A stretch of DNA of 64,000 nucleotides from Octopus vulgaris (Eukaryota): contig OX597815.1 of NCBI GenBank assembly GCA_951406725.2, forward strand, positions 86,552,001 to 86,616,000, written 5' to 3'. The position numbers were made by a program, and so were the translations under genes. The notes beneath the pieces were generated by a model. The model searched no databases, had not been told where the DNA came from, and saw only the letters and a list, made by a program, of their open reading frames with translations. Below, one piece after another: positions 1-64,000 of this stretch. The stretch's first letter is position 1. Every line of letters starts with the position of its first letter.

Positions 1-806
1 GATCCGGGCATAAGAAAGGCTCGTCACATAATGTAACCATGACCGTTGTAATAAAAAATAAGAAATTGAGGAAATAAGGACCTTGTAATAGAAGTCCATC
101 TAATAACAATATACCAATGGATCGACGCTAAGACTTCTAAAAATCCCGGGCCATGTTGTAGACAGTTTAAGACGTGGTGTAATTAGATATTTGAAGACAC
201 AGGTTTAACGCTCGATGTAACGGCAATCTTAACGGAACATCCAACCAAAGAGTGTGGTGATTCAGCAGATAGAAGAGAGTACAAAAGTCTAGGAGAAAAC
301 TGTGCAACTAAGCAAGCATGCATTCATACTCAAGCGGACGCACATACATCTCTGTGTATGTATGGAAGTATGTATATGTGTATGTGTGTATGCGTGTGTG
401 TATATGTGTATGTAGTTGTGTATGTGTGATGTATGTGTGTGTAAATGTAACTTTTTGCTTTGGTTCTTCTTGGTTTGCAAACGGCAGAAACGTTCTTAGA
501 AAACCGGATTCTCTTCTATCTTATATTCATAAAATAATTACAACACGACACATGCTGTCTTCATCAACTATTTTTTTAAATAATTTAATTTAAAATTTCA
601 TTTCACCAATTAATTAGTCTAAATTCACTGATAACACTACTTTAGACATCTCATTTCTTTCAACTATGCTTCAGAAGTTTCAGCAACATAAGTGTAGATA
701 AGCTTAGAAAACAGATAAGAATATTCGAAGAAAAATTATATACATATTTCTTCATTTATAGATAAAAATGAAAACAGTTGAAATATATTTGTAAAACGTG
801 TTACAG

Positions 807-935
807 TTTTTGCTTCATTTGGAGTCAGGTGGAAAATTGGATTTAATTAGAATTTCTCCGAGTGTTTTTGAATCGGCTCAATGTGTAGTTAGATTTCGCG
901 TAGCAAAGTCAAAAGACATTGGTCATCACAAAATT
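807..935 (+). CDS. Possible isolated host coding exon (43 codons, phase 0-0), product unknown
   Basis: ttacag| acceptor at 806 and |gtaaga donor at 936; 129 bp open only in frame FLLHLESGGKLDLIRISPSVFESAQCVVRFRVAKSKDIGHHKI; non-repetitive composition. Weak polypyrimidine tract, no homolog recognised. Confidence 0.3.
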
Positions 936-1692
936 GTAAGAATTAAAGGGAGTTATGTCAACCAAGTCACACCTTGTCTTTGAATGCGCAACTCTGCTGC
1001 ATATCTCACGACATTCAATTTAAGTGACCGCCATCTTCAAGGCTGATGGTTGCCACTTGCGAAATTAAGGACCCTCTTTCTTTCTCTCTCTCCCTCTCTC
1101 CCGTAATAGTGCTAGTCGCCATAGTATTTGTAGTAGCGGTGGTAGTGGAGGTGGCGGCGGCAATTGTGTTAGCGCTAGTTGTGGCCGATATCGTGCTCGT
1201 TGTAGTATATGTTTGTGTGTAGTATGTGCGTGTGTGTGTGTGCGTGTGTATATAAGCGCGCACGTAAGTGCATATGAGTGTATAAACAAAAATGAGCGAA
1301 GGGAAATAACTCAGAGGGGCTAGTAGCATGCAGTTGAACAACATAGAAAACTACTGGTACATCCAATATCACACAACATAAATTCTTGATTTTTTGAAAA
1401 ATATACCTCTCCATCTTCAGAGAATGTATTATTATTACCAATTGACAATTACGACCAGCTCCACTTCAGATGGAGAGGTAATTTCCCGATTCAATAATTT
1501 TCCAAAGTTGATAAATCGTAAAAGAAAGAAGCGTGTACTTCTGGCTCCGTAACCGTCATCAGCACGGTAATTTTCTGACATTATCTCTAGTAAAGGAACT
1601 TAGAATTATACAAAATGCGTAGAATGAGTGTGTGTGGTATGCATGTAAATATGTGTGTATGTATGCGTATATGCATTTATATATAAATAATG

Positions 1693-2580
1693 TTTTCAAA
1701 TTTTGTCACAAGGCCAGCAATTTCTGGGGTTAAGTCGATTACATCGACCCCTATTATCAACTTGTACTTATTTTATCGACCTCGAAATGAATAAAGGGAA
1801 AGTCAACCTCGGCGGAATTTGATTTCAAAACATGAAAACGGACGAAATACTGCTAAGTGTTTTGCCCGGCATGTTAATGATTCTGTCAGCACGACGCCCA
1901 ACTTTATGTGTGAATATTCTTTTCCACTCTAGGCACAAGGCCCCAAATTTTGGGGAAGAGGGTCAGTCGATTAGATAGACCCCAGTACGTAACTGTTACT
2001 TAATTTATCGACCCCGAAAGGATAAAGGCAAAGTCGACCTCGGCGGAATTTGAACTTAGAAGGTAAGGACAAACGAAATACCGCTAAGAGATTTGCCCGG
2101 GTTGCTAACGTTTCTTATTTCTTTACTGCCCACAAGGGGCTAAACATAGAGGGGACAAACGTTTCTTATTTCTTTACTACCCAAAAGGAGCTACACACAG
2201 AGGGGACAAACAAGGACAGACAAACAGATTAAGTCGATTACATCGACTCCAGTGCGTAACTGGTACTTAATTTATCGACTCTGAAAGGATGAAAGGCAAA
2301 GTCGACCTCGGCGGAATTTGAGCTCAGAACGTAACGGCAGACGAAATATCTATTTCTTTACTACACACAAGGGGCTAAACACAGAGGACAAACAAGGACA
2401 GACAAACGGATTAAGCCGATTATATCGACCCCAGTGCGTAACTGGTACTTATTTAATTCACCTCGAAAGGATGAAAGGCAAAGTCTACCTCGGCGGAATT
2501 TGAGCTCAGAACGTAGCGGCAGACGAAATACGGCTACACATTTCACCCGGGGTGTTAATGTTTCTGCCAGCTCGACACCT
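1693..2580 (-). mobile_element. Head-to-tail array of four tRNA-derived octopus-type SINE copies
   Basis: Four repeats of gtcgattacatcgacccc...tttatcgaccccgaaaggatgaaaggcaaagtcgacctcggcggaatttgaactc (minus-strand B box gagttcaaattcc); inner copies lack the 5' head. Confidence 0.9.
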
Positions 2581-3025
2581 TACTTTATACTCGCACACAC
2601 ATATATATGAACCTCCTTTATTTCGGTCTTCATGATCTGCACTGGTGATGGTAAAATTTTTATTTTCAGCTCGGCATGCATGTGAGTGTTGATTTGGTGG
2701 ATTTCCGCTGGCGTGAGAAAAATATATTGTTCCATATCAGCAAACTAACTTTTTATGTATGGAACCTTAATTTTTTTATTTTTGGCATTGAGTAATGGGT
2801 TGGTACCACGCATATTTAGCAAGAATGTCAAAGTGAAGGCTGGTTGTTGTTTGTATTCATCAAATACCTTGTTTTATATATTTTGCTGTTCTGTGGTAAC
2901 AGTGAGGATAACTTTTGTACGGAGCTGCTGTATGAAAAGAGATGTTCTAGTTGATGGTGGGTGTGTGTTGGATGTGACTTGTTATTTAATTGATGTTATG
3001 GTTTTACATATATATACATACATAC

Positions 3026-3074
<49 letters not shown>

Positions 3075-3076
3075 CC

Positions 3077-3553
3077 ACTGAGTGGAGAAACGAAATGAAG
3101 GGCACTCAGAACATTTATTTAGTAAATGTTACATATTATATTTAAAATAGTTTGATTCGGCTCCGTGCCACTTAAAGTTTTGCAGGCTTCTTACACAAGC
3201 CTAGAACGTTAAATTCAGCGACAACAGATACATTGGAAAAGAGAATGTCTTGGACAGAAAGATGGGCCTTTGAAGGGATTGCAAGCCGATAAAATCAAAC
3301 CCGCAAAACCCCGATGCAAAAAGTAAAAGAATGGATAAAAACTGAAAAAGCAAGAAAATTGGGGTTAGATCCCTTTTGACTATAGGAATCAAACTTAAAC
3401 CTGTAGAACAATTCAACGGAGAGAGGTCAAAAGACAACTATTCAGTCCGCCGAGGGTGATGTTCTCCAGCCCAGCCATATGTCTTCATAACAAAAAGCTA
3501 TTAGTAGCTCATATCTTTATAAAGTGAACATTAAATGGTAGTTATTCCTCAGT
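3077..3553 (-). mobile_element. Putative solo LTR or unclassified insertion between microsatellites
   Basis: Terminal inverted hexamer actgag...ctcagt (contains TG..CA); minus-strand AATAAA about 40 bp from the end; no TSD found. Confidence 0.25.
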
Positions 3554-3596
3554 AGATGTGAGCAACAAATATAATCTTACGTTAACAGAACAGTAA

Positions 3597-3676
<80 letters not shown>

Positions 3677-4480
3677 AGAAATATAAATTAGAATTTGCCT
3701 TTGAAGCAGCTTAAAAAACGGGAACACTAACATTATCACACACTTTAAACTCTGTTAAGCTACGGAACTTCGCCCAGAGGAAACCCCTTTAAAGACGTCT
3801 TGTGTCTAAAACCGCAGCCTCAAAGTCGGTACCTGACACCATTGACGAAGTTATTTCTCCTCTGAATCGGTAACACTTCATGGTTTTGCTTCAAGACGCT
3901 CCATTTTCTTGTTTTATATTTTGTGTTCTTTCAGATTTCTTGCAATTTTGACAGCTACTCACACTGCCTCTACACCTTTTTATTTCTTCTATGCATATAT
4001 ATATGCATTATACGTGTTTGTATGTGTATGTATTTGTGAATGTATATGTGTGTATGTGTAGGGGTCCATTACTGCTTTTCCTCAATGAAAATTCGTCACC
4101 TCATCTCTTCATTTCTCTGAAATACCTTCCATCTGTCTTCGAATACTTACAAGAAATTATATTTTTGTTTTTCCATTCTCAATATATATAGCTTGGGCTC
4201 TAAGCCTGGCTGGTCGATGACAGCAGAACATTTCCTTCTCTAAATCTGTGTCACTCAATCTCACTCTCTCATCCTTTCTCTCTTTTTGTCTCCTTCTTTC
4301 TCTCTGACTTTTCTTTCGATCAGTCTTGTCATGCTCCCGCTTCTCTCAGCACAGTTACCGCGTTCTTCTTGCATTGTGAGCATGACAGATAAAGAAGAAA
4401 AATAGATGGATGCGACACATACATTCGTACATATAGATATATGTGTGTGTGCATCATGTATGTGTCTATGAATGTTTATA

Positions 4481-4885
<405 letters not shown>

Positions 4886-5279
4886 TTTACGACGATATTT
4901 GAAATGTAATATATTAAGAAGACAGCAATATCATTGTTAAAATGATTTTATATTTAAAGAAATGCTGCTGCTGCTGCTGCTGCCGTTCTTCTTTTTATCT
5001 TTTTTTTGTAGTACAGAAAAAAATAACAGTCTTTTTTAATACTACACAAATTTCTTCAGAGATAAATGCTTGAAGCTACCTTTTTCTATAATAATGTCAC
5101 CAGTAATAAGAAGACACAGATACTCAGATTACACGAAACATCAAGAATATTTTGTGATTTTTTTTTTGCGTTTGTGTTTCTTCTCTGTTTTTTGTCTTGT
5201 TTTCTGAGTTGACACAAGGCAAATATTTTTACATGTGCTATATAGTCAGCAGAATCAGTTTTAATATTGGAATTACTTA

Positions 5280-5624
5280 AGGTGGAGAGCTGGCAGAATC
5301 TTTACTATGCCGGACAAAATGCTTAGCGGCATTTCGTCCGTCTTTATATTCTGAATTCAAATTCCGCCGAGGTCGTCTTTACCCTTCATCCTTTCGGTGT
5401 CGATAAAATAAGTACCACCTGAGTACTGCGGTCGATGTAATCGACCTAACCTCATCCGTCGAAATTTCTGGCCTTCTACAAAAATTTGAGATCAATATTG
5501 GAGTTACTTAAGGCGGCGAGCAGACGGAATCGTCTGCACGCTCGGCAAAATGCTTAGCGGCACTTCGAGGTAAACAACTTACCCTTTATCCGAAATTACT
5601 GGATCTGTGCCAAAATTTGAACCT
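5280..5624 (+). mobile_element. Full SINE (5280-5493) followed by an internally deleted SINE (5511-5624)
   Basis: ggtggagagctggcagaatc...ttcaaattccgccgaggtcg...aaaatttgag; the second copy keeps head and tail only; a 17-bp flank is repeated three times. Confidence 0.85.
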
Positions 5625-5825
5625 AATATTGAAGTTACTTATATCATGGGTTACAGATAGAAGAAAGACAATATGAATTTTGGCATGGCGATTTTCAGCT
5701 GAATGGACAAGTTTATTTGTCTCAAATTGATCGAACTCCTGACGTTTATTTTTACTAAGATAAGTGTACGGCCATACATTTTGAGGGCAGTGTATAAACC
5801 TGTTTTTCGACCTCACATTTTTTTT

Positions 5826-6250
5826 ACATCATAGCAAGGATAATCTAGTGGACACTTTGCAACAAGTATGGAATTGACAGAGCAAAAGAGTGGTACAAAC
5901 ATAAACCCGAAGGCATCATCGAAAATGATAATGCAAAGATCTTATGGGATTTTATGATTCAGTGCGACCATTAGATAGGGAATAGGAAACCAGACATAGT
6001 GTGAATGGAGAAAGAAAGCAAACGATGCTGGGTCATAGATATAGATCTGAACAGATGTATAGAGGGAATAGGAACAAAGATATGAACAGATGTATAGATG
6101 GAATAGGAATAAAACCCAGTTTAGTACAGCACCAGAAAGCAATGTTATTAGGGACTGTTAGGACACTTAGGAGGGTTCTTGGCATTCAAGATTACTTGCT
6201 GTAACCCAATAGGAGGGATCTTGGCATCTAAGGCAAGATTATGCACTGTT
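5826..6250 (+). mobile_element. 3' fragment of an R4/Dong-clade non-LTR retrotransposon (RLE endonuclease)
   Basis: Translates to ...WTLCNKYGIDRAKEWYKHKPEGIIENDNAKILWDFMIQCDH*IGNRKPDIV...QKAMLLGTVRTLRRVL. Confidence 0.85.
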
Positions 6251-6411
6251 TATCTTGTTACGTGATCGCAAAGTAGCGCACATATTGTTCTGATGCATGT
6301 GGCTGGAGTAACCATATGAGACGGGTAGTCATGATGGCTATATTGAGCTTCGTATATTTGTACTCCATCGACAATTTCATGGCGTGTCCTGCTCTCTCAC
6401 TCAATAGTGAT

Positions 6412-6618
6412 TTCAATTTTTGGCTCAAGGCCAGCGATTTAGGAGGAGGGATAAGTTAATTACGTTCTTCACGTTGATTAAATTAATCACATTGATCAAT
6501 TGGTACTTATTCTATCGACCTCTAAAGGATGAAAGACAAAGTCGATCCCAGCGGCATTTGAAAATGCCGTTAAGAATTTTGCCCGGTGTGCTAACGATTC
6601 TGCCATATTGCTGGCTTA
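6412..6618 (-). mobile_element. Degenerate SINE, same family as 1693-2580
   Basis: tggtacttattctatcgacctctaaaggatgaaagacaaagtcgatcccagcggcatttg...gctaacgattctgcca. Confidence 0.8.
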
Positions 6619-8117
6619 AATAACGATGCTGCTACGGTGTTGATAATGATGATATTGATGATGGTGGTGACAATTTATTTGCCAAAGGGGCGTCAGATAT
6701 GAGGGACACTAAAACGGCAGTCTAAAATTTGAGAGAGCGATTACATAAAATCAGGTAAGAAAGAAGATGGTGGTAAGGAATGAGACGAACAGAATACATA
6801 GAACAGAAAATATACGAATACACTAATGGAACAGATCTTTTGTTACAAGAAAGTTTCCAACTAGGGCCAATGTTATCCTGATCAACTGGGGCACAATCCT
6901 TCATATAACTGTTGTCCCAATTTACAGGCGCGTGCCCAGATTAGATCAGTTCAGGCTAATCATTTTCCACCACTGTTACACATCTTTGTATATTAATAGA
7001 AAAGCACTTTCTGTTCCACCCCCTCTCTCCTTTCCAGGAATTACTTGAAAAAGTCGATAGAGTTACGATCGAACAGCAAGGTGACGAATCTCAATCGTTT
7101 CAACCTCTTTGCAATTTTTTCCAATTACATTTGATTAAGTAGGTGTATGTATTTTCACAAATTTAACAATACTCAAGAGCGAAGCAGATTATATATTTTG
7201 TAGAGTCTATTGATAAACACAGTATATTTATCAATACATCAATGTTTATTTAACTTATCAATTTATCGAAATGACAGAATTAAATTATGCACTGCGATAT
7301 TAAAAATATAGAAATATAGATTTCTTAATTAGACCCAATGACAAGTGTTAAAAACGTAGTATCCTCGAATGCATCGATCACAATATTTTGATCATACTGA
7401 TATTATCGAGTTAGAGTTGCTGAAAAGTAGTACTTGAATGCTGAAACAACTGGGACAAGATTTGATACTATAATACTATTCAGTACAACATTATAAAGCG
7501 ATCTCAAAATGTATAAATTCAGATAATTACTCTCAAAAGTGTTGCTGTCATTACCTTCCTCATCATTTTTTTATGCTGTTTTTTATAGCTAAAACTCCAT
7601 CGCCTAATGCGTCGATCCTATTGTAAGACTGTACAGTTCGATTTCAAGGATTTTGGATGCTATTACAAGCAGATCGAGTGACTGCATTGCAGCTTCTCAG
7701 CTTCTGGTGGGATAAGCCCCGCCAAACTAAATTGTCATACATATCTTATATGGTCAGGAATTTTTCTTTTCTTTTTTTTTTCTGTGAAACGCTCGGAATC
7801 CAAATCTTACAAATTATTTGTATAGAGACGGAAAACTAAAGTTTTTATAGTGGAGAAGATTGTAACCATCGGTACAATTGACATTGTGCGGTCTTTGGAA
7901 ACTGGGGACGTGGTTCTCATGTTCTCATAGTTTACGTCAAGTTGAAGCTGATCAGTATCAAATTAGAGAAACATATGCTAACCTCCAATTTCTATAAGAT
8001 GTGAAATACATCTCAACCTGCTCCAATACAGATAGCTTTTTATATGAGGAATTAAACTAACAAGTACTTGCCGATAAATCACTGGTGGTTGCATGCTGCA
8101 GGGCTCCTTTTGAAGAC

Positions 8118-8480
8118 GTGTGTCCTGGCGGTTAAGGTATTTGGCTCACGATCATATTATCTATTTCTTTACTACCCACAACACAGAGAGTGCAAATAAA
8201 GGGATTAAGTCGATTACATCGACCCCAGTGTGCAACTGGTACTTAATTTATCGACCCCGAAAGGATGAAAGGCAAAGTCGACCTCGGCGGAATTTGAACT
8301 CGGAACGTAATGACAGACGAAATACGGCTACGCATTTCGCCTGGCGTGCTAACGTTTCTGCCAGCTCGCCGCCTTATCACGATCATATTATCGTGCGTTC
8401 AATTCCTAAACCGGAATTGTATCCTCGAATAAGGTTTTTCATGTCACGTTGTTCCAGTTTACTCGGTTCAAAATGAATAG
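8118..8480 (+). mobile_element. tRNA-headed SINE interrupted by another SINE
   Basis: A box tggcggttaagg, then tatttggctcacgatc, and B box gttcaattcc after the insert; matches the reverse complement of the head at 45866-45925. Confidence 0.65.
8162..8376 (-). mobile_element. Young SINE with 16-bp target-site duplication
   Basis: Near-consensus SINE flanked by identical tcacgatcatattatc at 8146-8161 and 8377-8392. Confidence 0.92.
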
Positions 8481-9244
8481 CTGCCAACAGTTCTCTTTTT
8501 CTCCCAACTATCAAATCTTGATGCAGCGTAGGGTCAAAAGGTGGAGACTAGAAATAATGCTTGTGTCTACTCGCGACTACAATGAACAAGATAGGTACAA
8601 ATTAACAACTAGGCAACATATATTGGTATATGATTCCTTCCTGAGAATATCTTAATAACCTTAACAATGTTTCGCCAACATTTTGCTTTTTATAGTAAGA
8701 TGAAGATTAGTTCTAATTTGAAAGTTTAGTCTTTTTGCTTCTTATATGAGATACAGAGAAATGCTACCTGACTAATGTTACTATTTGAGTATTAAAAACG
8801 CGTAGGTTGGTGATGACGTAAAGGGGATTCGTTTCTTACTACTGATTCTCGAATTACATTTACTTGACTGAAATCAATTCATTTCATTTACATCTCTAAT
8901 ACAAACTGAGAAAGGCATGAAAGTCAAAACATCCTCCTGTTGATGTCTCTTCTAAAAATATTACTTTAGATTTCATGTCTATATAAAGATGTTAATGAGT
9001 TCATTTATACATGTGTTGGCATGTTTCTCTATGTACGTATGTCTGTGTTTATATGTGTACACTCACACACACACATATATACACACAGAAACACACACAG
9101 ACATGTACATACATGCGTATTATGTATGTGTATATGTGTGTTTACGATTGTGTAATTGCATATAAGCGTACGGATGTGTAGTTGAGATTTTGTCTGTGAG
9201 TGAATATTCATGCATGTGTGTGGGTGTGTGAATACTAGTTACTG

Positions 9245-9432
<188 letters not shown>

Positions 9433-10354
9433 TAAGCATCAGTATGTGTCTGTCAGATGTGTTTAAATTTGTGAAGTATACATTTTCTTTTAAACAAAAT
9501 AATTATCTAATTATTTGAAACAACACTCATCAAATCCTATTAGTTCATGTGGGGTTTCTGCTTCTTTTTTTTTTAAGTGATAGCGAAATATGTCTAAAAG
9601 TCAATAAATTAACGTATAAGTATACAGGTATTAAATGTTATTTCTCATAGTGATTTTAGAAAGCTTTCTACCACCTCTATATGCGATATAAGTTCAAGTT
9701 ATTCTTCATATCTACATTCCCAGCAAACCTCATCATATACGTTTTCTGGACCCAAGATACGTAGGGGCCGCCAGAAATCTGGTAAGATCTTCAGAGTATT
9801 TATGTTTGTTTTATTTTACAACCATATCCATCCTTACTGAGAAAACAGAGGACCAAACATGTTCTTCCTATAACAATACTATAACTCTTGGTCAATATGT
9901 CGTAGCTTTCCAAAAATGTTGGTATTTAGTTTGTGGAAATTCTGTCGGCTGTCTTTAGCAGTTGGAATGAAAACACCCTCGATGTCTAATTTTCATATAC
10001 CTTGTCGATGAACCGGTGTGTGTGTGTGGGGGGGATTAGTATGAATTTAGCATGGCCAGATATTTCAGAAATTCGCCTTGCAATCAGGGGTTGTCTCGAG
10101 GTCGATCTCATTGTGTGGTATCTACTACATAAGCCTTTCACCATAACTAAGATTATAAATGAAATAGGAAAGAGAGCAATTAGGCGGAAGCCCGTGAGAT
10201 AGACTCTGTGATTCAAATGTTCAATTTTGTCATACAGCATCATGTTGATTTGGACTGAAAGTTTCATGTAGTGTACAGGTATCTGCAGAAAAAAACCTAC
10301 TGCTTATAGAGGAATTTCAACCATGTTTCATGGCTTGCTACCACAACAGCTCCT

Positions 10355-11645
10355 TTATAGGATCCAGTTAGCTCAAGACATCATCAGGAGGAACCACGTC
10401 CGGTTTCGGCCCCTACTCTTCTACCGTTTTGACGTGCCCCCCCTTTTCGGAGGTCTCTTCAGCTCTGGTGTTGAGTACATGTCTTCTTTCTTCTTTCTTC
10501 TGTTCCCTGGCCTCTTCGGTGTAGCGTCAATGAGTGTCAGCGCGCGACTGACTGTCTTGTCAAATTTCCCTTTAAATACCTGCTAATAGGCTCCAGCAGG
10601 CAGTCCCAGCAAGTTGTCAAGTGACACTGTCTCAACTTTAATTGACCAATGGAGGGCGCGTAGTCTTAGCCCACGCATTCTCTAAACGAGACCGTCACCT
10701 GTCAGTCAGCGAAGCTACTTCAGTGTCAGCCTGTTTCACCAAGTGATGTTATATTCCTGCCAGCATGTTATGACTTTCAAGCCATTTTTGGTCTTCCCGC
10801 TTCAGCCTTATATAGAAGTTGGCTTTTTCGACCGCCTCCTGTATTCTCCATATTAGTTTTCTCAGCTCCGAGTTAGAATACGCAAATCTTCTTTTGAATA
10901 ACGTTGTCATTTTTATTTCAATGAAGCCCCTAGCCCCACTGCCAGGTGGTAATACTCCACAGTCCATCCCTGTTCTCTGCTCTCTTCGATTAGTTTTTCA
11001 TACCTCTTCTCCTTTCGTTTCTCTGCATTGTCGATGTTCTCATCCCATGGCACTGTCAGTTATTCTCCGTTCTCTGTCCCATAGGACTAAGTCTGGTCTT
11101 TTTGTTGTGTTTATGAGTGAAAATATTACTAGTCTTTCCAAATCCGTCGCCAGCTCCCGGTATCCCTTCCATCTTTCGTCTACCTCGTATATTTTATTTG
11201 TAGGCCTGGTCTTATGTTCTTTTCCCTCCTACTGGAAGTATACCTTCCCGCGCTTTTTCACTTTTAGGTATTCTCCCCAATTGTATCTCTCGATCTTCTT
11301 GAGTGCTGCGATTATGACGCCAAGGACTTGATTATGACGCCATGTATACCTTTCTAATGCTAGTCTGCAGTTTGACAGAATATGTCTAACCGTCGCTTTC
11401 TCTCCGGATCTACATTCATCGGTTGGTTGTTTTTATGTTCCACCGGACTAAGTTCGCCGGTGAGGGTAGAACGTCAAAGGTAGACTTGATCAAGAAGGAT
11501 GTTCTTGCTTGTTACCAACCCCAAAGTTCCATCCATGAGATTCTGCGACTGATCACATATGCCTCCCATCTCAGTCACTATCCCTGTTGACTAAATTGCA
11601 CCAAATGTACATTTCGCCTTTCTTCTTCCTCTCTTCTCATTTCGT
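10355..11645 (-). mobile_element. 5'-truncated HERO-clade (RLE) non-LTR retrotransposon: zinc knuckle, RLE and 3' UTR
   Basis: Minus-strand SFLIKSTFDVLPSPANLVRW, ECRSGEKATVRHILSNC..RYTWRHNQVL, RPDLVLWD..LTVPWDENID, GARGF..IQEAVEKANFYIRLKR; 3' UTR ends ...ccgaaac...ctgatgatgtc. Confidence 0.8.
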
Positions 11646-12018
11646 GTATCACTAATTCAATGATAGATAAGTTCAGTTGATCAATACGTTGATTAACCAT
11701 TATCGAAATAGACAAATTTCTATATTTCCCTTATCAAGCAAATTTCTATAATTTTTTGATTGCTCAAAAAGTGTATCAAAAAAGCTCCTTGAGAATAGTT
11801 AAGCCTGGTACTTATTCTATTAGTCTGTTTTGGCAAGCCGCTAAGTTACAGGTACGTGGTGTGTGTGTGTATAAATTGTTACGGTGGCTATTCGCAAATT
11901 ACAACCGAAAGGCACAAGTATAGTCGTTACTAAAGTGACTGAGGGTGCTAGTCAGTACGAACACTGCTAGAAATAAGAATCAAAACAACTCCTAGCCACA
12001 TGAGAGCACTTATCTAAC

Positions 12019-12106
12019 GACTGACAAGGGAAATGAAATCATCACATCGATGATTTCAGATTTGATTAATCTTCATCAGTAGCCCAATTAAATCACCTTG
12101 TCAGTC
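12019..12106 (-). ncRNA. Hammerhead-core-like motif (degenerate), Penelope-like unit
   Basis: Minus strand CTGATGA-agatt(aatca)aatct-GAAA-tcatc(gatgt)gatga-TT, enclosed by an 11-bp inverted repeat gactgacaagg/ccttgtcagtc; proximal stem I does not pair. Confidence 0.4.
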
Positions 12107-12404
12107 CAAACCACTATTGGGGATAAATTTCGAAGGAAATGAAAAATAAAAACATTTACCATCTATTTCCTGCACCAGGGATTCTGAATTTAAATTAGCA
12201 AATAAAATAATTTGCTTGATGAAGTTTTCATCAACAGGTACGCCAAGATTAAACATATAAATACGATGTTCGTTTTCTATCTTTTTGTTTTTATGTTTTC
12301 GTTTCTCATTGTGTTCAACGCTTTTTTGATGTCCTCTACCTATATATGCATGTATACATACATATATATGTAGGTATGTACCTATATGTATTTATATATG
12401 CTTA

Positions 12405-12450
<46 letters not shown>

Positions 12451-12519
12451 CATACACACATACATATATATAATATCAGTCAGGTTACATATATTTATGC
12501 ACACCCAAACACACGCACG

Positions 12520-12566
<47 letters not shown>

Positions 12567-13022
12567 TTATATATACACATATACATATATTTCACTTATA
12601 TCAATTAATTATTCAACAAAAGATTTACGGCGTATTTTCCTTCCTCATAGATAATTACTAGTTGTAGTAGAAGAATGAAGTACTATCTCGAAGAATTCTT
12701 GAAAATATGTGGAAGCCAAATAGTTGTCCAAAATGCAAAGATAAAGTGAAAATAGTAAAACAAATGCGCAGATGTTTTTCAACTACCGTTATTATTTAAT
12801 GTAATATTCAATATTAAATATCGCCAAAAATAATGGCGCTAAAAATCGAAAATAAGAAGAAGACGATGCTAATATAGAATATGATATGTCGTTGACGTAA
12901 AATGAAGGAATGAAACATAGAATTAGCTAAAAACTATTATATATATATCACAGAGATTATCGCCGTTCCCTGCATACTCACACACAAACACATAGATACA
13001 TGTAAATTTTGTGTATGTATAC

Positions 13023-13069
<47 letters not shown>

Positions 13070-13097
13070 CACACACACATATATGTATATGTATATT

Positions 13098-13129
<32 letters not shown>

Positions 13130-14246
13130 AATATAGATAGATATAGATATAGATATTGTAATCAACATGCGTTTCTATATATTTTTATCTCTGTTTTTGA
13201 TTCATAGCCAGGAGTACTTTTCTGTTTTTCGTTGTATTTTTACTGTTTAGTTTTTATCTTCTTATAATTTTGAATATTTTCGTTCATCTTTCATTCGTTT
13301 TTGAGATTAGGAAAAAATGTTATTAACCTTTATTCACAGTATTATTTACATTCATATTTGCGTGTATCTTCCTTTTCTAATAATGTAATATTGTTAATTG
13401 GAATCTAGAGTGTGCTCATGTACGCTGTATAACATGATATATAAGCTATCATTGTTGGTGTCTGAATTTTATTTCTTCGTGCTTGAAACGTGCGTGTGTG
13501 TATCTGTGTTTGTGTGCGCGTGTGCGTGTTTGTGTATGTGTGTGTGTCTGTTTTTATGTCCGAGAAATGAATTTGCACTTGAAACACCGCAGGTCAGCTT
13601 CATCAGGAATGTGCCAGATTTCAATAAGTAGAAGTTACCAAGTTGTCAGCCAGGCTTAAATATCATATTTACACTACTACACTTGTATAAAAAACGAACA
13701 TGAGTGAGATAGCTGGCTGAGTAGAGAAGGCAATACATCTTTAAGTAAAAGTGATAGTGGTTCGTATCTCACAATTTCCACTGATATTTTTGCATGAACG
13801 TGTATTACTTAAATTTTATTGTCCCATTCTGTTTATACCAACACTTGTGCAGGCCATAGTAGATGTAGAATCTATAGAACATAAAAATAGACAATTGGAT
13901 AAAAACCGCATGGTTCAATGGATTGTAACGCGAATTAAAAAATTTCCAGTGGTTACGAAACTGAAAAATCGCTACATCAGAATATTCTTTCATTTCTGAG
14001 ATCCTCAAAATGAAAATTTCCCCGGGAGTTGAATAAAAGTTTGCCTTCGGCAACGGAGATATGAGTGCAAAGAACGTAGAAAGAGTGGTTTAAACTGTGC
14101 TTATATCAAATGTTTGTTTCAAATTCATCCAAACCGGTTGTCAAGTGGTGGTGGCGGACAAACGCATATGCAAACACACACACACACAAATATATATATA
14201 TATATATAAAATTGATCAAAATAAAAATAAAAACATGAGGCGAAGG

Positions 14247-14338
14247 ATTCAGCGGTACATATGTTTCGGGCCTTTATTAGACAGATTTATAACAAAGCAT
14301 AATGTATGTCTGTGGCCTTCTTCAAGTACTCACCCCGA

Positions 14339-14340
<2 letters not shown>
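14247..14340 (-). ncRNA. Hammerhead-like motif with CUUGAAGA core and long stem II in a (TA)n-flanked unit
   Basis: Minus strand gagta-CTTGAAGA-aggcc-acaga...tctgt...ggccc-GAAA-catatg-TA; palindromic stem III ACATATGT; stem I imperfect. Confidence 0.45.
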
Positions 14341-14402
<62 letters not shown>

Positions 14403-14403
14403 A

Positions 14404-14540
14404 CAACGGGCTTCTTTCAGTTTCCGTCAACCAAATTCACTCACAAGATTTTTGAGCGGCCCGAGGCTATAGTAAGCTTTCCAAAGTTTCAAGCACTGGG
14501 ACTGAACCCAGGAGACAATCTTCTTAACATACGGTCACTA
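14404..14540 (-). mobile_element. Fragment of a second SINE family
   Basis: cgggcttctttcagtttccgtcaaccaaattcactcacaag...gaggctatagta...gggactgaaccc; homologous to 38120-38268. Confidence 0.7.
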
Positions 14541-15939
14541 ATCTGTAAGTGAGAATTGAAAAGCAGTATCCTTGTGGTACTATGGTTTGTTGACTATCAG
14601 TCTATATACATTTTTGTATGTTTATCGGAATCAGTATCTTACATGAGAATGTGTACACGTTATGCATATAATAGCTGCGTTGCTTCTTAAAAAGAGACAA
14701 AATTCAATCTTTAACGTAATTTTAAATACTTTTATATTCCTCTCTGTATCTCTCCCTCTTTCTCTGTCACTCTCCGCGTATATATGTGTATGTATGAAAT
14801 GGAATTGAAACTTTCGACGACACCAGATGTTTCTTCTGCTTTGACTTACAGAATAATAGAAAGTTTTTACAAATACCAACTTCTATATGAGCGTTGTGCG
14901 CAGGTGTCTGTCTGTGCATTAAGAATCAGCTTTATTTAATAGTCAACCTTACGTGTGAAATGAAGTTTCTCGTGTAAGGAAAAAATACAAAAAAGCTGTG
15001 GATAAGAGCGCTAACACCAATGACTGGCAATGGCTGCTCAGCACTATTTACCAGCTCCTTGTATGGTCTTAAATCAGAAAGAAAATTCACTCCTCCAATA
15101 AATGTACTTCTCATGTAATACAGCTGCAATTTGATGACATATTTGTAGCTGTATCCAGCGAGAGATCGATAAAAGTTACTAGATATACAGCTGGAACTTC
15201 CGAGCACCACAGATAAAAATATCTATCTCATGATCAGCCCACACACACAGCGATAAAGTATGCACACTGATCAACTATTGTCTTAACAACAAAATGGTTG
15301 TGTTGACGAGCTTACTTGGCATACAGCATGTCATGTAAAGTATCTGGTGAACCTTACATCAGAAGTACTGTTCACGTACTGCATATCTAATTTAAGCATT
15401 CATGCAAATGCTTCTTCTGAAAGAAAATGTCTCAGGAAATTAAAACTTTGGATATTACAATCTATCAAAACCACACACCGCAAAGCCAAGGAGTAGAGCA
15501 TCGAAAACAAGAGGATACAGTATACTCTCGTTTATTATTTACATCCCTTTATTTGCACATACAGTTGTAGTTCAGAACTACCGATAATCTTTATTCACTC
15601 TTATTAACGGCTTTTTAAATACTAGCTATTAATATATTCAGTAAAACAAAATCTATTGCTCTCCTTCTGCATTTCTTTTCATTCGTTTATTTCGAAATTT
15701 TACGGTTATGAGTTTATGAAACATTTTAATGCTGCAAATATATTATAATATGATGTATGTATGTATGTATGTATGTATGTATGTATGTATGTATGTATGT
15801 ATGTATGTATGCATGTATGTATGTATGTTCAGTTTCTCTTTTCAATAAGATTGTGAAGGAAAACATCTTGATTCAATGTCATCCTTGAAACCTTAAGAAG
15901 TTCTTGCAGATTTTTATAGTCCCAGATATCCAGACCATT

Positions 15940-18212
15940 TGTAACATATGAATTAAAGATTTTAAGAGCTTAAGAGGAGATACAGAAGATAATATTCCAC
16001 CTCAAGCAGAGGAAACCCGCCTGTTTTAAAATAAGATTTGAGGGCGAGACGTTTCCTACAACCACGGTGCCGAGTGGATTCATTCCCTGAGATCCGAACT
16101 CCATCACCCGGAGGCTCCAAAACTGCCAAACTGGAAAGCGGCGGGAGAAGACGGAATTGAAGGCTAATGCCTCAAGAGGTTTAAATCAACACACAAGCGA
16201 ATTGCGTTTCAATTAGACAATAGCCTACAGATTGGTGCAGTTCCGGAGTGGATTATCGAGGGAAAGACAACATTATAGAGGAAAGATCGGTCAAAGGGCA
16301 ATGAGGTTTGCAATTACCGACCCGTTGCTTGTCTTAACTTCCTATGGTATGTGTTAACAAGTATCCTTGCAGAGAAAATATATACGTTCCTTGCGGGAAA
16401 CAATATACTTCCGATAGAACAAAAGGGATGCCCAAAAGGATCCAAGGACATCAAGGACTACCTTCTGATATACAAGGTTGTAATGAAGAACTGCAAACCG
16501 TACCAAAAGAACGTGTGCATGACCTGGATATACTTCAAAAAGCCTTACATGTTCCTGCATTCGCAGATTTTGCAAACAATCGACATATGTGGAATAGCTG
16601 AGAACGTGTGTTCACCGATTAAGAACAGCATGCCTAGTTGGAAAATACGTCTTATCTGTAACAACCAGCACTTAGCAACCAATAGAGGTATCTTCTAAGG
16701 AAACTCTTGGGCACCTTTCTTATTTGTTATAGCCTTGATCCAACTTTCAGTAGTCCTTCGCAAAGTCAATGCGCACTATGTGCTGAGAAAGAATGGACCT
16801 CGTCTCAACCACCTTCTCTTCATGAATAATTTAAAACTGTTCGCAAAGACAGAGCCTGAAATGGAAAGATTGGTTGAGACTGTGCAAATGTGCAGCAAGA
16901 TTGTCGGTACAAAATTCGGTATCTCAAAGTCTGCGGTGCTCACTTTGAAACGGGGTAAAAGAGCAGATTGTAGGGGCATACAACTGCTAGACGGAGAGAG
17001 AATGGAAGACCCGGATGATAACGAGTACAAGTACTTTGGTATGCTGGATCTGGACGATATCTTGCACAGAGAAATGAAAGACAAGTTCATCTCTTCACAT
17101 TTGAAGCGCCTCACACTTCTTTTGAAATCAAAACTCAACTCAAGGAACCTTGTGACTGCCATCAACATATGGGCTGTTGCCGTAGTCCGCTAAAGTGCAA
17201 CCATCCTGAAATGGACACAAGCGGAGATTAACCAACTCGATCTCACTACCCGAAAGACAATGACAATGCAAGGTGCCCTCAACCCAAAGGCAAACGTACA
17301 CAGGCTCTACATGAATAGGTATAAAGATGGACGTGGGATGATTTGCGTACGGGAAAGCATCAACAATGAAAGAAGAAACATGGAAGAATATTTGGTAAAA
17401 AGCAAACAAGACCTGCTACAGAATGTTGCTAATGCAGAGGCATTTACCAAAAAATGGATTTGGGAGTAATAATGAATTCCGATCACGAATAAGCAACGAG
17501 AGAGAAGAAATTCTTCTCCGCATGGAATTAGAGGTTCAGTTCCACCGTGAAACTAACAACTTAACAGACCAGAAAGCATTATTCAGGTGGCTCAACAAGG
17601 GTGACCTAAAAAAGAAGTCTGAAAGCCTAATCGTTTCTGCCTAGGATCAAGCATTGAATACCAACACAGTGAAAAGCGATGTGTACCACACAAGTGCAAC
17701 GAACCTCTGTAGAATGTGTGGAAAGAGAGCCGAAAGCGTAACTCACACACTGCTAGTGCTTGTAAAAGTCGAAACGTCCACTGGCTAATATGCCAGAAGT
17801 ATGAATAAGAGGTAACGGGTTTTTGGTATCAACATACACCGAAAAGGTAATGGACGAAAAGGGGTGGGCAAAAATCCTCTGGGATTGTCTTCCAGGCAGA
17901 CAAATTGTTAGAGCATCTAAGGACGGATATAATAACATTTAAGAGGAAGAAACAAGAGTGCCGAATAATCGACGTGGCAGTGCCGGGAGATCAACATCAT
18001 GAAAGAAAGAGTGAAGATTGATAAATATGGAGACCTGAGAATTGAGATTACCAAGATGTGTCATCTACGAGTATCAAACAAAGTTTTTCCCTGTTGCTAA
18101 CGGAGCATGGGTTTCAATATCACCCAACCTGAAGAAACATCTGGAAACTTCAGAAATACCCTACAATCTATAGGTGTATTGCAAGAGTCGGCATTACTTG
18201 GAGCTGCATGCA
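15940..18212 (+). mobile_element. Degenerate R4/Dong-clade non-LTR retrotransposon (RT, CCHC, RLE)
   Basis: NWKAAGEDG, NYRPVACL, EQKGC, RLNHLLFMNNLKLFA, KFGISK, AINIWAVAVVRY, CRMCGKRAESVTH, QESALLGA; many stops and frameshifts. Confidence 0.92.
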
Positions 18213-18219
18213 TAAATCA

Positions 18220-18251
18220 AAATAATAATATCACTCATAATAATAATAATG

Positions 18252-18327
<76 letters not shown>

Positions 18328-18347
18328 TAATAATAATAATAATAATG

Positions 18348-18378
<31 letters not shown>

Positions 18379-18388
18379 AAAATAATAA

Positions 18389-18419
<31 letters not shown>

Positions 18420-18421
18420 AC

Positions 18422-18466
<45 letters not shown>

Positions 18467-18485
18467 CAATAACAATAATAATAAT
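18220..18485. repeat. (TAA)n microsatellite directly after the R4 element
   Basis: Direct reading. Confidence 0.95.
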
Positions 18486-18651
18486 ATATTTTCTTCTTTC
18501 CATTTTCTCTCTGTCTTCTTTTGTCTATCTCATAACTTTGTAAATGAACAATCTGGTGTCTTTAGTTTAATGGCCTAGCGAGATTCATTGCTCTAGGTGT
18601 TGGGAAAAGATTCCGTAAGAAATGGAACCAAAATTGATAGGTGAGAATGGC

Positions 18652-18711
<60 letters not shown>

Positions 18712-18712
<1 letters not shown>

Positions 18713-19270
18713 TGTGGAGAATACAAAGTGCTACTTTGGAAACTGTGCGAAAAGTGGGTGCTAGAGAGAGGCAAGACGTGATATGAGCACAAACTGCAGA
18801 GAGTAGCAGATTCGGATGCTGACAAAATCCGCTGGGATTTCCCAATACAAACAGATCATGTGCTAGAGTATAACAGACCGGACCTAGTGTTGATGAACAA
18901 GGTACACTACATATGCTATATAGCTGATGTTGCATGCCCCTTTGACCCACGAATAGTTGACAAGGATGGCGAAAAGATAGATAGATAGATACAACTCTCT
19001 TAAGTACGAAATACACAGGCTATAGAAAATGAAGGTGAAGATAGTGATAATTATTGTTGGGTCTTTGGAAACAGTATCAGAAGGTATCAAGTGGAATATA
19101 AAGGAAATTAGAATAATGTGCCCAGTAGAACAAAAGATTTGTCTCCTTGACACGGCCAAAATAATCAGGAAAGTATTAGATAGGTGAAAAGAGCGAATAG
19201 CATGGTACCATAGGCTGCAGGTAGTAAGCCCACTACGCATGCAACACTCTAGGAGCCCCAATAAAATCTA
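18712..19270 (+). mobile_element. 5'-truncated R4/Dong 3' end beginning in a (TAA)n tract
   Basis: WKLCEK...YEHK...WDFPIQTDHVLEYNRPDLV...DVACPFD...QKICLLDTAKIIRKVL; preceded by (TAA)n at 18652-18711. Confidence 0.85.
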
Positions 19271-19599
19271 TGATAAAGAGGGGTTCTCTTTAGTAGATTA
19301 CATCGACGCCAGTGTTCAAATGGTAATTATTTAGCTGGTTATTCTAAATTTATACACGACACTGTTCTCACTAAACTATCCATATTAGAAATATATATTC
19401 ATTGCGATAGTTTACCTATATTTTCTTAAAAGCTTCTTCGAGTTGGATTATTATTTTTTTAACTTTGCATCGTGTAAATCTCCATATAATGAACAATTTT
19501 GTCGCCAGTAATGTTTGCCGATTGCTTGCTGGTGATAAAATATAAAGACGAAGCCACATTGGTCCAGGAAGCCTTATAAGCCTTTTCATAAGCTATACT

Positions 19600-19648
<49 letters not shown>

Positions 19649-19695
19649 TATATGTATGTATGTATGTATATATATATATACATAAATACATACAT

Positions 19696-19772
<77 letters not shown>

Positions 19773-20589
19773 TCTATGAAAGCATACGTGGATATGTTTG
19801 GTTGTGTGTGTGTGTATGTGTGTGTGTTTGCGCGCCTGTGTCTTTGTATCCGTGTCTTTGCGCGTGTAATTTGTAATTCGAAAATTAGTGCTATTCATAG
19901 TTTTACTGACGACTGGTCGCCGATTTCATTGTAACCGTGTTAAAGTCGTTTAGGTGGTAGTGGATGTGTGATCTATATCCGTACATCTTCAGACTAAAAT
20001 TTTATTGTCATTCCTCTAGTCATTGTATTAGGATGGAAGTGATATAATAGATTTCTTACAAAATATGTCAGATACTTTTTGAGACAATAAGTTGCTTTTA
20101 AAGAAATTGATTTATTGGTACAAATAGAGTTGCTTTGACAAAATTTCATTTAATTTCTATTGCAATCAATATAATCCTCCGTGTGTTTCAAACATGATGT
20201 CTTTTGTGGCCACACACTGGAAAGTAATTATACAAATAAGTTTTCATTAGTAACCGATTCACATTTGTTTATCGGAAACATTGTCAATCCTAATGGTTGT
20301 AAATTATAACTAAATGAAAGCTATAATAAGCTGAAATATTTAGAATATTTTAGAGAGTTTAGCATAGTTGTTTGTAGTTTATTACAATGTTTGTTTTGAA
20401 TTTTTTTTTTTTTACTTCCGTATCTTGCATCTCTCCGCACATGGCTTGGCTTCTCGTACTCCTGAGTCGTCGATAGTATGCGTGCCAGTCAAATATACTA
20501 GGATCGATTTCATTGAGATCACGCCGCCACAAAATTATGAAGCCTTCTGTATATGTTAGAAACCATTATCATTTTTCGGTGAGCTGCCA

Positions 20590-20810
20590 AGTGGGGCGAG
20601 CTGGCAGAATTGTTAGCACGATGGGTGAAATACTTAGCGGTAATTCGTCTGCCGCTTCGTTCTGAGTTCAAATTCTGCCGAGGTCGACTTTGCCTTTCAT
20701 CCTTTCGAGATCGATGAAAAAGTACCAGTTGAGTACTGTGGTCGATATAATTGACTATCCTCCTCCTTCAATTTCCGACCTTCTGCCTATAGTAGAAAGG
20801 GCTATTATCT
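20590..20810 (+). mobile_element. tRNA-derived SINE
   Basis: ggggcgagctggcagaattgttagcacg...gagttcaaattctgccgaggtcgactttgcctttcatcc. Confidence 0.9.
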
Positions 20811-20879
20811 TTGATTATCTAATCTGCGTGTTTGTTACAATAACTCGGCGAGACACAACCAGTCTACGAGTATTTCCTT

Positions 20880-23800
20880 CTCACTCTTTAATGGCTATGT
20901 CTGGTCGATTAGCTTGGATCGTTCTGTCGGTGATGACAGGAAAATCCCAGAGCGTAGTGACATTTTTACCTTCAACGACTGGTTCAGGATGATATTCATA
21001 CCAATAAGCAGGAGTGCTGATTTCGTAGTGTTTACATATTTTCCAATATAAATACTGTCCTACACTATCGTGCCGATTTTTGCATTTGTTTGCTGTTAGC
21101 ACATGACATCACGAGACGAGATGGTCTATTGTTTCATTAAATGTATCCCAGAATCTGCATTTCGGGTCAGAATCTTTCTGAAGAACGTTAGCGTGGTAAT
21201 GTTTGGTAAGCAAGCTTTGAACTTTGACGCCAATAGGAAACATTTAGTCTATGCTTTCAGTCCTGAGCTTCTCAGTCACTGACAAGTTGTTGCTTGGTAT
21301 ACATCAGCAATTCGGCTTTGAAGTATATACAGACCATGCAGAGGCTTCTGGCTCCACTGCCCCATAATTTGTTTCTGCCCGCTCTTTTTTGCAGTCTGTT
21401 CGATCCGTTTTGCTCTTTTGGTGGCACTGGTTTCAGGTTCTTCATCTAATTCAGGCTTACAAGCCGCAGCATCCAGTCCTCTCTACTAGATAAGTACTTG
21501 TTCATTGCTAATATGGAGGTCTTATAGCACAGTTCTGTCAGTATCATTCCTCTCCCTCTATTACTTCTAGGTAGGTACAGATGATCAACGTCTGCTTTTG
21601 ACTGGTGCATGGTCTTAGATGTTGTCTTCCTGGCCAGGCGTTGGAGTTCTGTAAGATTTCAGTTAATGATGTTAAAATTGTATTGAACTACTGGACGTGC
21701 TAGGGTGTTAATGGCTTCAATGTGATTGTTGGAGCTGAGTTCAATTTTTAGTATGAGTTGTATTCTTCTGTGATACTCCTCTCCTATTTTTTCCTTCATA
21801 GTAGCATACTGTATGCCGTCTCCTTCGTTTATCCCCAGGTATTTATGGCTTTCTTGTGGGTCAAGCTCGTTGATGGTAGTGTCAGTATCTAATTTAACCG
21901 AAGCTGTTTGCTTGAGCTTTCCTCTTACAGAAGTTGTTTTAGCACACTTATCAGGGCCAAAATCCACCCCGATATCATTGCTGAACTCTTTAAACAGTTG
22001 TTAACAGCCCTACTAGCTCTTTGTAATTTTTAGCAAACAACTTCAGATCGTCCATATAAAACAGATAGTTTACTATAACATTATACATTTTAACCCATAC
22101 CTAGTGTTATGTAATTCGTTTGAGTGTGGGATCAGTGCCATGCAAAAGAGTAATTGGGAGAGGGAGTCACCTGGAAGGATGCTTCGTTTGAAGTTGATGT
22201 TGTTAGATTGACTCATCCCATTTCTATGGTTTAGAAGGAGATGAGTATTTCACTTGGCCATGCTACCTTGTAAGAATTTGGAGATGACAGGAGAGATTGT
22301 GTATATTCCAAGGGCCTTGAGGAGTCAATTATGTGGGGCACTATCGAATGATTTCTTGTGGTCTCTCCATGCCTTAATCAGGTTCTTCTTGTTGCTCCGG
22401 CAATTCTCTACAATCTTTTTATGTGTAATTGATCTTTGCGTCCATGAGAATTCCTTTCATAATCTTTTTGAGCCTGTGGAAGAATAGAGTTCTGTTCAAG
22501 GAAGGTCTGTATTCTTTCAGTGAGTATAGATGTGATGATCTTTTAGGTGGTGTTGAAACATGTAATTGGTCGGTAGTTCTTTGGATTTTTCGTAACTTCA
22601 GTTTTTGGTAGAAGGTACGTTGTCCCTTCGGTCAGCCGGGCAGATATTTGCTCTGGGTTCTGGATGACATCAGTTAGGGATGTAGCAAAATGTTGGTATA
22701 CTTCAGTCAAACAATTCAGCCAGGAGTTAGGCATCCGGTCCAGTCCTGAGGTTCTCCATTTGTGAGACTGCCTAAGAATACGTCTTAGCTCTTCTACTCC
22801 TATTGCCTCCCATTTCTGCTCTTCAACTTGATCCACTCTCACTTTCTCACATTCTATCCTGTGAGCTTCAGCATTATATTCTTTTTTGTTGCTCCAGAAC
22901 TCATCAATTTCCCCACTCTTAGGCGGCTCCTGTACTTCTCTCTTGCTTTTGCCAATTTCCCTGTAAACTTGTTTTGCATCCATCTTGAATACCTAATTTT
23001 GTCGACAAAATTTGATTTCAATTGCATTCGTTGTTTCACAAGTTCCTTGGTTTCAGGGAGGTTTATAAAATCCTTGATTTTATATTTCGGTTTGATTTTT
23101 TCTTGCTCGTTTCATCTTAAAGTTTACTCCTGTAGCATGTTCATCGAGAACTGATACATCCGCCTGCAAAACTTCGATCTCTTCTTGTATTGCTACTTTC
23201 CACTTAGGATGTCCATTGACATGGTTGGTTCTTTTCTGTGTCGTCCTGATACCTAATTGTGTAGTTACAACTTTAGCAGTTGAATAGATGAGGTTATTTA
23301 AGGTTATTAGGTCCTTTCACTTATTTCTTAAGATCTGTCTAAGAGCTATATCATATATCGTGATTATGTTGTTATTTTTTTATGCTGTTTGTGAGCTTTG
23401 GCAGCGGTTCTCTATAGGTCATCCCAGTAAACTCAATTTTGCTAAGTCCTCTCATATCTTCTTTTACTTCTATGATCTCTTTATTATTCACCTCAATTCT
23501 GTGCCATATCTATTCTAGTGTTCTTGACGTAGGTCTAATTTCTCCTCTTTTTCCGTATATCTGTTCTTCGCTATTCTTTCTTCCGTTTCCTCGTTGAGAT
23601 TTTCTGCTCGTACACTGGATTCTGTGCATCCGCTACCTATTTCATCTGCCTTGTTGTTGTTTTCACGTGGTCTACCATGGGATATTCGTGTACTAATTTG
23701 GCTAATTTCAACGTTAGTTAACCTTTAATTATTAATCTCATTACTTAATTTATATGAGACATGATTTGGGCTTAGTTGGGCTGTATAGAAAGCTTTCAAC

Positions 23801-23915
23801 ACATCTCTATATTCCTCTCTATTCTATTTTATGCGTTTTGCTTAAGGTGGTGATTTTGGTAGTGCCACTACAGGTCTAGCGTTAGGATTATCCTGGTTAC
23901 CTGGTAGTTCGTTTT
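20880..23915 (-). mobile_element. Near full-length degenerate R4/Dong element (3' end truncated)
   Basis: N-terminal KRIK.REEYRDVLKAFY; KNYRPITC; FYMDDLKLFA; FGPDKCA; RHDSVGQYLYWKICKHY...ANRPDIAIK. Confidence 0.92.
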
Positions 23916-23946
23916 TTTTTTTTGAGATAGAGTTCATTCCAGCATC

Positions 23947-23977
23947 TTTTTCTTCTTCTTCTTCTTCTTCTTCTTCT

Positions 23978-24024
<47 letters not shown>

Positions 24025-24100
24025 TTCTTCTTCTTCTTCTTCTTCTTCTACTACTACTACTACTACTACTCCCCTTCTTCTTCTCCTTCTTTTTCTTCTT
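23947..24100. repeat. (CTT)n/(CTA)n tract at the 3' end of the adjacent R4 element
   Basis: Direct reading; source of the poly-E and poly-R ORFs. Confidence 0.95.
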
Positions 24101-27100
24101 GTATGTGACTTTTGCTTTGTATTCGTACAAGTTGGCTCCAAGTCTCGCCCAGAGACCTCAAGAAACAATAATTTAGAAGTTCAAGTTGGTATTATGCTAA
24201 GGGTATCTTATATTTGGTTTTGCATATAGTATTGTTCTAGAGAATGTTTAAGAAAACATAAGAAAATTATGAGTACGTTTTAAAATTTGAGATTACATGT
24301 ATATTAAGTAGGATATGGACAGTTCCCATGGGCACTATCTTTTAAAATTCTGCCATTATGGGGTTTCCTGGTATCTTAGCGGGGTAGCACTTAGCCCCTT
24401 TTGCTATCATACCTATGACAACAGGTATTGTTTTAGTCTTCAGGTTCCACATTTTGCTAATATCTACTTCAAGATCTTTATACTTGCTCAGTTTTTGGTA
24501 GGTCTTGACAGATACGTTTATATCGGTTGGGACGGTCATATCAATGAAGAGGTATGATTTTTGTCTGAAGACTTTTGATATGATGTCTGGCCTATTTGCA
24601 TCTATCATTCTATCAGTTTGAATGGCGAAGTTCCAGAGGAAAGGAGATGTGATCGTTTTCAAGCACTGGGGGTGGTTTGTGTTCCTACCAGTTTTTATCA
24701 TGGGGGCAAGTCCAGCTTTTTGCAAATTACCCAGTGAATATCTTGTGCAGCTCTATCATGCCTGTTGAGATACTCTGTAGGCGCAAGAAGACTGCACTTG
24801 GAGACAACATGATCAATGGTTTCATTTTGTTGTTAACATACACGCCATGTTGGGAAGCTACCGTTCTTTAATATGTTGGCCTGGTAATTCTTTGTAGGTA
24901 GGCATTGATCTTGAGCTGCTATAATAAACCCTTCTGTTTCAGATTTTAAGCCACAGGCCATTAGCCATTGATGGGCAAGGGCTTTGTCAACATCGGCATT
25001 ATTAGCTCTCTTGGGGTATTTGCCATTGAGAGGCTTTTCTTGCCATTTATCAGTCAGAATATCTAAGGCAGCAGTTTTAGCACGGATTTTCATGCGCTTA
25101 GCTTTTTCTGTGCTTGTTTCTAGTACGTCTACTTCTGAAATTTTTTGTATTTGGAATTCACTTAGATATACCTTTGCGTGTTTTGTTACTGAGTATGATG
25201 CTTTCTTGTTTTCATGCTTTGAGACAAGTTTTAACATCCAGTCATCAGAGTTTTTCAGGTAGGTGTCTAGGCTAATTGTGGCAATCTTCATTGTTAATTC
25301 CAGTTGTAAAAGTCTACGGCCATTCTCTTTTCTTGGCAGGTCGTTCTATATTTGCCTCAGGGTGGTGCATTCTATGCATTGTCAACAATTTTCGTATTTT
25401 TCTGTCAAGATTACATATGTCAGTAATTGACCAGTTAATAATATTGAAACTGTAAGTCACGATTGATATGGCTAAATTATTGATCGCTTCGATCCTGTTT
25501 CTTGCATTCAGCTCTGTTTTCAGTATTGTCCTTACCCTGCGATAACATTCTCTTCTGATCCTTTCCATTATCACTGAATATTTGATTTCGTCCCCTAGGA
25601 ATGTGTAGCTCTCTGCTGGTTCTAATTCCTTTATGACATTCTGAAGGTCAAGATTAACTTTGGATGTTTCTATTATTTTCCTTTGATAAATTGCATCCTG
25701 ATCTCATCACTGAATTGTTTAAATCGCTTGTAAGCCCTTGATTTGTTGGTCAATTTTCGCAAAGAGCTTAAATCATCCATGTAAATAAGATGATCTATAA
25801 TTTCATCAAACATTTTATAACCGTATTGTACATCTTGGAGCAATTTTCAGGGAGGTATTAAGAGGAGATTTGTGATAGAGAGTCACCCTGGAAAATGTTA
25901 CATGAAATTGTTACATCTCCAGCATTAAGAGATTCATTGTCACTGTTCAAAGTCAGTGTGGTTCCCCGTGATCTCATACTTACAGACAAGAAGTTTCGCA
26001 GAGAAGGTGTTATTTTATACATTTCCATACATTTCTTAATTCAGCTATGTGGTACACTATCAAAAGCTTTTTTTATAATTTATTCGGGCTATCGACAAGT
26101 TTTTTGTGACAATCTTCCAATATCATCTTATTGATGAGTAGTTGAAATTTACAACCATAGGATCCACGTTTACATCATTTTTGCTCATTAGGGAATCTGC
26201 CACTTTCTATTAAAAAACTATTGGTATATTCAGTCAAAACAGATGTTAGCATTTTATATATTGTTCTTAAGCAGGTTATTGGTCTATATTATTTGGTTCA
26301 TTTGTTTCTTGATTTTTTGGAAATAGGAATGTTATACCATTAAGTAGCCAAGAGGACAAAAGGGAACGCAGTGTAAATAACGGACAGAGTCAAGACTATT
26401 GAATAGTTTGCAAGATGCAACAAAAAGTTTAGGAAAATAAAAATAAGAAATAAGTGGAAATGTTACCGGTAAGTGTGTTAAATGACTCTCCCCAGACACA
26501 ACAGAATATCCTTCAACACACGAACTCACATAAATAATCTTGCAAACCAAATCCCAAAACGAAATGTTGTTGTAAAGTTTGTTAGCAGTTCGTGGCTTTT
26601 TGGGAAGGCATTCAACCAGAAGTTACGGATTTTATCCTTTCCTGGAGACTTCAATTTGCTTAACTTCCTGAGAACAGATCTTAAGTCCTCTATCTTGATA
26701 CCCACGCACTTTTGCTTTTCTAAGGAGTTTAAGTCTGTAAATATTCTATTAATCCAAGAAGCCTTTTCATTGTGTTTTTTCTTCTTCCCAAATTTTATAC
26801 CAAAATTCCTTTACTTCTTTTGATGGGACAGACTTTACTGAAACTGGTAGTTCTCTATCTTCCTTAAAAATTTTTGGGGGTTATTTTTGAACATGTTGTT
26901 GTCCTTGAAGAATCTAACGCGCTGTTTATGTCTTGCTATGCGGGCAGCTTTAGCACATAGCTTTTGCTTGATGGTTTCTATGGTGGTGTCGATGTCAAAT
27001 ATGGTTTTCATATTATATTATTTCTTTAATTTTCGGGTTTTTGTTGATTTGATAGTTTTGTCAAACTTAAGGTTTTTTAAACATTCTATGTCAGACCTAG

Positions 27101-27780
27101 GTAGCTGAATTTGGTGTTGAATACGCTCTTGCCAAGTAGACATTTTGTTGGAATGTTGTCGTTTTCTAATTTTTTACACCACATAGAATTGTTTAGATTT
27201 TCGCAGTTACAGCCTTAAGGTGGTGCTTGTACTATTTGTCAGCAGTTTTGATTTTATAATGCTGACACATTATCCTGTGTAGATATTGGCCAAGTTTTCC
27301 ATGTCTTGATTTGTATTCTACAGGTGCTAAAACCTTACACCCAGAGATGAAGTGGTCCAGTGTTTCAATTCCATCTACGCAGTATCAGCACTTTGCGTCA
27401 ACTCCATTTTTCATCTCATTGACATGATAATTCCGGGTCAATAATTTCTCATGTTGAGCAACGCAGATAAAGCCTTCACTCTCTGCTTTTAGCCTTGAGC
27501 TCCGTAGCCACTGATGGGCGGGCTTCTGGTCTACATCAGCTTGTTTGGTACGGGCCACATATTTGCCATGCAGAGACTTTTGTTCTCATCAATCAGCCAA
27601 TTGTTCAAACGCATTTTACTTTGCTATTGATTTCACCTTCTTTGCAACTACAGTTGCCGCATTTCCATCTTGCTGTTCAACCTGGATATGATGCATATAC
27701 TCACTAGCAAATTTTTTGCCCTCCTTCATAATATATGAAGCTTCTTACGTTTCCCGTGGTTTTCAACGGGCGTTAGCATA
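24101..27780 (-). mobile_element. Near full-length degenerate R4/Dong element
   Basis: FWLNAFP, PSWLLNGITFLFPK, IFQGDSL, HLIYMDD, WQEKPLNGKY, LKSETEGFIIAAQDQ, ANRPDII...KYKDLEVDISKMW. Confidence 0.92.
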
Positions 27781-27823
27781 TCATTATTGTTGTTGTTGCT
27801 GCTGTTGTTGTTGTTGTAATTAC

Positions 27824-27896
<73 letters not shown>

Positions 27897-27899
<3 letters not shown>

Positions 27900-30584
27900 T
27901 AGTTTTATTTTTATAGCGTGCTTTCACTTCACTACCGAGCGCAGCTCTGTGTGCCTTGGGTATGTGTTGTGATTTGTTGCGATGCTCTGATGATTATTGT
28001 ATGGAAAGTGTTCTGCGTAGGATGTGTGCAGTGCCTAGTAGTGCAATTTTCTGTATGTTATATGTGTTTGTAAGTCCTGGTGTTTTTGTTATGTATTTGT
28101 CTGAATATTTTTTTATCATGCCTAATGCACCGACTATGATAGGAATTGTTTCTGTTTTCAGATTTCACATTCTGGTTACCTCTATTTCCAGGTCTTTGTA
28201 TTTTGAGAGTTTCTCCATTTCTTTTAGAGATACGTTGTCATCTGCCGGTATTGATACATCAATTAGAAAGCATTTTTTTCTTCATGATCTCTGACAACTA
28301 TATCTGGCCTGTTGGCCTTAATTTCTCTTTCTGTGTGTATCGGCATATCCCAGAGTATGGTTGCTTTCTCGTTTTCTGTGACCTTTTCTGGTGTGTGCCT
28401 ATACCATCTTTTTTCTGTTGTTATTCCATAATGTTGGCATAGCTTCCAATGTATGTAGGTTCCAACTCTGTCATGTCTGTGAATATATTCCTTCTTAGCC
28501 ATGACTGGGCAGCTAGAGATAATATGATTTATTGTTTCTTGTCCATCTCCACATATTCTGCAGTTACTTGTAATATTTCTTTTCATTACATGTTTTTGGT
28601 AATTTCTGGTGGGGAGGCTTTGGTCTTGTGCTGTAATTAAAAATCCCTGTTTCTGCTTTGAGTCCTGAGCTTCTCAACCATTGCTGGGATTTTTCTTTGT
28701 CTATTTCTTTTGCGTTTAGTTTAGTCCAGTATTTACCATGAAGGGGCTTTTCTTGCCATCGTTTTATCATGGTTCGTTGCTGTTCTATTTTTAGTTTGGA
28801 TTTCATTTGTTTTATAGCTTTTGTTGTTTCTTCATCTTCTTCTTCTTCTTCATATTTATTAGGTGGTATGATTTCTTGTTTGTATTTGTCAGCTTCCTTA
28901 AATACTGAGAACAGTTTTTTTGTTTTGCTCGTGTTTTGCCGCTATTTGTATCAGTTTTCCTTCATTCTGAAGTAGATATTTTTGCAGTCCTATGGTGGTT
29001 ATTTTATAGTAGCTTTCCAGTTGTATAAGGCCTCTACCACCTTCTATACGTTGTATATATAGTCTTTCTATGTCAGATTTTGGGTGATGCATCCTAGATC
29101 CTGTCATTATTTTTCTTGTTTTCCTATCTATTTTGGTCAGCTCATTTCGTGTCCAGTTAAGGATATTGTAGCTGTAACTTATAACTGGGACAGCTAAAGT
29201 GTTAATACCTATTATCTTGTTTTTAGCATTGAGCTCTGTTTTTAGTATTGATCTAACTCGTCTATATTATTCTTTTTTTATTTTCTCTTTCATTTGTGTG
29301 TGTTGTGTCTTATCTAGTTCATGGATTCCTAAGTATTTGTAAGTTTGGCTTTGGTCTAATTCTTTTATTTCATTGGTTTTATCTAGTGTGATGTTGCTAC
29401 TCTTAACTAGTTTTCCTCTTTTCATGGTTACTTTGGCGCATTTTTCTAATCCAAATTTCATATATATTTCTTTGGTAAATCCATGAACTGTCTTTAATAG
29501 TGTTTCCAGCTGTTTGTCATTTGCAGCGTATAGTTTTAGGTCATCCATATATAAAAGGTGGCTGATCGTTTTGCCGTAACATTTATATCCGCATCCAGTT
29601 CCATTTAGTATATCAGATAGAGGTGACAGTGCCAAGCAGAAAAGGAGTGGAGAGAGCGTGTCTCCCTGGAATATTCCTCTTCTAATGGGGATGTCTTTGG
29701 TTTTCATGAGTCCCTCTTTTGTTTGGAGGTGTAGGACTGTTTGCCATTTACTCATAGAGTGCTCTATGAATTTTATGATTGTTGGTGCTACTTTGTTAAT
29801 GGCTAGTGTTTCGAGGATCCATGTGTGGGGGATGCTATCAAACGCCTTTTTGTAGTCAATCCAGGCCATACTGAGGCCTTTCTTCTTTCTGTGGCTGTCT
29901 TCAGTTATGGCTTTATTAATCATTAGTTGATCTTTACAGCCATATGAGCCTTTGCGGCATCCTTTCTGCTCTTCTGGGAACAGTTTGTTTTCGTCCAGGT
30001 GCTTGTTCAACCTTTGCGATATCACTGCAGTAAATGCCTTGAACATTGTAGGGAGGCAGGTTATTGGTCTGTAGTTTTCTGGTTTTGCTGTCTCATTTGA
30101 TTTGGGAATTAAGATGGTTTTCCCCTTCGTGAGCCATTCAGGCATTGTCTCTGGCTCTGCTAGTATGTTGTTAAAGTTTTCAGCCAGCTTTTTGTGCATT
30201 CCTGTTAGATATTTCAACCAGAAGTTGGGGATCTTGTCATGCCCACGTGCCTTCCAGTTGCTTAGTCTTTGCAGTGCTTGGGTGACCTCTTCAGTTGTTA
30301 TGGGGGTCCAAAGTTGTTCAGATGCCGAGTTTGTTATTTTGATACTCCTTTTTTTTTTGGTTGTTCGTTCGCCGACCATATTTCTCTCCAGAATTCTTCC
30401 AATTCTTCTGCCGTTGGTGCTGCAGTGACATCTATTTTATTTTTGCCAATTTCTTGGTAGAAATTTTTGGGGTTGGTGTTGAACTTTTTGTTTTGCTCAA
30501 AGAAGCGCTGGCGTTTCTCGTACCGGCGGATCCTTTGTGCTTTGGCAAGGATATCTTGCTTCAGCTTTTCTTTTATCTCAGGTT
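27897..30584 (-). mobile_element. Young 5'-truncated R4/Dong element with (TAA)n tail, embedded in TAA repeats
   Basis: Long open RT frame, CRICGDGQETINHIISSC knuckle, RPDIVV..KYKDLEIEV RLE; 3' UTR ends aaaataaaactactg(AAT)n; 5' junction in (TTA)n at ~30584. Confidence 0.95.
29267..30379 (-). CDS. Reverse transcriptase domain of the R4/Dong element (part of an interrupted ORF)
   Basis: NYRPITCLP, EQKGC, WIDYKKAFDSIPH, GIFQGDTLSPLLF, HLLYMDDLKLYA, YKYLG; ends at an in-frame TAA where YY is expected. Confidence 0.9.
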   Translation of the reverse strand: MVGERTTKKKRSIKITNSASEQLWTPITTEEVTQALQRLSNWKARGHDKIPNFWLKYLTGMHKKLAENFNNILAEPETMPEWLTKGKTILIPKSNETAKPENYRPITCLPTMFKAFTAVISQRLNKHLDENKLFPEEQKGCRKGSYGCKDQLMINKAITEDSHRKKKGLSMAWIDYKKAFDSIPHTWILETLAINKVAPTIIKFIEHSMSKWQTVLHLQTKEGLMKTKDIPIRRGIFQGDTLSPLLFCLALSPLSDILNGTGCGYKCYGKTISHLLYMDDLKLYAANDKQLETLLKTVHGFTKEIYMKFGLEKCAKVTMKRGKLVKSSNITLDKTNEIKELDQSQTYKYLGIHELDKTQHTQMKEKIKKE

Positions 30585-30608
30585 TATTATTATTATCATT
30601 ATTATTAT

Positions 30609-30647
<39 letters not shown>

Positions 30648-30649
<2 letters not shown>

Positions 30650-30862
30650 TTGAGTGAGAGATCAGAGATGCATATATCATCAGCACCAAGGGACATGCTC
30701 AACTGGTTAAAGTCAAACAACTGACAAGTAAATCTGTGGTATTGAGCAGAATATTTACTGTAGCCCATCTTTTTTACCAAGACATGTTCATGATAATACT
30801 TCCAATCAGTTAAGATCAGAATCCATGAGAGCCAGTGCCTGATCCAGCATCAGCGCATTTAT
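30648..30862 (-). mobile_element. Short interspersed repeat ending in ctctcactcaata, inside a trinucleotide microsatellite
   Basis: Minus-strand 3' end tgatctctcactcaatactact; the same terminus occurs at 6391-6408 (gctctctcactcaatag). Confidence 0.5.
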
Positions 30863-30884
30863 TATTGTCATTATTATTTTTCAC

Positions 30885-31010
30885 TTGTCGCTACGTTCTG
30901 AGTTCATTTCGAGGTCGATAAAATAAGTACAAGTTAAACACTGGAGTCAGTGAAATCGACTCATCCCTTTCCCCAAAATTATTGCCCTTGTGGCAAAATC
31001 TACAACTATT
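30885..31010 (+). mobile_element. Truncated SINE
   Basis: cgttctgagttca..gaggtcgataaaataagtacaag...aatcgact...cccttgtggcaaaatct. Confidence 0.75.
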
Positions 31011-31023
31011 ATTGTTTTTATTG

Positions 31024-31066
<43 letters not shown>

Positions 31067-31102
31067 CATTATTATTATTATTATTGTTATTATTATTATT
31101 AC

Positions 31103-31146
<44 letters not shown>

Positions 31147-34100
31147 TCATTATTATTATTGTTATTATGTAGGCACTGAATTTGCGTGATCAAAAGAATT
31201 CTGAACTATATGCATGGCAACATGTAATTCGCAATAACACACACATTCACATACACACCATTTATATGCCTGTGTGTGTATATATATATGTGTGTGTGCG
31301 TGTGTGTATGTATGTTGTTATTTAATGTATGTGTGCATGTGTAAATCTATGAATGTGTTTGTGTGTACTCGTAGATAAACGAATGCTAACATATACACAT
31401 ATTTACAGACATACGTACACATGTAAACATATTTACATTTAGAGAAACGTATTTTAAAACAAGATGCTTACTACGTCCTATTTGCAATGTTAGTTTCATT
31501 CTTCGGCTTTAAGTGAAGAGTAAAATTCCCGGAAGGGAATTGACGATGTTTATCTCTTTTTTTATTTCCCTATTTCTCGTTTTTTTTTGTTTTGTCTTTT
31601 CAGCATTCAAAGATGCAGTCGTCTACGTATGATGAGACAATGCTAATAATTAAAAACACAAATTTATAGGTAGTTTTGTTCATAGATAAAATTTAGATAA
31701 AAAAATAGAAAGACAAGATACTGCCAGATAAAGATGTTTATTCTTGTTTTAAAATCAGAGAGATAATAGTTTTCCTGAATATAATTATATATAATTTCAG
31801 TTAAGAGATATCGACCAGGAGACTTGGAAGGAACTCTTTCCCAACCAGCATGATTGTGTGCATTGGAAGAATTAAATATATTACAGTGCTTCTAGTTATC
31901 TTCGTGAATATTAGTATTATTGAAGCGACACATTCTTGGCACAGAATACTAAGCTAGCATAATAAATAAGTAACTCAACGAAATTGCATAAAAGACCAAG
32001 TATGGCAAATGCATTTCCTCATATAAATAAATGCCAGATATAACTGTTACTGTTGTATTGCCGTCATGTCCCAGAAAATAATCATCTTCGGATTTTGGTC
32101 TTCATTCTTACATTCTTCTGGGGTTGGGTTTGTGTGTGTTAGTGTCTCCTGCTATACTGCTAACTTAAGATGAACCCTATCAAACCTTCAAGGTTATCAA
32201 ACACACATAAACTAATATCAATGCACTGGAGAAAGAAATCAGGAAGCTCGATACCTGCAAGTTTTCTGTCTGTTTGGATAACCGATTCCAAATACACTTT
32301 AGTGTGGTAATTAGTTATATATTCTTCGTTGACCGTTCACTGTGTTAGGGATGTTGTATGACCACATTGAAATTTATTTGCGTTTTGAAATATTTTATTA
32401 CCCAACTTTATTAATATTTACAAGTGCGTCAAATTAATGGAACAAAGTTCAACGAACATGATAGTTAGGAATCTTCTGTAATGCGACTTGCTGACTTCTA
32501 TTAGGAAAGTAGCTGAAAGAGTTTAAATTACGGCATATAATTATACGGCGCTACAAATTAAGACGGGGTTATTTTTCTCGGGTAAAACGTTTTAGATAAG
32601 GAAAGTGAAAGAGTAGAAGAGATCAACTCACTAAGACAAGTGACAGAAATTCGTGCAAATGACTGAGTAATTCTCTGGCCTGATGATGAATTTGCCAGCT
32701 TTATAGTCGTAAGCCACCCCTTTAGAATTCTCGGCAAAGCTGCTTGGCGGAAAAATTCGCACACTTCCTTTGGAGTTTGTCGCATTAATCATAAGTCAGA
32801 CAGTGCTAATGGGTCGAGTCATATACATTATGGCGTTAATACACTTTATGATGACACTTTTACATTCTATGGAGACACATTATGTTGTGGCTGACGATTA
32901 GGAATATCTAAGCGCTATGGTTCAAATCCCAGCAAGTACCTCGCCCGAATCCCATATGCTTTAGCCTATTATCTCAGATTGCTGAACTACATCTCAAATT
33001 TTTGAGCTATGCACGTTCATATATGCACGTTCATACATCCATATTATTGATGAAATTATAAACACATTATTTCCAATTTTGGCACCATACCGCTGATCGA
33101 AGGGGACGTTAAATTTGACTATATATTCTCTAGTATATTAGTGAACTTGTTTTCTCCTCTTTTCTCCATAATGGGTTTTAAAAATTTGTTCACTTGTTAC
33201 TTGATAAAAGTTGAAGACAGTGATAGTTGAAATCAGAATTTAAAGCACCGAAACTAAATACTTCGAACCATTTAGTGATACTTGGCGTCATAACCAATGT
33301 CCCGATATAATGTTATGTTTAACCCAGATAATAAAAGTTAAATTGAAGATGAATAGTGCTGTGGTTTTTTGTTGCCCTCTCTATAACCATATCATTGCTA
33401 AAATCCCTACTGCTGTCAGAAATTCATGATTACTTTTGTAGATATTTTCTAAATATCTGGAGCAAATTTACCTGCATGATATGAATACACACTGATTCCG
33501 TGACATTAAAAAAAAAGAATTAAAATACACAACTTATCACAGTGTAGCTACAAGACATAAAAATGTGGAAATTACAAAACATAAACATGTGAAAATCGTA
33601 TGCGCATGCTTACTTCAAGAAATGTAAATATCTTATGTTTCCCGTAATCTGTTAGGAATTTGTGTTTATGAAAATAGTGTATTTTATACATGCATGGCAT
33701 TTTCACTGAAAGCAGAAACTTCAGCAAGTGTGGTTCTCTGACTACTAAATAGCTCTACTCTCACGCCCACTTTAATGAAGTTATTGTGATTTGTCTATGA
33801 AACAAACAACTTTTGTTTCCGATCAATAACATGATTCGTGCGATCGAAAATTCAACGTTTTCTTAACGAAGTCTTTTGTTCTTTTGATTTCACTAAACAA
33901 ATTCTATTGTCAAAAGATAGTACATAACAAAACATTCATCATCTTGCAGATCAAAGTCAATTTAAAAATGACAAGTTTTCGCAAAACACTGCAGAATTTC
34001 CATTCGTTGATAACTAACATTGATCGAAAGACAGCCTTCCTACTGAGAAAGACTAATGATTTTTCAATGATTCTGAGACTACAATACTTCCATATGCAAT

Positions 34101-35891
34101 TATAGAAAAACAGTAGTAGAACGGATCTCTATTCCCGCTTGAAACATTTCACTTATGAATCTAATACACGAAATAAGATATACACTATCCATATTATCCC
34201 TTATGCTTTTCAGTAAGAGGTGTTACTTCCAGAAATAAACTACGTACTTAACTTTACGTTGTCAATGTTTTAAGATAAGGAAATACATTCATAGTAATAA
34301 TAAATACATTACACACATTACATCAACCTTTACTGTCCCTGAAATATGCATTATTGCCAAGTCACACGAAACCATTTGCAGAACGCTAGATCCTTCATAT
34401 CCAAATTTGTGCGGTAGATATAAACGGTATAATACATTTTCTAAGAAAAACTGATTTAGGAAAATAGGATGGGTTGACTTCCTAATGTCTTCTGTAGTAT
34501 TTCACTAAGAGTATATTTTCATTAACACTTATTACATTTATTTGCTCCATTAGCATTATAATGTCAAATAATCAGAATGTATTTTCAACTTACCCACTGC
34601 ATTTAGATCAATGCTCTTCCTTCAGAAGTCTCCATAAAAAATATTGTAGTGATGTGTGTGTGAGTGTATGAGTATATGTGTGTGCGTGTGTGTCTGTCTG
34701 TGTATGTGTGTCTGTGTGTCTCTGTGTGTGAGTGTGTGTATGTGTGTATTTATTTATGCATTGATGTATGTATGCTTGTAAATGTGAATTTCTGCACAAA
34801 TCCTGTTTATGGTTCAACCTAATCAGCTGCATAATGAAATAGAATCTGGAATCGCTCGATTGGGATCCTACAACATTACTAGAATCACAAGGTTTATTTA
34901 TTTAAACTGTAGAAGAGTGTCCTTAAGATGATTTTGACCAGTCAACTCAAAGAGCCTGTCTTGAATTTTGGTTCACAGTTTAAGTATGTGCAGAAGCATT
35001 ATAGTCACCGATATGGGAATAGTTCAGGAGAGGCAGCCGTGGTATTAGCTTTGGTTCTCTACATTCTGAACTGAAATTCCACGAAGGTCAATTTACCTTA
35101 TACCCTTCTGAATAAAGTATTGTCAAGTTCTAAGATCGACTTAGATGAGTACCTCCACTCCATACATTTATGTTATAAAGAATTATGTTTTTTTTATTAA
35201 AGATAAATCGTTTTTCTTTACAAGAAAAGTTTTAGGTTAGTGTTTAGGAAATATTTCTGGCAGTTATGTGAACCGAGGCATGTAAAGCTAAATCGTTCTC
35301 CTACGGCTTCACAGTAACATGTATATTATATCTGAACTTGTAACAAATGAGCCTGATACTTCAATGAAGCATCCATCTCTCATTTAAATATTTTATTCAT
35401 TTGTGCAGAAATACATCAATTCAAATATTAAATTATCAGTATTTTCTGCTTGAATCTCTGTGATCATATTAGACAAATTTAATAAATAAAGGTAAATAGA
35501 GAGCTGTAAATTTCTTTGTAGAAAACCATTTACTTTCTCAAACATCTAAATACTATAGTACGAGATCTATGGAATCTTTTCGCTCATGAACAGATTTACC
35601 GATTTTTCTTTTAATTTCAACTACGTCAAAAAATAACGTTTTATTCACAGTTGTTTAATACTCACCCCTCCCACACAGACACACATACACACGTGTGTGC
35701 ATGCGTGTCTGTGTAAACTGGATACGTTATTATGTGTATACATATGTATGTATGTTCTTATATATGTGTGTGCTTGCTTTTTTGTAAACTTATGTATAAA
35801 ACTAGTTAAATTGAAGTATAACCATAATTTTCAGAAGGATATCATATATGTGAGATTTTGGGTGTATTGTAATCATATATGCATGTATGTA

Positions 35892-35943
<52 letters not shown>

Positions 35944-36162
35944 GTATATATATATATAAAGGGGTTTGTATGATTGTGTATAGAGGGATATATATTATTC
36001 AAAGAAATTCCAACTCTGTCTGTTTTTTATGTTTTATTTATATTCTTTATAATATTAATGTAGAATATAGAATATATAGTATAAATAATATATATATAGT
36101 AAAATGAAATGAAGTATTGATTGTCTTATTGAATAGATCAAATATTGAATATAAAATATTAA

Positions 36163-36206
36163 GGGACTAGTATACTTTCTTGCATTATAGCAGTCTTCTA
36201 GGTCCC
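36163..36206 (-). ncRNA. Inverted copy of the same hammerhead-like motif with a core substitution (CUAGAAGA)
   Basis: Reverse complement reads gggac-ctagaaga-ctgctataatgcaa-gaaa-gtatac-ta-gtccc. Confidence 0.5.
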
Positions 36207-36244
36207 AGGTTGTGACACGTGTTGAAACACTATTGTCACAACCT

Positions 36245-36288
36245 GGGACCTTGAAGACTGCTATAATGCAAGAAAGTATACTAGTCCC
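36245..36288 (+). ncRNA. Minimal type I hammerhead-like ribozyme (Penelope-type, CUUGAAGA core)
   Basis: gggac-CTTGAAGA-ctgc(tataat)gcaa-GAAA-gtatac-TA-gtccc: 5-bp stem I, stem II tgc/gca, palindromic stem III AGTATACT. Confidence 0.6.
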
Positions 36289-36935
36289 TTAATATTTTAT
36301 ATTCAATATTTCATCTATTCAATAAGACAATCAACACTTCATTTCATCTTACTATATATATATTATTTATACTATATATTCTATATTCTACATTAATATT
36401 ATAAAGGATATAGATAAAATATAAAAAAACAGAGTTGGAATTTCTTTGAATAATATATATACATACAGAGAGAGAGAGAGAGGGGGGAGATAGGGAGAGA
36501 GAGAGGAGAATTTGTTTGGTGGCTTGAAAATGCACCTGAATCTAAAATAGGTGTAGTTTTTAAATTGATTTATTCACATACCAAACTAGTTTCAGACAAT
36601 GTTTTGCATATCGATGGTACAAATACGTATAACAAAAAGGGGTTTAGCAGAGTTTAAGATTATAAGGTTAAAATTGGACAAACATGTTTACAACAAACAT
36701 TTAATATAGATAATATCTACGAGATTTCTCCCACAATGCTTGGATGTACCCGACGTTATTGTCGAAGGCACTTGTCTACATGATGCAGCTTATACAAGTA
36801 AAAAAGGTCGTGGAAATGCTAACGTCAACAGAATATTATCGCTAAAATAGAAACAGTGACACATTACAGCATTCATAGCATTCACAATACAAACAGCTAA
36901 TTCAAACCAGCCAATGTAAATGCCAGAAGAACTCC

Positions 36936-37690
36936 ATGCTGCCGATTAGGTATTTTCTCATAAATAGCCGTGTTGAGTCGTTCCATCTGTTGAACATAGA
37001 GTTCTGCGTGGACCGTTTGGTTCCCTTCAAGCAATTCGTAATGGATAATCCCTTCTCAGTCCCACCATACGCACAACATCGTTTTATGCGGATGAAGATC
37101 TTGTTTCACACGCGGTGTCGCTTCTTTACCGGGGCTAAGCCATTCCTTACGCTGCTTCATATTCATGTACAGGCGCCAATTTTCGTCGCCAGTAACGATT
37201 CGGTAAAAAAATCGTTGCTTGTCTCCATGAATTGAGCGGTGACGAGCAAGCAAACCAGCGGAGATTGTGGCTCATTGATATTTTTTCTTATCACTTAAAG
37301 CATGCGTTCCGCATGCTCCATACTTCTGAACCTTTCCCATCGAGTGAAGATGCTTCCCTATAGCAGTGTGGGATCATTCCATTTTCTCTGCCAGTTCCTT
37401 TGACGTTTGACGAGAATTTTCGTGCAAATTTGGTTTAATCGCTCTTCATTGAACTCAACTGGACGACCAGAACGAGGTGCGTGTTTGACGTCAAAATTTC
37501 CATTTTTGAACTTGGCATACAATCACGAGCGGTTCTTTCAGCTATGGCACCCTCTCCATACACAGCACAAATGTCGCGTGCAGCTTTTGCGGTCTTAGAA
37601 CCTTAATTAAAAGCAAAAAGGAAGTGTCGAAAATGCTCGTTTTTTTTTACATTCCATTTTAATGATCTGAAAATGAACTCTTAGAATAAA
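36936..37690 (-). pseudogene. Degenerate mariner (Tc1/mariner) transposase, N-terminal and central part
   Basis: KNGNFDVK..PRSGRP, RIVTGDENW, KEWL..G..TPRVKQDLHPHKTMLCVWWD, YELL; frameshifted, TIRs not seen. Confidence 0.9.
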
Positions 37691-37865
37691 CGCTTCTGTT
37701 TTTATTTAATTATTATAAATCTTCCACTGAAGAGGGAGTCGGTTTCCAACAAAGATATAAGCATCCATCCATCCATCCATCCATCCATACATACATACAT
37801 ACATACATACATACATACATACATACATACATACATACATACATACATACATACATACATACATG

Positions 37866-38090
37866 GACAACAGCTTTGAAATCCCCGGCTTCTGTATGCA
37901 AACTATGAATTCATATTCATACCAATAATAATTGGAGCACTAGGTTTTGTCAGTAAATGCTTAAAGAACAGTCTGGATAAACTGGAATTTTCAGAAAGAG
38001 AAATCGAGCGCCTAATTCGTACGTTACAACTGCAATCTGTGAGTGGAACAGCAAAAATATGCAAGACTTTTCTCAAGTGCCAAATGTGAA
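37866..38090 (+). mobile_element. Extreme 3' fragment of an R4-clade element
   Basis: [54 protein letters not shown]. Confidence 0.75.
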
Positions 38091-38119
38091 TTTGCCTGTG
38101 TAAACTACATCCCAACGAT

Positions 38120-38268
38120 GGAGCTTTATATCTTTGTCTACAAAATCCATTCACAAGGATCAGGTCGGAGGCTACAGCAGAACACACTTGGCCAAGGTGC
38201 CACGATATGGGACTGATCCCGAAACCATGTAATTAGGAATCAGGCTTCGTACCACGCATTCACGCCAT
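38120..38268 (-). mobile_element. SINE with CORE-like acttggccaaggt motif
   Basis: aaatccattcacaagg...gaggctacagcagaacacacttggccaaggtgccacgatatgggactgatcccgaaacc. Confidence 0.75.
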
Positions 38269-38495
38269 CAGTTGTGAATGTGTTCGGGTTGTGTTTCATA
38301 AATAACTGTCTGTGATCACATAACTGATGTCCGAAGGCAATATATATGTATATATAAATCATCAGTTATGTGATCACAGGCAGTTACCTATGAAATTGTG
38401 TGTATGAACAAAGGATAATAAGTTTCGCATTATAATACGTACACATAGTATTTTTCATATATACATGTATGTTTGAGGGCAGAAGTATGCGTGTG

Positions 38496-38552
<57 letters not shown>

Positions 38553-38582
38553 TATATACATATGGATACATACATACATATA

Positions 38583-38622
<40 letters not shown>

Positions 38623-40789
38623 CACACATATATATGTATATATATATATATATATTGTATATATATTTATATATATATGCATATACAAGCATACATATAT
38701 ATGTGTGTGTATGTTTGTATGGATGCATGTATGTATTATGTATGCTTTCACATATCGACACGCATACATACACACACAATCAGCAACAACAACAATATAC
38801 TTATAACAATTGTTTTCAAGATTCTGATTATATCTTTCGAGCCTTTCAAAGTTATAACTAATAAGAATAACTCAACTTTCAGGCAAAAAATATTGATGAA
38901 ACAAACCGTTGTACCTCAGTGTATGTAAGTTCTTCTTTTCTTTGTTGTTTTATTTTTAGCTAGCTATATTAATTTCAGACACTCTAAATGATATAAATAT
39001 TTTATCTATATCATATACAGAACCGTATTGATTAATACATCAAGTCTATCAACAAGAGGAGAAAAAATGGCTACTTTATAAATGATTAAAACGAAAACAT
39101 TTATTTTGTTTTATTCAATACTAGTATACAACTCAGTTACGATTCCAGTACTATTTTTATAGGCAATAATTTTATCTACCTGTCTAGATAATAAGTATTT
39201 ACAACTATCTAACTGTTATAATCTAAAACTTTTACTAGTAGCATCCACACAGTCTACAACTACTGACTATTTAAGCAACAGAAAAAAGCATATAATTAAT
39301 TCTAACTTAGGTGCAGCCAGATATTTTGACATGGGTGTTGCTTTCCCCACAGACTAAACTATTAAGAAAAAAGCTTTCTTTGTTACGTAGCTTTGTGCCA
39401 TCTTTGGTTGAGCTGTCTTAGGTTCAAAGGCTTTCCAGCTGTAATCATTTTCTTTATTTAAACTTAATATACCAATTACTAAATATTGAAGATGTGGCTT
39501 TAAGGTTTAATCGGCTACTATTTGTAGCACACCGAACCAGCACATACAGGCTTTTTTGCTGGCGGTGTTATAACTCTTTATTATTTACATGTTGATTTCC
39601 TTAAACTTCGGGAAGTATACGATTTATTTAATTATTTTAGATATATTATTTGTATTATAGTGGTTATTTTCCCCACGTCTCAATTTAAAGTACTTATCTA
39701 TGATTAAAGTCTATTTATATCTACGTCAGTATCCGATCCTTAAAAATATGTTGTTTGTGGTCTACTGTTGTGAATTAGAATCCCACCAGTATTGCTTTTA
39801 CGTTTCATCAATCTGTAAATAAACGTCAATTATACATACGCACACACACACAAACACATATACATACATACATATATATATATATATGTGTGTGTGTATG
39901 TGTGTGCGCGCGCGCGTGTGTGTGTGTGTGTGTGTGTGTGCAAAGAGAGAGAGAGAAAGAAGGAGTGAAAGTTGGATGAGAGAGATCCTCTTGACGCAAA
40001 TACAAATAGATTCTGATATAAATATCAGATTATGTAATGGGGAATGAGCGTCGCATTAAAAATGGAGATTATATTAATTCCTAAATTTGTGTAAAGATGC
40101 AAAAGACACTCGTATAGAAAAAAGACTGCGGGAGTAATATGGAAGCTAATTATAAGTATGTTTACTCCAGACTCAGTACACTTTGTTTCTGTCGCGTGGG
40201 TTAAATTCTAACTGTTCGAGACTCAAACGAAGGACAATATACTTATGTAATTTCTTCAATAAGAGAGCCAGAGGAACAGAGAGACAGAAAGGGGAAGAAG
40301 GGAGAAAGAAGGGGAGAGAGAACGACAAAGAGAGAGATAGAATAAACTCTGATTCTTTATATAAGTCATGAGAATCACTAGAAATCGTTACACATTAAAA
40401 AGGAAAGATTTAAATTGATATTTTTAAAAAGTTGTAAAAGTGCTCTGTGGTGTTTTTTTCTCCCCATTTGAAATATTCTATTCATTTGTTCTTCCATATT
40501 GATTTTGTTACTCCATTTCAATGTTTGATAAGACATTCGTGCAAATGTCTGTTTGGCGAGCTTCTTATAGTTTGTTGTATTTTGTAATTAAGCGATTGTA
40601 GACTTGATGACTATAAATGTAATTAAAATTTGTCACATTCTCGATAGGGAAAGTATAGTGCTTTGTTTTAAATTGATGATAAATTTTGTAGCTCCCGGAA
40701 AATTCAACTGAATGTGAAAGAGAGAAAAATCAGATATACCATAAAACATTATGCGTTTAATTAACAAATCAACAAAGAGCTTGATTTGT

Positions 40790-41130
40790 CTGAATTGAGA
40801 AAGAAATCTGAACGGGGCAGTTGAACTTAGAAATAAAAGAAAACCGCCAGCAACAGGAAGAAAACGATCGCTTCCTTACTGAAGAACGTCGATATAAATT
40901 GCTCATATATTGTCTCCAGCCACGCTCATGACCTAATTTGGATTTCAAAGAGATTTGCACGAAAGACTTTGTTACGGAAAAAAGAGCAACGGTATCAGAA
41001 ACCAATAGATTGAAGTTGTAAAATATAAGCAAGTAAGAAACGGCTAATTTCTCCAGCGAAGCAAGAGAATTCTCCTTCCATGTAGCCACCGAGAATCTGT
41101 GAGAAGTTCAAAGGAAAATGCCGGGAAGGT
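40790..41130 (+). pseudogene. Possible decayed Gypsy gag remnant
   Basis: RYKLLIYCLQPRS*PNLDFKEICTKDFVTEKRATVSE... resembles a retrotransposon gag segment; many stops. Confidence 0.35.
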
Positions 41131-41290
41131 TACCTACAACGGAGATGAAGATTTGTATATTGAGGTTTTATGATGAGGGAATTTTGTTATTGTTTTTGTT
41201 GTTCTTGTTACGATGGAAGGATTTGTGATATTTGGTGTTGTTGTTATGGTAGTTGTTGTGTTATTTATTGCTGTTGAAGGTTGCTGTTGT

Positions 41291-41328
<38 letters not shown>

Positions 41329-41599
41329 CAGTTTATTTCCAGTTCTGCACCGATGAACAAATAATTATCATACTATAGTCTATTTATCTATCGGGTGGAG
41401 AGAAGCTAGATCTACATTATGTCTGTTCTTTCTCTAAATCGGGAGGGTATCGTAGGACTGAGATTAGACTGCTATTTCTCCTTAGTAGTGGCATAATTGC
41501 AGGCTGCTTCACTAACTAATGTGTTAAATCAGACATTTGTTGTAATGCATGTTTCACTGTAGAACACTACAGCGAAGATATGTGTCCTTTACACAAACG

Positions 41600-41739
41600 C
41601 TAAATCATTACTTTATATATACTTTATTATTTTATATATACTTTATATTTTATATATACTTTATTTTATATATACTTTATTATTTTATATATACTTACTT
41701 TATATTTTATATATACTTTATTATTTTATATATACTTTA
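41600..41739. repeat. AT-rich minisatellite, 18-19 bp unit tacttta(t)tattttatata
   Basis: About seven tandem copies read directly. Confidence 0.9.
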
Positions 41740-42464
41740 GAATACGGGGAAACCTCTTCGTCTTATGTCGACTGAAGTTCGCAAGTTGTACGGACGCTCT
41801 GGTAGTACTGATCTCACCAGCAGTGTTGAATAGCATTGATTCCCTGCTGAATTCTCTGCTTCCTTTTTGCTAAACTGTACCATGCTTATCATTTTATATT
41901 TCATTTTTTTTCATTTTTATTATCTACAGTTATCGCATCGATGTAAAGCTGTAACCACTCCAACCATGAGCAGCTATCCTACTTTACAACTTGTTCATCA
42001 CTCTCACCTTTATGCTTCGGTCATATCCAAAGATGAAACATTCCCTGCGCTTTCGGCCCAACACACACTTCGTATAGCTCGTGAATCACTGCTCTTCTTA
42101 CAAAATACAATGCCTGCCTATTAATGCGATTGCAGATTCAGAAAAAAATCGGTCAGAATATTTATTCGAAACGATAAAAGTGACATTCGACTTAACCTGG
42201 ATGGTCTCAAAACAGATATCTATTTCAAACGTCCAGTTACGTACAAGAACGTTTATAAGAAATCATTATATCGAGAGTTCTACGATAATGGAAACATATC
42301 GGGCAACATTAGAGAGAAAGCTTATTGATTATAAACTAGAAGATATACATGCCAGGGAATCATCTCCGCAATAACAGAATATGTTTTCTTTCAACACAAA
42401 TATGCATTATTTTGAAGTATCAAAGATACATGCATTGAGTTTAATCCCATTCGGAAATGCTTTA

Positions 42465-42680
42465 TCTTTTATATTTTACTTGCTTGGCCATTACACTACG
42501 ATCATGCTGGGGCACCGCCCTGAAAAGTTTTTCAGTCGAAGGAATCGAGCCTATTACTTATTTTTCTTCAAAGCCTGGTACTTATACTGCCGATTTCTTT
42601 TTGCTGAACGGCTAGTTCAAGGGAACTTAAACAAACCTGCGTTATCTAGCAGGGCGGGGCAAGCACAGGTACAGAGGCAT
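42465..42680 (-). mobile_element. SINE (third family)
   Basis: catgctggggcaccgccc...tttcagtcgaaggaatcga...aaagcctggtacttat...tttgctgaacggctag; fragment homologous to 11800-11858. Confidence 0.65.
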
Positions 42681-42742
42681 ATACAAATACATAAACACAT
42701 ATATAGTGCATTCATATATATATAAATATATATATATGTGTG

Positions 42743-42795
<53 letters not shown>

Positions 42796-42931
42796 GTATA
42801 TGTATATATATATCATTGTGTTCGACGTTTTTTTTGTGTCCTGTACCCATATATGCATGTATATATACATGTAGAGGTAGGTACGTACATATATGTATGT
42901 ATATATGCATATGTTTTATTTATTAATTTAT

Positions 42932-43041
<110 letters not shown>

Positions 43042-45237
43042 CATATATACAAACATATGTGGATTATATGTGGATGCATGCATGCAACAATGCATATAGT
43101 GGTATTCTTAGAATCTTTCACCTTATAATCTATTTTTATTCCAACGCATTGCAAAGTGGCAGAAATGTTTCCTGTTTCAGTGCCATGGCTATAAAAGCGC
43201 TGAGAATAGTCACAATCTATTACAAGGATGATGTGCTAGACGGCGAGTTAGATTTTATGCCAAATCCTTGGTCGTGATTATAGAGATGGCAGAAGCGGAG
43301 GAATTAAGAGCAAGGGGAAAACGGTTTGGTATAGATGAGGAGGCAGGAGGTGAGAAAAATTAGCGAAAGACATAAAAGCAGTAAGTTCTTGCAGTCAGTA
43401 ATGTAACAGCCGTAAAACTTGGTGGGGACAGTGAAATGTGTGATCTGCGATTCAACACAACCAATGCAAAAGTATGAATAGATGAAACTCTGATATACAC
43501 GTGTGTGTGCGTGCGTGTGAGTGTGTGTCAGTGTGTCTGAATCTGTATGCGCGTGTGTGTGTGTATTTCTGCGTGAGTGTGTGTGTATGCGTGCGTGTAA
43601 GCAATTATTGGCCAGAAGTATATAAAATAAGACAGTTGAAAATGTTGTTTTGATAAGGCTGCCGTAAATTAACTGCATTTGATTTACGCTAATTATCAGT
43701 TAGAGGATAACTTTCGGTATTGTTTCGTTCTCGGTTCCATGAGAAAATTGTATAAATGTACAGCTACCCTGCATTAATTTTTTACACTGATAAATATCTG
43801 GAAATCATGGATTTTTGTAATTTTTCTCAGCAATAATGTTAATAGGAATTCCCTTATGTCACAGTAAGTATCTAATTGGGTAAGTTGAAAGTTAATCACA
43901 ATGCAATAGCAGAATCCAGTTTAAGTTAACGATGGAGTCAATTTATTTTTACTTGCGCCATTAATAATATATCTGAAAGCGACAAGTCATATCTCATTCT
44001 TCCAATTTCCACCAAATTGATCATTACGTTTTATGTGAAAGACAGCAATGTGCTTTATGGTTGTTGTTACGAATAGTGATAGCAGTAAGCTGAACTGAAT
44101 GCCTTATCGGTCTATTTTGATATCTCACAAATATAATCTTCCTTAGACTTCGCCCTTCAATGATAAATGAAACAAGCAAAGCCTATATTCTGTTAAGAAT
44201 TCAAACGAATTTGCGTACTCACCTTACAACATTCTTTTCTTTCGATGAAAGAAAGTTTAACAATTATGTGGAAAATATGTTGAAGTTCATATGCTGAGAT
44301 TTAACAGGGATAGCAGAACAATGAATTTAATATTTAGTTTATCTTTTCCTTTGACACGAGATGTACTCCTAGCAAGTACGATATACTCGTACATTTCCTC
44401 TAGACTGATGCAATAAAAGAATCGTATCATGGGATTTTCATCTTCCGGATTGGAGTGGGGTCAGTTTTAAGTATTAAGATTGATTCGATTGATTTTAGAA
44501 ATTATCATCCTCTCTTATGAGATTTAGGTATGGTATTCATTATTTTGTACGAATATGCTATTGACATATTCAAATTTGTATTTACACATTTTAATTCTTA
44601 GGTGAATAATTCCGAAGAGAGGTTAAGATTTTAGTGCAAACAAATTGTTTATATAGTTGCCACAGTGATTTATTAAATATTGTCGAAAGAGGTCGTTTCA
44701 AGCTACAACTATAGTAACGAGTATTATGAGTTCAAGTCTGACCTACATAAATGCATATTTGAAGGATTAGAAGAACGGCAGACTGAAAAGATCGGATATT
44801 AACCATGCCAAACACAGCTTTGAAAACATTAAAATTTCAGTTATTAAAAAAATATTAATGAGCCATATTGTTTTTTTTTTTAAAAAAGAAAAGATTTTCA
44901 CTGCCTGATAATGGGCTTCTTGAAAATTGGCCCGTGAGAAGCTGCTACTTTTTTACGTTATCTTCTAAATGTGGATTTTCTTTTGTTCACAACCTTTATC
45001 ATAAACCCCCTTTCTTCTAGTAAATTTTGTATAATGGTACACCTGTTAGCAACAGGATAATAAGAAAAAAGAGAAATGGATACCATGATACTTGTGTTTA
45101 TTTTATATTTGAACAAAGCACGTTACGTAAAAAATAAAATAAAAACAGAATCATGTTTCGCGGAATTTTTTCAGTCAGACAATGGCAGTACTCAGTTCAT
45201 ATGCATAATATACATCTATCTGAATGTTTATTATGGG

Positions 45238-45447
45238 AAGGCACGCTGGCACAATCGTTAGCACACCGCCAAAATGTCTTGCGGCACCTCGTCCGACTTT
45301 ATGTTCTGAGTTCAAGTACCACCGGGGTTGACTTTGCTTTTCATCCATTCGGGGTTGAGGAAATAAGTACCAGTTGAGCCCTGAAGTTAATCGACTTACT
45401 CCCTCTGCGAAATTATTGGCCATGTGCCAAAATTTGAAACCAATATT
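45238..45447 (+). mobile_element. tRNA-derived SINE
   Basis: gctggcacaatcgttagcac...gttctgagttcaag...gttgactttgcttttcatccattcgggg...gtgccaaaatttgaaacc. Confidence 0.85.
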
Positions 45448-45607
45448 TGTCGAAGAAAAATAGTTTATCTTGTCGTTTTTTCCAATGGTTATGCTGAATC
45501 TACTTCGTCAGAAAACTTGAAATATTTTAGTACTCAAGTTAAAAATACTGATAACAACATCATTTACTGCAACGTGAAAGTTATTGTTTTAATAAAATAT
45601 TTATATA

Positions 45608-45930
45608 ACTGGCACACCGTCGGCTTCGACGATGAGGGTTGCTGTTGATCCGATCAACGGAACAGCTTGCTCGTGAAATTAACGAGCAAATAACTGAGTA
45701 CTCCACAGACACGTGTATCCTTTTACGTAGATTTAGGGAGATTCAGCGTGACACCAAGTGTGACAAGGCTGGCCCTTTGAAATACAAGTACTACTCAATT
45801 TCGCCAGTTAAATGGAATGGAACAACATGAATTAAAGTGTCTTGCTCAAGGACACGACGCGCCGCTGGGAATTGAACTCACAACTTACGATCGTGAGCCA
45901 AATACCCTAACCACTAAGCTATGTGCCTCC
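45608..45930 (-). mobile_element. Ceph-type SINE (tRNA head, central domain, RTE-like tail)
   Basis: Minus-strand head gcttagtggttagggtatttggctcacgatcgtaagttgtgagttcaattccc; body gatccgatcaacggaacagc..gctcgtgaaattaacg; family name from memory. Confidence 0.75.
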
Positions 45931-46539
45931 ATAATAAAACATAGTTGCACGCAAAACCCGCATAACTTAGCTGTTTATCCGTTCGGGGCTCTTAACAATA
46001 AAATATCAGGGTAGTACACTGGAGTAGAAGTAATCGAATAACTCGTCTCCTCTAAATACTGAGCCTAGAATGGAAATAATTGTTACGAGATGCAATACTG
46101 GGCTTGTTTCGACTTTGTGATTTCTACACAGGATGTGTATATACGTTTATTGACTTTTGCAGTTTTGTAGAACGATTTCAAGGTGATATTCAGATATTTA
46201 GATAAAGCAATCTTCAACAGACTTTCACTGAGGCTGATAAAGCAATATGAGATAGAGGCGTTTCACATAATATATGGGATCATATATGTCTTAACTGTTG
46301 TTATAAAGGAAATAGCAAGAATTTCCGTCTGTGACAATGACTGGATATAAAAAAATCTATTTTGATTTATTCATTTGCGATTGAAATAATGACTGTTAGC
46401 ATAATTATTAAATGGGATTTTCCAATAAGCCATTATTTTGCGCCATATCAACGGTTACTGAATAATGTGACCATTGAGAACGTGTCATGTATTGTCACTG
46501 AGCTCACTCATGTTATTTCTACGGCTGGGGTTCTTGAAA

Positions 46540-46606
<67 letters not shown>

Positions 46607-48079
46607 AACAAACTTGAAAGTTTTGCCAATCTTCGTAGTGGCCTAAGACACAATACTGTCACTCAGACATTGATTACACAAAAACACGATTCACGATTTT
46701 TGGCAGGTGAGCTACCAAGTTGGTGTTCTGCTGGATATTACTGTTATGTATTAAAATTAGGCTTCTATTCTGTGGAGTTATTGAATTACTGACTTTTATG
46801 TTATTCCTCTTAAATAATTTAATATGTACAATTTCTTATCTATATGATGGTCATTTTTGATTAGACAGAGGAATTGTTTCGTTATGCTAGTGATAATGTC
46901 GTTGTCAAACATGGTGTGTCTCTCCCTGGTGTAGATTTTTTTTTATTGTTTAGTAAGCGAGCCTCATCTGTTTGTGTTTCTGATTCTTCTGCAATGAGTA
47001 CAAGTTAGCACTCGCTATCTCCTCTATAGGGTGTCGACTTGTTGGAAAGGCTGTACACACATCTAAAGGACACCGAAGATTACCCCTTAATAAAATGAAA
47101 AACGATAAGGATATCTCTTGTAAGTTAATACATTTAATCTTTTCAGCAATATTAACAGATTACAGACTTTAACTACTCTCTTTGTATAATATATACCAAT
47201 AGAATATTTAAATATATAAAATAGTTGATCTCTAAACTTTCTCACACAGATTTTATGGCATAATATTTTTTTGTTTATTGAGCATGCAAAACCTTTCGGC
47301 AAGTTTATTTCAAGATATCAGCGTTTCTGAAAGCAAGTGATTGGGCCCTGTAATATCACAATTTCAAATGGCATTTATAATATAATGATGGTTAGTATAC
47401 ATATTGTATTCTGTAAAACAAAGCAAAACACATCAAATGGGTTAAAATAAAATAAAATAAAATAATCACTAATCATAAACTTTTCACAAGTTTGAAATGT
47501 ATATTGTTAGAATACATACAACGTCTTTCAGGAATTAATATTTAATTTGTAATAGAAAAATTCTCTTCGTTCGAATTTGGCATAGTATTCATACTATAAA
47601 TCAAACACGTTTTCAAGAAGCTGCACAAATCCTTTTCATTTTTCAAATTCTTTGAAATCACAACGTTCTTGCCTAATAAAAAAAAGGTTTCTTTTTAATT
47701 ACTACGAGTTTTGTCTCCATTCTGAAATCTTTCATATTGTTTATGGATAATCATATTTACATGACATGCAACGTAAGGAAGGAACTGTCCATTGAAAATA
47801 ACGCTATGCTCATCACATTCAGAGACCGACACACGCAGATTACATTAGTCACCCTCTTCACTCTCACACTTTTCTCACCTTTTTACTTTCTCTCCTTCTC
47901 TCTATTCGTTTTACTCGTATTACTCGCTTCCATGACTTACTTGACCCTTACGTCAACACTCCTTTCTTTTCATTGAAATGTCGTCTTTCTATAACTCACA
48001 TATATTGTGCAAGAGTACTTCTGTGCGAGAAAGTTTATATGTATACAGTTATATATCTGTGTGCGTATATGTATACTGT

Positions 48080-48097
48080 AGATAGACAGACAGACAA

Positions 48098-48195
<98 letters not shown>
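48080..48195. repeat. (GATA)n microsatellite
   Basis: Direct reading. Confidence 0.95.
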
Positions 48196-49429
48196 TTATA
48201 TTGAAGAGGCAACATAAGAAGGTATGGATACTAAGTTACGTAAACATATCCACACAAATGTATACACAATGAATAATGAAGAGTATATTATATTCGTTCT
48301 TTAAAGAGAAGAATCCTCGACAAATCAGTTTCAACGTACAATTTGATATTATTAGATGAATGATAAAAAGAAAAATAAGACGATGATGATTGTTATCATC
48401 AGCAAGAATAAGATAAAAAAACAACATGATCACATTAGTAAGAATGAAGACAAAAGAAAAGAGAAGATTGAGAAGGAGGACTGGAAGAAAAAAGCATGAA
48501 TAGAAACAAGGACAACAAATGCAGGGACAAGAAGCAGCAAATAAAAGAAAAAAATGGTTGAAAATAACAAGAAGAACCACAAGAGTAACAATAATAAACA
48601 AAAAAAAAATACCAGGGAATAGTGAGCGCTGCTATTGCCGATAATGAGGATGATGAAACGGAGAAATGAAAGAAAAGAAGATTGGAGAAAAATATCATTA
48701 AAAATAACACAAACGCTGAAAGATGGAGAAGTACAAGAATGAGAAATATAAGAACGAATCGAACAAAACAGGAGGTGGCATGTAAAAGAATACAAGAAAA
48801 AAAGAATAGAAGGAAGAGTTTGAGGAATTGGAAGAAGGTTGAAATAGAAAGAGGTGTGTAAAATATGAAAACAAGACGACGAATGAATAGCAGAAAACGA
48901 ATGAATGGAGAGTGAATGGGTAAACTAAATGAAAATCATTCCTCATAAAAATATAACAGAATGCAGTGAGTGGGGAAAAGTGCATTTGAGGAAATTAAGA
49001 TAAAAAATGTATGCAGTGGATTTATTTAAAACATTTAAAATATTGATTTCTGTTATTAGCGAAATACCGTGTACTTTGCAGGAGTTTTGGAAGTTGATTT
49101 AATATTTCTTGTTATATGACTGGTATGCATTTTACCGATTCATTCTCCTGCCGAAAGAAATATTAGCTAAGCCTACTTGGGGATTAAATGCTGAACAATT
49201 ATCGCATGGGCACTTGCTTGATAGGTATTTTTATAAATCTTGGAAAACCTGAAGGTGTGGTCGACCTCTGATAAGTCGAGTCCGATGAAATTAGAAAGCA
49301 GAAGTACAGAACGAAATACCACGAAAGAATTTTACTTTTTAAATATACATTTCTAACTTTACAACAAAGTTATAAATGTTTTGGTGGTTAATTGGATGCC
49401 AATCAGTCGAATTAACTTTCTTCAGGTGC

Positions 49430-49830
49430 GATTTGTGATAATCCAAGATGTGGAGGAAGGTAACCAAAAACATAGCGTTAGAACCATTGTTAAAGTAGGT
49501 CACAATAACTTGGTCCCAAATATATTGGATGAACAATGTGGTGGACAAAACGGAACCTTGAGGCATCCTAGAGTGTACAGAAGGTAGAATCAGTGAGCAA
49601 TCTATCAGTGCAAACCGGTAAAATACAATCAAATACTAAGCCACGAGTCAAAAGAAGAGGGACGGATGTAGCTCTTCGATGAAAGTTTTTTTCATAAAGG
49701 CGTTTGACAGGATCAAAAGTCTTGAGGCCAACAACAATTCTTCAATAAAATTTTTCAATGGTCTGCTGGTGAATGATATTAGAGACTAGGCTTCCAATCT
49801 ATTCAGTTTTACGAAAACCATATTTGTTTT
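49430..49830 (-). pseudogene. Decayed CR1/L2-like LINE RT remnant
   Basis: Minus-strand SRMPQGSVLSTTLFIQYI (SGVPQGSVL motif) preceded by a KTFDPV (KAFD-like) segment. Confidence 0.55.
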
Positions 49831-52459
49831 GCTGTGGTCATTAAATTGAGACTGACATTGAAGGTGTTGGAGAAGTTAAACTCAGTGTTTGACTAGTATG
49901 TATTTCATTATTCATGGACGAATGAATGTCAACGTCGGCTGCAGAAATGGCGTAGTTAAATACCTCTGAGAATTTAAAACATTTTTTGTGTATTCATCCA
50001 CTTCTTTGCATTAAAAATAATTGTAGTCGTTGTACACGTAGCGATTTCTTTGGGAAGCATAAATGAAGTTTTAAAAATATCTAATTTTTGCATTTAAAAA
50101 AACATTATTCTTTTCTGGATTTTATTATTTTGTCACAATAATATTTTCTCTCCCATTTCTTTCAGATGCATTTTTCAGAAGCAGCAGTTGAAAAAAGGAA
50201 ACAGAGAATGATTGAACATAAAAAAAATGCAAAAAGATAGGAAAAGCAAGAGCTAGAAATGTAGAAATTGAAGGTTAAGACGAAGAAAATGAGATACAAT
50301 GTGGGAGGGAAGAAATGAATGATAGAATATCCCAATGACATTATAAAAGCTGGTCTTCCGATGTACTCAGTTGCAAATAATAAAGCAAAATTGAATGAAA
50401 TACACTATTTCAAAAATAATTGAATCATTATTTAAGACCTTAATGTAAAATAATTGATTCATTATTTAAGACCTTAATATAAAAATATTCAATATGGTCA
50501 TATTAATGTGGGATTTACAATGCTTAGTTTTATGGAATTCTTCAAGTGATTTCTTGTCAAATTCTGAATGTCATGAAGATACATTTCATCCGATAGTAGT
50601 CATTTCAGAAGAATTAAATAATAATTATAACGTAAAATGCCATATAGCAAACTATTTGGTTCTGATTTCGAAACCAAAAAAGCCAAATATTGCAAAGTTA
50701 ATTTTAAAAAATGGACAGAAGAAACAGTGCTTATGTTATTAAGAATATTCGTCTTAATAACTTGGGTTGTAAATTAACTTAGGCCGTAAATTAATTTACG
50801 TAAAAATGTAAATTATTTTATAATCCAGTGTCTGCAAGACATCAAACATGATCTCAAATGGTCGGCAATTAGTGGAGCTGTCATCTGCACAATAATGTAC
50901 TCTGTCCATTGCAAATTTATTTAGCAGTCAGTGACCTAGTTGTTGTTTAACCCCAGGTAAGTTTTGCACGAGTAGATCTATGACTAAAAGCATTCTAGTC
51001 ATGACCAACTTGTCATGTTCTTATGTATGGTATATATAGGATTGTATTATCCATAGTGTTCGTTTTATTTTTAACATGTAATATATGAGTTGATAGAGAA
51101 TTCGTAATTATATCTAGAATGTTCAATAACTATGTAGATGGGACATCTGTTGTTTCAGGCAAGTAAATTTTGTTGCAGTTACTGCCTTTGTATAGAATTA
51201 GCTTACTAGCAGTTGTACGGTGATACTAAGACACTGACGGAAATTTCGTTAATCCTTAGCTATAGAATATTGTCATACATAAAACACAGTCATTTATGAA
51301 ATTTCAACGCAAGACAGAAATTAATCCCTCCGACCCACTTCTTCTGGCCGCGAATATATTCTATAGAGACAAAGTGTTTACATTTGTTTACATATGCATT
51401 GTAGGTTATAAATCCATACATATAATATATAGTGAAGTATAAGCATTTTAAGTATCACCTGAAATATCAATAGCTCAACTTTACCTTTTATTTTCTCACT
51501 CCAACTCCAGCATTTACAATTTGCATATGTATATAAGATAATGTTTAATGCACAAATCTCTTCTACTCTGTTGATGTTGAGGCCCAGATAATCTCCAATC
51601 AAGCATACTTTAGACCAAAGACATTTTAACCGTGTCCATCTCGTCCCACATATATATTATATGTGAACTATATTATTTGACATAGTTTTTTTGTTTTAAT
51701 AACGGTAGATCGTAATTTCAGATAGATGTAACTACTAATTCTTGCAGGTAGATCGCCCGAATAGGGCCTCAATCATTGGCTTGTATGAATGTATATATTA
51801 TGAAAGCGTATATGTATGTATGATATCACATTTACTTTAATCCTTTGTATAAGGTATATGCTGGGTTCTAAAAAAGGCACAAAAGCCCAACACTGGAATT
51901 TAGAGAGAGAAAAAAAAACAAATGCCACGTGCTGATTTTCTAGAAATGCTAGGATTGTTTTTTCTTCCACTTCCAGATTTTATATACAAAGTGCTGGAGA
52001 CGTTCTATTTCTGAAAACAGTAGCCTTTCGACATGGTTAATTAAACTCTTTATAATGAAAACAACAGCAATAATTATAGGTTAGAGTAGAAAAACTGTAG
52101 GTTTTGGAGCATCCCATTCTCGCAGTTTTTGGAAAGAAACATTCATATCTGTAGGGCAGCTATGTCTACATCAATTTTGTTTCTGTCACAAACAGCTATA
52201 TCAGGCATTTAGAGAAAAGGTTTTAGTGGCAATGTTCCTTCAATATTGTTATTAAATGTCAATGTACACGAATATTTTCTATGTAAAAGCGTATGTAATA
52301 AATTAATTTTCTTTCTCTTTCTTATTTCCTCTTTTTTCCCCTAAGAAACCAAGCTCTATCGGTGAATAAAAAAAATTAGAAACATCTCGAATATTTGTTG
52401 TTTCACCTATGTCAACATGTATGTCTGTGCGTGTGTGTGTGTGTGTATATATATGCATG

Positions 52460-52511
<52 letters not shown>

Positions 52512-52523
52512 GGGGGGTATGTC

Positions 52524-52554
<31 letters not shown>

Positions 52555-52864
52555 ACAAATACTATTGCGATATCGTTGAAGTTCTCTCTCTTTTCCGTCT
52601 ATGAGAAAGATTCAGTGCGTTGATAAGCTTTCTTCCTATTAAGAAAGAAATCGATTAATTAAGCAATATTTCTTAAATTTTAATATCTATTATGGTAACT
52701 CGCAGTTAAATGTATTCTTTATGCAGAAGAAACTCTTGGGAAAATTTCCAATAATATTATTCTAAATAAGTTGCGGTTGAACACATTAATATAATTGCTG
52801 GTGCTTTATTGTTTTTCATACAGAAGACACGTTTTCATTTTCCAATTATTATTTGAAATTACTC

Positions 52865-53071
52865 AGGCGGGAAGCTGGCAGAATCGTTAACATATCGGTC
52901 ACAATACTTACCGTCATTTCTTACGGTTCTGAGTTCAACTCACACCGAGTTCGACTTTCCCTTCCATTGCTTTCCGGTGTTGCTAAAATAAAGTAGCAGT
53001 CAAGAATTGATGTCGGTCTAATCGACTACCCCTGCCTCCAAATTTCACGTCTTGTGTCTCTTTTAGAATAA
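52865..53071 (+). mobile_element. SINE with 15-bp TSD
   Basis: aggcgggaagctggcagaatcgttaac...gttctgagttcaac; flanks attatttgaaattac (52848-52862) and attattcgaaattac (53072-53086). Confidence 0.85.
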
Positions 53072-55353
53072 ATTATTCGAAATTACCTCAAAAGTTTTAC
53101 GTGAAATATATACACTCCAAGTCATCCACAGCCAAATAAATTTCTGTTGAGTAATTAATTCGATAGGAAAATGTCTTGAGTTGTCACAACAATTCCAATT
53201 TTCATAGCCACTTTGCCATCCATTTTTCCATTTATATGTTTTGGTTGCGTCAAATTTTGAAACCAACCTATTGTCCATTTTTAGAGGAAATATTTTCAGC
53301 AATAAAGACTTTTCTGTTGACTACGATTATGATTTCAATCAATTGAACATTGTCCACGACTTAAATGTTGTAAATTTAAGTTATTAAAAATAGTTAAATA
53401 AATACATTAATGAATAAATAAATGTGATATGACTCTCCTTGGAATTACGCCAGGGAAATAAAAAAAATTTTTCATAAAATTCTCACCGGTTTCTAGAATG
53501 CCATGTATATTACTGTATCTTGTATTTATTTAACGACCGTTAGGCCTTATCAGACGTATTGTATAATATTGTTTCTACTTAGTGCTTGTTATCATTTGTG
53601 TTAATTTAAACGTCCTCTAATGCTTAATATCTTAAATACATGTTTCTTGCTTAATTATGCTAAAAGCTTACGATGGAATTGAAATACAAAATATACAGAA
53701 TATTGTTTTAACATTAATTGTTGATATTTTATTGCATTGATATTTGATATCTCGTAAGATATGAATATTATAAATTTGTCGATACAATCGAACTCATTAT
53801 TTTACAGTTGCAAATAATAGGAAACATTTTAATATTTTAGTAATTTTACACGAGTAACTGTAAAAGCAAATTACAGACACGATAAAAAGTGTACGCAATA
53901 TTGACTTTCAACATAGCCATTTATAATAAGTTGCCCTTTTACATTCTTTAATTGTGTCGTTCATTTGACTACGACTGAGTGGAGTACAGACTGGAGTACG
54001 AGCTAAAATGTGCAAAAAGCTTTTGTGCATTATTTCGACATTAATATACTTTATTTCATATTTATACTATCGACAACAAATCAAACAGAAGAAAAGTACA
54101 AGTAGATATAATTTGATGTAATCAAGTACAGCTAGCTATGTTGCTCGAAGCTTACAGTGTTATGAATTGTACCGTCTTTCTCTATAGCGTGTGAGCCTTT
54201 CATTCTTTCGGTTTCATTTAAGCAGAGCACCAGAAAAGCATTAATGTCGATCTAATCGACTACACGTTCCTCCAAAATTCATGTCTTGAACACCATTTAG
54301 AAAGAATTATTCGAAATTACCATATCAAATTATATATGATTTGATGTAGTCCGTTACAGATAAACATATAATTTTCAAGTCTACTTCATAAATGAATAAC
54401 CGTCCAGCAACAAAACTGTTATTTTTGTCGAAAAGAAGCCGAGACGTATATAAAATAAAGAGCTTTCCGTTTTTGCATGCTGGGCTAATGGTGTTCAAAC
54501 AAAAATCACTCATTCTTATGAACAATAGTGGAAATGCATTATTTCTCATGGATAATTAGGTATTGTAGCAAGAATTTATACATTTGTGGTTAAATATATA
54601 TATGAATAATTGAGAAAGATGAAAGAAATATGTTCATGTCTGTAAGGAAATATACACGACTGCAAAGGCTATATTGAATTTGCATAAAATTAACTAATTT
54701 GTAAACCTAAGATAATGATCTAAGTGTTTCTCATAAAGTTAAAGACACTACCTTAATAGACAGTACAAGGTTATAATATATAGATATATTAAAAAAAGTT
54801 CACTGGTAATGTAATTAATCTACAGGTGGTGTGAATTTGATATTCTTTAGAAAGGGTCTATAAAAAGGGTGGGGTTTGATAAATATCTCTATGCACCTTA
54901 CATGAATCTATATTCATATTTGTGAGGTTTGCTTTAGATTTGATATTAGGCCTGCACTTACTTGGGCTCTAAAAAAGTTACTATTTGAAGGTATATGATG
55001 AAAGTTATTTTATGTCGATGGTACTAGTAAGGTCTCTCCTAAATATATTTATTCATTGATATGTTGGGATAAAGCCAACTCATCATTTCTATATAATTTG
55101 ATATTGTTATGGTAATAGTATCAAAAGTGTGAAATTCAAAAATATCATATCTCTTTTCTCTATCAAATGAGACTACACAAACATCAAACAAAAATGCAGG
55201 ATCCAGTTTTATAAAAAGTTTGACTTAATTTTAGCAGCCATAATACTTTTATTATAATGATATTTATTGCTATATACCATACTGAAACCTAGGCTGCTAA
55301 TATGTAGGATGACAAAATTTGACAATATTGAATGGAGTAAACGCGAAGGCGTA

Positions 55354-55392
<39 letters not shown>

Positions 55393-55703
55393 GTTTATTT
55401 ATTGATATATATATATATGCACGCATAACCACCTTTTATATTTTTACATATTACATCACTGTACATAAATCCCCTACTAAACAAGGCCCCTTTTTTAAAC
55501 CTGTCTCCTTTCTGTACACATATTTATTCCCCACCCAAAACCTAAACAGTTATCTCCCTTACACACAACAATAACAATAATAACAACCAATTACCTCACT
55601 TTACTTGTCAACTTGTAAAGTCATTCACTCGTGAATTTCATTACAAACAACATGGACCAAATTTCTTCTTAAGAAAACATATATATTCATATAAATTAAA
55701 CAT

Positions 55704-55740
55704 TATATCATGAATAGCGATTGGGAAACCGGTCGATATA
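55704..55740 (+). ncRNA. Minimal type I hammerhead-like ribozyme with A3-U8 covariant core
   Basis: tatatc-ATGAATA-gcgattgg-GAAA-ccgg-TC-gatata: 6-bp stem I, palindromic stem III ACCGGT, GUC cleavage triplet; stem II poorly paired. Confidence 0.6.
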
Positions 55741-55837
55741 TTAAAAATTATATTAAATCCATGTAAGTGTGCGTATTTTCCTTTTTTAATTTCTAATATA
55801 CCACGTGGTGACAACCGAAATTTCTCTTTTCTGTTAC

Positions 55838-55892
<55 letters not shown>

Positions 55893-55967
55893 AGAAATGG
55901 TAAGACAACAAAAGAATGAAAGAGACCTCGATATTATGTAAATAGAGGAATTTATCTGTACAGATAT

Positions 55968-56058
<91 letters not shown>

Positions 56059-56889
56059 TATGTATATATATTATCAAACCAGCTAAATAATGAGCTGGCG
56101 CTATTCCACTGTTGTTGGTTGACTTCTGTTACATATGATACGCTCTTCGTGTTTAGCTAGGCTCTCTAAGCTATTATCTAACTTAATTTTATGAACTGTG
56201 TTTTTGTTTTTTTATGATATTTATATCAATATAAGTTTACATGTAAGTCTTCTCATATTTCTTGGTATTATGCTTAAGGAATTCTGTCTTAATATACATA
56301 AATACCTTCAGAAGAGTCCTCGGCCCTTTCATGGGCATAGAAAACTCCGTAAAATGAATAAACGTAAATTACAAGTGACTAAAATTAGTTAATATATCTT
56401 TTGTCACATACTTTGTGAAAATCACAAGGTTGTTCCGTTAAACACTTATTTACCATGCGTCTGGCCTTAACCATTTAATTTGGAACGAATAAATTTTCAC
56501 TTCTGTAGAGTTATTTATGTTTGGGTGTCTCTTTGCATGGATTATAAGCTCCCAAAACTGCTAACGCTCTACTACGAAGCAAGAAGCCAGCCAAGCGTAT
56601 GGGAAGACCTTTGGGCTATAGAGATGCCTATTTGGTGGATAGAATGTAAAATCTATCAATATACATAGCTTGTGAAGCTTTACGTGATTCCATTAACAGG
56701 GAAATACATCTAAAGGAATATACGTGGCTCCCGTCGCAAGATGTTGGGCCTTTTCTACAGCCTCAGTTGTGCAGCATCACCGTATGGGACAGCCTTATCT
56801 TCCTATTCCTATTTAGTAGTCCCACCAAAGAGTTTATTGTAGCGCAAACAAACGACTACTACAGTTTCAATGCGAGAAAAGGGAACAAT

Positions 56890-57436
56890 TGTAGGACGAA
56901 GAAATTAGTGGAGACGAGAGAGAATAAGCCTTAGACAAAGGCAGTTGGTGCACTAATAAATCTTATAGTAAGAGTTTGGAATATTTTCCAAAAATACAGA
57001 TTGCCAGGATTCGGAGCGAGTAGAGATACCATCGTATCGAAGAGATGTCTGTGCAGGTGTGGAGAAAGAGTTAGTGAGCATAAATGTGGAGATCAGTTAA
57101 CAGCGACCGTGGAAATGATGGTAATTTACCTGGTGAAATATCATGTAGACGTACTTTCATCGTTATCTGGTATCACAAACGGAAGATTAAAACAGTAACT
57201 GAGTACACAGCCACTGCCATCATCACAGAGTAACACACTGTTATGGCGAGAGTCATTTACACCCTTAGTGGATGGGGAAGAATGGTCTAGTAGATCTCTT
57301 ATAAAGTCGGTAGTAGTCGTGGAGAGAGCATTTTAGTAGTCTCGCGAAGTACGTTGTGTGAACATATTGATAAAACCTTCGCTTCATTAATTTATATATC
57401 CAACGTGTAACCAAAGAAACCAAAGAAAAATAATCA
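56890..57436 (+). mobile_element. Candidate 5' LTR of the Gypsy element
   Basis: Starts TGTAGG, ends aataatCA directly before PBS-like tTGGcatggaag and the gag ATG; no second LTR for confirmation. Confidence 0.45.
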
Positions 57437-60400
57437 TTGGCATGGAAGACATGCTGGCTTGCGTGGTGCAGTTGCAACAGCAACAACAGTAACAATACCA
57501 GTTATAACAACAACATCAACAGCAACAACATCAATACAAACAGTTACTAGAAGTAATGTTGAAGACGTCTGTAAATACTTCAGGTTCGTTCTCGTTAGAT
57601 AGCGTAGCAAATTCAATTAGAGAATTTATTTATAACCCAGAAGTAAGTACTACTTTTTCTGTATATTTTAGAAGATACGAAGAAATCTTTAAAGAAGAAT
57701 GTAAAAATTGAAATGACGAGACTGTGCGACTACATTTAAGAAAGTTATCCCCTGCCAGTCAAGAAAAATACTGTAACTGTATTCTGCCGAAGAAACCAGG
57801 TGAAATTTGATTCGATGAAACAGTTAATTTGTTCTAGAGAATTTTCAGTGAAAGGAGTTCCCTGTTCAATACTCGTTGGCAATGACGAAATTCAGTTTAA
57901 AAAGATGAAGATTTCGTCACCTAGGTCGTTAACAGAGAGTGTGAAAATTAACCCCGGATTTGCTCAAAAGTCTAATTTTTGTTCAAGGGTTAATGGCAAG
58001 AAATGATGCTGATATACGCTCCCGTATACTAGCAAAATTAGAACAGGATCAAATATTAACTCTACAGACAGTGGCTAAAGAATACTAGTGGATTATAAAT
58101 TTAAAACATGACGTGGATAAAACTGAAGAAAAAGATGGCTCTCAGATACATGCCTGTCGACCTGAAACGGATAAGCGAAAAGAAAAACGAACGTCAAGAC
58201 CAAATCCATGGTATGGATGCGGAGATTTACATTTTAAAAGTAATTGTCCTTTTAAAAATCGTAAATGTTTTGATGTGGAAAAATCGGATATAAAAGCTCA
58301 CGTTTTATAGCGAAACAAAATAAAAGTGTCGAACTAATAAGATTCTAGAAAGAATGTAGTGTTAAAACAAATTCTAAGCGAAACTCAGAAAAGAAACTTT
58401 CTGTCCATAAAATTGAATAATGGGAACAAGTTAAAATTGGATATAAGCAGTGACATCACGATAATTAATACAGAGTCATGGAGAAAATAGGGGAAAATAG
58501 ATTAAAGGAAACTTCAAAAATTGTGCGATGTGTTTCAGGAAAAAATTTGCATTTTATGGGCGACATAATAAGTGATGTTACATTTCGTGGAAAAACTTTG
58601 AAAGCCAAATACAACAAATTTATTTGGGACTGACTTGTAAAAATGTGAATGGTTCCTCCGCCAGTGCAAAGAAGGCATCGGGGGATCTTAAAAATAGTTA
58701 AAACAAATTCTTCTTTAAGTTTTTTTCTGGGGAATTGGGTTTGTGCATCAAAACAGAGGCGAAGTTTCAATTGAAAGAAAACACTATACCGGTATTTAAA
58801 TCTAAATGAAGAATTGGATAGACTTGAAAAGTTTGGCATTATTGATTACCCAGAATGGGTGTCTCCAATAATTTATGTCAAGAAAATAATAAAATCCGAG
58901 TATGCGCTGATTTTTCAACGCGATTAACTGAATAATCGATGCCATATAATTACCCGTTACTACGCCTGGAGGAAATTTACATGAACTTGAATGGAGGATT
59001 TTTTTTGTTTTCAAAGTTGGACCTATCTGAAGCCTATTTTCAGTTAAAATTTGATGAGAAATGTTCAAAATGCCCATAAAGGCTTGCATAAATCTAATCG
59101 ACTCACTTTTGGTATAGATTATGGACATTAGACTCGCAGGTACGGATTTCGCTGTAGCTTACCTTCATGACATACTTATAAAAAGTAAATCTCGAGATTA
59201 GCATGCTGAGCATGTTAAAAATGTCTTTGAAAAGAACAAAAGAGTATGGTTTTAAGCTCAACGACGAAAAGTGTAAATTTTGCATGCCAAGAATAAAATA
59301 TCTAGGGCAGAGTATTGATGAAAACGGACGTAGACCAGGCCCTTCTAGGGCGAGTGTAATAAAAAATATGCCTTCCCCCAACGAACAATACAATGTGAGA
59401 AGCATTTTGGGGCTTGCAAATTATTACCAAGTATACATACTGAATATGCACGATTTAAGAGCACCCCTTGTTAAAAAAAAGACGTTAAGTGGAACTGGTC
59501 GGACAAATGCCAAAAAGCTTTTTAAAAAATTTAAATGTCTTAACATCGGAATGTCGTTATCACATTTTGACCCGAATTTAGAAATGGTAGAGGCAGCATA
59601 TGCTAGTGAAAGTGGTATTGGAGTTGTGATTTTGCACAAGAATGAAGATGTTAGCCTGAAAGCAGTAGCTCATGCTTACCGTCATTTATTGCCCGTTGAA
59701 AAAAGCTACAGTAAAAAATGAAGCATTAGCCATCATATCTGCGGTAAATAAAACTTCCATAAATTTATTCATGGAAAAAGGTTCCCTCCAATTATGGTCG
59801 ATCTATGGATCAAAAAAGGGTATTCCTACTCATACAGCCAGCAGACTGCAGCACTGGGGAACGATCCTATTGAATTACGACTTCAAAATGGAGCATTTGT
59901 CATCGAAAAGATGGTTTGTCAAGATTAATACCAAAATACAGTGAACCACTAGAAGATACAGTGATAGCGGCGGTAAAAGCCGAAAATAAAAAATATATAT
60001 ATATTGTGCAATGTTGTGCGTGAATTGCCTTTGACACTAAGGCAGAGATGGACGAGTTTATCATAAAAATGAAAACAATAATGAGGTCAGAAGAAACAAA
60101 AAAAGAGTACCTGTGGATGGACGTAACACAGTTTCGAATTTGTATTCAATAAATGATATTGTTTTTAACTATGCACAGAGGGACGTAATGCCTACCTTAC
60201 TACGAGGTCGAATGTTAAAGGAATTTTCGCACTGAACATCCAGGAATTTCTAGAATGAAGTCGCTTATGAGGAGTTTACTGGCCAAAAATGGATCTAGAT
60301 ATCAACTTGGTACAATCCTGCAGATCTGCAGCGAAAGCACCACCTATAAAATTTCAACCTTAGCCCAAGACCGATATTCCATGGTCCAGAATACACATAG

Positions 60401-61040
60401 ATATCGCGGGACCGTTAAACCGATCATATCATCTAATCGTGGTAGATAGCTTTAGTAAATGGCCAGAAATGTGTAAATGCAGAAAACCGACATCCACGGT
60501 TGAATTTCTACACGAACTTTTCCCTAGGTATGGTGTCCTGGATACCATAGTCTCCGATAACGGTATACAAATCACGGCGAATGAATTTAAGAATTTTTGC
60601 AAGTACTCAATTGAACATATTACTACTACTCCGTTTTGCGCAAAATCTAACGGACAAGAGGAAAAGTTCATGGATACATTTAAAAGCACATTAAAAAAAT
60701 CAATAAAGTAGCTAGTCGATGACGCAGCATTGACACAGTCCTGGAGGGTTAATAGGATAACACCAAACCCAAACGCTTTTTCAGGCAAGTCGCCTGCGAA
60801 ACTAATGTTTGCTCGAAAAATTAAGTCAAATTTTGACAAGCTGCTACCAGTAAGAAAAAGAAATAGGGAAAACACTAAAAATACGACAAAGTATTTTGAT
60901 GTCGGTGACAAAGTTTTTTCAAAATATATAAAAATGGAAGACATGGTTGGGAAGACGGAGTAGTAACAAAAAGATTAAATAAAATGACATATACGATAAG
61001 AGGCGAAAAATGGGAACACAACGGGCATTTAAACCAGTGA
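57437..61040 (+). mobile_element. Degenerate Ty3/Gypsy (Mag-like) retrotransposon internal region, gag-PR-RT-RH-IN
   Basis: Gag NSIREFIYNPE..TFSVYFRRYEEIF; knuckle region PWYGCGDLHFKSNCPF; PR LDISSDITII; RT FSKLDLSEAYFQ, KCKFCMPRIKYLG; RH ASESGIG; IN VDSFSKWPE, IVSDNG, SNGQEEK. Confidence 0.92.
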
Positions 61041-62175
61041 AAAAATAGATATACACTTCTAACACCTGATCTCCTGTTACTGTCAACTCAGTGATCCAGT
61101 ATTATACATTTCCATATAAGGCTTCTCAAGTTTTCTGCTACTCTATAACAGTTCTCATTATCCAAGACTGTGGTATCGTATTATATGCCTTATAATAATC
61201 AATCCATATCATGCTCAAAATTATGTGTTTTCATTTACAGTTTCGGATAATTAGTTTATCGATTAACTACTGGCTATTCGTTCCCCGACTCCTCATTCGA
61301 CATCGTTTCTGTTCAATTGGTAGCAGTTCGTATTTCTTTAAATATCCACACAATTCGCCGGTCAAAATACTGACAGTGGTTTCCACATTAGCTGACGACA
61401 CGTTATTGGTTGAAAGTTGGATACAATTTTACCCTTGTCAAGTTGCTTTACACATAACAATGTCTTTCCTTTTGTCATCCAGCTGGGTACTGAGTCTTTT
61501 TGAAAGCACTTATCCAGCTGTTCTGCTATCCTTTCATGGAGTTTTTTTGGCTCCTTCAACCAATATCCTTGGATACCATCAGGCCCTGGGCTCTTCCAAT
61601 TTGGTGTTTTACCTACCTGTCTTTTTAATTTTCTTGTATTTATTTTCATGCTGTTTTGATCCTATATATTTATTAGCCTATCTTGGATTTCATACAACCA
61701 CTTTGCATTATCATTATGCTTTACAAGTCGATCCTAGATCTCCGCTCAAAATGCTCTGCTTTTGTTTGCATCAGATATCAATGTTAGGTGTACCTAAATA
61801 TCTGGTTCTGGAACAGTTTTTTTTTTCTGATTAGCTTCAAACATTCTGTTCTTTTTGAACTGCTTTGTTCTCTTCCCATAGCTTTCAAATTTTGATTGCT
61901 ACTGTTCTTTGTATCAATTCTTCCAATATTACATCATATCCATTATCTTTTATTCTATATGTTCTTTCCAGCCTTTTGCTTACGCATCCTGTTGATCATA
62001 ATCGTATCCCTTTAGTATAGCTTTTCACATTTCTGCTTCATTTTCTGACTATGCATTTACATCTTGCCCTATATCTTCATTGCACCATTCATTCCTCTCT
62101 CCTTAAAATCCCCTTTTACTGGCTTGTAATCCAGCACTCAATTACAGTTAGGTTAAAGTTGTTGTTGTTAGTTTC
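61040..62175 (-). mobile_element. Internal fragment of an R4/Dong element
   Basis: NWKSPGPDGIQGYWLK, PSWMTKGKTLLCVK, NFQPITC..LMWK. Confidence 0.85.
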
Positions 62176-62179
62176 TTAA

Positions 62180-63700
62180 AACTTTTATTAATATAGATTC
62201 CCACTTTTACACAGAAACAGAACCACGGGTACGCTCTATGTGTATCATTCGAAGCGAAATTAACTTCATAAAACGACTCAGATTTTCTTCGCATTTATTA
62301 AATAATTCATAGAATGCCTCATATTTTTAGACACTTTGCTCCAGAGAAATAGCTCTTACAATTTGGAGTCTAGGCTAAGTTTAGTGCATTGAAATCCACT
62401 AACATAACCATAACTTCCTCTTTATCACGGGGTCTTTTGAAAGCTCATTTGTCTGCCGGTTTAAGTTATATGCGACTCTTGCCGCATACGAACACTTTTA
62501 GAGAAAATTTTATTTCAAATATTTACTTTACAAAATCGTAAGAGCTATCCTTGAAATATGTTCCAATTGTATTAGTTTTGTTTTCGTTCTTTATATACCT
62601 TTAACATTCTCTGTGTAAAATTTTGTTCTGAGGAATCCATGGGAACCAATATTATAGCAGTTAAAGGAACAAAGTCGACAGTGGTTCTTAAAGATTGTTG
62701 CATGCCACTTCTAACGTTCTTCTTATGTTTTTCTTTTATTAAGTTGAGTCGGTATCGGAGTATCTAAAGTACGACCACAGGTGCCATCCAGCCTAAACTT
62801 CGATAGGTGCTTTTCTTCTGTATGCTCCTTTTATTTTGGTATGTGAGGATTTTATAAGTTTGTTTTAAGATTTATGATTCCTATTATATCTATGCTACGT
62901 AAGTTTATAATACCTTCGTGTGGTTGTCATTGCGTGCACCACAATATGAAGGTTTGATGAATACAGTACCGAAACATCTGTATACGTGAATGGACAAAAA
63001 AACATTTATGTATGAAGAAACTGAAATTATCTCTAAAAATATCAAGATGTGTTCTAGGATGCATACCAATCACCATTTATCGACAGCTGCGATAATTCCT
63101 TTCATTTCCTGAATCTACGTATCATTTTCTTGTTTTGTTGCCAAACTACTTTTACTTCTTTTTCCCTTGAAATTATTTTCACTTACATTTTGTAAATTTT
63201 TTCTGTGAGAAACAAAACTACGGAACGTTTCAATCCCTAGAATTGTATGTTTGCTTTGTTGAATCCTCCTGTTAAGCCACATTCCTTTGCTTTCCATTCA
63301 TCATTGGATGAATAAAAGAATGTAATCCCCAAGAACATAATTTTTCAGATTAGAAACGTGTCTTGGTGACATGATTTTATAGTTATAGGGTCTCTAGCAG
63401 ATAGTTGCACTACGGTGCCACTAATATATTCATATAGCCCTTTCTCATATGTGATGGCAAAAACATGTCATTGTGCCTTCGTTCTACAGTCAACAGTATT
63501 GATTGCACAAACTGACGAAAGTTTTGTAATTTTTGAATCGAACAATATTTCCATCTGTGAAGAACATCATACGAGCAATATTAAATTCTAAGCCTGAATT
63601 GCCAAAGTGTTATGATGGCGTTAATGTGAGATTGTTACCACGAACTATATACCTTACAACATCTACTTACTTGTAGTATCACACTCAAGTGTTTAATATG
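62180..63700 (-). pseudogene. Highly decayed DNA-transposon transposase, Sola-like (tentative)
   Basis: Minus-strand remnants in plausible order: CHH..., CCDP-like, W..SRIA..F, RPRDKEEV, FYELF..LSRF..L...; recognised by motif pattern only. Confidence 0.35.
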
Positions 63701-64000
63701 GTTCAAGCCATATAATATATATAGCACATCCCCATTCTATGTTCTTAAAATCTTCAGCACCGAACTGCTCAAAGTTTACAATCAAAGGACTAAATTTTGA
63801 ATACTGTCTTAATGAACAATCTGCTAATGGTGGTTATCACAAAACGGCCGCCAAGTGCCGATGGTATTCTGTCAAAAGCATTTTTATTCTTCGGGGAACA
63901 GATAACTCTATTCTAACAATCATTAATTTCACCTTTTGATAGATTATGCAAACACACATAGTGTTTTCCATTATCTGGCGGTGGAAAACATTCTTTATAG

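What the first reader, a model, noticed from the sequence alone, without database searches (positions are those of the whole stretch)
35988..36460. 470-bp palindrome built around two divergent hammerhead-like ribozymes
Seen: ~230-bp arms with about ten differences, a 16-nt spacer, and a motif next to the centre on each strand with type I hammerhead geometry (stem I gggac/gtccc, core CUUGAAGA, stem II, GAAA, palindromic stem III AGUAUACU, UA site). The left copy has a core U>A change. The unit lies between (TA)n and (GA)n tracts. Established: Penelope-like elements carry minimal hammerheads with palindromic stem III that work as dimers, and they often form inverted pseudo-LTR structures. Inference: this is a non-autonomous fold-back retroelement whose transcript can form either a long dsRNA hairpin (a Dicer/ADAR substrate) or a self-cleaving fold.
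Basis: partly seen in the sequence, partly recalled or inferred. Interest (0 to 1): 0.75.

Follow-up and report, generated by a model that had tools for sequence, protein, structure and literature searches.

The report
Head-to-head Penelope retroelement stubs, octopus
This mirror-image sequence is two short, aged end pieces of a common Penelope-type jumping gene joined back to back, a known layout likely made in one insertion event; its ribozyme motifs carry an extra core base predicted to cripple cutting, and nothing here shows an RNA switch.

Summary
The palindrome is real: the arms match at 220 of 227 positions plus a 3-nt indel. It is not a unit element. Each arm is a copy of a 250-280 bp repeat (565 exact 17-mer hits). 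Longer copies run upstream into a reverse transcriptase + GIY-YIG frame, and an intact tandem relative places the unit between its promoter and ORF start. So this is the pseudo-LTR of an EN+ Penelope-like element (Neptune/Nematis-type linker). That is the published inverted-pLTR-plus-tail signature. The junction is unique in the genome. The hammerhead ancestry is genuine (sister subfamilies have CUGANGA and compensatory stem I changes), but this subfamily has a one-base core insertion, no G10.1-C11.1 pair and neutral decay, and 0 of 66 mapped copies start at the cut site. The hairpin beats the ribozyme fold by about 72 kcal/mol. Opposite tail status in 17 of 23 palindromes favours double priming. 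The scan has reported this architecture before, in this genome and others. Ordinary, with modest mechanistic value.

The parts
35895..35957 (.). (TA)n microsatellite, the likely insertion target; no target-site duplication discernible
   Evidence: 35895-35958, period 2; most family copies are flanked by (TA)n
35958..35987 (-). 30-bp Penelope 'tail' on the left arm only (between the family's two 3' end points, +221 and +250 counted from the first base of stem I)
   Evidence: homologous to the 5' arm and AC-rich bulge of a predicted stem-loop before ORF1 in intact relative L245
35988..36217 (-). left arm: 5'-truncated pLTR copy starting at -10
36163..36206 (-). left hammerhead-derived motif with an extra private core change (U>A at 36199; allele frequency 0.007 among 152 copies covering the site)
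36218..36220 (.). head-to-head junction, 3 nt, inside an 8-bp palindrome (36215-36222); unique in the genome
36221..36460 (+). right arm: pLTR copy from -23 (just inside the Inr-like start) to +221, no tail
36245..36288 (+). right hammerhead-derived motif: stem I 36245-36249/36284-36288; core 36250-36257 with a one-base insertion; 3-bp stem II 36259-36261/36268-36270; palindromic stem III; predicted cut 36283/36284
36461..36509 (.). right flank, a short TA/CA run and then (GA)n; host microsatellite, not part of the element

Best explanation
This is two short, decayed pseudo-LTR copies of an endonuclease-positive Penelope-like retroelement joined head to head in a (TA)n tract, likely built in one insertion event by double priming. 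SHOWN: the arm is a multi-copy repeat; longer copies carry a TATA-like box, 3' UTR and RT + GIY-YIG frame upstream; an intact tandem relative has the homologous segment between promoter motifs and ORF1; one arm has the tail and the other does not. INFERRED: (1) a source element is transcribed from the pLTR promoter, starting at the Inr-like CAGT near -26; (2) the RT-EN protein nicks both strands of a (TA)n target; (3) one DNA end primes reverse transcription at the outer internal start (+250) and the other at the inner one (+221), as the anole element PAc does in vitro with two start sites bounding the tail; (4) both cDNAs run towards the RNA's 5' end and are joined there by microhomology, giving a palindrome with one tail; (5) when only one end primes, a solo 250-280 bp copy results, which is the common outcome. 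The RNA copied was likely uncut by its hammerhead, which in this subfamily is predicted to be weak or dead. The copy has no promoter of its own and has decayed neutrally.
For: Copy number: 565 and 705 exact marker hits, controls 0. Link to an ORF: GIY-YIG PF01541 E 1e-7 in L057; a 607-aa open frame with RVT_1 (E 7e-5, below Pfam's cut-off) directly upstream of a subfamily-A unit in L162; its best homologues are RT + GIY-YIG proteins, the named ones mostly from bivalves or bivalve-associated records. Intact tandem relative L245: 4271-bp period, copies 99.98% identical, the unit's homologue between promoter motifs and ORF1, terminal copy ending at the inner end point in (TA)n. 5' ends: 18 of 30 unselected copies start at -28..-17; 0 of 66 mapped copies start at +39..+41. 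Tail status: opposite in 17 of 23 scorable head-to-head loci, the same in 6 (binomial p 0.017); 3 more were unscorable. Arms share alleles at 6 polymorphic columns more than random pairs (15 of 67 differ vs 46%), and the window's arms differ at 0 of 5. Four loci have the junction as a 5-nt overlap on a quasi-palindrome with a central mismatch (L017, L125, L130, L131); this suits two annealed cDNA ends better than a hairpin with a 1-nt loop (inference). Literature: PMC3846280, PMC8557442, PMC11167929.
Against: No intact full-length subfamily-A source was found: L162 is 5'-truncated, and only the 40 best candidates were scored. 6 of 23 palindromes have concordant tails. The loci were gathered by several searches, not drawn at random, and the polymorphic columns are linked, so both p-values are optimistic. 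The transcription start is inferred from motifs and copy ends, not from RNA. 9 of 66 copies start at +45..+58, just downstream of the predicted cut, and one inverted arm starts at +38 (L161). These could be trimmed products of cleaved RNA, although that stretch is AT-rich and matches the (TA)n target. Clade assignment rests on one motif, not on a tree.
Confidence: 0.85

Rival explanations
1. Same element, but the mirror arm is made by fold-back self-priming of one cDNA (or of an antisense template), not by two priming events.
For: Palindromes sit at the junctions, including an 8-bp one here. The window's arms share all 5 scored polymorphic sites. Arkhipova et al. read junction palindromes as self-priming (PMC3846280 passages).
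Against: It does not by itself explain opposite tail status in 17 of 23 loci. Arms differ at 15 of 67 polymorphic positions, more than the roughly 6% that two arms decaying at about 3% each would give, which suggests two templates in some loci (L051, L125, L126, L181). Those columns may, however, be hypermutable.
Confidence: 0.25
2. One reading: a non-autonomous fold-back element that is mobilised as a palindrome and switches between a dsRNA hairpin and a self-cleaving fold.
For: The hairpin would form if transcribed (MFE -325 kcal/mol). The motif has real hammerhead ancestry.
Against: The junction is unique. Most copies are solo arms. The ribozyme fold costs about 72 kcal/mol. The core insertion is fixed in the subfamily, and insertions near C3 impaired cleavage in PMC3088659. 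Ribozyme positions mutate like the rest of the unit (0.025-0.040 vs 0.031). There is no A>G strand bias and no TATA-like box in this copy.
Confidence: 0.04
3. Assembly fold-back artefact.
For: No public contig bridging the junction was shown in the runs laid; this is inconclusive by the tool's own terms.
Against: The arms differ by 7 substitutions, each rare (under 4%) in the family, plus an indel and the tail; a chimeric read would copy itself. 26 differently built head-to-head loci were seen.
Confidence: 0.02

Closest known systems
Insertion architecture of EN+ Penelope-like elements: inverted 5'-truncated pLTR with an optional 30-40 bp tail (Pen2a_Av, PMC3846280; overview in PMC8557442)
   Same: Head-to-head pLTRs, a palindrome at the junction, a 30-bp tail on one arm, TATA + Inr in the pLTR, a microsatellite target, a hammerhead in the pLTR.
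   Different: Here no ORF lies between the arms: both are start-site-to-RT-start stubs. No TSD can be seen in the TA tract.
Neptune/Nematis clades of EN+ PLEs (PMC8557442)
   Same: C-terminal GIY-YIG with two cysteines between the motifs and two later histidines; C-X4-C-X2-C linker before the EN; (TA)n flanks.
   Different: Neptune versus Nematis not resolved (no tree). The intact relative L245 has a separate ORF1 overlapping the RT-EN frame.
PAc (Poseidon of Anolis carolinensis), in vitro (PMC11167929)
   Same: Two 3' end points bounding the tail, an AC-rich stem-loop, AT-rich targets, and an uncut RNA as the apparent template.
   Different: In PAc the ORF starts inside the hammerhead and the start sites lie in the ORF; in L245 they lie before ORF1. 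The PAc core is canonical and cleaves with protein help; this core has an insertion.
Minimal/atypical PLE hammerheads (PMC4209133) and animal non-LTR retrozymes (bioRxiv 10.64898/2026.07.22.740005)
   Same: Type I geometry, 5-bp stem I, a palindromic helix III suited to dimers.
   Different: No G10.1-C11.1 pair, and a one-base core insertion. Copies are dispersed monomers or inverted pairs, not head-to-tail arrays, and their ends are not at the cleavage site.

Membership tests
EN+ Penelope-like element (pLTR) | RT followed by C-terminal GIY-YIG endonuclease in longer copies of the same family | tested here: met
   intact relative
EN+ Penelope-like element (pLTR) | CCHH motif in the endonuclease (two cysteines between GIY and YIG) | tested here: met
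   read directly from the translations; definition from PMC8557442 introduction
EN+ Penelope-like element (pLTR) | Tandem or partial-tandem arrangement forming pLTRs around the ORF | tested here: inconclusive
   met for relative L245; no full-length subfamily-A copy with an upstream pLTR found among the top 40
EN+ Penelope-like element (pLTR) | Inverted 5'-truncated copy and optional 30-40 bp tail on one end | tested here: met
EN+ Penelope-like element (pLTR) | Hammerhead motif in the pLTR | tested here: met
   canonical cores in sister subfamilies B and C; degenerate in A
Neptune/Nematis clades | CX2-5CxxC linker upstream of GIY-YIG | tested here: met
   C-X4-C-X2-C in L056, L057, L078 and L162
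Neptune/Nematis clades | RT phylogeny grouping with reference members | not tested
Type I hammerhead ribozyme | Stem I closing the core, kept by compensatory change | tested here: met
   GGGAC/GUCCC in A (89-94% Watson-Crick per pair, 102 copies) vs UGAAC/GUUCA in B and C (13 and 12 copies): two pair swaps, one lineage event each
Type I hammerhead ribozyme | Core C3-U-G-A-N-G8-A9 directly after stem I | tested here: not met
   A has two bases between stem I and UGA, B and C one; the left window copy also has U>A
Type I hammerhead ribozyme | G10.1-C11.1 pair | tested here: not met
   C.A in 93 of 102 A copies, A.A in 11 of 13 B, U-A in 12 of 12 C
Type I hammerhead ribozyme | GAAA, A15.1-U16.1 and an NUH site; palindromic helix III for dimers | tested here: met
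   helix III self-duplex -9.2 kcal/mol
Type I hammerhead ribozyme | Self-cleavage | not testable with these tools
   needs an in vitro assay; indirectly, 0 of 66 copies start at the cut site
Non-LTR retrozyme | Head-to-tail tandem units, each with a complete hammerhead | tested here: not met
   no tandem unit array at this locus; none among 30 unselected copies
Fold-back / MITE-like palindromic unit | Same internal junction in many copies | tested here: not met
   1 hit genome-wide; junctions differ among 8 loci

The most novel reading that the evidence does not exclude
In this octopus Penelope lineage the hammerhead has been kept as a shape rather than a cutter. Stem I co-varies and helix III stays palindromic while the core drifts (a base inserted in A, A.A at 10.1/11.1 in B, U4C in the intact young relative), and subfamily A still reached many hundreds of copies. 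The fold would serve to dimerise two RNAs or bind the RT-EN dimer so that both target ends are primed at once, and that would be what builds these palindromes.
Probability: 0.2. Interest if true: 0.55.

Novelty: new member of a known kind. Interest (0 to 1): 0.22.

Why it matters
The locus itself is a dead stub and matters little. The family gives a usable natural dataset on two open points of Penelope biology: how inverted pLTRs with one tail form, and whether the pLTR hammerhead needs to cut. Here tails are mostly opposite between arms, copies start at the promoter and not at the cut site, and a subfamily with a core insertion amplified anyway. An intact young relative in the same genome (L245) would make both points testable in vitro.

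Tried and rejected
Rfam scan at E<=10: no hammerhead model matched. Earlier findings by sequence: nothing. Sequencing runs: no RNA holder listed; no conclusion on expression. Contigs of 4 runs on 35000-37400 and of 4 runs on 36178-36274 (7 different runs): none shown bridging the junction. One run matched 842 bases of the left flank without a difference, but only about 80% of it was read and contigs break in repeats, so this is inconclusive. Host gene: 112 stop-to-stop frames of 75 aa or more gave only retroelement domains (4 frames); short exons would be missed, so an intronic position is not excluded. ADAR footprint in family copies: none. A suspected autonomous copy at two hammerheads 2 kb apart (L091) had no RT frame among its ORFs. 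L243 and L244 carry RT pieces but no pLTR in the 7 kb fetched. Search by Pfam PF26215: family not in the library. A MITE reading was rejected because the unit is a single arm with retroelement-type ends. Papers searched for an octopus PLE hammerhead: 5 papers held both terms; the 4 listed did not describe one by title or abstract. An octopus repeat annotation lists Penelope families, with no occurrence of 'ribozyme' or 'hammerhead' in its main text; its supplements and Repbase/Dfam were not seen and may hold this family.

Full report
OBSERVATION. The inverted repeat is as described: 35988-36217 against 36234-36460, with 220 matches, 7 substitutions and one 3-nt indel. Both arms hold a hammerhead-like motif facing outwards from the centre, and the left one has the U>A change at 36199. 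Rfam found no hammerhead among 66 weak matches in 33000-39000. The genome has 2.8 Gb in 227 contigs. I take it to be an octopus from its size and from recalled repeat types; an earlier scan note on the same genome says the same.

THE UNIT IS ONE ARM. A genome search with the right arm gave 1574 first-look candidates, of which 40 were scored, with full-length hits at 93-97% identity. Exact markers gave 565 hits (ribozyme 17-mer) and 705 hits (downstream 19-mer), with 0 for reversed controls; these are lower bounds. Among the first 30 hits by position, 7 have an adjoining inverted piece (two of them duplicates of one locus) and 23 do not. An exact pattern for full head-to-head pairs found 8 loci whose junction sequences differ, three sharing one type. 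This window's junction occurs once. Counting from the first base of stem I, copies end at about +221 or +250. The window's left arm runs to +250 (35958), its right arm to +221, and the right arm begins at 36221, so the true gap is 3 nt.

IT IS A PENELOPE pLTR. Some copies with exactly this ribozyme variant extend upstream through a TATA-like box at -58, a 3' UTR and a stop codon into a GIY-YIG domain (L056, L057, PF01541 E 1e-7). Of the 30 loci fetched with that region as query, 28 carry the subfamily-A motif and 2 the B motif. L162 has a 607-aa open frame with RT motifs directly upstream (RVT_1 E 7e-5, below cut-off). Its homologues are RT + GIY-YIG proteins, up to 58% identical over nearly the whole query (493 at E<=1e-30 among 7996 scored). 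The linker C-X4-C-X2-C fits Neptune or Nematis (PMC8557442, introduction and passages). A young relative, 76% identical in protein, lies in tandem at L245 (period 4271 bp, 99.98% identical copies). Between its RT-EN stop and the next ORF1 lie CCAAT boxes, a TATA-like and an Inr-like motif (named from recall), a hammerhead, the AT-rich stretch and the homologue of the tail. The tail there is the 5' arm and AC-rich bulge of a predicted stem-loop. Its last copy ends at the inner end point in (TA)n. The window unit is thus the segment from the likely transcription start to the likely RT start sites.

WHAT IS KNOWN. Inverted pLTRs with junction palindromes, a 31-bp tail on one arm and TATA + Inr are described for rotifer Penelopes (PMC3846280, passages) and as general PLE features (PMC8557442, passages). 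For the anole element PAc, the protein cuts and extends both strands, RT starts at two internal sites that bound the tail, and hammerhead cleavage is not needed for insertion (PMC11167929, parts 1-2 of 4). PLE hammerheads, their dimer fold, their low activity and opposite-strand pairs 100-700 bp apart are in PMC4209133 (parts 1-2 of 4). A preprint derives animal retrozymes from pLTRs (10.64898/2026.07.22.740005, part 1 of 5). Penelope families are annotated in octopus (PMC13282606, passages).

THE RIBOZYME. A pattern for the canonical core plus this helix III gave 60 hits against 2 for the control. They reveal subfamilies B and C with CUGAUGA or CUGAAGA cores; their cores are canonical partly by selection of the search. 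Stem I is UGAAC/GUUCA there and GGGAC/GUCCC in A, two compensatory swaps, so the fold has been under selection in source elements. In A, however, stem I pairs well only with one extra base before UGA (89-94% per pair in 102 copies, against 3-6% at two pairs in the canonical register), and 10.1/11.1 is C.A in 93 of 102. Natural insertions near C3 strongly slowed cleavage in PMC3088659 (section 9); that was a different, two-base insertion, so this is an analogy. L245 has U4C and a U.U mismatch. Inserted A copies decay evenly: 0.025-0.040 substitutions per site in ribozyme parts against 0.031 elsewhere, 186 copies. With a marker downstream of the ribozyme I mapped 66 copies: the first 30 unselected, and 36 from 34 regions chosen among the next 70 hits for lacking the exact ribozyme 17-mer. 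36 start at -32..-15, 6 further upstream, 6 at -11..-3, 6 at +3..+20, 3 at +33, 9 at +45..+58, and none at the cut (+40). The +45..+58 group could hide trimmed cleavage products but coincides with AT microhomology.

HOW THE PALINDROME FORMED. Of 26 head-to-head loci gathered (24 of subfamily A, 2 of B), 23 could be scored: 17 have a tail on one arm only, 3 on both and 3 on neither (my tally; binomial p 0.017; the sample is not random). Arms of 19 loci differ at 15 of 67 polymorphic positions against 46% for random pairs, so most share a source lineage. The 22% is still above simple decay, and some loci may join two templates. In the window the arms agree at 5 of 5 such positions, and all 7 substitutions are rare alleles on one arm (2 left, 5 right). 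They look like later mutations and argue against an assembly fold-back; the indel is a common family polymorphism. The best reading is double priming at the two start sites with joining at the 5' ends; fold-back self-priming remains possible.

THE SWITCH IDEA. A transcript through the locus would fold as a 234-pair hairpin (-325 kcal/mol); forcing stems I and II costs about 72 kcal/mol. Only one ribozyme is in sense on either strand. The copy starts downstream of the TATA-like box. A>G and T>C changes are balanced across the family (186 vs 188, p 0.35). Passive dsRNA formation by read-through is possible but not shown.

VERDICT. The feature is real and of a known kind, and the scan has noted it repeatedly (those notes are leads, not support, and my tail and allele tests, came before I read them). 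The family-level data on ends, tails and core drift are of modest use to specialists.

Noticed in passing
L245 (G000:C1:38875500-38885400, minus strand): Young intact tandem Penelope-like element with two overlapping frames: ORF1 (454 aa stop to stop, no Pfam match) overlaps the 775-aa RT-EN frame by about 90 nt in the -1 frame, at an A7-TCCA-T7 run kept in 4 of 5 loci where it was seen (T6 in L241). Candidate programmed -1 frameshift in an EN+ PLE. PMC8557442's figure legend mentions frameshifted ORF1s without naming the clade in the text seen; one paper search showed no direct description by title or abstract.
   Followed up: partly
L245:5350-5400 (minus): The hammerhead of this young family has U4C, a U.U mismatch at 10.1/11.1 and a shorter palindromic helix III.
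   Followed up: partly
L238, L239, L240, L242: Long copies of the L245 family with inverted pieces, the textbook PLE layout.
   Followed up: no
window 28266-30436 (minus): LINE-type RT (RVT_1 E 2e-32) and zf-RVT fragments.
   Followed up: no
window 59182-60708 (plus): RT/RNase H-like and integrase fragments of an LTR-type retroelement.
   Followed up: no
window 36860-37400: Another very high-copy repeat right of the palindrome (summed contig depth above 1e5 in three of four runs); not identified.
   Followed up: no
window 2107-2530: Two tandem 182-bp copies of a SINE-like repeat; recalled as an octopus SINE, not tested.
   Followed up: no
L110-L113, L115 (contig C17) and L102, L104, L105 (contig C30): Long subfamily-A copies sharing flanks: segmental duplications, not separate insertions.
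   Followed up: no
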